Below the pieces are notes generated by a model. That model made no database searches. It saw nothing but the letters and a program-made list of their open reading frames with translations, and had not been told where the DNA came from. From the IMG/VR virus record IMGVR_UViG_3300046543_000437, positions 258-64,257 of that record: 64,000 nt of DNA; one strand, written 5' to 3'. Both the position numbers and the translations under genes were made by a program. This stretch comes from a virus. Lineage: Duplodnaviria; Caudoviricetes. Positions within the stretch are counted from its first letter, which is position 1, and each line of letters starts with the position of its first letter. This document shows positions 1 to 64,000 of this stretch, piece after piece.

Positions 1-275
1 TCATGGCTCACCAGACATAACCCGAACTGAACCGCCATCTCATGCCCCTACCGCTTTCGTGCCTAACCGCCCACAAGCATCCCCGCCGTGACCGCCGTAC
101 CGTACCCAATCGCACCGTTCAAAAACCCGACACACCCCACAGACCATAACCGCCGTACCCAGTGCAGTCTTACCGATCCATTTCGCGCATCGACCCACCT
201 GACCCTGACCGCCAAATGGCACCACAACAATTCGTGCGACACCCAATCTTGACCTGACCGCCGCTCCGTGCCGCT
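1..275 (-). ncRNA. Putative guide-RNA array (VIPR-like): ~59-nt units of GGY-like/NN pentamers bounded by GGCGGT; truncated by the window edge
   Basis: + strand ACCGCC at 31, 91, 149, 208 and 257 (spacing 60/58/59/49). Unit 213->149 reads GGCGGT CAG GGT CA GGT GG GTC GA TGC GC GAA AT GGA TC GGT AA GAC TG CAC TG GGT AC GGC GGT. It lies just downstream of a RAMP-like gene. Confidence 0.72.
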
Positions 276-334
276 GCCACCGGGCGCAGCGGGCACCCGG
301 TGGTCAGCCATTAGTCGCACCAAATTGGTGACTT

Positions 335-1252
335 TTAGCCGTGGAAATCCTCCACCCCGTTCTTCCCCACCGGCAACGGCTTTGTCACCTCATGTGGAGC
401 AAGAAGCGTGGTGTCTTCACCGGCACGGAACTGAATCTCGCCGGGGGTATCATCCTCGTCCGTGATGTCTTCCGGCTTCTCTTTGTCCGGATCGATGCCC
501 CGGCTCTTCAACTCTTCCAGATACCAGACCATCAACTCCTCGCTTTCGGCGTTGGCGCACACCGGAACCCGCAGCGCCTCAACCTGGGCCTGGTAGCTTC
601 CCTCGGCCATGATGTCGGCCAACTCCTTGTCGTCTTCCTCGACGAGATGGAAGGCGCCGTATTCACCGCCCTTTTCCACCCGCCAATCACCGAGGCCGCA
701 GATGAACCCGGCGCTTATCAAAAGCTGCGTCACCTTCATGGCGTTGAGCATCGGCTCGGCCCACAACAGCTCGACCCGCATTGCCCAGCGGTCGAGCTTC
801 GCCCGCGTCCTCACATCGGGCGTCCGCGAAATGCCCGCCATGCGAACGATGGACATGTCGAGCTTGGGGATGCCCCAGAGCGGAATCTTCTCGGCCGGCG
901 AGCGGACGAGTTGCTTCATCTCCGTCTTGCTGGCGCTGGTGGGCATCCGCAGAGCCGCCGAGGCGATCGACATTTTGGGCGCGCTGCCCATCATCTCGAA
1001 ATAGGTTTCGCCCTCTCTGGACCGCAGATAGGGTGAATCGCGGTACTCGGCATACGGCGCATGCTTGAGCTTGGTTGCCTTCTGCGTCTTGGTCATCGGG
1101 CCGTGCGGGAGGAGCAACTCGCGCTTGCCCTTGGCCGCCATCCTGTTGCAGAAGAACGGCGTATCGCCGACCAGCCAATAAACGTGAGAGGACTGCTTCA
1201 AGTCCATAACGTCGATTTCGACTTGCGGCGTAGCTTTGATTGTGCGTGCCAT
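335..1252 (-). CDS. Stand-alone Cas7/RAMP-like RNA-binding protein (Vipr-like)
   Basis: RAMP-like beta1 YWLVGDTPFFCNR, helix GSAPKMSIASAA (compare Cas7-family PGSSxKG), C-terminal Gly-rich loop GFICGLGDWRVEKGGEYGAF, acidic tail. Confidence 0.75.
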   Translation of the reverse strand: MARTIKATPQVEIDVMDLKQSSHVYWLVGDTPFFCNRMAAKGKRELLLPHGPMTKTQKATKLKHAPYAEYRDSPYLRSREGETYFEMMGSAPKMSIASAALRMPTSASKTEMKQLVRSPAEKIPLWGIPKLDMSIVRMAGISRTPDVRTRAKLDRWAMRVELLWAEPMLNAMKVTQLLISAGFICGLGDWRVEKGGEYGAFHLVEEDDKELADIMAEGSYQAQVEALRVPVCANAESEELMVWYLEELKSRGIDPDKEKPEDITDEDDTPGEIQFRAGEDTTLLAPHEVTKPLPVGKNGVEDFHG

Positions 1253-1336
1253 AATCGTGGTTCCTTCCTGGGAACTGAGGTTGGTGGAGTACCTTTGAGG
1301 CGGGCCGGTGCAAACGGCCCGTCCTCTCCAGCTTGA

Positions 1337-1588
1337 TCAAGGTGCTTTGCTTGCCTCTAGAGCCTTTGGCAGATCGTCTATCACGCGGACGACCTCTGCC
1401 ATTTCTGGCAGATGCCGAACCTTGTCGGCAAAACACCGGCATCGGGAAACCGCATCATCGAGAGAAGCCAGCGGTTTCCCATCGGGAAAAAGCGTACCCA
1501 ACAATTCGGCTTTGACCTCCTTGCTGAAGTTGCCTGTAATGCGAAACGGCTGATCGCCAAGCACATAGATGTTTTTTCGTGTCGGCAT
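1337..1588 (-). CDS. Hypothetical protein
   Basis: 83-aa ORF with AAGGAGGG RBS, co-oriented in the operon. Confidence 0.65.
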   Translation of the reverse strand: MPTRKNIYVLGDQPFRITGNFSKEVKAELLGTLFPDGKPLASLDDAVSRCRCFADKVRHLPEMAEVVRVIDDLPKALEASKAP

Positions 1589-1602
1589 CAGACCCCTCCT
1601 TC

Positions 1603-2127
1603 TTATGCGCTTCCACCCGGCGGCTGGTCTGGACCCAGCGGGTCGTCCGGGTTGATCCGCTTCTCGACGATCGAGGCGAGGCGAATGATCTCGTCAACGT
1701 GGTCTGCCGTGCCGAGAACCGCGGCGATGTTGCGGGCGCGCTTTGCCGCCTTCTTCACGCGATCCATCTCGTCGAGGATGGTGTCGCGCGACCGCTCCTC
1801 GTTCTTTTGTACCCGCAGGATGTTGGTGTACTGATCCTTGGTCGTCGTATCGCGGACGAAGCGGGTGACATCGAGCGACACCTCGCGGACGATGACTTCC
1901 ATCTTGATCCTCCGGATCAGCAGCGCGGCGGTATTGAGCCAATCGTTTTCTGCCGCCTTCTGGAGATCCCAGCGGAAGAAACCGTGCATGGCCGACAGCG
2001 GGTCGCGCGCCCGCTCGACCACAGCCAGCTTGGCGACATTGCCGTTCTCGTCCTCCAACTCGATGATCTCTCTCGCGACATCTTGCATATTAATCGGCAT
2101 AGCTTCTCTCCTCTTCACCCCCGCCAA
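1603..2127 (-). CDS. Conserved phage protein, candidate accessory factor of the RAMP-like system (start possibly 2100)
   Basis: Motif VVERARDPLSAMHGFFRWDLQKAA...AALLIRRI resembles a phage family I recall next to RAMP-like genes. Confidence 0.65.
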   Translation of the reverse strand: MAGVKRREAMPINMQDVAREIIELEDENGNVAKLAVVERARDPLSAMHGFFRWDLQKAAENDWLNTAALLIRRIKMEVIVREVSLDVTRFVRDTTTKDQYTNILRVQKNEERSRDTILDEMDRVKKAAKRARNIAAVLGTADHVDEIIRLASIVEKRINPDDPLGPDQPPGGSA

Positions 2128-2431
2128 TCGGGAGCGTCATAAAGTCTGCCCGCGACACGCGATTGCGAAAGAACCCGGCGTGATCCGGATGCACGGCGTG
2201 GAATTTCCGCGCGTAGTACGGACTCCAGTTGTTGTTGACCTTGAATTGGGTTTCGTCTTCCAGCGGGGTCGCGGTCTCCCAGCGGACCCGGTGCAGAACA
2301 GCCCTTGCGCTGTAATGAGCAAAGCCGCGCTTGATCATCGAGTAGGTGAACAGCTCGAAAAGCCGCCAGACCTCTGGGTTGTTGGCGTCCACCTCGGCAA
2401 ACCGGGCCGCCATCATGGGGTCATATCGCAT
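2090..2431 (-). CDS. Conserved phage hypothetical protein
   Basis: Motifs NPEVWRLF, RVRWE, FKVNNNWSPYYAR. Confidence 0.75.
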   Translation of the reverse strand: MRYDPMMAARFAEVDANNPEVWRLFELFTYSMIKRGFAHYSARAVLHRVRWETATPLEDETQFKVNNNWSPYYARKFHAVHPDHAGFFRNRVSRADFMTLPIGGGEEERSYAD

Positions 2432-2432
2432 A

Positions 2433-2756
2433 TCAATCTCTCCAGCCGGGGCTGTGATCGATGTCCCATTCGGAAACGTCTTCCCCCGGCGAAAACCCCC
2501 ACTCCATGTTCATCTGCACCGGATCGACCCAGTACTCGCCCAGCGGATCGAGGTGCGAAGCGTGGTGACAGTCGCGGCATAGCGCGTAGAGGTCTTCAGG
2601 CCGTTCCCTGCCCTGGCTGTTGTAGTGCCGGTGATGCAGTTCCAGGCGTCGGCGACGACCGCACCGCTCGCAGCGATTCCCGGCACGACCGAGAACCGCG
2701 ACTCGCGTTTCCGCCGGGATCGGCAGACGCGGGTCATAGGGGCGGCCCGGTGTCAT
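2433..2756 (-). CDS. HNH endonuclease
   Basis: CERC...LELHHRHY...LCRDCH. Confidence 0.85.
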   Translation of the reverse strand: MTPGRPYDPRLPIPAETRVAVLGRAGNRCERCGRRRRLELHHRHYNSQGRERPEDLYALCRDCHHASHLDPLGEYWVDPVQMNMEWGFSPGEDVSEWDIDHSPGWRD

Positions 2757-2759
2757 CGA

Positions 2760-3260
2760 TCAATCCACGCTGTTCTTGATCGAAGTGATCAGGTGCGGCT
2801 CGGCGTACTTTCCTTCCAACGCCGCCGCGACCTTCTGGATGTTTCGCAGCGCCGTTAGAAAGCCCCAACGCAGATCGATCTCAAAGGCGTTCTTGGGAGT
2901 GGTAAATGCGCGTTCACAATCCGGCGGCATCTTGGTAAACATCTCGCTGCAATATTCGACAATCGTGTCGAACATCGAGCACGTTTCTCTAAGCTGCTTG
3001 GATGTAACCGGCAAATTTAGTTGTTTATATTTATTGTAACCCTTTTTCGGATTTTCCCTGCCGACATCCACGATATAACCGGCCCGTACCAAGTTTCTTC
3101 GTTCTCGCTGCACGATCCTAGAAGATGAGTTTACCTCTTCCTCTATTTTTAAATTTGGTAGGTACGGATTCTTGATAAGGGCGCGACGAATCTTGTCGAT
3201 ATGCTCTTCCCATCCCGGCGCCGCTTTAGGTAGAGGCACCAACTCCACTGCGGTGGTCAT
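2760..3260 (-). CDS. Hypothetical protein (AT-richer; possible DNA-binding N-terminus)
   Basis: 166-aa ORF tightly packed in the operon. Confidence 0.7.
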   Translation of the reverse strand: MTTAVELVPLPKAAPGWEEHIDKIRRALIKNPYLPNLKIEEEVNSSSRIVQRERRNLVRAGYIVDVGRENPKKGYNKYKQLNLPVTSKQLRETCSMFDTIVEYCSEMFTKMPPDCERAFTTPKNAFEIDLRWGFLTALRNIQKVAAALEGKYAEPHLITSIKNSVD

Positions 3261-3264
3261 GGCT

Positions 3265-4065
3265 CTACACTCCGATCCCTTGAAACCGGCTCAGTCCCTC
3301 ATTGTCGTTTTCGAGTCTGCGTACTGCGACCAGCATCTTTTTGGCGGCAGACTGTTGTATTGCTCTTTTTGCCGCTCCCAGCGCACCGGCCCGCGCCCGC
3401 GCATTTTTTTCCCGGTCGATTACCGGAGCCCGACTCCGCTTTTTCTTCGGCTGGATTTGGTAGATGTTCGGACGGTGAACCCTGAACTCCAGCGATACGA
3501 CTTCTTCCGGGTGCCCCTTATCGATCAAAATCGGGATGCACGCGGCGCTCCTTGGGATTTTGTACTCCCAGTATTCTGTCTCGAACCAGATCTCCATCTG
3601 GCCGCTGCGGATGACGATGTCTTTTGCCTCCGGGAATGTACGCCATGCAGCAAGAACCAGCGTGCAACGCCTTGGGTCACCCGGCACGCCATTATCGATA
3701 TCGGGCTGCATGACCGTGATATGCCGTACCGTTCTTCTTATTATCTTTTTTGCTTTCACGGGTTTCATGGCTGGCGGGGGTTTGATCTTCTGAGCGTCGA
3801 AATCAAACGGCGCCGGCGGATCGAGAACATCACTCAAAGGATCGTAGGTGGATTTGGCATGAATGAATTCATGGCAACCTTCACAGACGCCCTGCAAATC
3901 GGTTAATGCCTCGTTGCCTTTGCGTTCATACGTCAAGTGATGCACCGCATGCATCTCGTTGGCACCGCAACGCTCGCACGTTCCGTTACACCGGACGCGA
4001 ACCGCTTCGCGTTTAAGCGACCACTCGCGTGAGGCGAGGTATTCATTGTATTCAGCCTTATTCAT
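3265..4065 (-). CDS. HNH endonuclease domain protein with C-terminal extension
   Basis: YLASREW..KR...CERC...VHHLTY...VCEGCH..IH. Confidence 0.8.
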   Translation of the reverse strand: MNKAEYNEYLASREWSLKREAVRVRCNGTCERCGANEMHAVHHLTYERKGNEALTDLQGVCEGCHEFIHAKSTYDPLSDVLDPPAPFDFDAQKIKPPPAMKPVKAKKIIRRTVRHITVMQPDIDNGVPGDPRRCTLVLAAWRTFPEAKDIVIRSGQMEIWFETEYWEYKIPRSAACIPILIDKGHPEEVVSLEFRVHRPNIYQIQPKKKRSRAPVIDREKNARARAGALGAAKRAIQQSAAKKMLVAVRRLENDNEGLSRFQGIGV

Positions 4066-5041
4066 GGTTCGTCTCCCTGCCTATCCCGTCCCGCCAGATT
4101 TCCCCCGTACCCCGCATCGCGTACTCGACCCACACCCCGTCATCGGCGGCATCGATCTGTTCGCCGTTGATCAGCGACGGCAGGAAGAGGTGCGACTTGC
4201 AGCCTTTTTCCTGTTCCTCGCGGCTGAGCGGCTTGTTCCAGCGGTCGCAGCGCCAGCCGCCGTCGACCGGCGTCGAGGCGAGGCAGGTGCGACAGTTACG
4301 CGGCGGCATCTCGCCCTGATGGCAAACTGCGTGATGGTCGCACCAGCGGCATTCGTGCCACGCCGGGTCTTCGCTGATCCGCATCGGCGCGCGGGTCGCG
4401 TAGATGACCCGTTGAGCGCGCTCAGTCAGTTGACCGGCGTAGTGCTTCTCGTAATCGGTTCTGACCGAGACCGTGTGCCGCCCGCCCGGTGTCGCCACCG
4501 TCATGTAGTGCCGGGTCAATTCGGTGTAGTGCATGTAAAGCTGGGCGGTCGACCAGTACATCGGCTTCCAGGCGAACAGCGCGTGTTTCTCGCCGCGATC
4601 CATCTTCAGCGCCTCAAGCTTGCGCTGCGACTTTTCCTCGACCTGCTTGTGTTCCCAGACGTGCGGCGTCTTGGGCGACTGAATCAGTCCGGTGATCACG
4701 CCGTCGATGCGGCCCTGGAAGTGACCGCCGCAGTCGGAAAACGCCCACTGCTTCTGACCGCGATTAGGGTCGCGGTCCCACAGGATGATCCCTTTGACCA
4801 ACCGCAGCCGCGCGGCCTGCACGGTCTCGCCGTGATTACCGTCCGCAAACCGCTTCAGCGCATCGGCGGGAAACGCCACGGCTGACCCGGCCCAGCGGAA
4901 GCTGTAGAACAGCGCCCGGTCGCAGGGGCTGCCGATCGACCCCATGCTCAGCGACAGGCCGCGCCACTTGTCCTGCTTGGCCTCGATCGCGCGGTCGACC
5001 GCGGCGAGTGTCGGGTCTTGCGGGGAGGGGATCGCCGCCAT
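4058..5041 (-). CDS. Cas4-like PD-(D/E)XK phage exonuclease
   Basis: SIGSPCDR, GRIDG, WEHK, QLYM, CRWC...C motifs; next to SSB and Sak4-like genes. Confidence 0.85.
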   Translation of the reverse strand: MAAIPSPQDPTLAAVDRAIEAKQDKWRGLSLSMGSIGSPCDRALFYSFRWAGSAVAFPADALKRFADGNHGETVQAARLRLVKGIILWDRDPNRGQKQWAFSDCGGHFQGRIDGVITGLIQSPKTPHVWEHKQVEEKSQRKLEALKMDRGEKHALFAWKPMYWSTAQLYMHYTELTRHYMTVATPGGRHTVSVRTDYEKHYAGQLTERAQRVIYATRAPMRISEDPAWHECRWCDHHAVCHQGEMPPRNCRTCLASTPVDGGWRCDRWNKPLSREEQEKGCKSHLFLPSLINGEQIDAADDGVWVEYAMRGTGEIWRDGIGRETNHE

Positions 5042-5748
5042 CAGCCGGTCGCCGTCAGCTTGGCGGCGCGTTCATGTTCCCGGCTCGCGCGCTCCAGCGC
5101 CCGTCTGCGGATTTCCTCCTGCACGGCGGGCGGCTGAGCTTCAAACCGGGCGACAAGCTCAGTCGCCCTCGCCAGCGTGTCCTTCTGGCCGACAAACGCC
5201 GCGACCAGAACCGTATTGGCGTTCCACTGCGGATGACCGGCGATGTAGTTTTCCGCCGCCAGCCGCAGCGCCAGTTCCATGACGCGCTCGTCAGCGGTTC
5301 GAGTATCGAACACCCATGCCGGACTGTTGCGCCCACCGTTGAAGCTGTCGACGAGGCCGATAATCGAGAACGCCCGACAATCGTAAAGGCGGCATGCCTG
5401 CGGGCGATGCTGATAGACCGTACACTCGCCGCCGGAGCCAAGATGGACACAGGCGCCGTCATCGCGCTTCGCCAGAACAAAGCCGTTGCCGTCCGCGTGT
5501 GGAACGACATCGAGCTGTGCGAGGTCTTCGGGCCGCTCCTTGTCGGGATAGACATCGACGCGAGCGTGATAGCAGCACTGGTTGCAGCCCTGGCACGGGA
5601 CCGCGGCCTCGCGGTCAAAACTGAGCTTGCCGAGAAACGGCCCTAACCCCCCGCCGTAGCGGGTCTGGTAGGTCTTCCCGTTGGTCGCGTCGGTCGTGGT
5701 TCCGATGACCTTACCGACTGCCCCCCGGCGGCGCTTGGCCTCGCCCAT
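5041..5748 (-). CDS. YkgJ-family (CxxCxxCC) metal-cluster protein
   Basis: CQGCNQCC...GACVHL...CTVYQHRPQACRLYDC. Confidence 0.85.
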   Translation of the reverse strand: MGEAKRRRGAVGKVIGTTTDATNGKTYQTRYGGGLGPFLGKLSFDREAAVPCQGCNQCCYHARVDVYPDKERPEDLAQLDVVPHADGNGFVLAKRDDGACVHLGSGGECTVYQHRPQACRLYDCRAFSIIGLVDSFNGGRNSPAWVFDTRTADERVMELALRLAAENYIAGHPQWNANTVLVAAFVGQKDTLARATELVARFEAQPPAVQEEIRRRALERASREHERAAKLTATG

Positions 5749-5760
5749 CGCAACCCATCC

Positions 5761-6285
5761 TTATGCGGAGGGCCGCGCCCGCCACGGCGGCGCTGACGGG
5801 CGTCCCTGCGACTGCGGCTGCGGCTGCTGGGACTGCGGCTGGAACTGTTGCTGCTGCGACCCGAACCCCGCGACGGGCGCGGCGCCGTCCACGGGATAGT
5901 AGTTATGGACCCGGTTCTGATCGGCGTAGTTGCCCTTGCCTTTCTCGACCCGGAGTTCGATCACCATGCGGCGGGCATGAAGCAATTCGCTGTCATCGAC
6001 CGATAGCTGCCCCGTCGCGTGACAGATCGCGCTCAGCGTGCGCTGGGCGATATCGACGGTCTGTTGGCTTTGATTGAACAGGTTCAGCCGGTCGAACACC
6101 TTCTTGCCGGTTTGCGGCCCTTCAAGGATCTCCATCTGAAGTTCGAGGTAGCGCCCGCTGCGATCCTTGGTGTCCTTCATGTCGCTGGAGATGATGTGGG
6201 CGACGTATTTCCCCTCCGGGAGAAGTGGGTAACCGCGATTGGGATCGACCTGCGTAGCGTCGAACTGGTATCCGAGTTGGGCCAT
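5761..6285 (-). CDS. DUF669-type phage ssDNA-binding protein
   Basis: LPEGKY, YLELQMEI, DRLNL, LSAICHATG and a Q/P-rich tail ending PPW. Confidence 0.85.
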   Translation of the reverse strand: MAQLGYQFDATQVDPNRGYPLLPEGKYVAHIISSDMKDTKDRSGRYLELQMEILEGPQTGKKVFDRLNLFNQSQQTVDIAQRTLSAICHATGQLSVDDSELLHARRMVIELRVEKGKGNYADQNRVHNYYPVDGAAPVAGFGSQQQQFQPQSQQPQPQSQGRPSAPPWRARPSA

Positions 6286-6322
6286 GATTCAAGGCTCCTG
6301 GCGCTGGGGGAAAAGTGAGAGT

Positions 6323-7153
6323 TCAAGCGGCTGCTTCAGCGGTGGCGGGTGGCGCTTTTTTCGATTGCTGGATCTGCGGCTGGGGTTTCGGCTGATAGGC
6401 GGCGGTCAGTGCGGTTTCCAAGACCTGCCAGCCGTTCTCCTTGGGGAAGGCGATGGTGGGCGGCAGCCCATAGCGGTTCTTGGCGACAAACCCGGCCCGC
6501 TCTTCAAGGTGAAGCAGACGCTCGCCGCTGCTGGTGGCGCGTGTCGCTTTGCGGTTAAACCCGGCATCTGTGGTCTTGGTGGCGACAGAGTGCGTGGCAA
6601 AGCCGATGATGTCGCACCACTCGGTCAGCAACGCTGCCGCAGAATCGTGCAGATCGAGGAGGTAGCGGTCATAGGCGTCCGCAGTCGGATCCTCGAATTT
6701 CTTGATTTTGACGTGGGCAAGGATGATGACGATCATCCCCTTGTCGTTTCGCAATACGTCAAATCCGGCGAGCATGTCGCGCCAGATTTCCATCGCCGCC
6801 TTGTAGCCTTTGCCGTAGGGAATGAGGTCGATGGTCGCGACCTTATGGTCGTCGGCGACCTTTTTATGGATCAGCGTTTCGGTCCAATCGGCGGTGTCGA
6901 GGACAACCGATTTGAACTGATGCTCTTCATACGCCAACTCCCACAGAGCCTGTCTGACATCCGCATAGGATGTCGCCAGGTCGAAGCTGGCGTTGACATC
7001 GAGCGCGTCGAGGCCGTCCTCGGTCTGGATGAAGACCGGGTTGGGCGCGGAATTGCCCCAGGTCGATTTGCCGACGCCTTCAGTACCCATGAGGACGACG
7101 CGCGGCGGTCGCGCCAGCGGTCCACGCCGCAGCGACGAGAGTGAGATTGCCAT
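6323..7153 (-). CDS. Sak4-like AAA ATPase (recombinase)
   Basis: Walker A GTEGVGKS, TEDG, Walker B VVLDT, YGKGY, AKNRY; likely start MAISL. Confidence 0.9.
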   Translation of the reverse strand: MAISLSSLRRGPLARPPRVVLMGTEGVGKSTWGNSAPNPVFIQTEDGLDALDVNASFDLATSYADVRQALWELAYEEHQFKSVVLDTADWTETLIHKKVADDHKVATIDLIPYGKGYKAAMEIWRDMLAGFDVLRNDKGMIVIILAHVKIKKFEDPTADAYDRYLLDLHDSAAALLTEWCDIIGFATHSVATKTTDAGFNRKATRATSSGERLLHLEERAGFVAKNRYGLPPTIAFPKENGWQVLETALTAAYQPKPQPQIQQSKKAPPATAEAAA

Positions 7154-7629
7154 CAGGCTGCTTCCTCTTTCTTTGATTCGAGCCGGTAGCTGTGACTGCC
7201 GGTGGACACGGTGCGGGCCGGTTCCAGCGCCGCCTTGATCTTTGCGGGCGCATCGGCGAACAGGCGTTCCTCTACCGTCAGCGTCCACTTGGCGTAGCGG
7301 TCGGCGATCTCCGGATCCAACTTGCGAAAGGCGTCAGTCAGCTTGTCGCGGTCCCACGCCACCTTCTTCGCCGTGTCGGCGACGACCACGATGTCGCCGT
7401 CATTGAAGCGGACGACGCCGCTCGGCTTAACGAGTTGGGCGCGGGTGTAACGCTCGCGCTCCGCGTAGCGCCGGGTCAAGATGTTGACGAGCGCCTTGCT
7501 GTGGGCCTTGGCGAGTTCCATCTCGCGCTCGACCACTTTCTGAAGGTCGATCAGAACGGCGGCGGGAAGTTCAGCCGCCTCGTCAGCCGACATGCTTTCG
7601 AGAACCTGGACGCTGATGTTGCTGATCAC
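7153..7629 (-). CDS. Conserved phage recombination-module protein
   Basis: 158-aa ORF coupled to the Sak4-like gene, with RBS. Confidence 0.7.
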   Translation of the reverse strand: MISNISVQVLESMSADEAAELPAAVLIDLQKVVEREMELAKAHSKALVNILTRRYAERERYTRAQLVKPSGVVRFNDGDIVVVADTAKKVAWDRDKLTDAFRKLDPEIADRYAKWTLTVEERLFADAPAKIKAALEPARTVSTGSHSYRLESKKEEAA

Positions 7630-8057
7630 GGCGGGTTCACTCCGACAGGGGCGACAGTGACGATCAGGCTGGGAATCTCCCCGTAGACCTTGCTGGCGAA
7701 GACCTCGCAGATCAGCGCGTCATCGCGGTAGACCACGGTGTTGAAGGCGTCGGTCGCCAGCTTTGTGAGATTGTCGAGGTCGGGCTTCTTACCCGGCCAG
7801 ACCTCGCCTCTAAGCGCCGCCGCCTGTTTCTTCTTCGACCAACTGGCGGGGATGGGCATCTCGGCCCGGAGGTAGAAGCTGAGCGGCTCGTCGAACATCG
7901 TCTTGCCGTGCATCACGTCGCTGGCAGCGTTCCGCAGCGCGGCCGCGGCGTTGCGCTGCCGGGACGGCACGAAGTGGTTGCCGTTGCCTGTCCGCATGCG
8001 GGCAAACGGCACGGGCTCACCCAACAGAGTAACGGTGATCGGGTCACGCGCAGTCAT
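7626..8057 (-). CDS. rusA: RusA-family Holliday junction resolvase
   Basis: KPDLDN...DAFN..VYRDDALI...KVYG. Confidence 0.9.
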   Translation of the reverse strand: MTARDPITVTLLGEPVPFARMRTGNGNHFVPSRQRNAAAALRNAASDVMHGKTMFDEPLSFYLRAEMPIPASWSKKKQAAALRGEVWPGKKPDLDNLTKLATDAFNTVVYRDDALICEVFASKVYGEIPSLIVTVAPVGVNPP

Positions 8058-8428
8058 GGCGCACCGACTACCTGGCGCGGCACCGCGCGATAGATAAGGC
8101 TGCGCCATATCTGCATCGGGCGGCGGTGATTGCAGACCTGCGCGGACTGCCGGACGCGGTCGGTCTTGGCGCAGACCCCGGCACGGGCGGCGTTCTTCAT
8201 CAGCGGCCCCATCGCGCGCGGCTCCGGGGTCGATGGCCCGCCGCGCATGACGCGCAGCCGCTCGATCTCGTCAGTGGTGAATTCGGCGTGGCTGCGGGCG
8301 ACCTCGACAATCAGCGCGCTGACAAAGGCATGCCACTCCGGGTCCGCTCCCTCTTCGACACAATCCATCGCCTCGTCGCGGGCGTCGTCCGCAGCGTCGG
8401 GATCAAAGAGGTCGCGCAGCGGCTTCAT
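8054..8428 (-). CDS. Hypothetical phage protein (winged-HTH-like)
   Basis: FTTDEI..., RAMGPLM..A, IWRS motif; overlapping stop/start codons. Confidence 0.7.
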   Translation of the reverse strand: MKPLRDLFDPDAADDARDEAMDCVEEGADPEWHAFVSALIVEVARSHAEFTTDEIERLRVMRGGPSTPEPRAMGPLMKNAARAGVCAKTDRVRQSAQVCNHRRPMQIWRSLIYRAVPRQVVGAP

Positions 8429-8430
8429 GG

Positions 8431-9564
8431 TCAGTTGATCGAGTACGCCATCGTCACGAAGGCATCCTCGGTCGCTCCGGCGGCGCAGATGCGGATCGGC
8501 GAATAGCGGTCGACAAAGTGCAGTTCGACCTGTTCAGCCGCGATCACCGAGAGGGCTTCCCCGATATGCAGGGCGTTGACCCCGATCTGTGCATCGCGCT
8601 CGCAGACCGCGCTCATCACGTCTTCAAAGGAGTGGCTGCCGTCGCGCAGCCGCAGCATCTGGTCGGCGCAGTTCAGTACCGCGCCATGCTGCCGCAGCTT
8701 CGGGTTGTCCATATCGGTGGAGATCTGCAGGCGGGCGAGGATCGACGCCAACTCGGCGCTATCGAGGGTCACCGGCTGAGCGACCAGCGGCGGCATCCAC
8801 TGCTTGTAGGGCGGCGGGATCGCATCGACGAGGCTGGACATGATCGTCCATGCAGCGGTCTTGAGGCGGATCGCGCGCCCGGTGATCGCGATCTCGATCT
8901 CGCTGGTGTCGCCTTTCAGGAAGCTGTGCAGCTTCTGGCACAGCGGCCGCGGCAGGATCACCGCCGGGAACTCGGTCGCTTCGGCATGGATGTAGCAGAC
9001 CGCGCCGACCCGCCCGTCGCTGGCGGCGCCGACAGCGCGCCCGCCTTCTTCGGTCGCCTCGTAGCTGAGCGACATGCCCCACAGCGCGGGCCGGGTCGAG
9101 GCGACTTCCATCGCCGGCATGGTGAAGGTGAGGATGCGGTCGAGTTCGCTGGCGATGACGCGGATCTGCGTTTCAGGGAATTCGTGGGTGAAGACCGGCA
9201 GCGCCAGCGGGTCGAGCCCCTGCAACGCGACGTTGGTGCGGCCCGACTTGATCCGCAGCCGGTTGTCCTCCGCGCTGGCGGTCTGGTCGAAGCTGATCTC
9301 GACCGCCGCGTTGGGGCGCAGCGAGGCGATGAGGGCGGCGATCCGCGCGGCGGGGGTCGACACCGAACCCGGCTCCGCAGCGAGGAGCGGCAACCCGGCA
9401 GTCGTCAGATTGAAAAGTTGATTGCCCGCCGAGATGGTCAGCGCGCTGGCGGTCGCATCGAGCCGGACGCAGTGGAAAGCGGTGGCGGGCGACCGCTCGT
9501 CAGCGACGGCGGCAGCGCGTTGCAGCCACTCGGCGAGCGGCTGCTGGTCGGTCGTCAGCTTCAT
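8431..9564 (-). CDS. dnaN: DNA polymerase III beta sliding clamp (divergent)
   Basis: 377 aa; RPALWG, ASDG, VILPR, SLVDA..PPY, IGVNA, FVTM correspond to beta-clamp motifs. Confidence 0.85.
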   Translation of the reverse strand: MKLTTDQQPLAEWLQRAAAVADERSPATAFHCVRLDATASALTISAGNQLFNLTTAGLPLLAAEPGSVSTPAARIAALIASLRPNAAVEISFDQTASAEDNRLRIKSGRTNVALQGLDPLALPVFTHEFPETQIRVIASELDRILTFTMPAMEVASTRPALWGMSLSYEATEEGGRAVGAASDGRVGAVCYIHAEATEFPAVILPRPLCQKLHSFLKGDTSEIEIAITGRAIRLKTAAWTIMSSLVDAIPPPYKQWMPPLVAQPVTLDSAELASILARLQISTDMDNPKLRQHGAVLNCADQMLRLRDGSHSFEDVMSAVCERDAQIGVNALHIGEALSVIAAEQVELHFVDRYSPIRICAAGATEDAFVTMAYSIN

Positions 9565-10025
9565 GTTGGGATGACCCTATTCAAGGCGTAGGTGATGAGC
9601 CGCGCGAAGGCTTGCGACGTGCGGCAGACGAGTTGTCGCCCCGGCATCGCGTGACGATCGAGAACCTCGAAATCGAGTTTGTTGTAGGCGGTCCCGGCGC
9701 TGCCGCTGCCGCGCTCCATCACATAGCGCACACGCGGGCCGGGGTTTTCCAGCCGTTCCCCCGATCGAACGTCTTGAGGAGAAGAAGGGGTCAACCCCGG
9801 CCCACGCTCCCCCGCCTCGAACGGGCGGAAGCTGGTATCGGTATCAGAGGCGGGCGCAACGGTTCTGGCGGCGCTGTTCATGGCGAATGGTTCTCGGCGC
9901 AAAGAGGGTTCGCGATGGGCTGGTTCAGACCTCGCTGGTGCAGGTGCTGTGGTAGCCGCTCGAACGGCGGCGCCGGCGAATGATGAGAGGATCGATTTCG
10001 CGTGGGGTCGGGGTCTGCTTGACAA
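9561..10025 (-). CDS. Hypothetical protein (start uncertain)
   Basis: Fills the gap between the Cro-like gene and dnaN; stop overlaps the dnaN start. Confidence 0.5.
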   Translation of the reverse strand: MSSRPRPHAKSILSSFAGAAVRAATTAPAPARSEPAHREPSLRREPFAMNSAARTVAPASDTDTSFRPFEAGERGPGLTPSSPQDVRSGERLENPGPRVRYVMERGSGSAGTAYNKLDFEVLDRHAMPGRQLVCRTSQAFARLITYALNRVIPT

Positions 10026-10236
10026 GATCCTCGGCGGTGACCGCGCCTGCGGTGGCGGCGACGATCTTGCGGATCAGCGCGACTTTCGGGTCTTGGAGCC
10101 GGGATTCAATGCGCGAGATGGTTGCCTTGGTCGAGCCGACTATTTCGGCAAGCTCAGCTTGGCTAAGTGGCGGTTTTTGCGTTAAACGCCACGCGCGCAA
10201 CGGATGGGTGCGAAGATGGGCGGTTAGCTGCGACAT
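9925..10236 (-). CDS. Cro-like XRE HTH regulator
   Basis: HPLRAWR...LSQAELAEIVGSTKATISRIE...VTAEDL; divergent from the repressor. Confidence 0.85.
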   Translation of the reverse strand: MSQLTAHLRTHPLRAWRLTQKPPLSQAELAEIVGSTKATISRIESRLQDPKVALIRKIVAATAGAVTAEDLVKQTPTPREIDPLIIRRRRRSSGYHSTCTSEV

Positions 10237-10243
10237 GCCGCCA

Positions 10244-10387
10244 CGTTGCACTGTGCGGAATTAGGCCGTCAAGGCGGAATTCCACTGGACGCAATGCCCA
10301 CAGCTTGTGGAAATGTGGATAAAAATATCCGATCTGTGAGTAACTCGCGGAAATCGATTGCATCTGAGTTACGCTGGATGTAACTCA
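10244..10387. promoter_or_regulatory. Lysis/lysogeny switch region with candidate operators
   Basis: CGTTGCACTGTGCGGAATTA (10244-10263), GCGGAATT at 10274, and the perfect inverted repeat TGAGTTAC-N7-GTAACTCA (10365-10387). Confidence 0.6.
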
Positions 10388-10436
10388 ACTGCCAGAAACT
10401 TTTTTAACTAACAACAAACCTTCTCTGGCAGGGTAC

Positions 10437-11045
10437 ATGGCAACCCGATACACCGCCGCAGACAATGAGGATTCACAGCGCAAACAGACGCTGCGAACCA
10501 ACTACTTCAAGGAATGGCGCGAACATAAAGGGGTAAGCCAGAAGAAACTGGCGAAGCTGATGCGGATTTCACCCTCCAGCGTCTGCCGGGTCGAGAACGG
10601 CGTTACCCCTTTCACTCAGGATTTTCTTGAAGGCTACGCCGCAGCTCTCGGCATTACCGCGCTGGCCTTGCAGATGAGCAAGCCAAAAGAGGCCGAAAGA
10701 TATTCCCGTCTTGCCGACATGTGGGCAACGCTCCGCGCTGACCAGCAGCTTGGCGTCCTCAAGCTGATCGGCGACATCAGTGGACCGCGCAATGAAACAG
10801 CCCAGCTTAACCGTCTGTTGAAGACGTGGAAAAAGCTGCGCGCGGATCAGCGCGACGTTCTTGGCTGGATCGCCATCGAGGTCAAATTCTGTCAGCCCGA
10901 TGTCACGGCGCAGATCCGGCAAATATGGCGCTATTGGGGTTCGCTCGATCCCGATCAGCGCGAGCGCGGGATGACGATCCTCCAGACCGTGTTCCCGGAC
11001 ACCGTGAAGGAACAACAGCAGTCACCCGTTCGCGTTGAGGCTTGA
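10437..11045 (+). CDS. CI-like XRE repressor with triplicated C-terminal helix motif
   Basis: YFKEWREHKGVSQKKLAKLMRISPSSVCRVENG HTH; no S24 peptidase domain. Confidence 0.85.
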   Translation: MATRYTAADNEDSQRKQTLRTNYFKEWREHKGVSQKKLAKLMRISPSSVCRVENGVTPFTQDFLEGYAAALGITALALQMSKPKEAERYSRLADMWATLRADQQLGVLKLIGDISGPRNETAQLNRLLKTWKKLRADQRDVLGWIAIEVKFCQPDVTAQIRQIWRYWGSLDPDQRERGMTILQTVFPDTVKEQQQSPVRVEA

Positions 11046-11048
11046 TCA

Positions 11049-11237
11049 ATGGCAAGAAACTATCGCATCCGGTTCATTGCGGAATTCAGCCAGACCATCA
11101 CCGCCGATGACGACGCCCAAGCCAGACAGATCGCCGACGATCTGATCATGGCGGAAAAGCTGTTGCAGACCGCACACGCCGACAACCAGGCCCGCTGCCG
11201 GTGGAACATCATCAAGTTGATCAAGACAGATGACTAA
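11049..11237 (+). CDS. Small hypothetical protein
   Basis: 62-aa ORF directly after the repressor. Confidence 0.5.
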   Translation: MARNYRIRFIAEFSQTITADDDAQARQIADDLIMAEKLLQTAHADNQARCRWNIIKLIKTDD

Positions 11238-11472
11238 ATCTACCACGATAACGTGTCGGCATGGCCGGATACGGTTCTTTCGGCATTATCTCAAACGCAT
11301 GATTAACCAAAATCAATAATATAAAACAAACTGTTATAAGTTTTTTGTTACATCACGCGGAATTTGATTGTGATATCGCAGGAGGTTCCCCTAGTCTTAC
11401 GTCAGAATGACGCCTGCGGCAAAAAGTCCGATAGGTGGGACGATGAAAATGTGAACGGGAGGGCTATCCCCC

Positions 11473-11733
11473 ATGCTCGCCACCCACATCCAGACTGTCA
11501 TCACCACGGTGAAGAAGACGGCGCGAGTCGGTGATTTAGCCCAACTATCACGCGAGATTCCAAAGTCCTTGGTAATGCCGATGCTCCTGCCGCTCTTCGT
11601 CGCGGCGCTGACGATGCTGCGTGACGGCAAAAAGCGTCGCGTCCTGCGCTGCCTCTATTTCATCTGGCTGCTGGTCGGCGTGGCGCTCTTCGACATCGCT
11701 GAACTGAGCGAACATCCCGACTGCGAAATCTAG
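11473..11733 (+). CDS. Small membrane protein
   Basis: Two hydrophobic segments; GGAGG RBS upstream. Confidence 0.5.
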   Translation: MLATHIQTVITTVKKTARVGDLAQLSREIPKSLVMPMLLPLFVAALTMLRDGKKRRVLRCLYFIWLLVGVALFDIAELSEHPDCEI

Positions 11734-11738
11734 GCAAG

Positions 11739-11758
11739 CGTTGCACAGGGCGGAATTA
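11739..11758. promoter_or_regulatory. Candidate repressor operator upstream of xis/int
   Basis: CGTTGCACAGGGCGGAATTA, 18/20 identical to 10244-10263. Confidence 0.6.
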
Positions 11759-11824
11759 TCCGCTTGCCACGCGATTACGCTAGGCGCAATCATTCGCTGA
11801 CCCACGGCGAAAGATTCCTCCATC

Positions 11825-12217
11825 ATGGATCGCGAACAGGTCTGGACCCTGGCGGAAACCGCTGAAAGGTTTCGCTTCACCGAAAGGCAGTTAAAAGGCC
11901 TTGTGAAGCGGCGCAGTATCCCGGTGTTGTCGACCGGCAAGCACATCCGGTTCGACGCGCTGGCAATCAACGAACTAGAAAAGGCTCTGAGAAAACCATG
12001 TCCTATAAATACCGCAAGCGCCGCGACACCGGACGCTACGAAATCTTCGGCCCCGACCCGCGCCCGTGGAAAACCTACGGGCCAAACGGCTTTCGACAGA
12101 CTACGCGCGCAACAAGCGCAAAGCTCGTCAGGGAAGAAGCCGCCACGCTCTACAAGCAGCATGCTCAGGAAGCGTTCCACGGGCCAGGTCGTCCCGATCG
12201 GAAGTTTGCCGAAATAG
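11825..12217 (+). CDS. xis: Excisionase-like HTH protein
   Basis: WTLAETAERFRFTERQL..LVKR..IP...GKHIRF; overlaps the integrase 5' end. Confidence 0.75.
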   Translation: MDREQVWTLAETAERFRFTERQLKGLVKRRSIPVLSTGKHIRFDALAINELEKALRKPCPINTASAATPDATKSSAPTRARGKPTGQTAFDRLRAQQAQSSSGKKPPRSTSSMLRKRSTGQVVPIGSLPK

Positions 12218-13191
12218 CCGAAGCCTATTTCGACCACGAACAGCGTTCCCCGGCGCAAAAAGAGCGGGTGATCGCGCTGAGCATGGCGTTGGGTGATGTC
12301 GTCGCCTCGACGATCGACAATGAGACAGTCGCCGCCTTGAAGCGCAAGCTGATCAAGAAGAGCGAGCCGTCACCGGCAACAGTACGGGCGATGATCATCG
12401 GGCCGCTCAAGGCGGTGCTCAATTTTGGCTATCCCAAGATGTGCGGCAAGCCGGTGTTCAAGCCGCAGACCCAGCGCAAGTCGCCGACCCTCATCGTTTA
12501 TCCCGACAAGGCGCAGCGCATCATCGACGCAGCGGCGCCGCATCTGCGCGGCATCCTCACCTTTATCGGCGGTGTCGGCTCGCGCGCCACCGAGACCCTG
12601 GCGCTGACGTGGGACTACAACCACCCCGATGGCGGGATCGATCTGGTCGCCGGGATCGCGCGGATCATGCAGAAGCCCAAGCGCAAGATCCAAGGCCCGC
12701 GCGAGCGCATCGCCAAGCTGCCGCCCGCCGTGATCGCGATGCTGGCGAACCTGCCGCCAACCGGCCCGTTGGGCGAGCGCACGGGTCAGGTGTTCCGCTG
12801 GGAAAGCAATGTCGGGCGCAAAGGGCGCGGCACCCGCAGCGCCGGGTACGCGAAGAAGAAGGCGGCGACCGGCGGCGGGCAGTTCAAGACCGCGCTCAAC
12901 GGCGCGCTGCGCCGCGCGGGCTGCGCGGGCGAAGGGATCAGCGCGCACACCTTCCGCCATGCGTGGGCATCGTGGCACTACGCGATCCACAAGGATCTGC
13001 TCCTCCTCCAGAAGGACGGCGGCTGGGAGAGCCTGTCGATGGTGGCGCGCTACGCCCACCAGATGCCGGCGGGCCATGAGGCAGACATACTGACCTTCTG
13101 GGGCTACCCCGCCTCGGTCGCGGACGAGCTGTCTTCTGCGATTCACACGAAAATCACACTGGCTCTCGAACAGCACCGCTTAAAGGCTTGA
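11998..13191 (+). CDS. int: Tyrosine integrase
   Basis: GSRATETLALTW (R), HTFRH, GGW..LSMVARYAH (W/Y) catalytic residues. Confidence 0.93.
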   Translation: MSYKYRKRRDTGRYEIFGPDPRPWKTYGPNGFRQTTRATSAKLVREEAATLYKQHAQEAFHGPGRPDRKFAEIAEAYFDHEQRSPAQKERVIALSMALGDVVASTIDNETVAALKRKLIKKSEPSPATVRAMIIGPLKAVLNFGYPKMCGKPVFKPQTQRKSPTLIVYPDKAQRIIDAAAPHLRGILTFIGGVGSRATETLALTWDYNHPDGGIDLVAGIARIMQKPKRKIQGPRERIAKLPPAVIAMLANLPPTGPLGERTGQVFRWESNVGRKGRGTRSAGYAKKKAATGGGQFKTALNGALRRAGCAGEGISAHTFRHAWASWHYAIHKDLLLLQKDGGWESLSMVARYAHQMPAGHEADILTFWGYPASVADELSSAIHTKITLALEQHRLKA

Positions 13192-13383
13192 TCTTAAATG
13201 ACAATTCCGGCATCGAGCATTAGCCTTCTAAGCAGGCTGTCGCGAGTTCGAGTCTCGCCGGGGTCGCCACGCTTTAGCCCATTTTCCCAATGGGTTAGAG
13301 CCGACGAATGGGAACGAATCGAAACCAATAAATACCCATCGATACGGAACGAAACGCGACAGGATTCACACGAGAATCACACG
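13141..13383 (+). repeat. Candidate integrase arm-type sites flanking the attP core
   Basis: ATTCACACGAAAATCACAC (13141) and ATTCACACGAGAATCACAC (13364). Confidence 0.7.
13223..13269 (+). other. attP core: 3' half of tRNA-Arg(TCT)
   Basis: GC CTTCTAA GCAGG CTGTC GCGAG TTCGAGT CTCGC CGGGGTC G CCA gives the anticodon loop, T arm and 3' acceptor strand; the 5' half is absent. Confidence 0.85.
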
Positions 13384-13451
13384 GGATGTCGGGGCGGGAT
13401 TTTCTGTTCCTGCGCTGTTCTCGTTCCTGCGCTGTTCACGCTGAGCGGCCC

Positions 13452-15679
13452 ATGAGCAACCTCGTCACCTATGGCGAGGACGGCCCGGTCTTCGACCGGG
13501 GCTGCCCCAAATGCCGCCTCTATCTGAAGTTCCCCCGCGAGATGCGCTGGCGCGAGGACATCACCGGGCGCTGCAAGTTCGACGTGATCGACTGTCCGCG
13601 TTGCGGGCCGGTCGACCCGGAGCATGTCGGCTGGATGGGAGACTTCCGATGAGCGAAAGCAAAGCGCATCTCAAGACGATAACGACCAACGTCGCGGACG
13701 ATGAGGAGATGTTGAAATTCCTCGCGGACATGATGCGCCGCTGGCACGAAATGTATGTCATCGGCCGCCGCGAGGACGAGCATCGCGCCCGTCTGAAAAT
13801 TGCGCTCAGCAAGCAGGAAGGCGCACTGGCGGCATCATTCCAATGCATCGGTCCCGGCGGGATACGCCTTGGCAATCGGGTACTCGTTCGCCAGGTCATG
13901 CCATGACCGATCATGTCGCCGCAGCGATCCGCGCAGGATGCAATAACGAAATTCCCGAGCCATTACCACGCTGCCGATATCCCGAGTGTGCCGACGCTTG
14001 CGATGTCGCGGCCACGTCTCTTGCCACTGTTCGCGCCCTCCTGCCGTACCCGACAGGCCCGCTGCTCTTGGATTTGGAGCGCATCCAGGCGGTGATGCTT
14101 GAACTTTATCCGGAAGCCTTATCCATGAGCGATGGCAGAGGGGAACTTTATTGTCAGATCAGCCGCAAACATCCATCGGCTGTACGAGGATTTTGCAGTT
14201 GCGGTCCATGTCGAGCGTGGAGAAAGGAGAAATAAAGAAATGGCTTTCGTTCTAGAAATCCAGTTGGACAACATGAAGCATCATTTGATGATGTCTTCGC
14301 TTGAAGAGGCCAAGGAGTGGCTTGAACGACTCACGCCCTATGTTGGCATTCCGCGCTTTTCTCGTAATGACGACGACCCGAAGAACATCCGAGTATCTTC
14401 TCTGGAAGGTGAGGTCGTTGTCGCGCTGGAACACATCATCAGTGTTCGCGCGCTCGACAACAAGATTTACCATGACACCAACGCGGAAGAGCGGATCGCC
14501 GATCGCCAGGAGTTCGCCGAGATTTTCCGCAAGGTCGATTCGGTGATCTGGGAGAAGCTCTTAGAGCGACTCGGTCCAAAATAATGGCGATGACGATCGA
14601 AGAACGGCAGCAAAGGTTAACGGAGCGCAGGCTTACCCGCGAGATTGTCGGCTACTGCTATGGGGCCATCGCTGTACTTAATCACCGCGCGGAAATCTTG
14701 GAGAAGAACGCGGCGCGTAATGCACGATCCGGTCGCTTATACGGCGAGCGAGCGAAACTGGGAAAGGCTAGCCAGTTGCGCCGTGTGGCAATGCTGCTGG
14801 CAAGCATACGCAACGCGGACGACTTCAGGCGGGGAAACTTGCTGGAGAGATGGGCCAGACTGCCTGCGGTGACCAGGCGATGATCAAAGCCGGCCTCTTC
14901 TGCCTCTTTTGCGGGTTTGTCGCCGGTTACATCCTGCACGGGTGGGAGTTCAACGAGAAGCTGCGCGAGGTCGAGCAAAAATACGACGCCCTCGAAAGGC
15001 GGCTTCTGGGGATCAGGAGGATGCCCGATGAGTAACCTGGCCGGTGAACTCCCCTTCCGCGAAATCTGGCTGGACCCGTTCTGCGCGGATTGCTGGACCC
15101 CCGGCACCGAGATCACTTGGTGCCAGCATGATGTCTACGATCCCTGCCCGACATGCGGCCGGAAGGCGATCCGCTACGCGATCGACCGGCGGCAGACTCG
15201 ATTTCGGATGCCAAAGGGAGCGACGCCATGATCGACACCCACCCCTTCTTCGCCCAAGCGGCTCGCCATGACACTTGGGCCATCGCCGACAAGTTCCGGG
15301 TCATCATGGATTGCATCCCCACGATGGTGGCGGCCGAAACGATAGCGGGCGAAATGAACATGGCGTGGCATCGCGGCTACGAGGCGGCGCGAGCGGACAT
15401 GCGCGCGGCGCTGGGGATCGCGCCGTCGTGACCCAAGTCACCGAGACACCTATGACCAGCAACATGACGATGGGGTTCAACGAGAACCCGTGGTTCCCGG
15501 TCATCGTTACCATCAAACCAGCCAACATCGTCATCACCCTCAATGCCGATGGCTCATGGGCTGGCGATATCGACGAGGTGCGCGCGGCCTTGGCGGAAGG
15601 CAAGGGCTGGCAAAACGGCAATGACCGCGTCCTGCTCTGGCTGTTGCTGCGCGAAATGCAGCGGGGGGAAGCGCCGTGA
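13452..15679 (+). other. Cluster of ~9 small translationally coupled hypothetical ORFs (approximate starts 13452, 13649, 13903, 14240, 14584, 14880, 15028, 15228, 15428)
   Basis: Chained ATGA/GTGA stop-start overlaps; several CxxC zinc motifs. Confidence 0.7.
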
Positions 15680-16146
15680 TCCTCGGCTTCACCGGCACCC
15701 GCCAAGGTCTGACCGGCGCACAGCTCGCCGGTTTGCCGTTGGCTCTCCCCATCCCGCCGGATCATCTCCTGCACGGCGGCGCACAGGGTGCCGACACCCA
15801 GTTCGATAGATGGTTCCGCGCGAATTGGGGAGCGATGACCTTGCACATTGAGGTCTACCCGTCCTATGGGCGACATTGGAACGGCGACGATTCGTCATGT
15901 TTACTGACGGTCCACCCGCCGATGCAGCCGCTGGCGCGCAACGTCATCATCGCGAAACGCTGCGACCGGCTTCTAGCCTGCCCCGCCGAGATGAACGAGG
16001 TGGTCCGCAGCGGCACCTGGGCGACCGTCCGCTATGCCCGAAATTGGGAGAAGCCGATCACCCTGTTGATGCCGGACGGCACCATCCGCCGGGAGCCGGC
16101 GCCGGCAGGTTCAGTTCGAGGTGTAGCCGGGAGACCAAGGGAATGA
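15676..16146 (+). CDS. SLOG-superfamily (YspA/DprA-like) protein
   Basis: ILGFTGTR, LHGGAQGAD, ARN..I...CD.LLA, SGTWATVRYA. Confidence 0.8.
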   Translation: MILGFTGTRQGLTGAQLAGLPLALPIPPDHLLHGGAQGADTQFDRWFRANWGAMTLHIEVYPSYGRHWNGDDSSCLLTVHPPMQPLARNVIIAKRCDRLLACPAEMNEVVRSGTWATVRYARNWEKPITLLMPDGTIRREPAPAGSVRGVAGRPRE

Positions 16147-16541
16147 CTGATAAAATTACCAATTCAATCGAGCTCGTTCGCGATCTGGTTCGCAGGGCTC
16201 TGCACGGAATCGCGCACCATAGCGAGCAGATCACCATCAGCTACGCCAACCTTGCCTTTGCAAAGGAAGTCCTAAAACGCGCAGGGTTCGATCCGGATCG
16301 AGACGACGATCCCGATTACGATGTCGACCAAGAACAATTTGAAACCATCGAGCAATTTGCTTATGGCAGCATCCTCGGGCATTGGCGCTGGTCTGTGGAA
16401 TATCACGAAGAAGAACTAAAGAAGGAACACGATACGCTGGCGTCTCTTACAGTGCTGCTGGCGCGCGGCAATTATGTCGAGATCGAGATCGCTGAAATTG
16501 AAAAGAAACGTCTGGAAGATCTAAGATTGAACGGCGGGTGA
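16143..16541 (+). CDS. Hypothetical protein
   Basis: MTDKITN start coupled to the previous stop; acidic. Confidence 0.6.
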   Translation: MTDKITNSIELVRDLVRRALHGIAHHSEQITISYANLAFAKEVLKRAGFDPDRDDDPDYDVDQEQFETIEQFAYGSILGHWRWSVEYHEEELKKEHDTLASLTVLLARGNYVEIEIAEIEKKRLEDLRLNGG

Positions 16542-16545
16542 ACCG

Positions 16546-17058
16546 ATGATCTGCCACCGCGCCTTGGGCGAATCGATCCGCAACTGCATGACGTGCCGTG
16601 TACTGCCGTGGGACCGCGAGAACGGCGGCGGCTGGCTACCCTGCCCAGACTTGCAAATACCCCTGCCAGCGCCCCGCGCTGCGCCCCGTGAGGCAAATGG
16701 CGACCGGGTATGCGATCACGGCACCTGTCCCGGCGACCGCGCGATATGCGATCAGCACGGCCAGTGCCAGATCGGCTTTAAGGATGACGGCACCCCCGAC
16801 ATCGAGGAAAACGAGTCCTACGGAACGCACTACCTGACCCTGCGTGAGCAGGCGATCATGCACAAAGCCCTGCGCCGCTCGACGCGCCTAATCACCACGG
16901 GGGGAGAAACCCCCCATTTATTCCCCCCGCTAGTGCCAGCCTTCCATTCGCAGTTTTCGGGCGATATCTGCGCCGACTGCGGATCCGCGGCAATGATCCG
17001 CACCGGAACCTGTCAGACGTGCCAAGCCTGCGGCTCGACCAGCGGAGGATGTTCGTGA
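16546..17058 (+). CDS. Cys-rich protein ending in an NrdJ-like C-terminal zinc ribbon
   Basis: FSGDICADCGSAAMIRTGTCQTCQACGSTSGGCS. Confidence 0.65.
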   Translation: MICHRALGESIRNCMTCRVLPWDRENGGGWLPCPDLQIPLPAPRAAPREANGDRVCDHGTCPGDRAICDQHGQCQIGFKDDGTPDIEENESYGTHYLTLREQAIMHKALRRSTRLITTGGETPHLFPPLVPAFHSQFSGDICADCGSAAMIRTGTCQTCQACGSTSGGCS

Positions 17059-17237
17059 AACCAATCCGCGTCTTCTACTCGACGCTGACCCGGCGGTTTT
17101 ACGCCAGCCGGCATTATCGCGAGGAAGGCGGCGGGCTGGTGACGACGACCGGCGAGAAATTCGACGTTACCGACGATATCGCCCGCCTGGTTGTGAAATA
17201 CGGGATCACCTTCGCGGAGCGGAAAGATGACCGATAA
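17055..17237 (+). CDS. Small hypothetical protein
   Basis: GTG start overlapping the previous stop; KFDVTDDIA motif. Confidence 0.6.
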   Translation: MKPIRVFYSTLTRRFYASRHYREEGGGLVTTTGEKFDVTDDIARLVVKYGITFAERKDDR

Positions 17238-18108
17238 GCTGCTCTGCATCTGGCACGGTAATTGTCAGGACGGTTTCGGCGCAGCCTGGGCGGTGCGTCA
17301 CGCGCTCGGCGAGGACAATGTCGAGTTCCATGCCGGCGTCTATCAAGAGCCGCCGCCGGATGTCGCTGACCGGCATGTTCTGCTGGTCGACTTCAGCTAC
17401 AAGCGCCCGGTCCTCTTAGACATGGCGATGCGAGCGAAGACGATCCTCATCCTCGATCACCACAAAAGCGCAGCGGAAGACCTCGCGGGCTTCCGAGGGC
17501 CAACTTACCAGCAATGGCAGGACAAAGGCCGAGGGCCTGATCCAGCCGATCCGCCGATCGCGGTGGTCTTCGACATGGAGCGATCCGGTGCCGGGCTAAC
17601 CTGGGACCATCTGCTTCCCGGCAGACCGCGGCCGCGGCTGATCAACCACATCGAGGACCGCGATCTATGGCGCTTCAAGCTGCCCAAGACGCGGGAGATC
17701 AGCGCGGCGCTGTTCTCCTACCCCTACGACTTCGCCCTATGGGACTCGCTGATGAATGAGGACGTACTGCCCAACCTTATCGTCGAAGGCGCCGCGATCG
17801 ATCGCATGCACCTCCGCGAGATCGCCAACCTTCTGCCGGTAGTACGGCGCTCGATGATGATCGGCGACATCAAGATGCCGGTCGCAAATCTGCCGCTGAC
17901 CATGACCAGCGATGCCGGGAACCAGATGGCGTCTGAAGCTCAAGGTATCGCCGCTTGTTATTGGGACACGCCCGAAGGTCGGGTCTTTTCGCTGCGCTCG
18001 ACCGATGACGGCCCCGACTGCCAAGCCATCGCCGTCAAATACGGCGGCGGCGGCCACGCTCACGCCGCCGGGTTCCGCATGCCGCTTAACTGGGAAGGAG
18101 ACGAATGA
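17227..18108 (+). CDS. DHH/DHHA1 phosphoesterase
   Basis: HGNCQDG, VDFS, LDHH, SGA, EDRDLW, FSLRS, GGGGHAHAAGF. Confidence 0.92.
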   Translation: MTDKLLCIWHGNCQDGFGAAWAVRHALGEDNVEFHAGVYQEPPPDVADRHVLLVDFSYKRPVLLDMAMRAKTILILDHHKSAAEDLAGFRGPTYQQWQDKGRGPDPADPPIAVVFDMERSGAGLTWDHLLPGRPRPRLINHIEDRDLWRFKLPKTREISAALFSYPYDFALWDSLMNEDVLPNLIVEGAAIDRMHLREIANLLPVVRRSMMIGDIKMPVANLPLTMTSDAGNQMASEAQGIAACYWDTPEGRVFSLRSTDDGPDCQAIAVKYGGGGHAHAAGFRMPLNWEGDE

Positions 18109-18464
18109 CCCGCCGCCCGTGGCTATGCGAAGTCTGCCGCGGCCTCTTCGCCTATCCTGCGGATAGTACGCCAAATTTTTGCCCGTACTGCCGCGCCGCG
18201 ATCTCACCCTGTATGGAGAGTGAAATGTCCTCGTTCAAATTTCATCTCGGTGTCCACGTCACCACCAAGATCGAGCAGTTCAAGGGCTGCATCGTGTCCA
18301 GAATGGACAGCATCACCGGCTGCAACCGCTATTGCCTTCAGCCGGAGGTCGGGGCCGACGGCAAGTTCATCGACAGCGTCTGGACCGATGAACACAACCT
18401 CGAAATCGATTCCAGCAAACAGCAAATCAAGCTGTACCGCGATGCGGACCAACCGCCGGGATAA
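18105..18464 (+). CDS. Hypothetical phage protein (start may be 18225)
   Basis: FKG.IV.R...ITGCNRYCLQP motif. Confidence 0.65.
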   Translation: MTRRPWLCEVCRGLFAYPADSTPNFCPYCRAAISPCMESEMSSFKFHLGVHVTTKIEQFKGCIVSRMDSITGCNRYCLQPEVGADGKFIDSVWTDEHNLEIDSSKQQIKLYRDADQPPG

Positions 18465-18650
18465 TCGCTGCGAGGGAGAATGTTTGGTGTTCCGCCGCCG
18501 TAAATCACCGCTGGTACGGCATCTGGTCGCCGGCGGCTCAGTCGCCGGTAGACCGCAGCATACCGTCGACCGGGCGCCGGTATCATGGCTGATGCTCGCC
18601 GCCAGCCTCATCAGCCTGATCACCGTTGCCGCCATTGCGATCTTCGTCCT

Positions 18651-18923
18651 ATGACCCCCGCCCAGTGGGACACGCTGCCGTGGCTGCACGTCTACGCGCA
18701 GAGCCATGAACATGCGCCAGCCGAGATACGCGGCACCCGCGAGGCGCTGGTGGCGCTGCGCGACACCATCGACCGGGCGCTTGCCCATCCCAACGGCGAG
18801 GCCGAGTTCAGCGCCTTTGTCAGCGACGGCGAAGGCTACGCGATCGAAGTTCGCCGGGTTCCGCGCAACAACCTTCAACGCTCACGTCTGCCTTACTACT
18901 ACCGACAAGCGAGCTATCGATGA
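18651..18923 (+). CDS. Hypothetical phage protein
   Basis: LHVYAQ..H..AEIRG.REAL..LR...DGEGY motif. Confidence 0.65.
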   Translation: MTPAQWDTLPWLHVYAQSHEHAPAEIRGTREALVALRDTIDRALAHPNGEAEFSAFVSDGEGYAIEVRRVPRNNLQRSRLPYYYRQASYR

Positions 18924-18933
18924 GCAAGAGCTT

Positions 18934-19330
18934 CCTCCCCCCGGCCAACCTCGATTTGCCGATGCCGTCAAGCGCCGCTTACCGAGGAGCTAGATGATGG
19001 GAACAAAAAACAATCCCGGCGCTTTCGATTGTTACGAGAATGCGGAGCCAGATGAACCGATGTTCATTCTGCTGGGGCGCGACCCTCTCGCACCGTTTCT
19101 GGTCTCCATATGGTCAAAGCTACGCATGGGTGACCTCGAAGCGGCGGGCGTCGTCTTCACGAAGATGGCTTACGAAATTGCGCTGCGCTACCACGCAGAA
19201 CCAGACGTTGATAAGGCGAGCGAGGCGATGGACTGTTCGTTTGCGATGTTCGCATGGCGCAAGGAGCATCGCTCGCCATGACCACCCTCCCCCCGGCGAA
19301 CCTCGATTTGCCGATGCCGTCAGGCGCCGC
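18934..19330 (+). repeat. 45-bp direct repeat (18934-18978 and 19286-19330) flanking a single gene
   Basis: CCTCCCCCCGGCSAACCTCGATTTGCCGATGCCGTCARGCGCCGC, 43/45 identical. Confidence 0.9.
18994..19281 (+). CDS. Conserved phage protein
   Basis: MGTKNNPGAFDCYENAEPDEPMFILLGRD motif; GAGGAG RBS. Confidence 0.8.
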   Translation: MMGTKNNPGAFDCYENAEPDEPMFILLGRDPLAPFLVSIWSKLRMGDLEAAGVVFTKMAYEIALRYHAEPDVDKASEAMDCSFAMFAWRKEHRSP

Positions 19331-19604
19331 CGTTCCGCCGCCGAGCCGCGCCGCCTATCTCGTTGTCAGCCGCCGCCTCGGACGCCAGCATGCCGCGATC
19401 TACTGGGACGAGTTGCCGCGCGCCCCGGTTTACAAGCTCGAATACGTCACGCGGCTCGATACCTTGCCGGAGGACAGCCTGTTGCGGCTGGAGGTGCCGT
19501 TGACGCGGATCATAGGAATCTACGCGACGCTCAAGGCAGCGGGAACGCTGCCGCCGCGCTGGGAGCCGCCGCCGAAGGCGAAACCGGCCCCGGTGGAAGG
19601 ATGA
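19278..19604 (+). CDS. Hypothetical protein
   Basis: MTTLPPANLDLPM start coupled to the previous stop. Confidence 0.6.
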   Translation: MTTLPPANLDLPMPSGAAVPPPSRAAYLVVSRRLGRQHAAIYWDELPRAPVYKLEYVTRLDTLPEDSLLRLEVPLTRIIGIYATLKAAGTLPPRWEPPPKAKPAPVEG

Positions 19605-19780
19605 GCCATGACCAACGATCAAGCCGTCGATATCGGGGTACGTCTCGAAACCGCGATCATGGGGCTGAAAGCCGCCCTGTTGCTTGCCCGCGAAAGCGAA
19701 CACGGCCCTGAGCTGACGATCGAGATAGCGTTGGAATACGCTGGCGATGCGTTGGAAATGTGCAAGAAAGAGGCTCGCCC

Positions 19781-20203
19781 ATGAACAGCGACGATTGGGT
19801 CAAGCTGCTTGAGGAGGAAGTCACAACCGCCGCCAGGTTCGGGCTGACCCGCGATGAAATGGACGAGGTGGTCAGCCGCGCCGGACAGGATCTGATCCAG
19901 CGGCTGTTCAAGCATGCCAACGGCAACACCTCAGTCGGACTCTCGATTGTGATGAGTTTATGCCAAGTCATCATCCAGCAAGGCTCGGCCAAGCAACAGC
20001 GTGACCTCCGCATGATGCTGCTGATGTATGTCCGCGACATGCTGTTCGACGATGCGGCTGTCGAACTGATCAGCGAGGCGCTGGTCGAGAAAGCTGACCG
20101 GATCGACGGCATCTGGCGGCGCGGCGCCAACGCCGAATCCGCCAAGATGCTGCGGATCCTGGCGATGACGCTCTCCAAGCCCCCAACAGGAGAAGTACCT
20201 TGA
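19781..20203 (+). CDS. Hypothetical helical protein
   Basis: MNSDDW start; coupled to the methyltransferase. Confidence 0.6.
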   Translation: MNSDDWVKLLEEEVTTAARFGLTRDEMDEVVSRAGQDLIQRLFKHANGNTSVGLSIVMSLCQVIIQQGSAKQQRDLRMMLLMYVRDMLFDDAAVELISEALVEKADRIDGIWRRGANAESAKMLRILAMTLSKPPTGEVP

Positions 20204-20784
20204 CCACTTACCGTGTGATCTACGCTGACCCGCCGTGGCGCTTCGCCAACTACAGCGCGAAGGGCGAGGGCCGCAACGCGACCGCGTACTACGACTGCAT
20301 GACCCTCACCGAGATCGCCGCCTTCCCGGTACAGCCCCTCGCCGCCAAGGATTGCGTCCTGTTGATGTGGGTAACCGACCCGTTCCTCAAGTTCGGGCTG
20401 GACATCATCGAGCGGTGGGGCTTCACCTACAAGACGGTGGGGTTCTACTGGGTCAAGCTCAACAAGGATTATTTCGGTCGCCCGATCGGCACCGGATACT
20501 GGACGCGGGCCAACCCCGAACAGTGTCTGCTTGCCACGCGCGGCAAGCCCAAGCGGCTCAACGCCGATGTCCACAAGCTGATCGAAGCGCCGCGCGGCGC
20601 GCACAGCGAAAAACCCGACATCGTCTACGAGCGGATCGAGCGGCTGACGGCCGGCCCCTACGTCGAGCTGTTCGCGCGGCAGCGTCGACCGGGATGGGAC
20701 GCCATCGGGCTGGAAGCCGATACCGGGCCAGCCCAGCGCCGCTGGCATGCCGACATGCGCGAGATGCGGGAAGAAAGACCATAA
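20200..20784 (+). CDS. MT-A70 family adenine methyltransferase
   Basis: YADPPW, LLMWVT, WGFTYKT..WVK, HSEKP, ELFARQ..GWD. Confidence 0.92.
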   Translation: MTTYRVIYADPPWRFANYSAKGEGRNATAYYDCMTLTEIAAFPVQPLAAKDCVLLMWVTDPFLKFGLDIIERWGFTYKTVGFYWVKLNKDYFGRPIGTGYWTRANPEQCLLATRGKPKRLNADVHKLIEAPRGAHSEKPDIVYERIERLTAGPYVELFARQRRPGWDAIGLEADTGPAQRRWHADMREMREERP

Positions 20785-20806
20785 TGGGAGACTGTAGGAG
20801 GGCGAA

Positions 20807-23800
20807 ATGGTTGGCCTTTTTACCCACGAAATCCTGAACGACGGCTCAGAAGACGACGCGGACCCGCTACCGGCGGGCGTTCGGAAGCTGACCGGGTTTG
20901 AGCTGCTCGCCCAACGGCAGAAAGTCCGGCCTCTAGTTTGTCGAGCTTGTGGCGAGCCGATAGCTCCCGGCAAGCATCCGCGCGGCTTTATCTGCGGCCC
21001 GTGCATCACAAAGCAAAAGAAACAATCACCGGAAAAGCAGCGCGCCAGAAACGCGCGCTATAGGGCCAATCTTCTTCGTCGGCAAACGGAGGTGTAGAGA
21101 ATGCACACGACCTACACCGTCTACCATGCCGATGGCACGATCCAGCGCGGCGAGGTCGAGTGGCCCGACGCGCCAAGCGCGCAGGAGATCAGGGCACTGG
21201 TCGAACCCATCGTCGGCAGTCCGATGGAGCATGTCACGGTCCTGGACCCGGTGATGGCCCAAGCTGAAGAGATCAGCCGTGCCGATTACCGCGACATGTT
21301 TGTCGATGAGTTGGGTCATGTCCGCGTCGGCGGCCCCAAGCAACGCAATCACGCCGCGACCGCGATCTACCGCGCCAACTGGCTGCGCGCCAAGGGCGGC
21401 AATCCAGAAGAGCTTCACTGGATCGCCGGGACAGCGGTCATGTTTGATCGCATCGTCTGGAAATGAACCCATGCCGCTTGCTGACCTTACCGATGCCGTC
21501 GATCACAATGACGGCCGCTGGCTGACCGTGCAGAGGCTTCCCAGCGGTCCTGGGTTGGCGAATCCCGCAGGCTGGTATGTGGTGCGAACATGCCGCTGTC
21601 ACCGCGGCGAGCGGGCCACGCTGCCCCTCCCCGACAAGGCGCGGGCCGAGCGTGTACGCCAGATACTCTTGGGAAAGATCAAGACGCCATCAGTGCCGAA
21701 GCTGACCTGGCCCGCAGAGGAGGTTCTTCCGCCGCCGCTTGCCGTGGGCCAGATTTGGCGTGACCGGCACCGTCGCGACGGCAAGGATCGCTATGTGCGA
21801 ATCGAGTCGATGGAAACCTCGACGGCGCTGGTCGAAACCGTCGACCCCGACAACGGCTTCGCCATTCTGCCGAGAACGACCAAAAGCAGGATTCCCGTCT
21901 CCCGGTTTAGAACCGAACGGCTGTTCGTGTATATCGAGGAATCCGTCCCATGATCGAGGATTGGATCGACCCCAGCCGCGAGTTCGATTGTCCCGGTTGT
22001 GGCCGTCACATCACCGCGCTAGGCATGCTGAAATTGCAGACGCCGCTCTGCGGCGCCTGTCTGTCGATCCCCGGCTGGTATCAACATTGGCAGCTTGTCG
22101 AACAGCTCGACCCCGAAAATCATCGTAATCGTGCGGCGGTCGTCCTAACCGTGGTCGAGATCGAATGCCGCTCAGTGTGGATCAGAAGAATGATGAGTTG
22201 GCTTCTGGCCGATGTCAGCTTCAAGGAAGAGGTCATCAGCCTCATCAAGAGTACCGTGAACATCGATCGCGGCCCGCCTGATCAGGGCTGGATCCACTGA
22301 AAATGCCTACTGCATCGAAACCGCGCCGCTTCGCATGCTGCATGGGCGGGATCGCCATTACGACGCCAACGGCGACGGCATCTAGTTGTCGTTGCTGCCG
22401 TGCGGGCGCATCACTAGCCAAACCCACCAAAAACGCGATTGGATCATTCGTGTGCAGCGCCAACTCGATATTAAAGGCGGGCCAGCCAAGGCGACAAGTA
22501 AACTCAAGGGGCCAGGATGTTTCATCTTCGTCCACTGCGGGGCGTTGTGGTCATCGACTCTCGATCACGTTTCCACTCCCAGCCAACCCGGATGACCAAG
22601 CTATGACTGATGAAAACGCTCTTATCCGCGCAAGAATTTTGCTTGCCGATGATCCTGATGAAATGGATGAGGAGTGGCTTGCACAGATAATTTCTCAGGA
22701 ATGGGCTGAAGCTGTCATGCTTGAGCGTCACCGTATAGCGCGGCGGGTTAGCAAGAGAACGATACTTAGGCTGGGCATTGGCCGTGATCCGCTTGTGGAA
22801 GTAAATGAGATCATTCAAGATCTTGCGGCTGATATTGAGAATAACTGGGAAAATGAAGAATGACCAACGAGGAAGTGCGCGCGATGCTGCGCGAGGTCTG
22901 CCAGCGTCTGGCAACCCCCTACCCGTTCCCCGAGGGTAGCGATGTCGATAGCCGGTTGGCGATGACCATCGGTCTTGCCATCGGGACCATTGTCGAAGGT
23001 CTGAGCGCCGAAGCCGAGAACCGTCCGATGCGGATCAACTGGACCGCATCCGAGGAGAAGAACGATGCGACTAAAGTTGGTTTCTCCTAGCCACGATACG
23101 CTTCTCGGTCACATCGATGTGCCGGACCACTGGCAAAACTGGCTTGAGCGCAACGGCGCGGCAAGTACGCTTGTGTCGCCCCGGCTACCGCGTTTCATCG
23201 AGGATGCCGAGATCGCCTACCCGGTCATGGTGAACCAGATCACCATCGCGCGGGCATATCACTCCGAGTATCGCGATGCGGTGTGCCTTATCAGAGGATC
23301 GATCGAGGAGCTTGAAAAGCTGCCGGGATGCAGCTTCAGCCCAAGCATGGCGTATCTGCGATCGCAAGCCCGCCATGAATAAGCCTGCGCCGCCGCTGAT
23401 GCAGATCATCGTGCGGGGTTGTGACCTGCCTTTCTCATCCTTGGCCTGCGGGACCGTGGAATGACGACCAGCAACTTGGTGAAGCGCCGCGGTAGGTGGT
23501 AAAAGCGAAATGCCGGTCAGGGCGGTCCTGGCCGGCATTTCTGGGAAGGAGGACTACGATGTTCACGCATCGCAAGCTCCTGATACGGATCATCGTTCTC
23601 TTACGAATCGTCGTCAAGAGGAAATAGGTCCGCGTTAGGGGGGAGTCAACCGGGTCCAAACCGGCTGGCTCCTCCCCCCATCACGCAAGAAGGACGCCCG
23701 ACATGATCGAGTTCGACGGCTGTCCGCATTGCCGCGGCGTTCGCTTCCTGGCCGGGCCGCGCGGCGGTTCGTCTCAGAATGTCGTCTGCATGGGTTGCTC

Positions 23801-24149
23801 AGCGCGATTGAATCTAATGATCCCGCCGCTTCCCGGCCCGCTTCTCTTGCTCGACGTAGGGAGTCCAAGCGACAGCCCGCCCGACATGCCGAGCGCGGGC
23901 TACATCATCGAACTGACCCGCGAATAGCTCGCGTAAGGCATGATGGTCATACTCTGGTGCTTCCTGGCAAGCTACTGCGCCTCTAGCCTCGCCTTCATCA
24001 TGCGCCAGCGTTACGGCCAAAAAGCCGAGATCGCCACCCTAACGGCGTGTTGCATCGCTATTGCACTGAGCGGCATACCAGCCGCGCTTTACGGCGCGCT
24101 GGGCGTGCTGACCAGCTACATGCTGATCCGCTGGCTGGTGTTTCGATGA
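20807..24149 (+). other. Second cluster of small hypothetical ORFs (e.g. 21101-21466, 21471-21953, 21950-22300, 22603-22863, 22860-23090, 23065-23382, 23703-23927, 23940-24149)
   Basis: Co-oriented short ORFs with RBSs or overlaps; several zinc fingers and one membrane protein. Confidence 0.65.
23559..23627 (+). CDS. 22-aa hydrophobic/basic peptide MFTHRKLLIRIIVLLRIVVKRK between two hairpins (type I toxin-like)
   Basis: Strong AAGGAGG RBS; 15-bp stem at 23507-23541 upstream, GC stem at 23638-23679 downstream. Confidence 0.6.
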   Translation: MFTHRKLLIRIIVLLRIVVKRK

Positions 24150-24260
24150 TGCTGTTCCCTGCTTGCTCGCACATGCCCTCGCAGCAATGCGCGATGCCGG
24201 TGCCGCCACAGTCTAAGCAGATGACCGGCGGCGGGCGCTGATAGCGACAGGGGCAGATCA

Positions 24261-24416
24261 TTAGATTGCGCCGACCAGCAAGAGAACCAACAGGATGATC
24301 AGCACCAGCCCAAGAACGCCGCTGGGGTAGTAGCCCCAGCCGTAGCGAGCATTGTACGGCGCTGGGAACGCGCCGATCAGCATGAGGATGAGGATGACGA
24401 TGAGAATCGTAACCAT
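24261..24416 (-). CDS. DUF3309-like small membrane protein
   Basis: MVTILIVILILMLIGAFP...WGYYPSGVLGLVLIILLVLLLVGAI (translated by hand). Confidence 0.8.
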   Translation of the reverse strand: MVTILIVILILMLIGAFPAPYNARYGWGYYPSGVLGLVLIILLVLLLVGAI

Positions 24417-24428
24417 GTGACTGCCCGC

Positions 24429-25025
24429 CTACGCTTCGTTGGTCGATACCGCGCCGGACGCCGTGACGTAGAATGGCTTGCAGCTTGGCGGCGATATCTG
24501 GACGGCCCGCCGCACCGCGATACAGCGCGCCTTCGCCACCCGAGTGATCGTCACGCTGTCGCTTTGATTGCCGCCCAGCGTGTGATAATGCGCCTCGTCC
24601 TCGGCGATATAGAAGCCGACATGCCCGCCGCCCTGCCGGACGTAGACCAGCACGTCGCCCAGGCTCGCGGCGCGGCCCTCGGCAAAGCGCAGCCTTGGGC
24701 TGTCCTCCGACCCGGTATTCTCCCCTACCGTCCCGCCGAACTTGGCCCAGTTGCGCGCCCAGAGCGGATTGACGACCAGCTTCTCGCCCGCCCGATGCAC
24801 AACGATCGCGGCGAAGAGGCCGCACCACGGCACCGAATCGTCGCTGAAGCCCTGGACCGTGCGCGGGTGCGCTTCGTTGATCTCGTCGGCCCACGCATCG
24901 ATCACCGCGTTGGATGCGCTACCGGGTAGCTCGTTCGTTCCCAGCAGCGCGAGCGCGTGCAGGATCGTCGGCGGGTGAACGCCCACCGTATTAAGAAAGG
25001 CATATTTGGCTGGTATGCCCGCCAT
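24429..25025 (-). CDS. TIGR02594-family (NlpC/P60/CHAP-like) putative endolysin
   Basis: DDSVPWCGLF, ARNW, GGGHVGFY, LGGNQSDSV. Confidence 0.85.
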   Translation of the reverse strand: MAGIPAKYAFLNTVGVHPPTILHALALLGTNELPGSASNAVIDAWADEINEAHPRTVQGFSDDSVPWCGLFAAIVVHRAGEKLVVNPLWARNWAKFGGTVGENTGSEDSPRLRFAEGRAASLGDVLVYVRQGGGHVGFYIAEDEAHYHTLGGNQSDSVTITRVAKARCIAVRRAVQISPPSCKPFYVTASGAVSTNEA

Positions 25026-25035
25026 CGTGACCCTC

Positions 25036-25677
25036 CTACTGATCGAGCTTCGCCGCGATCTCGCGTGCCGCCTGAACCGCGACATCCTCGACGCTGGGTT
25101 CGGTCGGCTTTACCCAAGCCAAGTAGATGATCCCGACAAAAGCCTCGGGTCCAGGCGGGATCGGCACGGCGCAGCCTCTTTTAAATCCGCGCTCCGCAAG
25201 CCGCGCGACAACCGGAGAATGTGTCGCGGACGATAGGTCGGCGCAGGCCGGATGGCCCGCGAGGATGTCCACTACAGCCTGCACATCGGATCGCGCGGTG
25301 ATCACCGGCAACCGTCTCGGTTCTGGGATCACCGGACGATCGCCATCATGCCGACGAGCACCGATGAATCTCTGCACGTTCGCGCCGAGGTCGACCTCCC
25401 AAATCTGCACCAGATCGGCCCCGGTCAACTCGACCAGTTTTTCCAGCGCAGCCGGAACCTCGCTGGTTTTCAACGACACGGCTGAAGGCGTCAGCCACGA
25501 TTCCAGCAACTGCTCGCGCTTCTCGTAGACGATCCAGCCCGCGCCACCAACGACGAACAAGATGACGACCGCGGCGACTTTCCACGGCTTATCGATAAAC
25601 GAAAGCACCTGGCCGAGCAGACCGGACGTACCAGCCTGCTCATGCGCTGGCGGGCGCGATGGCGGCTGCTCGGACAT
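25036..25677 (-). CDS. Single-TM protein with GAF-like soluble domain, candidate holin
   Basis: N-terminal TM helix (VAAVVILFVVGGAGWIVY); CAVPIPP...VGIIYL; directly upstream of the endolysin. Confidence 0.55.
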   Translation of the reverse strand: MSEQPPSRPPAHEQAGTSGLLGQVLSFIDKPWKVAAVVILFVVGGAGWIVYEKREQLLESWLTPSAVSLKTSEVPAALEKLVELTGADLVQIWEVDLGANVQRFIGARRHDGDRPVIPEPRRLPVITARSDVQAVVDILAGHPACADLSSATHSPVVARLAERGFKRGCAVPIPPGPEAFVGIIYLAWVKPTEPSVEDVAVQAAREIAAKLDQ

Positions 25678-25689
25678 GATCCTACCTCA

Positions 25690-26277
25690 TCAAGCTGGAG
25701 CGACGACGACGACCCCGTTCGACGGCGGGCTGGCGCTCGTCCCGATCGCATTGGTTGCCGAGACGACGCAAGTGATCGTGGTGCCGACATCGGCAAAGGC
25801 GATGGGATAGGTCGGCAGAGTGGGGCCGACGATCACTGTCCCGTCCTTGCTCCACTGGTAGGAGTAGCTCGACGGGCTGTTGTCCCAGGTGCCGGTATCG
25901 CAAACCAAGTTCGGATCGACCTGAGTGACGACGGGCGCGACCGTGTTGGCTGGCGGGTCGGTGATCGGCGGCGGCTGCGGCCCGACCCCAAGATCGGTCA
26001 GGTTCTGAGTGATCTCCCCGTCGCGCTCGACCAATTGCGCCCGCAGCGCCGCCATCGTCGCGGGTGTCACGGTGCCGATGTTGGTGATGCGGACCTCCAT
26101 CTGCATCGTCGGCGGCATCGACGCCGGGTTCGCCGGGTCGTAGGGCGGCGGCGCTGGTGGGGCGATCGTGAAAGCAGTCAGCGTCCCGCCATCATCGATG
26201 TGCGAGATCGCCGTCTGCACCTGCTGCTGCTCTTGATAGAGCGCGTTGACCTGTGGAACATCAGTGTAGTTGGTCAC
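25690..26277 (-). CDS. Virion-associated protein with C-terminal Ig-like domain
   Basis: GTW...SYSYQW..DG...ADVGTTITCVVSATNAIG. Confidence 0.7.
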   Translation of the reverse strand: MTNYTDVPQVNALYQEQQQVQTAISHIDDGGTLTAFTIAPPAPPPYDPANPASMPPTMQMEVRITNIGTVTPATMAALRAQLVERDGEITQNLTDLGVGPQPPPITDPPANTVAPVVTQVDPNLVCDTGTWDNSPSSYSYQWSKDGTVIVGPTLPTYPIAFADVGTTITCVVSATNAIGTSASPPSNGVVVVAPA

Positions 26278-26290
26278 TGGAACTCTCCCC

Positions 26291-26539
26291 TTAGTTCACC
26301 GGGCGCTCGAATTGACCGGGAGGACGAATGTCGACGCCATTGCCGTTGGATTGCTGGGTCGCGATCTGACCGGCTGCCGCCTGAAGCTGCTCCATCATTA
26401 GCGGGATCAGGGTCGACGAAATCCGGTAAGGCGTCGGCGTGTCGTTCAGCATCTGCATGATGAAATTCCAATACTGAACCTCAAGCGTCAGGGTCAGTTT
26501 GGTTTCAGGCGTAACGGGTGTAGGCTGTTGCGTGTTCAT
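26291..26539 (-). CDS. Small tail-fibre-associated protein
   Basis: Follows the S74-containing fibre; L...PYR.S..LI motif. Confidence 0.6.
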   Translation of the reverse strand: MNTQQPTPVTPETKLTLTLEVQYWNFIMQMLNDTPTPYRISSTLIPLMMEQLQAAAGQIATQQSNGNGVDIRPPGQFERPVN

Positions 26540-29500
26540 GCCAAATTCCTTTCTGGCGGGTTAAGAACAAGATTTTCCAGTTCCTCGATGCGCGCGGTCA
26601 ACTGTTGAAACGCGCGGATGTAGTAGGCGTCGAGCTGCTCGTGAATAATGCAGCGCATCGGGTCACCAGCAAGGTCGCCAATAACCGGAACGAGAGTCAC
26701 CGCATCAGGTATCAGTTCTTCAAGTTCCTGCGCGACAAGGCCGCAAGACACGGAAGACACGTCACGGGGCATCAGCTCGCGCCCCTTTTCAGTCCAATCA
26801 AACGCCCTCACGGGTATCGCGCCGATCACCGCCAGGGCATCGATCTCGCTGGCTCGGATGTTGAGCTTCAGTCGCGCGTCGGACCAACTGGCGTTGGGAG
26901 TGTAATTGAAGCCCGACGCTCCTTGGTCTGGACTGACCCCAAGATAGCCACCGCTGATTATGGCGAACGCCATCCAATCCCAGCCGCTGCCCTGCCAGTT
27001 CCCGATGCGCGCGCCTCCGTTCCCGGTGCCCCGAAACACACTGTTCGCAGTTATGTCGTTCCCCGCATAGACATTGCCGCCGCTGGTGACATAGCCACCG
27101 TGAACCTCGTTCGGGCAGTAGATGCCGCCGTTCGGTGCTTCGATGCACCAGCCGCCACCGTTCGCCTGAAGATGGTTTCCAGAGGTCATGCTGCCCGCGC
27201 ACCAGATGTCGCCCCGCGAGTAATGACCAGCGGCGTGAGTTGTCTGGTCGAAGTAGGCATACCCGCCGCTGTTGTAGATGCGGCAACCGCCGAAATTGAG
27301 GGCACTGCACGTCATTTCGCTGTCGGTATGGATCGGCGAGCCGGTCCACCACCAGCCGGTGTAGTTCTGGAACAGCAGGCCGTTGCAAAAGAGGCCACTG
27401 GTGGCATGAACATCCCAAGCGGTGAAGGTGCCGCCCGTGTTGATGTTGCCGCCTCGGTCGATTGTCACCCGGTCGCCATCGACGCTCGACCACAGGCGGG
27501 CGACACTGCCGGATGAATACCACTGCCAGTCGAAGTTAGCGTTCCCAGAGTCTCGGTTCTGGAACATAAATCCGCCAGTACTGCCGCTGGTGCGAACTTC
27601 GTTAGTGCATTCGATGTGAGCGGAACTGCGGATGTAGATCAGCCGAGAACTGTCACCTATGTAGATGTTGTTGTCGCCAGTATACAAGAGAAGCATATTT
27701 TGAGGATTGTTCGCGGAGTCTCTTCCTTGCACCCAGTTGTTTTGGGCCAAGATAAGATTGAGGCAATTCACATTGGCACAATAGATAGAGCCGTTATGCT
27801 GCGCGTCGCCGTTGGCGCGGAGCTGATGCATCGACGAGGCAGAAGAGTTGTAGACCATGAAACCAAGATTGCCCGTACCGGGCATAGCCACGATCCAGTT
27901 GCCGTCGCCGTAAATTATCGGACCATTGCCGGAACCAAGACCCGTGCGGAAGCCCCCAAAAGAAAGAGTAGAACCGCTACAGCCGATGTTCCCGGTGGTG
28001 TTAAGATTGCCGCGTGAAACGAGGTCAGAACAGGTGATCGGTTGGACAAAATAGGCCCACCCGCCGCTGTTGTAGAGCTGGCAACCGCCAAACCACAGAC
28101 TGCCGCCGGCCTGGATGTCACTGTCGCTGTGTATCGGTGAGGCAGTCCACCACCAGCCGCCGTTATTGCCCCACCAAATGCCGTTGACACCTGTACTGCC
28201 GTTGGCTTGGACGTTGCCGCCACATGTCAGACTTTGCTGGATCGTTGCATTGCCATTGGTGTCGATCTGAAACCTCATCTGACCAACACTCTCGTCGGCG
28301 ACATACCACCAGCCATTGTTGATGCAACCGCAACTCCAGACGCGAAGGCCGCCCACTTCATACCAAAGCCGAGCGTGGTTCCCGCTGGCCGCTACAATTC
28401 TGACATTATCGTTATTATTGAAGCGGATTGACGAGGCATCAATAGCAACGCCCACACCGCGTAATCTCGTACTCCAACCCGCGCCGCCGTCACCGATGTA
28501 GAAGTTGCCGTCGCTCGACATGAGGATGGCCGCGCGCCCGCCCTGCCACAGCCAGTTGTCTAGCGGCATGAAGATTTGTTGATTTGCGTAGAGGCTGTTG
28601 GTGACTGTTAAGTTGCCGTTGAAAGTCGAGCCACCGTTAGAAGTAAACCCGCCAGTGACCGCGATTCCGGCATTGGCATAAAGACCGCCGCCTACATCTA
28701 CTCGATGCCCCAGCGTCACGTTGCCAGAGGCGAGGTCCACCGTAAAGGGACGCAACCCGTTCCAAGTACCCCAAGCGTCATTGTTCGCGGTCAGCAACAG
28801 GTACATGGTGGACGGATCGGTGTACCACATCGATCCAATGCCGGTGCTGCCTGCGTTGGGCGACATGCGGTAGCTCGGCCCGCCACCTCTTTTTAGAAAC
28901 TGCCCAGCGGTAGTCACCCCGCCGTTGAGATTGAGGTTGCCACCGGGGATAAGTTGACCAACGGCCGCGCCGTTCACGACAAACTGAATTTCGCCAGCGC
29001 CGCCAGTGGCGGTTCCCCAGAATTGGATGCCCGGCCCGTTTGCATTCAGAAAACCGACCGTTCCGGCGTCGGTCGTTGCGTTGCCGCCAATCAGGAAATT
29101 GGGGCCACTGATATTACCTCCTGCGGTGATCGCGCCGCCCGCGTTGACTGCTCCAGGGATGTAGACGTGACCGTCAGCGTAGAAGCTGAAGAAGGAGACA
29201 GCGCCTGTCGCGGGACCGACGCGGATGTTCAGGTTGGTGCCGTCCGCGTTGTAGACGTACATCTGGGTGCCGCTAATGGCGAACCCGGTCCCTGCCGCGT
29301 AAACCGTGGAACCAGCATAGAGGTTACCGCTGGCGTCGATGCTCAGCCTGTCGGCACCGTTGTAAAGGCGAGTGATCCCGCCGACCGCGTACCAAAGCCA
29401 ACTGAGAGAGGTGTTTGCTCGATCTTGCCAGAGAATTTGAGCTGTGGTGCCGACCGCGTTGAGGCCCGTAGTGTTGATCCCGGCGTTCGCGGTGAGCATC

Positions 29501-30666
29501 CCGTTGATCGTGAGCGGCCCGGTCAGCGTCGTCGCACCGCTAATGTTGAGACTACCCCCGTTTATGTTGCCGGGAACCGCCAGGTTGCCGACGCCATCGA
29601 GAGACAGCAATTGCGTCAGCGGACCACTTACATTCGGGAAATCGTAGATCAACAGCCCGCCGCCGCCGCCACCGTTTCGGTTGATAAACCAATCAGTCTC
29701 GCCTGCACCATTGGAGAAGTTCCAACCAATCGCCGAGCCGCCGGTGTTGCCGATGCCGAACAGCGCATTGAGCTGCGCCCAAGTGTTGCCGCCGACGTTG
29801 ACTGAACCGATGCGTAACCCTGCCCCGGTGGAAACCTGGCCGGCAGCGATCAACTTTCCCCCGGCAGAGAGCGACATCGCTTGCCCGCCGGGATTGTTGT
29901 ACCAGATGAATGAGCCGTTGCCGGTGCCGAGCTGCGTCGTCATGTTGGTGCTGTCGGCATAGACGTAAGGCCCGCCAGCCGTCACACCGGAAAAATACAG
30001 CGTCGCCCCACCCATGAGGATATTCGACCCGGTGCGGATGAACCCCGGCGTGCTGATGCTCCCGCCACTGTCGAAGGTGACCCGGTCGCCTGATTGATCG
30101 TTCCACAACCGTGCGATGCCACCCTGCGCGTACCAGCCCCAGTTCGTCGTGCCAGCGCGATCTTGAAACGTGAGGATGGCAGTAGAGCCGGTCGAGCTAA
30201 TCGCGCCGGCAATCGTCAGCGAGCCGGCCGAATTGATCGCGCCTGTATTGGTGATGCCGTCCAGAACGCTTGTGCCGACGACCGTTAGATTTCCGGTTAC
30301 GTTGACATTATCGAACAAGTTGATCTTGCGATTACCCGATGCCGTTCCTGCACCGACGATATTCAGAGCATCGCTGGCATAGCCCCGGTAATCGATCGAC
30401 CCGGCGGCGAAGTCGTCACCAGGGCTGATCCCGAACCGCCAGCGATGCGCCCCAAACCCTGCCCATGCGCTGTACCCAGGATCGCCGACGGTCTTGTTGT
30501 AGAGGAACCCGTACATGGGATATTGCGTGCCGCCGAACACCGGCTCGTAGACGCCGCCCGATGGCACGCTCGCCATCCATTTGACGCCGTCCCACATCCA
30601 TGTCGACCAGCCGCTGGTGAACAGTTGACCTACGGTCAGGCCGGGTCCGCTCGGAAAATCGGCCAT
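26536..30666 (-). CDS. Long tail fibre with C-terminal peptidase S74 intramolecular chaperone
   Basis: G/N/W-rich repeats; WSDARLKLNI...GLVAQEL...AFQQLTARIEELE. Confidence 0.9.
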   Translation of the reverse strand: MADFPSGPGLTVGQLFTSGWSTWMWDGVKWMASVPSGGVYEPVFGGTQYPMYGFLYNKTVGDPGYSAWAGFGAHRWRFGISPGDDFAAGSIDYRGYASDALNIVGAGTASGNRKINLFDNVNVTGNLTVVGTSVLDGITNTGAINSAGSLTIAGAISSTGSTAILTFQDRAGTTNWGWYAQGGIARLWNDQSGDRVTFDSGGSISTPGFIRTGSNILMGGATLYFSGVTAGGPYVYADSTNMTTQLGTGNGSFIWYNNPGGQAMSLSAGGKLIAAGQVSTGAGLRIGSVNVGGNTWAQLNALFGIGNTGGSAIGWNFSNGAGETDWFINRNGGGGGGLLIYDFPNVSGPLTQLLSLDGVGNLAVPGNINGGSLNISGATTLTGPLTINGMLTANAGINTTGLNAVGTTAQILWQDRANTSLSWLWYAVGGITRLYNGADRLSIDASGNLYAGSTVYAAGTGFAISGTQMYVYNADGTNLNIRVGPATGAVSFFSFYADGHVYIPGAVNAGGAITAGGNISGPNFLIGGNATTDAGTVGFLNANGPGIQFWGTATGGAGEIQFVVNGAAVGQLIPGGNLNLNGGVTTAGQFLKRGGGPSYRMSPNAGSTGIGSMWYTDPSTMYLLLTANNDAWGTWNGLRPFTVDLASGNVTLGHRVDVGGGLYANAGIAVTGGFTSNGGSTFNGNLTVTNSLYANQQIFMPLDNWLWQGGRAAILMSSDGNFYIGDGGAGWSTRLRGVGVAIDASSIRFNNNDNVRIVAASGNHARLWYEVGGLRVWSCGCINNGWWYVADESVGQMRFQIDTNGNATIQQSLTCGGNVQANGSTGVNGIWWGNNGGWWWTASPIHSDSDIQAGGSLWFGGCQLYNSGGWAYFVQPITCSDLVSRGNLNTTGNIGCSGSTLSFGGFRTGLGSGNGPIIYGDGNWIVAMPGTGNLGFMVYNSSASSMHQLRANGDAQHNGSIYCANVNCLNLILAQNNWVQGRDSANNPQNMLLLYTGDNNIYIGDSSRLIYIRSSAHIECTNEVRTSGSTGGFMFQNRDSGNANFDWQWYSSGSVARLWSSVDGDRVTIDRGGNINTGGTFTAWDVHATSGLFCNGLLFQNYTGWWWTGSPIHTDSEMTCSALNFGGCRIYNSGGYAYFDQTTHAAGHYSRGDIWCAGSMTSGNHLQANGGGWCIEAPNGGIYCPNEVHGGYVTSGGNVYAGNDITANSVFRGTGNGGARIGNWQGSGWDWMAFAIISGGYLGVSPDQGASGFNYTPNASWSDARLKLNIRASEIDALAVIGAIPVRAFDWTEKGRELMPRDVSSVSCGLVAQELEELIPDAVTLVPVIGDLAGDPMRCIIHEQLDAYYIRAFQQLTARIEELENLVLNPPERNLA

Positions 30667-30682
30667 CCTTTAGGCTTCCCCT

Positions 30683-33175
30683 CTACGCCATAACAATAAT
30701 CTGTACAGCGCCAAAAGTAATTGGCGACAACGATACATTGCCGGTTGCAGCAAGCGCATCGTTCGCCTCAGTGACCGCCAGCGTACCTAAAATCGGCGGG
30801 AAGGCAGATACCACACCACTCGCGGAAATCGCGTCAGCAGCCTCTAGAACCGATAGCGTGCCGGTGCGTGGCGGCAGAGGCACGTTGCCGGTGGCGGCGA
30901 GCGTGTCGTTCGCTTCGGTGATCGCCAGCGCGCCACCGACAACCAGCCCACCCGCCGCCGCGAGCGCATCGTTCGCCTCGGTTACCGTCAGCGTGCCGTT
31001 GACCCTTGGCCCGCCCGCACCGGACAGCGTATCGTTCGCCTCGGTAACCGCCAGCGTACCGACTGTTTGATCGGCCCTGAATGCAGCAATCTTGGCGACG
31101 GCGATGGTGCCGCCAGGGATCGTCCACACCGGGTTGACTGCGGCGACTTGGCCTTGGCTTAGGTAAGCCATCGCCCCGCCTTCATTCGACCCCGACGTGA
31201 AGTTGATCGCGTTGGCGATCGTAAAGCCGCTATCGACAGCGCCGAAGCTTGACCCAGCCACGCCAGAACCCGCCGCCAGGATCAGTAGTTCCTTGTCGAT
31301 CGCTGGCGTGATCGAGCCGGGGCTGCATGATGTCGTCCCGGCGGCACCGTTCCTAAACTGATCCAGCGAGTAGTTGTAGTTTTTCGGCCCAGCGAAAGCA
31401 CCAACCGCAAGAACCGAGTTCGTATCGTTGGTTCCAGCCTGCGTGTAAGTAAAGATATGTCCCGTGCCGACAACCGGATTAGGACAAAAATAAATCTGGG
31501 TCAGCAGCTCGTTGCTGAGAACCTGATCGTAAGCCCCGGCAGGAAGAAAAATGTTTCCTTTGTTGTCTGTGATATTTGCTGGGGCGGTATAGTTTCCCCC
31601 ATACATCGTAAAAGTTAGGGCGATGAAGTTCGTCCCGGTCGTATCGATCGCCGCCGTTATGTTGGTTACCCCAGAAGGACTCGCGTGAGCGGTCCTTGCC
31701 ATCAAGACCCAATCTGACCCACCGACAGCGGCGATCGTGTCGTTCGCCTCGGTGACCGCCAGATTTCCGGTGGCTGGCGCGACGACGCTGGAGAGAGCCT
31801 TAAACGAGGCGATCTTGGCAACCGACCGGGTTGCTGCGGGCGTCGACCAGACCGGGTTTGCCGCCGCCGCAGCACCCACCTGTATCAGGTAAGCAAGCCC
31901 GCCGCCCTCGTTGACCCCCGCAGCAAAACTGATAGCGTCGGTGATCGTGAAGCCGCCCGTGATGGCGGTGATGCTCGAACCGGCGACCCCCGCGCCGACG
32001 CCGGTAACCAGCAACTCGTCAGGGGCAGTCGGCGTGATCGAGCCGGTGCTAGCCGTCGTCGTCCCGGCAGGGCCGTTGCTGCCCTGATCGAAGGCGTAAT
32101 CGCCCAACCCGGCAAAGGCAGCAACCGTCAGAACCGAATTGGTATCGTTGCCGTTTGGGTTATTGACCGAAAAAATATGTCCTGGCCCAACATTCGGAGC
32201 TAGGCAGTAATAAAGATGCGTAAATATTTCAGCGGTGTTTGTCGCCTGCGTTCCGGCTGGAACGTAGTTGTTTCCTAGATTGTCTGTAACACTCAACGGG
32301 ACAGTGTAATTCCCGTTGTACATCGTAAAACCCAAGGCTATTAAATTAGCCCCGGTCGTATCGATCGCCGTCGCCGTCGTGTTCGTCGGTCCACTGACCG
32401 CTTGGGCGGTATGGGCGATCAGCCCCCATTTAGCTCCGTAGGGTATTCGGGCGAGGCTATCGTTTGCCTCGGTAACCGCCACCGTGCCACTGACCGGGCC
32501 GACGTAAGGGCGAAGGGCGATGACCATCGCCACCCATGACCGGCTGGTGCCGAGCGTCGGGGCATAGGTCAATCGCGCGCTGGTTACCAGACTGCCGCCA
32601 GCACCCGTCTCGTTGTTGGTTGCCGTGCCGCCCGTGGTGCCGATGCGCGTCGGCGGGACGGCCCAGCCGCCGGTCGCCTGCGTGAATGCATCGCCCTGCG
32701 GGCCGTTGGTCGCAACCCAGCCGATTGCCAGCGAATTGGCGAGCGCCGGGGCGACAGCCATCTGGACCGATGGCGCTGTACTCGACCCAGTGGCAAAGGC
32801 CGTGACCGTCGTATCGACCGGCGTCGTCGCATCGACGCCCATCGCATAGAACGCCGACACGGCACCGGCAGTGGCGGCAGAGTAGGTAACGGTGAGCGTC
32901 GTGCCTGCCGCGATCTGCGCGCCGGCATTCAGCCCGGTAAAGATCGCCCCGTAAGACGTGGTCCCGGCTTGCGAAACCTGTCGGGTAAAAGTGATGCCGC
33001 CAAACGAAACCGCGTTGGCGAGCGCGCTAACCGGAAAGCCGGCCGCGCAGACGACTACCAGGCCGTTGGTCGGAACCGCCGCCGTCGAGGCAAACGAAAC
33101 CGTCGTTCCGGTCTTGACGGTCCCGGTGCCGAGGGCGTTAGGAACGCCTACTAGGGCGACGACCTCATCGGCCAC
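30683..33175 (-). CDS. Virion/fibre protein with a duplicated ~200-aa domain and GTLAVTEANDTL repeats
   Basis: Two copies of AIDTTG.N.IAL.FTMY...DTNSVL...GSITP...NEGG..AYL; seven TEAND-like repeats. Confidence 0.75.
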   Translation of the reverse strand: MADEVVALVGVPNALGTGTVKTGTTVSFASTAAVPTNGLVVVCAAGFPVSALANAVSFGGITFTRQVSQAGTTSYGAIFTGLNAGAQIAAGTTLTVTYSAATAGAVSAFYAMGVDATTPVDTTVTAFATGSSTAPSVQMAVAPALANSLAIGWVATNGPQGDAFTQATGGWAVPPTRIGTTGGTATNNETGAGGSLVTSARLTYAPTLGTSRSWVAMVIALRPYVGPVSGTVAVTEANDSLARIPYGAKWGLIAHTAQAVSGPTNTTATAIDTTGANLIALGFTMYNGNYTVPLSVTDNLGNNYVPAGTQATNTAEIFTHLYYCLAPNVGPGHIFSVNNPNGNDTNSVLTVAAFAGLGDYAFDQGSNGPAGTTTASTGSITPTAPDELLVTGVGAGVAGSSITAITGGFTITDAISFAAGVNEGGGLAYLIQVGAAAAANPVWSTPAATRSVAKIASFKALSSVVAPATGNLAVTEANDTIAAVGGSDWVLMARTAHASPSGVTNITAAIDTTGTNFIALTFTMYGGNYTAPANITDNKGNIFLPAGAYDQVLSNELLTQIYFCPNPVVGTGHIFTYTQAGTNDTNSVLAVGAFAGPKNYNYSLDQFRNGAAGTTSCSPGSITPAIDKELLILAAGSGVAGSSFGAVDSGFTIANAINFTSGSNEGGAMAYLSQGQVAAVNPVWTIPGGTIAVAKIAAFRADQTVGTLAVTEANDTLSGAGGPRVNGTLTVTEANDALAAAGGLVVGGALAITEANDTLAATGNVPLPPRTGTLSVLEAADAISASGVVSAFPPILGTLAVTEANDALAATGNVSLSPITFGAVQIIVMA

Positions 33176-33195
33176 GGCTCACCCCTCTTGGGGCA

Positions 33196-33579
33196 TTAAG
33201 CGTTTCCGCTGGTGACCGTGAACGAAGTGACGCTGACCGTCTGCCCGCTGGTGATCGACGTATTGTTGAGGACGAGGTCGGTCGTGCAGTTACCCTGAAC
33301 ATGACAAACGGACGAGCCGTCATACATGCGAAAGCTCGCCGCCGTGCCAGTGGCAGAAGCATTGACGCTCCAAGTGCCAGCAATGGTCGTCTGACCGCTG
33401 GCGCTGGTCAGGAAGCTGGCGGGCAGCGTAATCGTTGCGAGCAGCCCAGCAGGATCGGCGGCGGCGCAGTTGGCGGGTTCGGCACCGCTGAAGATTTTGA
33501 GCGTGCCGCTGGCCCCGATCGACGCTTGAATCTGTGCCGCCTGATTGGTCCGCAAAGCCACGCCGTACTGAAAAGCCAT
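33196..33579 (-). CDS. Virion structural protein
   Basis: LKIFSGAEP..., ATGTAASFR, LVLNNTSITSGQTV motif typical of tail-region proteins. Confidence 0.75.
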   Translation of the reverse strand: MAFQYGVALRTNQAAQIQASIGASGTLKIFSGAEPANCAAADPAGLLATITLPASFLTSASGQTTIAGTWSVNASATGTAASFRMYDGSSVCHVQGNCTTDLVLNNTSITSGQTVSVTSFTVTSGNA

Positions 33580-33590
33580 GACTGATCCCC

Positions 33591-36500
33591 TTAAGGCCGT
33601 TGCGCGATCACGGTGATGCCGATGTCGGCCAAGGTCGCGTCTTGCGATGCCGGCGCGACGAGCTGCACCACATCGCCCGCCACCAGAGAGGCTCCAGCGC
33701 CCGACAGGGTGCAGGAGGTTGCCGACGTGGTTGTGATCACGATGCTGCCGATTGCGGTCGTCGTGCCGCCCGAAATCTTGTTCACGGTGAAGGTCGCGTT
33801 GGCGGTGCTTCTCACGCTGTCATAGACCACTGATCCCGCCAAGGCGGCAGGGATGGACAACGCCATCCCGATGACCACGTTGAAGACCGCGCTGGCCGCA
33901 GGCTTACCCGGCAGGATGAAGGAGAGCGGCACGCTGCGGACATATCGGCGGGTTGCTGGCTGGAGGTTCGCGGTTGGGTCGGCGGCCAAGGTGAGCGCGC
34001 CGGTCATCGTTCCGCCGCCCGTGGGCAAAAATGAGGTCGAGGTCGAGATCGTCGGTGGCGACGTTCCGGTATCGATGCTGATGCCGGAACCGGCCACATA
34101 GCCGCTGCCATCAGCGCCTTGCGGACCTTGGAGATTTCCCTTCAACGCCCAAATGTTCGCGCCCGTCCCGGCGAGACGCAGTAGCGTTTCATGCCCATCG
34201 AGTGTCGAGATCAGAAACTCGACATTACCGTCGCCATCGAGGTCCGCGATCAATGGCGTTCCTTCGATCCCTGCCGGCATGCGGAACTGCCCGACCATCG
34301 CGCCCGCTTCACTATACGCGCCGACCGTCCCGCTCATGTCGCAGCTTACCGCGACGACGCCGCCATGCGATCCGAAGTCGACGATGCTTGGGCTGGAGTT
34401 GATCCCGATTCCACCGGGGGCAAGCTGGGCCTGCCAGTGCAAAGTGCCATCTGTATTGAAGCACCAGACGATGCCGAGATCGTTACCGACGACAAAGCGG
34501 CCATCGGCGAAAATCGCGGGCCGGTCGTCCACGTCCGCGCCCATATCGATGGTTGCGTGCTTCACTGCGCCCGTTTGACCATTCAAGACGTAGACATTGT
34601 TCGACCGGCTCGATGCGAGGATTTCGATCACACCATCGCCGTCGATGTCGGCGGCCGAGACGAACGCATCCATCCCATCATCGCCGGTCGAGGACGGCTT
34701 TGTTCGCCACTTCAGAGCGCCGGTCGCTGAGTTCAGGCAGTAAAAATAACCATCCACGCTGCCCACGCAGACTTCGGCCTGCCCGTCGCCATCTACGTCC
34801 ATAACGAGCGGAAACGGCTCGATGCTCTCCCCCGTCTGATAGCGCCAGACCATCGCGCCGGTCGTTGCGTTCAGCCGGACGATCTGCCCGTCGAAGCAAC
34901 AGACGTACAGCGCCGTACCGACGAGCGTCCCGGCATGCTGGTAGTAACCGTCGCTGTCGTAAGCAGGAATGACCTTGTAATGGCTAGTGGCGTCGGGGAT
35001 CGGCGAGAAGGCATCGTATGTCCAGATTTTGTTTGCATCGGTCTGAGAGATTTCGCGGGTTTGACCCGCGCCGGTCCCAGAGGTGATCTGAATGGAAGCG
35101 TTCTCGCCCTGAACCCCGCGAAAGTTAAAGCAGTTTGGCACCCAGTTCTTCGTCGTATCGGTGATGTTGAATTGAGTTGCCGAGGTCACCGTGCCGGTGC
35201 CTTCACGATCGTAGACGCTATGCCACTGCCAAATCCACCCGCCGGTCGAATTCAGGCACCGGACGGTGCCGTCGTGACTAGCGCCGAAGAACTCAGGCTC
35301 GCCGTCGCCGTTGACATCGCCCGCTTGGCAGCGACCGTAGCAGGAGTCCGCGAACGCATAGCGCCAGCGAACTGCACCGTTGGCATAGTCCAAGACGTAC
35401 AGGAACCAATCCCAAGTCTGAAAGACAACCCATTGGTTGACGCCCGCCGCTCGCGCATTGGCGAAGCCAGCCTTCGGGACAAGGATTGGCGAACTGTAGT
35501 TGGGTTCGCCGCCGGGAGTGTTCCAATTCCAGACCGTCGTCATCAGCAGACCGTTATTCGACTTCTGATAGAAGTCACCAGTGTCTGCGTCGATATAGAA
35601 GTCACCAATATTGCCGAGCGCGAGGGCAGGTATTCCAGAGCCTTCATACCATATCGAGCCGGGGGTTCCGGCTGAGCCGGCGGGTCCGGTCGGGCCACTC
35701 GGCCCCGGCGGTCCCGGCACTGTGCTGGCGGGTCCAGCAGGGCCGGTCGGGCCACTCGGCCCAGGTGGTCCCGGCACCGTGCTAGCGGGTCCAGCAGGGC
35801 CTGGAGGACCGGCTGGGCCAGTACCCGCAGTGATCGGAACGCCGTTGATATAATAGCCGCCCGTCACATTGACGGTCCCGGCACCCAAATCGCCGCCGGT
35901 CGGCATCCCCCCAGCAGCGGTGGTCAGCGCCAGCCCCCGGCTGAGCGACATCCGCAGGACTGAGTTGATCGTTCCCGGCGTGTTGGTGACGAACTCGATC
36001 GCCGCCCCGGCTGCGCTGTCCGTCCAATTCTCGGTGGCGCGTATCTGCACGCCCGCCACGGCTTGACTGTAGCCGGTCGCCAGCCGCCCGTTCGACCCGA
36101 AGAACCCGACGAGGTCGCCCACCTGTACAGCCGCTGGAGCCGCCGCGTTCCCGCGGGAGAAGCGGCAGAGGTAGAATGGGTTGCCGCTCGCGGTATTGGC
36201 ATAGGCATCGAGCATATGCCCGACACCTTCCGGTCCATCGTTCGACGCGAGAAAGAGTACCGGATAACCAACCGGCGCATGCGGTCTGCCAGGATTGATC
36301 GCGAGCGCGCCGGTAAGGGTGCCGCCTGCGAGTGGAAGCCCGCCCAAGGCTGCGAGCGCGGCGACCGGCGTCGTCGAATTGGTCCCGCCATTGGCAATCG
36401 AAACCGGCACCGCCAGACTGATAAAAACCTGACCGCTCGTTCCGCCGCCGGTCAGCCCGACGCCAGGAATGACGGCAGTGATCGAACCGCCGCCGCTGCC

Positions 36501-36842
36501 GTCACCCGTTCCCGGCGGGCCTTGCGGCCCCGGCTGATTTACAACCGCAACCCACTGTGCGCTGTTACCGTCGTCAAAATAAATGTAGAGTTGAGCGCCA
36601 AAGGAATCAAACCATAACGTCCCTGGATACGGGTTAGCTGGAGGTTGCGTACCAATAATAGCACGACCGATATAAGACCTACCCGGTATAGGCTCGAATA
36701 TCCACTTTCCACCGACAGCCATACCGTCACCAACGACGATATCTCCGTTGGAAACATTGATAACCACCTCGCCTTGCAGCGGCGTATAACTAGCAAGGCT
36801 GGTGTCTGTTCCTCTCGTTTGCTGAAGCTGTTTGTGCGACAT
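33591..36842 (-). CDS. Tail protein with collagen-like segment and PQQ/FG-GAP beta-propeller
   Basis: GPAGP repeats; DVNGDG.PE, DVDGDG, DIDGDG, DLDGDG blades; LNATTGAMVW. Confidence 0.85.
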   Translation of the reverse strand: MSHKQLQQTRGTDTSLASYTPLQGEVVINVSNGDIVVGDGMAVGGKWIFEPIPGRSYIGRAIIGTQPPANPYPGTLWFDSFGAQLYIYFDDGNSAQWVAVVNQPGPQGPPGTGDGSGGGSITAVIPGVGLTGGGTSGQVFISLAVPVSIANGGTNSTTPVAALAALGGLPLAGGTLTGALAINPGRPHAPVGYPVLFLASNDGPEGVGHMLDAYANTASGNPFYLCRFSRGNAAAPAAVQVGDLVGFFGSNGRLATGYSQAVAGVQIRATENWTDSAAGAAIEFVTNTPGTINSVLRMSLSRGLALTTAAGGMPTGGDLGAGTVNVTGGYYINGVPITAGTGPAGPPGPAGPASTVPGPPGPSGPTGPAGPASTVPGPPGPSGPTGPAGSAGTPGSIWYEGSGIPALALGNIGDFYIDADTGDFYQKSNNGLLMTTVWNWNTPGGEPNYSSPILVPKAGFANARAAGVNQWVVFQTWDWFLYVLDYANGAVRWRYAFADSCYGRCQAGDVNGDGEPEFFGASHDGTVRCLNSTGGWIWQWHSVYDREGTGTVTSATQFNITDTTKNWVPNCFNFRGVQGENASIQITSGTGAGQTREISQTDANKIWTYDAFSPIPDATSHYKVIPAYDSDGYYQHAGTLVGTALYVCCFDGQIVRLNATTGAMVWRYQTGESIEPFPLVMDVDGDGQAEVCVGSVDGYFYCLNSATGALKWRTKPSSTGDDGMDAFVSAADIDGDGVIEILASSRSNNVYVLNGQTGAVKHATIDMGADVDDRPAIFADGRFVVGNDLGIVWCFNTDGTLHWQAQLAPGGIGINSSPSIVDFGSHGGVVAVSCDMSGTVGAYSEAGAMVGQFRMPAGIEGTPLIADLDGDGNVEFLISTLDGHETLLRLAGTGANIWALKGNLQGPQGADGSGYVAGSGISIDTGTSPPTISTSTSFLPTGGGTMTGALTLAADPTANLQPATRRYVRSVPLSFILPGKPAASAVFNVVIGMALSIPAALAGSVVYDSVRSTANATFTVNKISGGTTTAIGSIVITTTSATSCTLSGAGASLVAGDVVQLVAPASQDATLADIGITVIAQRP

Positions 36843-36845
36843 CGC

Positions 36846-37637
36846 CTACAGCACCTGTTCAAATTCAAGGCTGATCTGGCTACGAGTGAAATCGACCCAG
36901 TTTGCCAACGGGCCTTGCGTCGTGAAGCGGGCCAGCATGGCGCTCTGGTTCCAGCGCAAGGTATCGTCAGGCTCTGGGATCACGATAAACGGGACGTAGA
37001 GATCGTAAACCCGCAAAATCTCCAAGTAGAAGTCCGACGCCTCGGCATCGCTCGCGTCAAAGGTGGCTTTTAAAACACGGGGAGACGGGTAGGGGCTGAA
37101 GAACTTCATCCCGCTGGGTGTCTGGCTGAACCCGGTTCGCAGGGTGCGCCCGCGTTGAGCACCTTGCGCCATACCAAACCCAGCCTCGTAGGCGAAGGCG
37201 ATCTCCAGCCGGCCGACATCGAGATAACCTGCCAGATTGGTGGCGTCGGATAGGTCGATACGAAAGGCGCGGATGTTGTAGTTGGTGCCGTTCCAAAAGA
37301 ACCAGTGCGGGTCCGATAGGCGGGCGCCGGGAAACACCGGCACGTTGCCGGTATCGAGCAACGGGGTCGTCGCCATCGCGGCATCGCTCCAGTAGCGCAA
37401 CCTGATGTGGGCGCTTGGGGTAAGATTGATCCCGAACAACCCGATCACGCCAACCTGAACTGCGATCGTCGAGGTGCCGAAGAAATAAGTCGAGGTCGCC
37501 TGGAGGTCGGGTGTACGCGCGACTTGGGCAAGATCATCGGTTTGCAGATTGGAGCGTGGGTATTCAGCGACGTAGTTGCCGCCGCCCAGCGTGAAAGCGT
37601 TCGTCGCAGTCGGGTAGCCAAAAATGGGGTTGGTCAT
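36846..37637 (-). CDS. Minor tail protein
   Basis: Position after the tail-tip gene; RIDLSD..N..GYLDVGRL motif. Confidence 0.7.
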   Translation of the reverse strand: MTNPIFGYPTATNAFTLGGGNYVAEYPRSNLQTDDLAQVARTPDLQATSTYFFGTSTIAVQVGVIGLFGINLTPSAHIRLRYWSDAAMATTPLLDTGNVPVFPGARLSDPHWFFWNGTNYNIRAFRIDLSDATNLAGYLDVGRLEIAFAYEAGFGMAQGAQRGRTLRTGFSQTPSGMKFFSPYPSPRVLKATFDASDAEASDFYLEILRVYDLYVPFIVIPEPDDTLRWNQSAMLARFTTQGPLANWVDFTRSQISLEFEQVL

Positions 37638-39481
37638 GTGATGAACTGCCTCACGATGTCCAATGTCCCGAAATCGAACGGCAGCGCCCGGTCGATACCC
37701 AGCGACAAGACCGTGCCGATCCCCGTCCAACCGACCAGAGTGGCCCCGACCACACCCCAATCCTCGACCGTGCTGGTGTCATCGATTGTGTCGGCCAGGT
37801 CGATGACAATGCTCTCCTTGCCACCCCACGCCTCGATTGTCAGGACGTTCCGCGAAGTGTTGTAGATCATTCCGGTCAAGAGCATCGGCTGACCGGCGTC
37901 GTAACCGTAGGCGGGGATGTACAGCATGACGACATCGCCGATGTCGATCGCGGCGATCACATCAAAATTCAGCGATACCTCAAGCTCAATAAAGTCGCGC
38001 CGCCCCGAATAGAGCGTAAGTTGCCGCTCGCATTCTTCATCCGCCGCCAGCGATTCGGTCAGCAGGCTATCCATGCTCTTCTTGATCGCCAGCGGATTGC
38101 CGACCTTGACCCACGCGGCGTCTCGGACGGTGGTACGAAACTCGCTGCCGACGAAATTCACAAACGTCTGATCGTCAAGCGCCTGACTCGCAAGACCGTT
38201 ACCCGCCTGAACAGTATAGTTCTTTCTGTAGTTGATAGTCTGCTCGTAGGTCGGAACACCTTTATCGGGGTCGTTGGTCGGGATGAACCGCACCGAGATC
38301 ACGCGGATTTCATCAACGGCAAGCTTGCTGCTGGTTATCGGCGCCCGCAGAACGGCAGTCGCGTTTTCAATAAGCGGCAAATTGATTCGCCGCATGCGGA
38401 ACACATCGAGCCGATCGAACCCGCCAGCCGCGCCAATCGATGACAAGATCGCATCAATCGGGGTCTGAATGTTCGACTCGTCGCCGACGTAAATGCCCAC
38501 CGAGTTCTGGTTGAGCGCATCAAGGACGGTAAGATCCTCCATGCTGATCTCGGAGGGATTGAGGCCGCCTTTGCTCGTGAGGATGCGGAAAGCAACCTGA
38601 CCAGCCGACCAATCAGCAGCGGTCGCGCCCTCGATCGCATCGAAGGTGATGGTCCCTTTCGGCGTAGCTCCAAGCCGAAAATAGCTGCCTTCGCTGCCGA
38701 TATATGAGCGGAAATAACCCGGCGTCGGGATTTGCGCGTCATCCTGCAAAGCAGCGAGCGAGCTATATGACGGACCCGGCGTCAGCAACTCGCCCGCATC
38801 GTAAACTTGCACCAGCGTCGAGATTTGGTTTTCCGCGACCTGATAGATGTCCTTGTAGGCGTTTACGTTGGTCGCGGTGACGTTATAGACCTTGCCCCAC
38901 ATCAAAGGGACCGGCTTAGATTTCAAATCGTCGCCGCCTTCGACGCCGTCAGGGGCAACATTGTTGCCCAGATAACGATGGTTCTGAATCGGTAACGAGA
39001 AATCCAGCAGCCGATCGCGGAAGCGCAGCGTGACCGTGTCGGTCGTGGTGTTCTGACCGACGACGAGATCGAACAGAACCTGTTCGACGCGGCCCGAAGC
39101 CAGCGGAATAAACCCTGTGTAATTGTCGGTTGTGTGGCCGATTAGAATCCTGATCGATTGGCCGCCGATCCCATAGTCGCGCAACCCATCAAGTGCCCGG
39201 TCGTTATTCGCCAGGACAACATCTCCCGGCGTCACCGTGTTTGTGCCAGAAGTCGCGCCTGGAGCCAGCAAGAAGCGGCCAAAGTCTGGCGGGGTCATCA
39301 CCCGGCCCTGGTAATATCCCGGTGCGTCAGGAGCGTTAAAGCCCTGTGTGGCGTATCGTAAACGCTCGATCGCCTGGGTCGTGAAATTATACGCATCGAC
39401 CTCGATCAAATAAACAATCTGACCGCGCGAGCCGGTGATCGACCTCGCTTCTCGAAATGCCCGATCGGAGACAGTTTGCAT
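37634..39481 (-). CDS. Tail tip/hub protein
   Basis: Follows the tape measure; KPVPLMWGKVYNV, IDIGDVV. Confidence 0.75.
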   Translation of the reverse strand: MQTVSDRAFREARSITGSRGQIVYLIEVDAYNFTTQAIERLRYATQGFNAPDAPGYYQGRVMTPPDFGRFLLAPGATSGTNTVTPGDVVLANNDRALDGLRDYGIGGQSIRILIGHTTDNYTGFIPLASGRVEQVLFDLVVGQNTTTDTVTLRFRDRLLDFSLPIQNHRYLGNNVAPDGVEGGDDLKSKPVPLMWGKVYNVTATNVNAYKDIYQVAENQISTLVQVYDAGELLTPGPSYSSLAALQDDAQIPTPGYFRSYIGSEGSYFRLGATPKGTITFDAIEGATAADWSAGQVAFRILTSKGGLNPSEISMEDLTVLDALNQNSVGIYVGDESNIQTPIDAILSSIGAAGGFDRLDVFRMRRINLPLIENATAVLRAPITSSKLAVDEIRVISVRFIPTNDPDKGVPTYEQTINYRKNYTVQAGNGLASQALDDQTFVNFVGSEFRTTVRDAAWVKVGNPLAIKKSMDSLLTESLAADEECERQLTLYSGRRDFIELEVSLNFDVIAAIDIGDVVMLYIPAYGYDAGQPMLLTGMIYNTSRNVLTIEAWGGKESIVIDLADTIDDTSTVEDWGVVGATLVGWTGIGTVLSLGIDRALPFDFGTLDIVRQFIT

Positions 39482-42400
39482 TATCCAAATGCCTGACGAC
39501 GAAGCGTGTTTTGGATGTTGTTCATCGCGTCCAACTGCGCGCCAGAAGCTCCAGCCATCCACTCATCGAACTGGATCGTCACCTCCGTCAGAAGATTGAT
39601 GTATTCACGAGTAAGATGAAGCTCACCATAAAGATTATTCATCCACCCGATCATGTTATTTAGGATTTCTTGCAGCTTGTTATAAAGGTTCTGGTTCCAC
39701 GATACGTCGTTGTTGTTGGCTCCATTAACAGCGTTATAGACATTATTTAACCATCCCGCGAGATTCTGATTAGTCGAATCAACCGAGGCTCTGGTGGCGT
39801 TTTCGTAAGCCGTCACCGACCCGATAACACTACTCGCCGACCCATAGACCGCGCCGACGATGACATTCGCATCGCTCGCCGCGCTGCCGATGATCGAATT
39901 CGCCGACGCCCAAATTGTCGCCACCTCCCAATTGGCGTTGTTCCAGGCCGACCCGTTGATCGAATCCGCCGAAGCAAAGACCGCCTGAACGATCCCATTG
40001 GAGCTGCCCGCCGAAACGCCATACAAGCCGCTGAGCCAAGTGCTCAGCGTGCCGTTGATCGCGTTGTCCCACGCCACCTGGCTCTGGATGATCGCGTTCG
40101 ACCAGTTCGCTATCGTGGCGATCTGGTTGTTGTTCTGATCGTTCAGGAAGCCGCCCAGCCAGTTGACCGCGGCATTGATCGTGTTGATCTCGGCCTGGGT
40201 CCACGCCGCGATCTGATTGTAAATATTAGCCGCCCACGCTGCGTTGGTCGGCACCAGCCAGTTGAAGCCGCTATTGATCGTGCCCACGATCCAGCTTGCG
40301 GCCGCTGCGACCGTATCTGAGGTCGTCTGCGCCGCCGACAGTTGCTGGTCCGCTTTCGCGGCCAAATTGGCGGTGTTCGCGTTTGCTGTCGCCTGCGCGG
40401 CATTGCCGGTAGCGACTGTCTGGTTCAGCAAGGCATCCGACTTCGCCGCCGTCGTATTGACGATCCCCGCCGCCGCAGCGTTGTAGGTCGCGATGCTCTG
40501 CTGCGTGCCAAGATCAGCCTGTGCGACGATCGCTTGAGTATTGGAGGTCGCCGAGGCGACAGCGTGATCGCTCGTCGACTGAGCCGTGGCGGTCAGAATC
40601 GCCGTGTGGTTCTCATTGGCCGCCATCAACGAGTTGGTCGTGTCGGTCGTGCGCTGGGTAATGGTCGCCGCGTCGGCCGTGTTGCCGTCCATGATCGCCT
40701 TCGCGTTCGCCGCGCTGGCGGTTTGCAGCGCCGCCGCGTTCGCCACGTTATTGTTGATCGTGGCGATCGCATTGTTGCTGTTCGCGGAGATAAGGCTCGC
40801 CGAATTGGCAACGTTGTTGTCGAGGACCGCCTGCGTCCCGGCGGCAAGGTCCGAGCCGGTGCTGATCACCGCCGCCGTGGTGACGCCCGTCGCATCGACG
40901 ATCGTGCCGGTGCCGGTCATCAAGGTCGCCGTCTGGGCGACGAACTGCGTGGCCGTGCCACCGACGATCGTTGCCGCGCCGTTCAGCGTGGCATTGGTCA
41001 TGTCGACGCTGGTCGATATCGTCGTCGCCACGATGTTGTCGTTGGCCGACTTGGCGGCGCTGATCACGCCCTGCGTCGTCGAGATCGCGTTGTCGGTGAT
41101 CTGCTTGGCCGCGTCGATCCCGGCATTGATCAGCGACAGCGAATTGGCATTGCTGACATTGGTCGTCGTCGCCGTGTCATCGGTGATCGCGTTGACCACA
41201 TCGGTCGTGGTCTTGTCCTGCGTCTGCGTGAGGCCCGTCCCGAGCAGCGCGGTCAACTGATCCTGCACCTGTTTAAAGATCGCCTGCCCCGGCGCGCTCG
41301 ATGCGTAATAGTCGCTGACGTTTGTCAGCAAGGTCTGCGCTGCCGTGGTGATCTGAGACAAAGCAGTTTCGTCGCCGCCCTGTGCCGCAGCCAGCGTCGT
41401 ATTGTACTGCGACTGCGCCGCATCAAGTCGGCTCTTGCCCGAGGTGAACACGCTCGATTGGGTCTGAAGCTGGTTGAGGTACGCTTGGATATTCGCCTGA
41501 TCCTGCAACACCTTCGCTGCGCGCGCCGAGGCGTCCGCACCGTCATTCGTCGCCTTGACAGCCGCCTCGGCCTCGTCGACCCACGCCGCGAAAGCCGGGT
41601 TCAGTTGGGCTAGGACAGCACGGGCCGATTCCATCTGATCGTTAGTCAGCGCCATCAAAATATTCAGCGCCGCGCGATGCTCGGTTTCCTGCACCTGAGC
41701 ATCCTGATCGGGGCCAAGACCAAGCGACTTGTTGGTCGCTTGGGTGGCGATCCGCGCCTTGTCCAGATCGCGAAGCTGCGCCAGAAATCCTTGGTTGGCC
41801 GCCGTGTAAGAGTCCTGTTGATTTTGATAAATCTGGGCTTGCTGGTTCTGGGCAGCGATCAATGCCTCGGACGCCAGAGCCGCATCCCGCGCCGAAGCGG
41901 CCAGCGCCGGAAGGTCATTACCAAGATCACCAAACGCAGCAATGACCGCATTAAGCTGCGTGCTGTTTAGTTGAGCAAACATCGTCTTCAAAGAAGCGTC
42001 AAATGTCTGACCCAATTTGTCGAAAACAGTAGTGCTGGCACCGATCGCCGACGCTTCGCGAGCCATCGATGCATAGTTATCGACGAGAGACTGAACACCG
42101 TTCAGGAAGTCATTTCCGGTCGCGGTGTTGTACGCCGCGTCAACCGCCTTGGCGAAATCGACATTGATCCGCTTCGTCGCCTCCGCCAACGCCGCGTTGA
42201 TCGGGTCGATCGACAGCCCGTATTGCTGGGCCTGCGTGGTCAACTGAGCGAACGTATCGGTGATCTGCGACATCGCTTGTTCAAACGGCCCCGCCTGCTG
42301 GGCTCCACTCTCGATGCTTTGGAAGGCAGAGTCGGCAGCGGTTACGATGGTGTCGTAAATCTTCGAGAAATTTACAGCGGTCGTCAGTTGGGTCGTGTCT

Positions 42401-45400
42401 TGGATTTGGTTGATGTCGAGCGACCCGACAGCTTTTTGCAACGTCGGGCTCAAGGCGGATAGGTCACGATGCTCGAAAAGGAACTGAGCGACTTCTTGAA
42501 CGACCGCACCCGCGTCCGAGCCGGTGAAACTTTTGACCCCTTCGCCCGACGCGATGTTCACCTTGATGCCATCCCGCGACCCGGCCTGCGCGATCAACGT
42601 CGCCTGGGGCAGGACCGACGCACCAAGAATCTGGGTGATGTTAGCCAACGTCGTCGAAATCGGCTGAAGGATGCCCTGCGCCGCCTGATCGTTGGCGGCC
42701 ACACCGCCGCTGGTGAACGCGCCCAATTGGCCGGTCGCCAGATTGAGCGAGCCGCTCCCGGCGTTGTTGGCGGGCTTGGGGCCAAAAAAGCCACCGAGTA
42801 AGCCGCCCGCCGAGCCGCCGATAAGACCGCCGAGAAAAGGCATGCCGATAAGCGAGCCCAAGAGTGTGCCGGCGATAGCGCCGCCGGTCGAGCCGATCAT
42901 GCCGCCGGTCGATTTTCCACCACCGATCATCGGCCCGATGAACATGTTGGCGAGCGACCCCACGGTCGCGCCGGCACCGATACCACCAAGCGCACTTGTC
43001 AGCGTGGTGCCGCCAAACAGACCAGACGCAACACCCCCGCCAGCAACATCCGACGTGACGCCCGCCGCGTTTGAAAAGATACCGGCACCGGCACCAGTGC
43101 CTTGGGTCAAACCAGTGGGCGCAAAGCCAAGCGAAGTGCCGACATTATTATTCAGGAAATTGCCCAGCCCGCCGAATATCCCGCCGCTGCCGCCGCCGCC
43201 AAAAAGGCCCGACCCGGTATTTGCCAGCGAGCCGACGCTCGAAACGGTACTGAGCGTACCAGTGAGATTGCCCTCTTTGTCTCTTTGCTCCAGGGTTATC
43301 GGAGCGCCAGTGGCACCGCTAGTACCTTGGCCCCCACCACCAAGGCTACCTCCGAAGATACCGCTCAACAAACTCGCGCCGCCGCCACCGCCAAACGTCC
43401 CGAAATTCGACGCCGCGCCGCCAAAGTTCAGCATCCCCAGTAGCGACCCGATGGCGGGCTTGATGACCGACATCGAAATAAGCTGCGACTCAAGCTGCAC
43501 CAAGGCATCCTTGAAGATCGTGTGCCACGCAGTGATCTTCTTTCCGCTGAGTGCGTTCGAGACGTTCTGGGTTATCGCTTGGTCGATGGTCTGACCAACA
43601 CCCACCAATACGTCGTTGAGCCGTTGCGCGCTGCGCTGTTGTTCGGCAAGAGCAATGTTCGCCTCTTGCAACGAATCGACGTTCTTAAGTAAAGCTTGGG
43701 ACTCCGCGCTGTTTAAATCCTTGCCCTTGCTCAAGAGGAACTGCTTCGTCTGCAACAAGGCGACTTGGCGCTGGATTTCTTCAGTGGTCTGGAAAGCGTA
43801 CTGAGCCTCGACCTTGTCGATATCAATCTGATCCTTGTTCGCGTTGATCTGTTTTGCTATTTCCACTGAAGTCTGCGCCGCGTCATTCTTCTTGATGAGC
43901 GCCAGCGTCACCGCCTCAAGGTTCTTTGCTTCCGCGATATACGCCGCATTGCCGGTCGCTTCAGCCTTGGCGACCACATCGTGCGTAGCACTCGTCGCCT
44001 GGTTCTGAAGCTCCATGTCATGCTGAGCCGCTGCGCCACCTTTTGTGGCTTCAGCCAGACGCTCAGTTTCCTTGGTTTGTAGCTGAAGACCTGGGATCGC
44101 CTTGGCGCTGGCGGTCAGCGCCTCGGTAGCTTGCTGGTTCAGAATCCGTTGGGTCTGTTGCGCGACATCGCCGCCGTGTTCCATAACATCGACACGGGCC
44201 TGTTCCGCCGCCGCCGCTTTAATGCCAGCCTGCTCACTATCTAGATAAGCATTTGCAACACCTTCCGCCCCCTTGATAGCAAGGTCAGCCTTCTGGTTGG
44301 CAGTATCTTGTGCGACCCCCTGCTCTTTTAGCGAATTATTGTAACGATTAACTCCAGCAATTTCTGCCAACTTCTCATTTTTACTGGTGGCGAGTTCTTG
44401 ATTATATGCAGCGTAAGCCTCAGTTCTCGCCCTGGCGATTGGGCCGCTCAGTGTTTCATTGACCGTAACACTCTGGCCGAGCAATCTATTCTGCTCAGCC
44501 AAAGCAGCGTCAAGAGCCGCGACGGCTTTCGGATCTTGGCTAACAAACGGCCCACCACCCCCACCAGCGACACTGCCACTTAGATTGGCAGCAAGGCCAG
44601 TAACTGTCGGTGCGCCCCTAAACCCGATATGACCAATATCGGGTGGCGAGGTCGCGCTGATCGGCCCACCGTTTGCCCCGAACAGCGCGCCGTTTTCCAT
44701 GAACGGCAGCAATGCCGGATATTTCTGCCCAATGAACGCTGCGGCGTTTTGAAACGTCTGCCCGTAAAGACCGCCAGGTGTCGTATCGGGTCCGACATTC
44801 GGGTATTCCTGCCCGGTCGTCGTATTGATGATTTTGTAGTCGAACGCCCCGCCAGCAGCCGGGTTGTGTGCCGTATTCGCGCCGACCGAAGAATTTGATT
44901 TAGTACGACCGATGCTGGTGATGACGATCCCGTAACCGGGGGGAAGCTGAGTGACCACATTCTGCATCGTGTCGATATAAGCCGGGGCATTAGGTGTCAT
45001 AACCACACCCGGCCTGACCGTAGCTCTGTTCCCGCTGAGCAGCGTCCCGTAATCACCGCCGTAGGTTGGCGTCGTCGTTCCGAAGCCGGGTGCCGGGGCA
45101 CCACTGCTAGCTACATTGCCTGTGGCTAAGGGCGCACCTTCTATCGATAGCCCATGCTTTTCCATAAACTTAGCACTGAAAATCGCACCCTTCTCTATCA
45201 GGTTGGTCAGATCAACCGCCAACTGCGTCAGATTTTCTTGCGCCAGTTTAAAGGCACTACCTTTGGAAAGAGCGTCCAGAAGTCCGTTCCACGCACTGCG
45301 AAACTTCTCGGCTGCCTTAGTCGAATCGTCAGTATTGCCGGCAAGAGCTTTGGCCTGATCTCTGATGTCCCTAAAGGCGCGATTCATCGCTTCAGCGCCC

Positions 45401-47457
45401 TTGCCCTCCTGGGCCATAGTTATCAAGTTTCCCGCTTCCGCCTTGTCGATCGCGTGAATGCTGAAGGCAAAATCAACCATCGTCTGGATGCTGCCATCCA
45501 TAGCAGCTTGAAAATCTTTGATGCCTTGCGTCACATCGACGTTGCGAATCCTGGCAGTGGCAATCGCGACCTCAGTGATCTCTTTGGCATAATCGGGATT
45601 AATCTTTGTATTGCGAGCAAGATCGGAGACAAACTTATTGGCATCCGCCGCCGCTACACCGACGTTTCGCAGCGCCAACGCGGCGTCTTCCATCCCTTTG
45701 ATGGTCGTGCTTGAATTGTCACCGACCGTGCCGAGCGCGTTATTGAACTCCTTGATCGCTGCCGTATTGGAAATGGCCCGCGCAAGAATGACCGCGAACC
45801 CGACCGCAAGCGCCGCCAGCGCCGTCACCGCGAGGGTGGTCGGCGTGATCATCCCCACGATGGCGTCCTTCACGCCCCTTAAGACCGGCCCGACACCGCC
45901 GCCTTGGGCGAAGGCTTGGATGACCTGCCCACCTTGCTGAACAAGGATCGTGAACGGGCTTTGACCACTTAGCAAACCAGAGGCGATATCGTTAAGCTGA
46001 AACCCCATGTTGGTGACTGCGGCATTAAGCTGCCCAGTTGTCTGGGTCGCCTTACCCGTTTGATTGCTAGAGTGATCTAGGTTGCTGCTGAGACTTTTAA
46101 GTGCAGAATCGTATCGCTGGGTCTCTGTTGTCAGCGCCCCTTGAAGCTCTGCTTGAGTTTTAATTGCCCCTACATTGTAAGCTTTGTTTATCGCCGCTAC
46201 TTCCTTCTCATGCTCCTTTTCCATTGCGACCAGCGGCACATATTTGAGCCGCAGCCGATCAACCTCATCGGCAAAGGCTTTGATCTGAGCGTCCTGGTCT
46301 TGCGGCATCGCCAGGCCGCGCTGGGCTTCCTTGGCCGCATTGATCGACTCGATGGCGCGAGCGAACGAAGCCTGTATCTTGTCGACTTCTGCGCGCCACT
46401 GATCCGCGCTGACGGCGTTCAGCATGAACGCTGAACCGATCTCCTTCAGCGCCGCGAGTTGCTGTTGCTCGGCGGCGTAGACCGGGTCGAACTTGGTCTT
46501 CAGCCGGTCAACCTCATCATTAAACGCCTTGATGTGATTGACGGCTTCCTGCGGGAAAATCTTGTCTGCCGTCGTGGTTGGGGTAGCCTGACCAGACGCC
46601 TTGTCTCGCGCCGCGGCCGCTTCCTGTAACGCCTTGTTGGCTTGCTCCTGGTCAAGCCGTCCAGCCGAAACCAGCATATTGACTTCAGACTGAACCTTGG
46701 CGAACCGCGCCGCGGCCGTTCCCACCTTGTCGTAAAGCGGAACAAGCTCCTCGATCTTCTTGTTGTAGGCAAGAACCTGGGCGTCCATGCCGGTGGTGAA
46801 CGCCGCCTTGGCATCGTTCGCCGCGCTCTGCAAGGCGACGACCTGTTTCTCGTAGGCAAGGGTCGTCTGCGCGACTGCGGTCGCGTGTTCAGTCTGGCTT
46901 ATCGCCCCTAGGCGAAGCGCGCTATCGACCTCCTTCATCGTGGTGGCGAATTCAGCCGCTGCCACAGTCAACGGAGAATATTTCGCCCTCAGTCGATCGA
47001 TCTCTGCCGCATAAGCCGTGATGTGGCCGACCGCCGCCTCGACAGCTCCACTGTATTCCTGGGTGGCTGTGGTAGTTTTATCGAGTGCAGCGATAGTCTG
47101 CTGCATCTTCGCCGTCACCAGTTCCAGCGCCTTCGCCCTCGCCTCTTCAGTCCCGGTCCCCTCCTCGGACATTCTGGAAAGTTGCTGAACGCGATTTGCA
47201 TAGGCGAAGGCAGCAGCGGACGCCTTGTCATGTGCCGTGATGACTTTCGTCAATTCAGTAGTCGTAGTCCGCGTAGCCTTGGTTATCTTCTCGTTGCTGA
47301 CGCTTACGCCTTCAGCGGCATCCGCCACCTTTTTTGAAGACTTGGCGACCTTCTCCTGGGTCGCATCAAGCAGACGCAGCGCGATATCGGTGTCAGAGAG
47401 CTTATCAGCCCCCTCCACCAACAGCTTGACGATAAGGGTATCGACAAGACTAGCCAC
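39481..47457 (-). CDS. Tail tape measure protein (2658 aa)
   Basis: Lambda-type TMP motif FQLNDIASGLLSGQSPFTILVQQGGQ; Ala-rich coiled coil; W/N periodic C-terminus. Confidence 0.95.
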   Translation of the reverse strand: MASLVDTLIVKLLVEGADKLSDTDIALRLLDATQEKVAKSSKKVADAAEGVSVSNEKITKATRTTTTELTKVITAHDKASAAAFAYANRVQQLSRMSEEGTGTEEARAKALELVTAKMQQTIAALDKTTTATQEYSGAVEAAVGHITAYAAEIDRLRAKYSPLTVAAAEFATTMKEVDSALRLGAISQTEHATAVAQTTLAYEKQVVALQSAANDAKAAFTTGMDAQVLAYNKKIEELVPLYDKVGTAAARFAKVQSEVNMLVSAGRLDQEQANKALQEAAAARDKASGQATPTTTADKIFPQEAVNHIKAFNDEVDRLKTKFDPVYAAEQQQLAALKEIGSAFMLNAVSADQWRAEVDKIQASFARAIESINAAKEAQRGLAMPQDQDAQIKAFADEVDRLRLKYVPLVAMEKEHEKEVAAINKAYNVGAIKTQAELQGALTTETQRYDSALKSLSSNLDHSSNQTGKATQTTGQLNAAVTNMGFQLNDIASGLLSGQSPFTILVQQGGQVIQAFAQGGGVGPVLRGVKDAIVGMITPTTLAVTALAALAVGFAVILARAISNTAAIKEFNNALGTVGDNSSTTIKGMEDAALALRNVGVAAADANKFVSDLARNTKINPDYAKEITEVAIATARIRNVDVTQGIKDFQAAMDGSIQTMVDFAFSIHAIDKAEAGNLITMAQEGKGAEAMNRAFRDIRDQAKALAGNTDDSTKAAEKFRSAWNGLLDALSKGSAFKLAQENLTQLAVDLTNLIEKGAIFSAKFMEKHGLSIEGAPLATGNVASSGAPAPGFGTTTPTYGGDYGTLLSGNRATVRPGVVMTPNAPAYIDTMQNVVTQLPPGYGIVITSIGRTKSNSSVGANTAHNPAAGGAFDYKIINTTTGQEYPNVGPDTTPGGLYGQTFQNAAAFIGQKYPALLPFMENGALFGANGGPISATSPPDIGHIGFRGAPTVTGLAANLSGSVAGGGGGPFVSQDPKAVAALDAALAEQNRLLGQSVTVNETLSGPIARARTEAYAAYNQELATSKNEKLAEIAGVNRYNNSLKEQGVAQDTANQKADLAIKGAEGVANAYLDSEQAGIKAAAAEQARVDVMEHGGDVAQQTQRILNQQATEALTASAKAIPGLQLQTKETERLAEATKGGAAAQHDMELQNQATSATHDVVAKAEATGNAAYIAEAKNLEAVTLALIKKNDAAQTSVEIAKQINANKDQIDIDKVEAQYAFQTTEEIQRQVALLQTKQFLLSKGKDLNSAESQALLKNVDSLQEANIALAEQQRSAQRLNDVLVGVGQTIDQAITQNVSNALSGKKITAWHTIFKDALVQLESQLISMSVIKPAIGSLLGMLNFGGAASNFGTFGGGGGASLLSGIFGGSLGGGGQGTSGATGAPITLEQRDKEGNLTGTLSTVSSVGSLANTGSGLFGGGGSGGIFGGLGNFLNNNVGTSLGFAPTGLTQGTGAGAGIFSNAAGVTSDVAGGGVASGLFGGTTLTSALGGIGAGATVGSLANMFIGPMIGGGKSTGGMIGSTGGAIAGTLLGSLIGMPFLGGLIGGSAGGLLGGFFGPKPANNAGSGSLNLATGQLGAFTSGGVAANDQAAQGILQPISTTLANITQILGASVLPQATLIAQAGSRDGIKVNIASGEGVKSFTGSDAGAVVQEVAQFLFEHRDLSALSPTLQKAVGSLDINQIQDTTQLTTAVNFSKIYDTIVTAADSAFQSIESGAQQAGPFEQAMSQITDTFAQLTTQAQQYGLSIDPINAALAEATKRINVDFAKAVDAAYNTATGNDFLNGVQSLVDNYASMAREASAIGASTTVFDKLGQTFDASLKTMFAQLNSTQLNAVIAAFGDLGNDLPALAASARDAALASEALIAAQNQQAQIYQNQQDSYTAANQGFLAQLRDLDKARIATQATNKSLGLGPDQDAQVQETEHRAALNILMALTNDQMESARAVLAQLNPAFAAWVDEAEAAVKATNDGADASARAAKVLQDQANIQAYLNQLQTQSSVFTSGKSRLDAAQSQYNTTLAAAQGGDETALSQITTAAQTLLTNVSDYYASSAPGQAIFKQVQDQLTALLGTGLTQTQDKTTTDVVNAITDDTATTTNVSNANSLSLINAGIDAAKQITDNAISTTQGVISAAKSANDNIVATTISTSVDMTNATLNGAATIVGGTATQFVAQTATLMTGTGTIVDATGVTTAAVISTGSDLAAGTQAVLDNNVANSASLISANSNNAIATINNNVANAAALQTASAANAKAIMDGNTADAATITQRTTDTTNSLMAANENHTAILTATAQSTSDHAVASATSNTQAIVAQADLGTQQSIATYNAAAAGIVNTTAAKSDALLNQTVATGNAAQATANANTANLAAKADQQLSAAQTTSDTVAAAASWIVGTINSGFNWLVPTNAAWAANIYNQIAAWTQAEINTINAAVNWLGGFLNDQNNNQIATIANWSNAIIQSQVAWDNAINGTLSTWLSGLYGVSAGSSNGIVQAVFASADSINGSAWNNANWEVATIWASANSIIGSAASDANVIVGAVYGSASSVIGSVTAYENATRASVDSTNQNLAGWLNNVYNAVNGANNNDVSWNQNLYNKLQEILNNMIGWMNNLYGELHLTREYINLLTEVTIQFDEWMAGASGAQLDAMNNIQNTLRRQAFG

Positions 47458-47480
47458 GGTTCACTTCCACCTCGTTTTGA

Positions 47481-48394
47481 TCACCTCGGTAGCGACAACC
47501 CGCGCCTCGGTCCCGACCCGGCACTGCCCATCCGGGCTTGCGCTACCGCGTCCGGTGATTGACGGTTGCTACGGTTCTCGGCTTCGCTCTTCTCAGCCGA
47601 AATGCTCGCCCGCAGCATCCCAAGCTGCACCAGCGTCTTCGCTTCCCACGGCTCCAATTGACCGACATCAGCCAACGCCTGCCACGCTCGCAAAGCTTCC
47701 CAGGTGATAACCGGCGGGGCGAACCCGTTGGGCGCGAGGCCAAACGAGATCTCCTCAAACCAACCCCAGAGATAATCCAAGACGCTGGGAAACTGCGGAC
47801 CATCATCGATGACCGGCAGCTTGACCGGCTGATCACGGCGGCTGGCAGGGCGCAGCGCGGCAGGTATCTTGGCCCACTGCGCCGCGCCAGATTCCAGATG
47901 CTCGCGCTCAGTCGAACCGTCTACCGTTTTGCGGTTGGCTCTGAACTCGACTTCAGCCCATTCGATAAGGTCGAAGACGAGGCTGGCGTAAAATTTCCCC
48001 GATCAGCCGCGAATTCATCGACCTGCTCGCGGATCCAAGTGACCTTGTCATAGACCTTGCGAGCGTTCTCTGCCGTGAACGGCAGCCCCAGCGGCTCGCC
48101 ATCTGGCGTCAACAGGAACCAGCCGGTCGTCAGCGCCACCAGAAGGTCTGTCGCCTCCGCTTCCAGTTCCTCCGGCGACAAGCGGCCGCGGCCTCGCATG
48201 TTGAGGCGGCGGCGCTGGGTTTCACGGTTATGCTTGCGAGCGATGTCGGAGTCGGAGGAATAGATCTCGATGTAGGCTTCGTGTCCTTCCGCGTCACGAA
48301 GCGGCTGGCGGCTCTGATAGTGCAGCAACGGCATGCGTTGTGCCTTGTCGACAGCGAGAGACAACGCGCTGAGCGCGGCATCGATATCAGACAT
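47481..48394 (-). CDS. Tail assembly chaperone pair gpG/gpGT via -1 frameshift (short form 47921-48394)
   Basis: Slippery G GGA AAT TTT at 48000-47990; the -1 frame stays open (YASLVFDLIEW...) into LDYLWGWF ORF 47481-47780. Confidence 0.85.
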
Positions 48395-48550
48395 TGGCGG
48401 TCCTTCTGAGGGAAAGGCGCGTCATCGCGACGGGCCAGTGGCGGAAAAAGGAGACGCGCCACCCGCCAGCAGCGCGTCTCCCGGTAGCGCACTACCATCC
48501 GCTTGCGCGGACGGCTGTCCTGTGGCGGCAGGAATGAATGACGAGAACGG

Positions 48551-49816
48551 TTAGACCGCCTCGGTGTCGGTCATCATAAAAGTGGTCTGCGGTACGCCGG
48601 CGGCGGAACCGACATATTTCAAGGCGGTGAAGGGCATGGTGAGGGTCTGCGCGCCCATCCCGGTCACCGCGACATCGGCGTCCGAAAATTTGACCCGCGG
48701 GAGGTAGATGGCGGTTGCCGGAGCGCCGGGGTCTTGGGTAGTCGTCAGATACGCCAGGATGTCGATCTCGTCCTCGTCCAGGAAATTGCGGACGAGTTCG
48801 AGGTCTTCCAGCATCGCGGTCACCTGCCCGGTGACCGCCGCGGATCCAAGGAAGACTTCAGGCACGAAATCCTGACCGACGACCGCATCGGAACTCGGCG
48901 ACAGCTCCATCGAGATATCGAGGCCGGTAACCACGCCGACCACTGAACCGTTGAGCCGCAGCATCCCGTTGACGGCGGCAAAAATGCCGGTCGTCGTTTC
49001 GGGATCGGGCGTCGTGAAGAACGGTGCCGGGGTCGTTGTGGCGGCATCGAACACCTCCATATCACGGCCCATCATCGTGAATTCGATGGTCGACAGCCCA
49101 GAAGCCGGAAGGCCCAGCTTGAAGCCGCCGACGCGAACCTCGGTGAACAGGCGTGAGACGTTGATGTCTTCGTGGAAGGATTCGATGGCGAACTTCCGCG
49201 AAACGAACCCGGTCGACGGGATGATCAGGTTCGACCCGACCGTATCGAGCGTAAAGGTCGTCACGGGAGTAACCATCGTGAACGGCGCCGGGAAGACCTT
49301 GGCGACCTCGTTGGTAGGGCCGCTAAAGCCGACAACGATGAAGTTCGTTCCGTTGTTGGCCGTACCGCCGCCGGTCAGACCGCCAAGCCGGAAGATGCTG
49401 CCGACATGCAGTCCGAGCGCCACCGGATCACCTCCACCGAAAGTGATCGTCGATGCCCCCGCATCAGACGCGATGCTGGTCAACTGGGTTGCCGTGAGAG
49501 CCAACGGCGGCGTGGCGGTGCCGCGCGTTGCTGCCTCAAAGAAGTCGAAGTAGGTCGCGGGCGAGAACTCGCCCGTGATCCCCCCGGTGACCCGGCGGGT
49601 GCCGTGGCGGAAGTCCACGATCTGCCGGTCAGAGCGGATTTCGGTCGCCTGGTAAGTATCCTTGGCGAGCTTGAGGGTGGTCGCGACCCGGCGCAGCGTC
49701 TGTGCGCCGATCTGGCCGGGATCGGTCGATGACACCGGCTGACTGTTGGAATCAATCAAACCAGTGACATAGGGCTTGTAAGAGATTCTGGCTGATACGC
49801 CTTCTGCCAAGGACAT
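48551..49816 (-). CDS. Major tail tube protein
   Basis: EIRSDRQ..DFRHG...GGITGEFS, IYLPRVKF; upstream of the chaperones. Confidence 0.88.
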   Translation of the reverse strand: MSLAEGVSARISYKPYVTGLIDSNSQPVSSTDPGQIGAQTLRRVATTLKLAKDTYQATEIRSDRQIVDFRHGTRRVTGGITGEFSPATYFDFFEAATRGTATPPLALTATQLTSIASDAGASTITFGGGDPVALGLHVGSIFRLGGLTGGGTANNGTNFIVVGFSGPTNEVAKVFPAPFTMVTPVTTFTLDTVGSNLIIPSTGFVSRKFAIESFHEDINVSRLFTEVRVGGFKLGLPASGLSTIEFTMMGRDMEVFDAATTTPAPFFTTPDPETTTGIFAAVNGMLRLNGSVVGVVTGLDISMELSPSSDAVVGQDFVPEVFLGSAAVTGQVTAMLEDLELVRNFLDEDEIDILAYLTTTQDPGAPATAIYLPRVKFSDADVAVTGMGAQTLTMPFTALKYVGSAAGVPQTTFMMTDTEAV

Positions 49817-50033
49817 AGTGGGCACTCCATCAAAGGGAGGGGCGCGTCTCACGACGGGCCGGATCGCCTTGCCCAAGGGCGGTTTGGCTAGTCCCGCGCG
49901 GGCGTCACGCGAGAATTCGATGGCGGTATTGGCGGAATGAGTTCGCTGCCTGGAAACAGGCAGGATTATCCAAAAACGAATCGGGAACAGGCGTTACCCG
50001 GCATTACGCCGCATAAAGGTGCGGCCGCTGTCG

Positions 50034-50495
50034 TCAGCCAATCAGGTCGAAGAACAACTCGATTTCAGTGGTCGCCCAGAAGTAGTTCGTGACCTCTGAC
50101 GGCATGCCTATCGGCTTGAGCATCGCGCCATCGCCGCCGGGGTAGACGTTGGCGGTAGAACACGAAACATCATCATCACGGTAGGAGCGAAACAGCGAAG
50201 CCGCCGTTTCGGCGTAATCCGTTGCCGGGACCAATCCCCAGCCTCTCGGCACAAAGACGTAAATGTCGAGCCGCGCCGGATGACGATACCGATTGCGGTA
50301 GCGACCGCCGCCGAACGAAACCAAATCACCCGGCTCTGTGATGAACTCAGTGTAGAGAAACGGCGCCGGGATATCGGGCAACGCCGCATTGCCGAGACTG
50401 TCCTCGTCCTCGCCTTGCCACCGCAAGGGCGGCAGCGAATTCGCGGCTTCCAGGCGTCCTCGCAGGATTTTGTAGGCTTGGCTGGTCGTGGTCAT
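50034..50495 (-). CDS. Tail terminator-like protein
   Basis: Position and size; IYVFVPRGWG. Confidence 0.7.
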   Translation of the reverse strand: MTTTSQAYKILRGRLEAANSLPPLRWQGEDEDSLGNAALPDIPAPFLYTEFITEPGDLVSFGGGRYRNRYRHPARLDIYVFVPRGWGLVPATDYAETAASLFRSYRDDDVSCSTANVYPGGDGAMLKPIGMPSEVTNYFWATTEIELFFDLIG

Positions 50496-51220
50496 AGCAG
50501 ATCGATAAAGATTGCCGGTGAGCGGACGGGAGCGCCGACTTGCTGACGCCGAGTGCGGAGGACGCCGCCCTTGGCGATGTATTTCTTGGGCAACAGACCT
50601 TTGATCTCGTAGGCGTCCGGCATGGTGACGTAGCCCATCTTGATCTTTGCCGCGTTGGCATAGCGCGATGCCAGCTTGCTGGCGGTGCGCTCATAGATGC
50701 GGTTTTCGGGACTGACCAGAAAATCGCGACCGCTCTCGGTCTTGCCGACTTCCAGCCGTCTGGCATAGACCACCGGGTTGGCGATCCAGACTTCCTCGCC
50801 TTCTCTGATTTGCGTGTCATCCGGCACATGAACGCCGTTGATGTAGAGGCCGTGCGAATCCTTGTAACGGCCCGACTGAACCGGCGATGCATCGCGCAGC
50901 GCCTTGAGAAACACCTGAATGATCTCCTGCAAGTAGATGTACTTGAAGACCACCATCTCTTGGGCTTGCTCGACCGGCTTTCCCGGCACATCGCCGAACC
51001 CCGTCCATTTCGGCTCGACCCCGAAACGCTGCTTTTGCTCGGCGAGAACCTTAAGGTTCTGCGCCTTCGCCACCTCGACCAAACGAGCCTGGGACGTTTG
51101 TTTTAACCCGGCAGGGATCGTTACCGTGACCGCCCGCCGCAGCGCGCTCAGAGCCACTGCGCTATCCCCTGACCCTGATGTTGTAGGCAACCAGCGTGTC
51201 GCCCACCGTTCGGGTCGCAT
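50492..51220 (-). CDS. Neck protein, HK97 gp10-like (start uncertain)
   Basis: SPVQSGRY..S, NPVVYARRLEVG. Confidence 0.75.
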   Translation of the reverse strand: MRPERWATRWLPTTSGSGDSAVALSALRRAVTVTIPAGLKQTSQARLVEVAKAQNLKVLAEQKQRFGVEPKWTGFGDVPGKPVEQAQEMVVFKYIYLQEIIQVFLKALRDASPVQSGRYKDSHGLYINGVHVPDDTQIREGEEVWIANPVVYARRLEVGKTESGRDFLVSPENRIYERTASKLASRYANAAKIKMGYVTMPDAYEIKGLLPKKYIAKGGVLRTRRQQVGAPVRSPAIFIDLL

Positions 51221-51515
51221 TGTCAGGAAACGAGACCGCCATCTCCTTGCCCTTGAACAAGACCTTGTCCGCAGTGGTAAGCGGCACCGGAAACCCGGCG
51301 TTCTCCAGATCCTCGGCCAGGACGATGCAACGAAAAACGAACTCGGTCACATCGCTGACCATCTGTTGCGGGCGCAGAGGATCAGCGCGAACCCAGGCAC
51401 GGCACTCGACATCGATCGACGTGCGGTTGGGCCCGGCAGGTCCGTTGTACCGGCGCACCGTAACCTTGTTGGTGAGGAACCGCCGATAGGTCGATCGAGC
51501 CAGGTCGATATTCAT
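51162..51515 (-). CDS. Head closure/stopper protein
   Basis: 117 aa between the connector and the gp10-like gene. Confidence 0.7.
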   Translation of the reverse strand: MNIDLARSTYRRFLTNKVTVRRYNGPAGPNRTSIDVECRAWVRADPLRPQQMVSDVTEFVFRCIVLAEDLENAGFPVPLTTADKVLFKGKEMAVSFPDNATRTVGDTLVAYNIRVRG

Positions 51516-52144
51516 GCGAACATCATCCGATAAGGCAGAAGCAGGTTGCATGCCTGATCCGGTGGACCCGCATCCATCGTATTGGCTGATGACTGATCGT
51601 TGTAGACGACCGTCAATACGTCGAAGACGGCTTCCGACTTGATCGCCGGGTCGCGATTCCGCGCCATCCAATCGCCGACCAGCCAGATCGAAGCTGCCGA
51701 CTGAACATCGGGCGGAATGGGATCGAAACCGGCGCTGTAGTCCACCACCACGCTGGTTCCTGCCAAACCAGATGCAATGAGGTAAACCCGCCCGAAATCG
51801 ATATCGAGGTCATACGAGCTTGGGTCGAGAACCACCCCATCGACCGTAACCGTAAGCTTCGCTTCGCCCGAATCATCGGTAACGATGGGAAACTGCCGCG
51901 TCCGCAGCGGATCGCCGTAGCCGAAACATGGGTTACGAAGCTGATCCCGATAGGTCTGCACCGCAAAGAAGCGGTCGCAGTAGTTGCAGATCCCCGTCGA
52001 TATGCCGTCGATGGTGCCCTGGATTGCGGCGTCATGCGACGTGTCGGTCAGCGGGATATCAAGCAGGTTCTTGGCGTCATCAAGCGAGATCAGGCTTGAA
52101 TCATCCGCCTTGGTGATGGTCCGCGAGATCATGTAGAGAGGCAT
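51512..52144 (-). CDS. Head-tail connector (gp6-like)
   Basis: LISLDDAK..L, YCDR.F, YSAGF..IPPDV..A, LLLPYR. Confidence 0.85.
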   Translation of the reverse strand: MPLYMISRTITKADDSSLISLDDAKNLLDIPLTDTSHDAAIQGTIDGISTGICNYCDRFFAVQTYRDQLRNPCFGYGDPLRTRQFPIVTDDSGEAKLTVTVDGVVLDPSSYDLDIDFGRVYLIASGLAGTSVVVDYSAGFDPIPPDVQSAASIWLVGDWMARNRDPAIKSEAVFDVLTVVYNDQSSANTMDAGPPDQACNLLLPYRMMFA

Positions 52145-53758
52145 TTACCGCACCTGAGACAGTACGGGGTAAAAGTCACAGGTCGAACTCGACCCGTCCT
52201 CGGCGGTCAGTGTGAGAAGCCCTTCGTTATCGATCGTCGCGCTGACGATCCGCCCCGGCGGGCCGCGTTCCCCACGCGGACCCGCTTCACCCTTCTCCCC
52301 ACGCTGACCTTGCTTGGCGATCAGTTGCCAATTCTCGCCGGGGCAAACCCCAGGCTGGTCAGACCGCGCAATAAACGACGCGCCGCCGAGCGCCACGATG
52401 TCCAAAGCGCGATAATCTGTCCCGGCTTTCCAAGTACCGCGAACGGTCAACGAGCGGCCATCGACCCCCGGCGCCGCCAAACAGATCCAATCGTCATGCG
52501 GCGGCGGATGCCCGGTGTCCCGCTGGGCCTGCCAGGTGGCTCCCTCACGAACGACGACCTCCCCCTCGTAATGGACGCCGTCCTGCCACAGCTTGACCGG
52601 CGGCAGCTTGCCGATCAGCCCTTCTGCCCCACGTTCGCCGCGCTCACCGGCCTCACCACGCGGTCCCAGATCGCCGTCACGCCCCGGCATTCCCGGCTCA
52701 CCGCGCTCACCGATCTCGCCGCGCTCGCCCTGTGGCCCCGCTTCGCCGCGTTCGCCGGGTAGACCGGCTTCGCCGCGCTCGCCCGGTAGACCGGCTTCGC
52801 CGCGCTCGCCCACCGCCCCTGCTTCGCCACGCTCACCGGGCAATCCCGGCTCGCCACGCAGCCCCGGTTCGCCATCACGGCCCGCCGTGCCAGCCGGACC
52901 CATCGGCCCCGGCTCGCCGTCCTCGCCATCGGCACCGTTGACACCATCATCGCCGTCTTCACCGGGTTCGCCTTGCGGCCCCGGCGGTCCCGGCTGGCCC
53001 GCTGGTCCCGGCGGCCCCGGCTCGCCCTGCGCGCCGGCTGGTCCCGCTTCTCCAGGCTCGCCATCTGCGCCGTCTTTACCGTCCGCTCCGGCTGGTCCCG
53101 GCGGTCCCGGATCGCCCTTGGCTCCAGGCGGTCCCGGTTCGCCTTGCGGCCCCGGCTGACCATCCATACCGGCGACGCCGTCATCGCCGTCATCGCCCGG
53201 TGGACCCATCGGCCCGATGTCGCCCTTCGGCCCCATCGGCCCCGGCGGGCCGACTTCAGGCGCGGGCAACCGCGTCAAGGCAGTCTCGACGATCAGCCGC
53301 GCCATCACGGCCTCGTCTGGCGGCGGCCCCATCGGCCCCAGCAACCCCGGCTCACCGCGCGCCCCGCGCTCGCCTTGTGGCCCAGGAAGCCCCTGTTCGC
53401 CAGATGGGCCTGTGACAGCCTCACCGGGCAATCCACGCTCCCCAGCCTCACCACGCTCGCCCTGCGGGCCGATCTCGCCGCGGTCCCCCTTCTCGCCTTG
53501 CGGACCCGGTGGGCCGACAATGGTTTCCCCCGGCTGACCACGCTCGCCTTGCGGGCCTTGCTCGCCGTTCCGCAGCGTCATCAGCCGGGTCACGATTTGC
53601 AGTTCGAGCTCAGCCTTGAACGCGCGCAGAGACTCGATTTCCTGTCGAAGCTCTGCCAGACCGGCTGTCAGGGATAGCTTGACCTCTCGCTCAATCCGAG
53701 CGGCGACAGCCCCCATGACCTCGCCAAGAACATCAGGCAGCGAGTCGATGGCGGTCAT
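52145..53758 (-). CDS. Collagen-like head/neck fibre protein
   Basis: Long Gly-X-Y runs; C-terminal RGTW...Y...DIV..GG.SFIA modules. Confidence 0.88.
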
Positions 53759-55139
53759 ATGAAGCGCGGAAGGCGGCACGGAAGGCAGCGTTTTGTTGCT
53801 GCTGTTGCTCTGGTGCATTTGTGTCGCCCCCGTCAGTCGGTGCCGGCGGCGGTGTCGGCGGGGTCGCGGATGGCGGTGATGGAGGTTCCATCTTTGCGCC
53901 GTAGCTCAACGGCACAACTTGCTGTTGCACCCGTGGCATGTCGCCGTAGCCGCCCTTGACCTTCGGCAGGTCTTCGCTCGCCCGCGCCTCGTCCGGCGAG
54001 TAGATGCCACTGATGACACCGCGCGCCAACGCCTCGATCCGCTCGCGATAAGCCGAGCGAAGAAGCGCCTTGGTGTCGAATTCGAGGTACTCGTCAGGAT
54101 AGCCCGCCAAACCGAACATCTGGCCGAAAGCTTCCTCGATGTGGTTCAGCGCAAAGCCGAGGCCGCTCGCGATCCACGACTGCATCAGCAATTCGGTCGA
54201 GTTGTAGGTCGTGCCGCCGAGGCCGAAAATCTGAAGCGGAATCCGCAGCGCCAGAGCGATGTTCTGGTCGCTCATCTTAAGGATTTCGGCAAGCTGGGAA
54301 TCGACCGCATTGATCACGGCGGGCTTCGCTTTGAGGCCGTGAGTGAGGATCGGGCTGTTCCCGGCATTCTCGCCTTGCGTCTGATCGTCCCACCTCGAAC
54401 GCGCATCCTCGACCTGTTGCCGGGTCAGCGGCTGGTCAGTCTCCAGCATGTAGGAGGGGCGAGCCATGTTGAGGTAGAAGGCGAGTTGCTGCGACAGCGC
54501 CGCGGTCGACATCGCCAGTTCGAGCGCCGCCGCAAGGATCGGGCTGACGCCTTTCAGCGGATGAACCGGAGTATGCAGCCGGACGTGCAGAACATCGCGC
54601 GCCGGAGCCGGGATCGTCAGATCGAACCGCCGTTGGGCGATCTCGTTGCCCCACAGGCTGTAGAAGACGCTGCCGTCCTCGCCGATCATGGCGATGCCGC
54701 TCCGCATCAGATGCAACTCGGTGATCTCGCTGCGGGCGTTGCGCTGAGCCACCGCGAACACCTCGCCCTTGTCGTAAAGGCGACGTGTCAGGTTCATCAT
54801 AAAATCGGAGATGCTCTCATAATCGTTGGGGGTCTTGATGATCCGTTGCAGGGCGCTGGTGGTGACGCGCTCGCGCCCGCCGTCACGGGTGCGGCGCCAG
54901 TGGTCGCCAGGACACATGGCAACGGTCTGGCTGTACGCCGAGACGCACGCCTCGACCATCGCGCTGCGCTGACCGTAGGGCTGCGGCTTGTATCCGGTCT
55001 GCCACCAGTTCCAATAGCGACCGGCGCTGGCAGTGATCAAGCCGCCGCCGGGATCGTCGACCCAATACGGGCCGGGACGGTACTGCCCCTCGACAGCCCG
55101 CTTGCCCCACGGCAGCAGGTTGGTCAGCCAGTTTGCCAT
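53733..55139 (-). CDS. HK97-family portal protein
   Basis: [35 protein letters not shown]. Confidence 0.95.
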
Positions 55140-55436
55140 TTATCGGGTCTGGTAGCCGGGTTCTTTGGTGGCGGGGCGCAACTCGCGAGAGGCCCGATTC
55201 CACTTCCTGCGCGGATCGACCTCCTCAGACTTTTTCTCGGTCTCCGCCGGTTGCTCCTTTGGCTTTGCAGCTTCCTGTTCCGGCTCGTTGGACGCCGGGT
55301 CACCAGCGGGTTTTTCGCTCTCGCCTTCACCGCCTTCGTCTTCGGGATCAGGCTTCGGATCAGACATCATCATCGGCTTGAACCTCTCAAAGAAGAACTG
55401 GGGCGAACGGCTCGCCCAGGTCTCGGAAATGCTCAT
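55140..55436 (-). CDS. Hypothetical charged protein
   Basis: Ends ...GYQTR just before the portal, like small pre-portal peptides. Confidence 0.6.
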   Translation of the reverse strand: MSISETWASRSPQFFFERFKPMMMSDPKPDPEDEGGEGESEKPAGDPASNEPEQEAAKPKEQPAETEKKSEEVDPRRKWNRASRELRPATKEPGYQTR

Positions 55437-55594
55437 CCTCGCAGTCCAGGCAGGAAGATAAACAAGCCGAGAAGCAGCACCGCGGTGAACGCAAAGAATA
55501 TTTGAGAAGTAGCAAACGGGGCCAACGGCGGAAACGGCAAGATGGTGAGCAGCCAGAGAAACATTACTACTACAAATAATATTTCAATTATCAT
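55433..55594 (-). CDS. 53-aa two-TM membrane protein
   Basis: MIIEILFVVVMFLWLLTILPF...FFAFTAVLLLGLFIFLPGLRG with GGAGG RBS (translated by hand). Confidence 0.65.
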   Translation of the reverse strand: MIIEILFVVVMFLWLLTILPFPPLAPFATSQIFFAFTAVLLLGLFIFLPGLRG

Positions 55595-55620
55595 GGCTGC
55601 GTCCTCCGTCTCCGGTTAAA

Positions 55621-55764
55621 TTAGTTCCCGTATTGCACCGTGGTGACCCACACACCCGGCTGCGTCTGGGTCTGGGTGTAGCCGGTGACGCAACGGTTCC
55701 CGCCGACACCGCAGGCGCAGCCGCCGAGAGCCACCGCGATCAGCGCGAGGCAGATGAACCTCAT
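55621..55764 (-). CDS. Small lipoprotein
   Basis: MRFICLALIAVALGGC lipobox; RBS. Confidence 0.6.
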   Translation of the reverse strand: MRFICLALIAVALGGCACGVGGNRCVTGYTQTQTQPGVWVTTVQYGN

Positions 55765-55774
55765 GGCTGCCCTC

Positions 55775-56365
55775 CTACTTTTTGGTGGGCGCAGGATGAG
55801 GATGAGGTGGCTCGGGAGCATGATGCTCGCGGGTCGAAGCAGCCGGTCCAGCCCCAGCCGCCGGTTCGGCACGCCGCGAAGCCGGAATCGCCACCGCGTT
55901 CGACGGCGGCGCAGTAGTCGAGCCGATCGCATTGCTGGCGGTCACCACACAGGTAATCGAATGACCGGCGTCGGCCTCGCTGACCACATAGCTCGCACCG
56001 GATCCGATAACCTCGGTACCGTCGCGGAACCACTCGCCGGCATACTGGCTCGGCTGCATGTCCCAGTTGCCCATCGTGATCGTCAGGGTATCCCCGACAA
56101 CAGCCGATCCAGGCTGAAGATGCGGCACATCGACATTGACCGGAGCGGTGATATCCATCCCGCCGAGCGCGCTCTGCACCTTGGCCTCGTTCGCCTCGGC
56201 CTGAGACGGCGCCGGCGGATCGTGAACGACCGGCGGCGGAAGCTCGTCATCCTCGGCCTTGGCATCCTTGCCCAGGATGACCTGCGCCTTGATCTCGTTT
56301 GCCTCTTCCTGCGATGGCGTCGGCGGCTCTACCGGAAGAACCTCAGTCCTCTTTGCTTCTGGCAT
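55775..56365 (-). CDS. Ig-like putative head decoration protein
   Basis: PSQEEANE repeats plus ADAGHSITCVVTASNAIG Ig-like domain. Confidence 0.7.
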   Translation of the reverse strand: MPEAKRTEVLPVEPPTPSQEEANEIKAQVILGKDAKAEDDELPPPVVHDPPAPSQAEANEAKVQSALGGMDITAPVNVDVPHLQPGSAVVGDTLTITMGNWDMQPSQYAGEWFRDGTEVIGSGASYVVSEADAGHSITCVVTASNAIGSTTAPPSNAVAIPASRRAEPAAGAGPAASTREHHAPEPPHPHPAPTKK

Positions 56366-56391
56366 GGCTCAATCCTCACTTTGGTGTTTGG

Positions 56392-56958
56392 TTACCGAAC
56401 CCGGCGAGCCGAGACGTAGCCTTTGACCGTGCAATTCCCCAAGCCGATCTGCGCTACGAGGTACAGGTCAACCGGGTCGGTGGAGTTGGAGCGGCACTGC
56501 CCGGTGATCAGCACTTGTCGCTGACCAGCGGCGAGCGGGGAGTAGATCAACTGCATTACCCCGGTGCCCAGGATCAGTTCGTCGTCAGTGGGCAAACTGT
56601 CCGGCGTGACGCTGATCGCCGAACCCAATTGATTGGGCTGGATCGGTGTGGCCTGCACATCGGCACCGAGAGAAGCCACCGTGAAATCACACGCGCCCCA
56701 CACCTCCCAGCAACCCGGCGGCAAAGACATCGTACAAATCGCCACCGCTGTGTTCGCCACCAGGGAAACGCCGTCGATATTTTCAGTCGTGAGATATTGG
56801 CCGATCTCGCCTAGCCCCGCGTCGGACCCGTCAGTCACGCCCATGCGCGGAGCTTGCAACGCAGAAATTTCATCAGCGGCAATCGCGAAATTCGCGCGCA
56901 CGTCGGCAGTGTAGGCGAGTACCGCAGCGGGTTTGGTGATGTCGATCTGCGAACTCAT
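56392..56958 (-). CDS. Putative virion protein
   Basis: GVTDGSDA..GEIGQY, SLPPGCWEV, ARRVR fibre-like domain. Confidence 0.65.
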   Translation of the reverse strand: MSSQIDITKPAAVLAYTADVRANFAIAADEISALQAPRMGVTDGSDAGLGEIGQYLTTENIDGVSLVANTAVAICTMSLPPGCWEVWGACDFTVASLGADVQATPIQPNQLGSAISVTPDSLPTDDELILGTGVMQLIYSPLAAGQRQVLITGQCRSNSTDPVDLYLVAQIGLGNCTVKGYVSARRVR

Positions 56959-57467
56959 GCCTGTCTGTCCCAGACGGTGGTTTTGTGATCCCAGGTGGTC
57001 GCCCCGTTGTCCCAAGCCGTAATGAACTCAAGCACGCCAGCGGACATCAGCTTGTAAACATCGGCCTCGGGCTGCGTCGGGTCTTGCAGAGCATCCGATG
57101 GCGCGGTTGGCTCCACGTCCTGCGGTTCCGGCAAACCAAACCGCCGAGCGATATCAGCGTCAGCCTGAGTCGGTGTCGGCGGCTCCACCTCAAGTGATCG
57201 AGGAGCAGTCTCGACAACCTCCAGCGAGCCGCCTACCAAATCGTCGGCATCCGCCTGCGTCGGCCACGGCACCTCATGCTCGACCGGCAAAATCGGTCTG
57301 TGAAGCAGCATGCCGCGCGCCTTGAGGAAGTCGGCTTCGTCTTGCGTTGGCGTCATCGTGCTGAAAGGCAAAGGCGCGGCAGGCTTGGCGGCCTCAACAA
57401 GAGCGACACCGTGATGCTTGAGGAAGTCGGCCTCGTCCTGCGTCGGCTCTGGCCCACCTTGCATCAC
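56955..57467 (-). CDS. Protein with five PTQ.[ED]AD repeats
   Basis: PTQDEADFLK x2, PTQADAD x2, PTQPEAD. Confidence 0.7.
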   Translation of the reverse strand: MMQGGPEPTQDEADFLKHHGVALVEAAKPAAPLPFSTMTPTQDEADFLKARGMLLHRPILPVEHEVPWPTQADADDLVGGSLEVVETAPRSLEVEPPTPTQADADIARRFGLPEPQDVEPTAPSDALQDPTQPEADVYKLMSAGVLEFITAWDNGATTWDHKTTVWDRQA

Positions 57468-57526
57468 TCAATCTCCTGCGGCGGGTACTCAGAAGTACTT
57501 GGAGGTACATTTTCGTTTTAAGTCGC

Positions 57527-57560
57527 TGAAAAGACGGCAGGGGCCGAAGCCCCCACCATC
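57527..57560 (-). terminator. Intrinsic terminator after the capsid gene
   Basis: GATGGTGGGGGC TTCG GCCCCTGCCGTC TTTT. Confidence 0.8.
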
Positions 57561-57573
57561 CCCCAAGCAAGGC

Positions 57574-59496
57574 TTACGATGGCGACCAGTTGACGCCTGT
57601 CATAAATTGCACCATCTGCGGTCGCCGCATGGCCCAGGTGACATTCGCCAGCATGCGAATGGCGATCTGCGCGGTCTGGAACATCGACTGCACCGGGGCG
57701 GCCACGACCGGCGGCGTACCGGCAACGCCGATATTCGCCGGGGCGGTGTCCTCCATATGGAGGGTTGCCACCTCGCTGACCTCGAATTCCGGCGCACCGC
57801 TGACGCTCACAAAGTCCACCGCGTCAATCATGTACACCGAACCCGCCGGGACACTGGTCGATTCGATGACATCGAAGCGCCCGGTGAACTGGCTCGACCA
57901 TCCGAACGGCACGCCGGTCGGACCCGGAGCGAACATGAGCTGTTGGCCCTGTTGCGGGTTGAGCAACATGCTCAGCCTGCGACCGGCGTTCAACGCATAG
58001 AACGGCCCGGTGAGCGCCTGGATGTCGGCCAGGATCGCCAGATAGCCCTTCGCCGTCGAAGCGACGACCGGGGTCACGCCGTTGGTCAGGCCCGCAGGGC
58101 GGGTCGTCGACACCGGATTGCTGTCAAGGAGGAGCGCGTCGATATTGATCGACGTGTCGTCCGTGATCGCTTGCCGGATGATCCCCTCGATCGCGGGATT
58201 CGAGTACATCGCGATCTCTCGCGAGAACACCGAAAGCCCACCGACTTTGTGGGGATACAACGTGATGCTGGTCGTGCCGAGCCTGCGGACAGGAATAGGC
58301 GCACCCTCACCGACAAACGATCCGCCAATGCTCGGCGTGATCGTCCGCGACGGGATCTTGATCGCTCCGGCGTTGGCGCTGAACGTCAGTGCCGTACCGG
58401 CCGCGGCCAACCTCGGGAAGACGCTGACCGGGGTCAGAACCTGGAGGAAGTCGGCTTGTGCGAGAACGATCAGTTCCGCCGCCCAACCCGGCGTGAGGGT
58501 CGTGGCCCCGGCAACCGCGGCGCGGGTGACGATGGCAGTCGCCTCATGGTCTGGGTAGCGTTCAGCCAGAACCTCATCGAGGCTCCGATGCGTCACCTGG
58601 CTGACGAACTTGCAGACCATCGCCCTGGCGAGGAGATCACCGGGCGAAATGTCCTTCATCGGGATGCCGAGCGGTCGCCGGTTGCCGTTGACCGGCACCG
58701 GAAGCGCGACCTGTTGCTGGCCGCCCTGCTGTTCCGCCGTGCGGATCGCCAGCGCCTTTTCACTACGCTGTAGCGAGGCGAGCCGCTTTTCGTGTTCCTC
58801 GACCTCCTGTTGCAGGGTGTCCGCTTCCTCGGTGTCATGTTCGGGGTCGCGGACAAGTTCGATAAGCGCGTCACGGGCAGCCGTAAGCATCGACTGCCGG
58901 TCTTCAACCTGTTGTGAAATCGTGGTCACAGGAATCGTCCTTCTGTTGGACGATTGACGTTCGGCGTGCTTGCCGGTGAGCATGTCCCGTCGGCCCGTGT
59001 CGGCTTGCTTGCCAAAGACGAGGGACATGGTTTCTTGCGAAAGCTTCAGTGACTTTGCGACTTGCAGCGCCGCCGGGTTGGCCGGGATGCTGACGATGCT
59101 GGTTTCCAACAGCTCCTGTTTGAGGTAGCGCAGCCCGCCGTAAGGATCCTTGGGATCGAGCGGCTCGGTCTCGATGGATTGAAAGCCGACACTGGTCGCG
59201 CGCAGGATGTCCTGCTCGATCAGGTTGACGATTTCATCGATGCGTTGAGAGGTGCCGCGCGCCGCCGGGACGAACTCGCCAAGCAGCTTGCCATTCTCGA
59301 CCCGGACGTTGGCCCAGGTGCCGATCGGGAACGAGCCTTGATGGCCGAACAGCGCGATCGGATTGCGTTGGAAGTTCGCGAGTTGCCAGCCTGTCGGCTC
59401 GATGATGTCGCCGTAGCGATCAACCGTGGCGTCACTGAGGACATAGGTCATCGACCCGGCGACTTTGCCGGTCGCGATCTTGCGGATCATATCCAC
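57574..59496 (-). CDS. HK97-type prohead protease-major capsid fusion
   Basis: DRYGDII, NPIALFGH, SVGF, ELLETSIVSIPANP followed by a capsid domain (FVGEGAPIP, SMFQT...IRM). Confidence 0.95.
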   Translation of the reverse strand: MDMIRKIATGKVAGSMTYVLSDATVDRYGDIIEPTGWQLANFQRNPIALFGHQGSFPIGTWANVRVENGKLLGEFVPAARGTSQRIDEIVNLIEQDILRATSVGFQSIETEPLDPKDPYGGLRYLKQELLETSIVSIPANPAALQVAKSLKLSQETMSLVFGKQADTGRRDMLTGKHAERQSSNRRTIPVTTISQQVEDRQSMLTAARDALIELVRDPEHDTEEADTLQQEVEEHEKRLASLQRSEKALAIRTAEQQGGQQQVALPVPVNGNRRPLGIPMKDISPGDLLARAMVCKFVSQVTHRSLDEVLAERYPDHEATAIVTRAAVAGATTLTPGWAAELIVLAQADFLQVLTPVSVFPRLAAAGTALTFSANAGAIKIPSRTITPSIGGSFVGEGAPIPVRRLGTTSITLYPHKVGGLSVFSREIAMYSNPAIEGIIRQAITDDTSINIDALLLDSNPVSTTRPAGLTNGVTPVVASTAKGYLAILADIQALTGPFYALNAGRRLSMLLNPQQGQQLMFAPGPTGVPFGWSSQFTGRFDVIESTSVPAGSVYMIDAVDFVSVSGAPEFEVSEVATLHMEDTAPANIGVAGTPPVVAAPVQSMFQTAQIAIRMLANVTWAMRRPQMVQFMTGVNWSPS

Positions 59497-59773
59497 CGCA
59501 AAGCTCCATCTAAGGGAATGCGCGTCTCACGACGGGCTGGTCGAAATTAGAAAAGGCGGGTCGCGCTGCCCCATGAGACCGTGGAGAGGGAAGGACGCGG
59601 ACCCTCTCCCCGGACAGCATTTCAGCGCGACCCTTTTCGGCGCGAAGCCAAATTCAGTGGTCGTTAGCCCCGCGACTAAATTTAGAGGTTCCCGTAGCCC
59701 TAGGCCCGCCAAGAACGGGGTGGCGGGTCGTCCGTCGTCTCGTCGCCGGTTCTCTCAGGGGGGGATGAAAGCT

Positions 59774-60535
59774 TCAGGCTACGGGAAAACTCAGTCGGTC
59801 ATTCGCCGCGAAATCCTTGCGCCGACGCCAGCCCAAAATACCACCGAGGGCAACGAGGCTGCCGCCCATCAGGGCCAAGCTGCCGGGTTCCGGCACGGCG
59901 ATCTGGCTGGCGATCGGCACGATGTAGAAGCTCTCCGCGCCATCCGAGGCACCATCCCATGCAGCATGGAACAGGAGGTTGTCACCCGGCTGCACCCCGG
60001 CATCGAGAAGGTCGAAGCCCGAGATGAGGTAGTCGCCCATGCCGTTGCCGTTGCGGATGTCCGGCAGCGCCAGACTGCCGGTGAAATCGAAAATCACCCG
60101 CTGCCCCGCCGGGAGCGACAGGTCGATAAGTTGAAAAGCCGTCAATGTCTCGCCGTTGTGCGCGGTGTTGATGTCGATCGCGACCCCAAAATCAAACCGG
60201 GGATCGGTGCCCCCGGCATTGAGGAACGCCTCCAACAGCGTGCCGGGATACGCGAGCGCCCCAGCCTCGCCACCGACCAGCGGACCGCCGCCAAGGATGT
60301 TGGTCGAGAAGGTATCGAAGCTGGTATCGCTGCCGGTATTGGAGAAATTGTTGTAGCCGAAATTCGCAGGCTGACCCGGTGCAGTCGTGCCGCAAATGAT
60401 GCACGGGTTGCTGAGCGACTGAGGCACCGGACTGTTCAGCACGCCGATCGTCAGGTTGTTGAGCGCATCGGCTTGGGCCGGTCCGGTGAGAGCGGCACTG
60501 ACGAGCAGTGCGGCAGCGAGAAAAACAGCTTTCAT
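59774..60535 (-). CDS. PEP-CTERM sorting-domain protein
   Basis: Signal peptide (AQA) and C-terminal VPEPGSLALMGGSLVALGGILGWRRRK. Confidence 0.9.
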   Translation of the reverse strand: MKAVFLAAALLVSAALTGPAQADALNNLTIGVLNSPVPQSLSNPCIICGTTAPGQPANFGYNNFSNTGSDTSFDTFSTNILGGGPLVGGEAGALAYPGTLLEAFLNAGGTDPRFDFGVAIDINTAHNGETLTAFQLIDLSLPAGQRVIFDFTGSLALPDIRNGNGMGDYLISGFDLLDAGVQPGDNLLFHAAWDGASDGAESFYIVPIASQIAVPEPGSLALMGGSLVALGGILGWRRRKDFAANDRLSFPVA

Positions 60536-60750
60536 AGGGGATTCTCCTAACGTCAATTGGCCTTAATAACCCCAGCAAGGACACGTTTACGCACCGTTCC
60601 GCGCTTTGCCACCCCGCGTGCGGCCTGTCTAGTCGGCGCTCTGTAAAGCGTGACCTGAACCGCCGGATCTTTACGGCGCTCAGCCTTGGCATGCCTCATC
60701 TGGGATCGCTTCAACTGCTTTCCCGATTGCACCAGCGCCTTCTTCATAAT

Positions 60751-62268
60751 TCAGCCAATCAATGCGAAAGCGTCGAACGCCGGTTCGCTCAAAGGTGCGA
60801 CACCAACCGCCATGAGGAGGGCGACCATGCCGTCGATCCGCCCCGTCGATTTGTCCTTCGCCAGCTTGCGATTGCCCGCCGGGTCGGACTGCACCACCGC
60901 GTTCGCCGCGCACATCTTCAGGATCGGATGACCGCCGTGGGCGATCCGCCCGTTGAGGATCTCGGCCTCAAGGTCGCGCATCGCCGGACTCATGCTCTGA
61001 AAGCCCTGCCCGAATTCCACAAACGTATTGTCGATGAAGAGCTCGTCGAACCCGGCCCGCACCAGCCACGGCTTCAGGTGTTTGAAGCCCCAGCGGTCAA
61101 AGGCGATCTTCTGGATATCGTACAGGCTGAACTGCTCGCGCAGATAATGCGCGACGAACTCGTAATCGACCGATCTTCCCGGCGCCGCCTGGAGGTAGCC
61201 GTCGCGGTGCCAGAGGTCATACGGCACACGATCCTTGTGCGCCTTCTCGGCCAGACCGTCGCGCGGCAGCCAGAAAGTCGGATGAACGTGCCAGACCTCA
61301 TCGATCCGCCCGATCAAGACCAGCGCGGTCAGGTCGTTGACCGCCGACAAGTCCAGACCGCCGTAGACCGGCCCCTCCTCGATCGGCTGCGGCTCCGCAG
61401 AACAGGTCGCCCAGACCCCCTGCGAGATGAACGGCGATGACGCCTCGACCCGCTGGTTCAGAACATAGTTGCGAAACTCGGCCTCTCGGCTCGGCATCCG
61501 GCGGGCATCCTCGGCCATCGCCAGAACCTCGACCGAATTCTGGAACTCCCCATAGGCCGGGTTCGCCAGCTTGATCGTGTCCTCGTCGAACGGATCGTCA
61601 TCGAGCGGCGCGCTGTAGAGGCTCACCACGACCCGGTCATCGTGACCGGCGATCGCATCATCGATCAGAACCGACAGCAAGTCGGCATCGTGCGGAGCCT
61701 GGGTCGAGATGATGATGGTCAGCGGATCCGACTGACCCGCCGTCGCGGTCTCCATCGCCTCGTAAAGCTGCGACCTCGGCCCACGCACCTGGCCCAGTTC
61801 GTCATGGACGCAGAAGACCGGGCTCAAGCCAAACGCGGTGGTCGCTTCCGCCGACAGCGCGCGATACACGGTGCCCAACTCAGGGCAAGTCAACTCCTTG
61901 CGGGTTTCGTGCATCGTGATGTTGTCGTAGAGGTCCGGCGACTGCCGCACGATCTTGACCGCCAGGTCGAACAGGATCGCGGCCTGCTGCCGCGACTGCG
62001 CCGTACTGAAGAGTTGTGAATTCGGGCGAGCCTCTGGGCCGCACAGATGCAGGAGCAACAGGCAGGCGGCCAAGGCGGTCTTGCCGTTCTTGCGCCCGAA
62101 ACTGAGGATCGCGCGCCGCGTTCCCGCCGGATTGTCGTAAATCCGCCGGATGTTGTCCCTCTGCCAAGGCAGCAAGACGATCGATCGACCGCCGAACTGC
62201 CCCTCCGGAACGACGCAGAACTTCTGAATCCAGATGATGTTCTTTTCGGCCCGCGTCAGCTTTCCCAC
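60751..62268 (-). CDS. terL: Terminase large subunit (ORF open to 62439; GTG at 62268 is the likely start)
   Basis: LLPWQ, GRKNGKT, VHDELG, GGLDLS..DLTA, RIDGMVA. Confidence 0.95.
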   Translation of the reverse strand: MGKLTRAEKNIIWIQKFCVVPEGQFGGRSIVLLPWQRDNIRRIYDNPAGTRRAILSFGRKNGKTALAACLLLLHLCGPEARPNSQLFSTAQSRQQAAILFDLAVKIVRQSPDLYDNITMHETRKELTCPELGTVYRALSAEATTAFGLSPVFCVHDELGQVRGPRSQLYEAMETATAGQSDPLTIIISTQAPHDADLLSVLIDDAIAGHDDRVVVSLYSAPLDDDPFDEDTIKLANPAYGEFQNSVEVLAMAEDARRMPSREAEFRNYVLNQRVEASSPFISQGVWATCSAEPQPIEEGPVYGGLDLSAVNDLTALVLIGRIDEVWHVHPTFWLPRDGLAEKAHKDRVPYDLWHRDGYLQAAPGRSVDYEFVAHYLREQFSLYDIQKIAFDRWGFKHLKPWLVRAGFDELFIDNTFVEFGQGFQSMSPAMRDLEAEILNGRIAHGGHPILKMCAANAVVQSDPAGNRKLAKDKSTGRIDGMVALLMAVGVAPLSEPAFDAFALIG

Positions 62269-62681
62269 GGTTTCGTCTTCGGCACCTTCGCCGCCGCCCG
62301 TCCCGCCGCTTGAGGAACGTACCGGGCCTGATTGGTCAGCCGCAGCTTTGTCGCCAGCGTTGTTGCGCCGCGCACCTCGCGCTCCCGCATTACCAGGAGG
62401 ACGCGATACCGGGCCAGCTTTGCCGCCTGTTTTAGCCATGCCGGTTTAAACTGCATGATTTCGACATTGAGGATTTCCGATGCCTCGCGGAAGCGACAGT
62501 AATCCGCCAACAATGCCCGCAACGCACCCGAATTGAAGAACTTGGCGTCTTCGCTGGCAACCACTTCGCGCCAGATATCGGCCTGCCTCGGCGTCAGTCC
62601 CGGCGGCGGATCAGGCCGCTTGCCAAAGTCGCCCACGACGATCTGTGTCGTAGACGGCGAAACGATGCCTCGCGTCTTCAT
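62256..62681 (-). CDS. terS: Terminase small subunit
   Basis: PDPPPGL...IWREVV, LATKLRLTNQAR, KPWE. Confidence 0.88.
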   Translation of the reverse strand: MKTRGIVSPSTTQIVVGDFGKRPDPPPGLTPRQADIWREVVASEDAKFFNSGALRALLADYCRFREASEILNVEIMQFKPAWLKQAAKLARYRVLLVMREREVRGATTLATKLRLTNQARYVPQAAGRAAAKVPKTKPWES

Positions 62682-63052
62682 CGGCGGTTCCAGTGATGCT
62701 GCGGATCGAGCGGAGTACCGTCAGCCGTAAACCCAGAGAACCGCTCTTCGCGTGGGCTAGACCTGTCGAGCCGCCCCTTCTCGCGGTGAGCCTGGTTGTC
62801 GCACCGGGCGCAAAGCGTCCGCAGGTTCGCCAGAACGAGCGCCATGTGAGGATGGGTCTTGCGCGACAGGAGGTGATCGACCCGCGATTGGCCGGGACGG
62901 CTGACACTTTCACCGCACTTCACGCAGCGGAAGTGATCCCGCTGTAGCGCCTTGAGGCGCAGCTTCCGCCACGCCTGCGTTTTAAGAAACGGCACCGAGT
63001 GCGATGCGAACATTTGGATAGCGTCCGCAGGAATGGGGCAAATCGCCACCAT
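62678..63052 (-). CDS. Packaging-associated HNH endonuclease (HK97 gp74-like)
   Basis: WRKLR..ALQRD...CVKC..VDH...NLRTLCARC; PLDPQHHW; adjacent to terS. Confidence 0.88.
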   Translation of the reverse strand: MVAICPIPADAIQMFASHSVPFLKTQAWRKLRLKALQRDHFRCVKCGESVSRPGQSRVDHLLSRKTHPHMALVLANLRTLCARCDNQAHREKGRLDRSSPREERFSGFTADGTPLDPQHHWNRR

Positions 63053-63097
63053 CCCAAATATGGTACGAAATCCTCCTGCTCAACAATAGTCAGAGTG

Positions 63098-63664
63098 TCA
63101 AGCGAAAACGCCTGCCAGGGTCTCCAACCCCAGTTCCGCCGGAACCTGGCGATTGAACATCGTCAACAGTGTCTGCGCCCTGCCCCGGTCATCAATATCC
63201 TGCAATGTCGCCATGAAACTGGCAAACGGTCCTTCCGCCACCCGCATCGCATCACCCGGCTTCACCATCGCCTTACCGGCACGAAACACCGCCCGCGACA
63301 CGCCCCGGCTCAACGGGCGGTCATCGAACAGACCTGCCTCTGATTCCGCGCGGACCTCCTCGATCAGCCCCGGCTCGACAATAGCGGGCATATCGTGATC
63401 CCCCGCCTGACGAACCACATCGCACACTCCCGGCGTGTACAGGATGTCGATCCACGCCTGACCCGGATGCAGCTCGACAAACAGATAGCCGCGAAACAGC
63501 GGACGCATCACCATCTCGCCGTAGCTGTCCCGCTTGCCGCGCAGCAGCTTGCGATACACCGGCAAGCAAACCCGGTAACCCCGGCGCCGTAACGCACCCT
63601 GCGCCGCGAACTCAGCCATCGGCTTAGACACCACGACAGCCCAACCTTCGCCCGTTATGTCCAT
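63098..63664 (-). CDS. NusG/RfaH-family antiterminator (NGN+KOW)
   Basis: WAVV, PLFRGYLFV, TPGV, GD.MRVAEGPFASF, MFNRQVP. Confidence 0.9.
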   Translation of the reverse strand: MDITGEGWAVVVSKPMAEFAAQGALRRRGYRVCLPVYRKLLRGKRDSYGEMVMRPLFRGYLFVELHPGQAWIDILYTPGVCDVVRQAGDHDMPAIVEPGLIEEVRAESEAGLFDDRPLSRGVSRAVFRAGKAMVKPGDAMRVAEGPFASFMATLQDIDDRGRAQTLLTMFNRQVPAELGLETLAGVFA

Positions 63665-63836
63665 CCTCGCCCCCTCGACAAGTGGATCCGCGGTAATCGG
63701 AGATAATCAGCGATCATACGCCGTTCCGCTGAAGTTATCCGGAGGTCATTTGAGGTTATTGACGATTAAAACAGGTCAGAATCGACAGATAATGCCACCA
63801 GAATCAAAGAAAACAGCTAATTCCTACGATTTAGGC

Positions 63837-63877
63837 AAAAAAAAGGGGGTTGGCCCGATTTGGATTAAGCCAACCCC
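63837..63877 (-). terminator. Intrinsic terminator upstream of the NusG-like gene
   Basis: GGGGTTGGC-loop-GCCAACCCC followed by C and a T8 run on the minus strand. Confidence 0.75.
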
Positions 63878-64000
63878 TGAGTTGCTCTGAGGCGCGGGAA
63901 CGGATGCTTCCAGAGCCGCTCCTGCAACCGATAATACTGTAACATTTCTTGGCCGCCCCGCCAAATTAATCCGGGTTGTGACCAATTGAAAAAGGAGACG

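What the first reader, a model, noticed from the sequence alone, without database searches (positions are those of the whole stretch)
1..1252. Stand-alone Cas7/RAMP-like phage protein plus a pentamer-coded RNA array: candidate non-CRISPR RNA-guided (VIPR-like) system
Seen: the 305-aa ORF has RAMP hallmarks (LVGDTPFFCNR, GSAPKMSIASAA, Gly-rich loop GLGDWRVEKGGEYGAF). There is no cas1, cas2, cas5, cas6 or cas8 and no canonical CRISPR array in the window. Directly downstream on the same strand is a non-coding, strongly G/T-skewed array with 5-nt periodicity. Known: Cas7-family RAMPs polymerise along guide RNAs with a fixed periodicity. Inference: many copies of this protein coat each RNA unit, gripping the conserved GGY-like triplets and displaying the variable dinucleotides for gapped target recognition, e.g. 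silencing competing phages or host genes. This matches my recollection of the recently reported VIPR (Viral Interference Programmable Repeat) systems, which I cannot verify here.
Basis: partly seen in the sequence, partly recalled or inferred. Interest (0 to 1): 0.95.

Follow-up and report, generated by a model that had tools for sequence, protein, structure and literature searches.

The report
Phage VIPR guide-RNA locus

Summary
ORF 335..1252 (minus strand, 305 aa) has a Cas7-type RAMP fold. The only Protein Data Bank sequence that its family profile matches is the SUSP1 Vipr protein (E 5.3e-8), across the G-loop that grips the GG bases.

Directly downstream on the same strand lies a G/T-rich non-coding array. 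It runs from window 262 to 1 and on for 257 more bases to the contig end. It holds about 10 units of 49-65 nt, each opening with GGCGGT(Y) and then keeping a relaxed GGY-NN pentamer register.

In 95 of 106 related loci the strongest period-5 G signal lies just downstream of the homologous gene. A 174-aa neighbour (1603..2127) is syntenic in 73 of 115 loci and is a candidate vap gene. The record is a tailed phage with no Cas1, Cas2 or CRISPR array.

This matches published VIPR systems, probably the "staggered array" architecture. Expression, RNA binding and targets are untested, and my target searches found nothing above chance. The periodicity is weak inside the window alone.

This scan has already reported VIPR loci on other DNA (23 findings hold the search words). 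Verdict: a new member of a known kind.

The parts
335..1252 (-). vipr gene: 305-aa Vipr-family RAMP. The core is residues ~16-214, followed by a helical C-terminal part and a low-confidence acidic tail (~260-305).
   Evidence: ORF. AlphaFold2 model with pLDDT 83.7. Foldseek top match Csm3 6ifn_F at E 4.3e-5. VIA-align top match 9g9a_D at Z 8.2, rmsd 3.9, 150 residues aligned. Profile hit to SUSP1 Vipr 36pp_D at E 5.3e-8. 93 close homologues and 1305 cluster representatives at E<=1e-3.
263..334 (-). Conserved leader between the stop codon and the first array unit. It holds two predicted hairpins, at window 333..313 and 308..273.
   Evidence: 85% mean column identity with L002 and L004. L002 shows one compensatory change, C-G to U-A, in the large stem. 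Fold energy is -40.9 kcal/mol, z -2.18, and 6 of 200 shuffles fold as well. Its function is unknown.
1..262 (-). vrRNA array, window part. Units start with GGCGG[TC] at window 262, 213, 154, 96 (with an internal motif at 71) and 36. The array continues for 257 bases beyond window position 1 to the contig end, with further motifs at genome 234, 169, 115, 60 and 9.
   Evidence: The unit logo from 115 units of this clade reads GGCGGT-Y-NN-(GG-Y-NN)n. Register statistics are G1 0.80, GG 0.47, GGY 0.37, Y3 0.81, against 0.61, 0.35, 0.25, 0.64 for the shuffled array.
1603..2127 (-). 174-aa candidate accessory (vap-like) gene, of unknown fold family.
   Evidence: tblastn homologues in 73 of 115 related loci, all on the vipr strand: 63 just downstream (median gap 51 nt) and 10 upstream. 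phrog_15946, unknown function, E 3.4e-8. No Pfam family. Model pLDDT 84.3. No informative structural match.
1337..1588 (-). 83-aa ORF between the candidate vap and vipr. It may not belong to the system.
   Evidence: Homologues only in L001-L003, 3 of 115 loci. No Pfam or PHROG family.

Best explanation
This is a VIPR (Viral Interference Programmable Repeat) locus of a tailed soil phage.

Shown here:
- a Vipr-family RAMP gene;
- a conserved same-strand partner gene;
- a downstream non-coding array of about 10 head-to-tail units of 49-65 nt. Each unit opens with GGCGGT(Y) and then runs in GG-Y-NN pentamers.

Inferred from the published SUSP1 work:
- the array is transcribed and cut into single vrRNAs of about 10-12 pentamers;
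- one Vipr protomer binds each pentamer, holding the GG and Y bases with the thumb arginine (R150 here) and the G-loop (D189, W190, R191 here);
- the NN dinucleotides pair with double-stranded DNA while every third target base is skipped;
- the bound filament blocks transcription of a rival mobile element.

Many unit spacings are 5n-1. The terminal GGCGG pentamer of one unit then shares one G with the first pentamer of the next. This fits the 'staggered, 1-nt overlapping' arrays named in that paper's fig. S18 legend.
For: Protein:
- The fold is RAMP.
- The A1 profile matches only the SUSP1 Vipr protein in the PDB (E 5.3e-8, profile positions 147-201 on chain residues 136-186). The single sequence gives E 0.03.
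- Those alignments put own R150, D189, W190 and R191 on SUSP1 R138, D177, W178 and R179. The structure preprint names these residues as the GG/Y contacts.
- R150, D189 and R191 are invariant in 39 aligned homologues.

Array:
- Period-5 G signal: 0 of 2000 shuffles reach the observed value over 560 nt.
- The unit logo keeps GG-Y-NN to about position 56.
- Own spacings modulo 5 are 4, 4, 3, 0, 0, 4, 0, 4, 0, 1. In L003, 24 of 49 spacings are 5n-1 and 16 of 49 are 5n (counted).
- No other strong minus-strand period-5 region exists in the genome.

Association in relatives:
- In 95 of 106 related loci the strongest period-5 window over both strands lies on the gene's strand, from -75 to +2000 nt of the gene end. 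About 14.7 are expected by chance. Nine loci with under 1000 nt downstream were dropped.
- Distant relatives have near-perfect GGC-NN arrays with 4-nt steps at GGCAGGC.

Partner gene: 73 of 115 loci.

Context:
- Phage hallmark genes are present: TerL, portal, major head and tail proteins.
- There is no Cas1 or Cas2.

Guide turnover:
- Only 1 of 10 full own units is shared with L003 (identity 0.89; the rest score 0.65-0.72), although the vipr proteins are 82% identical.
Against: - The array is degenerate. Only 37% of parsed pentamers are GGY and 47% GG, against 25% and 35% for a shuffled copy parsed the same way.
- Inside the window alone the Fourier signal is not above chance.
- The sequence link to a tested Vipr covers only about 55 residues.
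- No expression data exist. No RNA run is listed, which is no evidence either way.
- No target was found. In a local database of the phage plus 115 loci, the one-base-skip rule scored no better than controls: mean best NN match was 0.773, against 0.771 (skip 0), 0.769 (skip 2) and 0.770 (shuffled guides).
- The record is a 68%-complete fragment and the array is cut by the contig end. Its full length and any 3' element are therefore unknown.
- Which of the seven published types this is could not be checked, because the supplements are closed.
Confidence: 0.86

Rival explanations
1. A VIPR-derived locus that is decaying or has been re-purposed. The Vipr gene is intact, but the relaxed array (G-N-Y rather than GGY) no longer makes working guides, or it works as a decoy or sponge RNA for rival phages' Vipr proteins.
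For: - Only 37% of own pentamers are GGY, against 96% in L055 and 78% in L011.
- No target was found.
- The third preprint's abstract reports satellite-encoded stand-alone vrRNAs that redirect a phage's VIPR to decoy sites.
Against: - The same relaxed statistics hold in the related L003 array of about 50 units (G1 0.84, GGY 0.37). The unit logo is kept across 115 units. This argues for selection on a relaxed consensus, not decay.
- The discovery preprint itself reports degenerate vrRNAs and alternative NNNGG, YNNNG and NNNNG repeats.
- The protein's contact residues are invariant.
Confidence: 0.07
2. An RNA-guided system of the VIPR family whose output is not plain transcriptional silencing. 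It could be target cutting or RNA targeting, through the neighbouring HNH gene (2433..2756) or the 174-aa partner.
For: - The discovery preprint says types III-V carry predicted nucleases or helicases as vap genes and may destroy targets.
- An HNH ORF lies two genes upstream (Pfam HNH E 2.3e-6). It is kept next to the partner gene in L001-L003.
Against: - The HNH gene has homologues in only 3 of 115 related loci. HNH genes are common in phage replication modules, and a second one lies at 3265..4065.
- The widely conserved partner shows no nuclease or helicase family.
Confidence: 0.06
3. A chance juxtaposition. The protein is a stand-alone Cas7-like protein with another role, and the G-rich stretch is a genome-end or packaging repeat unrelated to it.
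For: - The array sits at the end of a linear record.
- The in-window periodicity is weak.
Against: - The gene-array link holds in 95 of 106 loci, most of them inside longer contigs.
- In L003 and L004 the array is internal.
- The record is a fragment without terminal repeats.
Confidence: 0.01

Closest known systems
VIPR systems with 'staggered' vrRNA arrays (bioRxiv 10.64898/2026.04.26.720920; Results text and the fig. S18 legend, the only parts on this that I could read)
   Same: - A lone Vipr RAMP gene with one accessory gene, in a phage.
- No CRISPR array or cas genes.
- An array of head-to-tail GGY-NN vrRNAs without spacers between them.
- Unit spacings of 5n-1, which make neighbouring units share one base.
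   Different: - Whether the published staggered arrays use a GGCGGT(Y) junction, or belong to this protein clade, is unknown, because the figure and supplements were not visible.
- Here the GGY consensus is relaxed.
- About 4 of 10 own spacings are 5n rather than 5n-1.
- The partner gene lies upstream, not between vipr and the array as in 63 of 73 relatives.
Type II VIPR of Escherichia phage SUSP1 (Vipr structure PDB 36pp; bioRxiv 10.64898/2026.04.26.720920 and 10.64898/2026.04.26.720927)
   Same: - Homologous G-loop and thumb-base region (E 5.3e-8).
- The GG/Y contact residues are kept.
- Pentamer guide RNA with 9-16 repeats per guide; here it is about 10-12.
   Different: - SUSP1 Vipr is 202 aa and this protein is 305 aa. 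Only about 55 residues align by sequence.
- SUSP1 vrRNAs are about 100 nt and end in an invariant 3' tail with a pseudoknot. Here no tail is seen between units.
- No vap1 relationship was shown.
CRISPR Cas7-family RAMPs of type III effector complexes (Csm3/Cmr4, e.g. 6ifn, 9g9a, 6s6b)
   Same: RRM core, thumb hairpin and glycine-rich loop (Foldseek E 4.3e-5; VIA-align Z 8.2 and 8.1). They polymerise along a guide RNA with a fixed step (established knowledge, restated).
   Different: - Sequence identity is 9-14%.
- No CRISPR repeats, Cas1, Cas2 or other effector subunits are in the record.
- The step is 5 nt rather than 6 nt, and the guide is gapped.

Membership tests
VIPR system | Vipr protein with a RAMP fold (RRM core, G-loop, thumb) | tested here: met
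   AlphaFold2 model with pLDDT 83.7. The 24 Foldseek matches at E<=1e-3 that are printed are CRISPR RAMP chains. VIA-align ranks 1-22 are all CRISPR RAMPs, with top Z 8.2, rmsd 3.9 and 150 aligned residues. The long beta hairpin 122-166 and the loop GLGDWRVEKGG are in the model and sequence.
VIPR system | Sequence homology to an experimentally characterised Vipr | tested here: met
   The profile of 39 homologues matches one PDB sequence only, 36pp_D 'SUSP1 Vipr protein', at E 5.3e-8. The single sequence gives E 0.03. The match covers about 55 residues only.
VIPR system | Residues that hold G1, G2 and Y3 of each repeat (SUSP1 R138, D177, W178, R179) | tested here: met
   HMMER alignments place R150, D189, W190 and R191 on them. 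R150, D189 and R191 are invariant in alignment A1. W190 is replaced by F, Y or G in a few members. The equivalents of H17 and K33 were not aligned.
VIPR system | Adjacent non-coding array of at least 4 tandem YNNGG (GGYNN) pentamers, or the related consensus | tested here: met
   The consensus is relaxed (G1 0.80, GG 0.47, Y3 0.81). The preprint allows degenerate and alternative repeats.
VIPR system | Gene-array association conserved among homologues | tested here: met
   95 of 106 loci, with about 14.7 expected by chance.
VIPR system | Minimal locus with one accessory vap gene (vap1-6) | tested here: inconclusive
   A 174-aa partner is syntenic in 73 of 115 loci. Its identity with any published vap could not be checked: no vap sequence was at hand and the supplements are closed. 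Its fold is unassigned.
VIPR system | No CRISPR array and no cas adaptation genes; mostly viral context | tested here: met
   Cas1 and Cas2 profiles find nothing. There are no CRISPR-like repeats. Phage hallmark genes are present. The record is only 68% complete.
VIPR system | vrRNAs expressed and bound by Vipr | not testable with these tools
   No RNA run is listed. Only DNA contigs could be laid.
VIPR system | Targets that match the NN dinucleotides under the one-base-skip rule | tested here: inconclusive
   There is no excess over controls in the local database. Exact-pattern scans gave 0, 1, 2, 0 and 0 viral hits and 10 metagenome hits, all compatible with chance. A mismatch-tolerant search of large collections was not possible.
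CRISPR-Cas class 1 effector (Cas7) | Encoded with CRISPR repeats and other cas genes | tested here: not met
   The protein works like a Cas7 backbone subunit but is not part of a CRISPR-Cas locus.

The most novel reading that the evidence does not exclude
This clade may be a VIPR subtype not resolved in the published seven types. The clade is the window phage plus L001-L004, with Vipr of ~300 aa carrying an acidic tail.

Features that would set it apart:
- a relaxed G-N-Y-NN code;
- a fixed GGCGGT(Y) junction;
- the partner gene moved upstream;
- very long arrays, with 50 GGCGGT motifs over ~2.6 kb in L003.

The array content turns over by whole-unit gain, loss and reshuffling at the junction motif. 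That would be a route to new guide sets without Cas1-Cas2.

Support:
- only 1 of 10 own units is shared with L003;
- contigs from other soil and rhizosphere samples join the same units in other orders exactly at unit borders (loose ends at window 7, 37 and 140; compare).
Probability: 0.2. Interest if true: 0.5.

Novelty: new member of a known kind. Interest (0 to 1): 0.3.

Why it matters
This adds one more natural VIPR locus, from a soil or rhizosphere phage.

What it adds:
- The Vipr clade sampled here is large: 1305 cluster representatives at 50% identity, and at least 581 IMG/VR loci.
- The clade keeps its array and a 174-aa partner of unknown fold.
- It documents a relaxed pentamer consensus and a fixed unit junction. 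These could guide vrRNA callers, which at present demand GGY.

It does not change the picture given by the 2026 preprints. This scan has already met VIPR loci many times.

Tried and rejected
Tools that gave nothing for the protein or the array:
- Tandem Repeats Finder misses the array.
- Pfam gives no family for the protein. PHROGs gives only phrog_4652, unknown function.
- Rfam gives nothing on 1..1400.
- The promoter and terminator scans find nothing useful near the array.
- tblastn against GenBank phages found only 5 Gordonia phage records at 23-26% identity, annotated as hypothetical proteins.

Expression:
- No RNA holder is listed.
- Laying four DNA runs gave contigs only.

Targets, local search:
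- For 8 own guides under skip rules 0-3, skip 3 only re-found the array itself.
- For 75 guides of this clade (own 8, plus L003 and L004), skip 1 did not beat skip 0, skip 2 or shuffled guides.
- The first own unit matches the vipr gene of L003 at 17 of 20 NN positions and the phage's own vipr at 16 of 20, with the skipped base on the codon wobble position. Controls reach the same fractions, so I do not count this lead.

Targets, exact gapped-pattern scans:
- Unit 1 gave 0 viral hits and 10 metagenome hits. None lies in a vipr homologue and none extends to the last NN.
- The unit shared with L002 gave 1 viral hit, with the skip base on codon position 1 and flanks matching 2 of 4.
- Unit 8 gave 2 viral hits, neither in wobble phase.
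- Two more units gave 0 hits each.

The 174-aa partner:
- The profile search against PDB sequences gave only coiled-coil noise.
- VIA-align wide matched only the helical hairpin 104-164.
- BFVD gave two unnamed viral proteins.
- Foldseek against the PDB gave nothing at E<=0.001.

Complex prediction of Vipr 1-260 with the 174-aa protein returned no verdict, score 0.00.

The supplements of the preprints were not opened.

Full report
What is there

The window is bases 258-64257 of a single 64,257-base virus record. IMG/VR classes the record as linear, and CheckV rates it 68% complete. It encodes a large terminase, a portal, a major head protein and tail proteins. It also holds a replication module with a Cas4-domain exonuclease, an SSB and HNH genes. 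So it is a tailed phage. Runs that hold the stretch are labelled soil or rhizosphere metagenomes.

The ORF of the finding lies at 335..1252 on the minus strand. Downstream on that strand come a 72-nt leader and then a G/T-rich stretch. That stretch runs to window position 1 and on for 257 more bases to the contig's first base.

The array

Over the 560 nt from the leader to the contig end, the composition is G 248, T 131, C 108, A 73. G power at period 5 is 2.52, against a shuffle mean of 0.24 and a maximum of 1.81. None of 2000 shuffles reaches the observed value. G autocorrelation peaks at every multiple of 5 up to 25.

Inside the window alone the Fourier signal is not above chance, because the register slips at unit borders: 810 of 2000 shuffles reach it. 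Lag-5 autocorrelation there is modest, reached by 26 of 2000 shuffles.

The motif GGCGG[TC] recurs with spacings of 49, 59, 58, 25, 35, 59, 65, 54, 55 and 51 nt. I aligned 115 such units, from this phage and its four close relatives, at that motif. The logo reads GGCGGT, Y, NN, then GG-Y-NN repeated to about position 56.

A register parse puts the border at GGCG|GTYNN. With a spacing of 5n-1, the last pentamer of one unit (GGCGG) therefore shares one G with the first pentamer of the next. Spacings of 5n-1 make up 4 of 10 own spacings and 24 of 49 in L003.

The consensus is relaxed:
- own array: G1 0.80, GG 0.47, GGY 0.37, Y3 0.81;
- a shuffled copy parsed the same way: 0.61, 0.35, 0.25, 0.64;
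- L003 looks like the own array;
- distant relatives such as L055 are nearly perfect GGC-NN (GGY 0.96).

The protein

Pfam has no family for it. The AlphaFold2 model (39-sequence alignment, pLDDT 83.7) matches Cas7-type RAMPs:
- Foldseek gives 24 matches at E<=1e-3. Those printed are CRISPR RAMP chains, led by Csm3 of 6ifn at 4.3e-5.
- The Foldseek-independent search gives CRISPR RAMPs at ranks 1-22, with top Z 8.2, rmsd 3.9 A and 150 aligned residues.

By sequence, the family profile matches exactly one PDB sequence, 36pp 'SUSP1 Vipr protein', at E 5.3e-8. The single sequence gives E 0.03.

That alignment places own R150, D189, W190 and R191 on R138, D177, W178 and R179. The structure preprint gives these residues as the contacts to G1, G2 and Y3. 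R150, D189 and R191 are invariant in my alignment. The match covers only about 55 residues, and the protein is about 100 residues longer than SUSP1 Vipr.

Relatives

The family is large:
- 93 close proteins;
- 1305 cluster representatives at E<=1e-3;
- 35 of 40 pattern hits confirmed in genome contigs.

In 95 of 106 fetched loci, the strongest 150-nt period-5 G window over both strands lies on the gene's strand within -75 to +2000 nt of its end. About 14.7 are expected by chance. Nine loci were dropped for having under 1000 nt downstream.

The 174-aa ORF at 1603..2127 has homologues in 73 of 115 loci, always on the vipr strand. It lies just downstream in 63 and upstream in 10. That explains the ~500-nt gap between gene and array in most relatives. 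Its fold could not be assigned. It is the obvious vap candidate, but I could not compare it with the published vap genes.

Comparison with what is known

Three 2026 bioRxiv preprints describe VIPR (listing).

Discovery paper. I read the Results, methods sections 18, 20, 24, 26 and 27, and passages that include the legends of figs S17-S22. It defines:
- a Vipr RAMP and a vap gene;
- vrRNAs of 9-16 YNNGG repeats, with tolerated degeneracy and alternative consensus forms;
- recognition of double-stranded DNA with one skipped base;
- seven types;
- 'staggered arrays' whose vrRNAs overlap by one nucleotide.

Structure paper. I read the outline and sections 5 and 6.

Third paper. I read the outline with abstract and section 17.

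Every defining feature that I could test is met. The exceptions are the vap identity and the natural targets, which stayed inconclusive, and expression, which cannot be tested here. The locus is therefore a member of a published kind. Earlier reports of this scan reached the same verdict on other DNA: 23 findings hold the search words.

Targets and turnover

No target emerged.
- Local scoring under the one-base-skip rule did not beat the controls.
- Six exact gapped-pattern scans (five distinct patterns) gave hit numbers expected by chance, with no wobble phasing.
- The first unit matches vipr of L003 (17 of 20) and the phage's own vipr (16 of 20) in wobble phase. This is not above the control distribution.

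Array content differs sharply between phages whose vipr proteins are 82% identical. One of 10 own units is shared with L003. Contigs from other samples join the units in other orders at the junction motif. This suggests unit-wise reshuffling, but I did not test it further.

Verdict

This is a new member of a known kind, of modest interest. The mechanism beyond the anatomy is inferred from the SUSP1 work.

Noticed in passing
L003:4737-7400 and L002:4986-6634: Close relatives carry far longer arrays of the same grammar. L003 has 50 GGCGGT motifs over about 2.6 kb, and the L002 array runs to the end of the fetched locus. The window phage's array is cut by its contig end.
   Followed up: partly
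window 1-160 (loose ends at 7, 37, 140): Contigs from other soil and rhizosphere runs (X2-X4) leave the window's array exactly near unit borders and continue into units known from L002. So strains carry the same units in different orders or numbers.
   Followed up: partly
window 273-308 (minus strand): A GC-rich hairpin without a U-run lies between the vipr stop codon and the first unit. It is conserved in L002 and L004, with one compensatory pair. Its role is unknown; it could be processing, attenuation or array 5' end.
   Followed up: partly
L040, L041, L070, L076, L079, L115: In a minority of homologous loci the strongest pentamer array lies upstream of vipr. In L079 it lies directly before the start codon. 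The gene order is therefore variable within the family.
   Followed up: no
window 52145-53818 (minus strand): A tail-fibre gene with long collagen-like 9-nt-phased repeats. It accounts for most of the short-range direct repeats in the window.
   Followed up: no
window 2433-6285: The replication and recombination module next to the VIPR genes holds two HNH ORFs, a Cas4-domain exonuclease (phrog_1990, E 2.7e-69), a CxxCxxCC-domain protein and a DUF669 SSB.
   Followed up: no
GenBank phages MW534375.1, OP820472.1, NC_031249.1, MN234179.1: Cultured Gordonia phages (ODay, Ecliptus, UmaThurman, Pipp) encode distant homologues of this Vipr, at 23-26% identity, annotated as hypothetical proteins. They may offer an experimentally tractable relative.
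   Followed up: no
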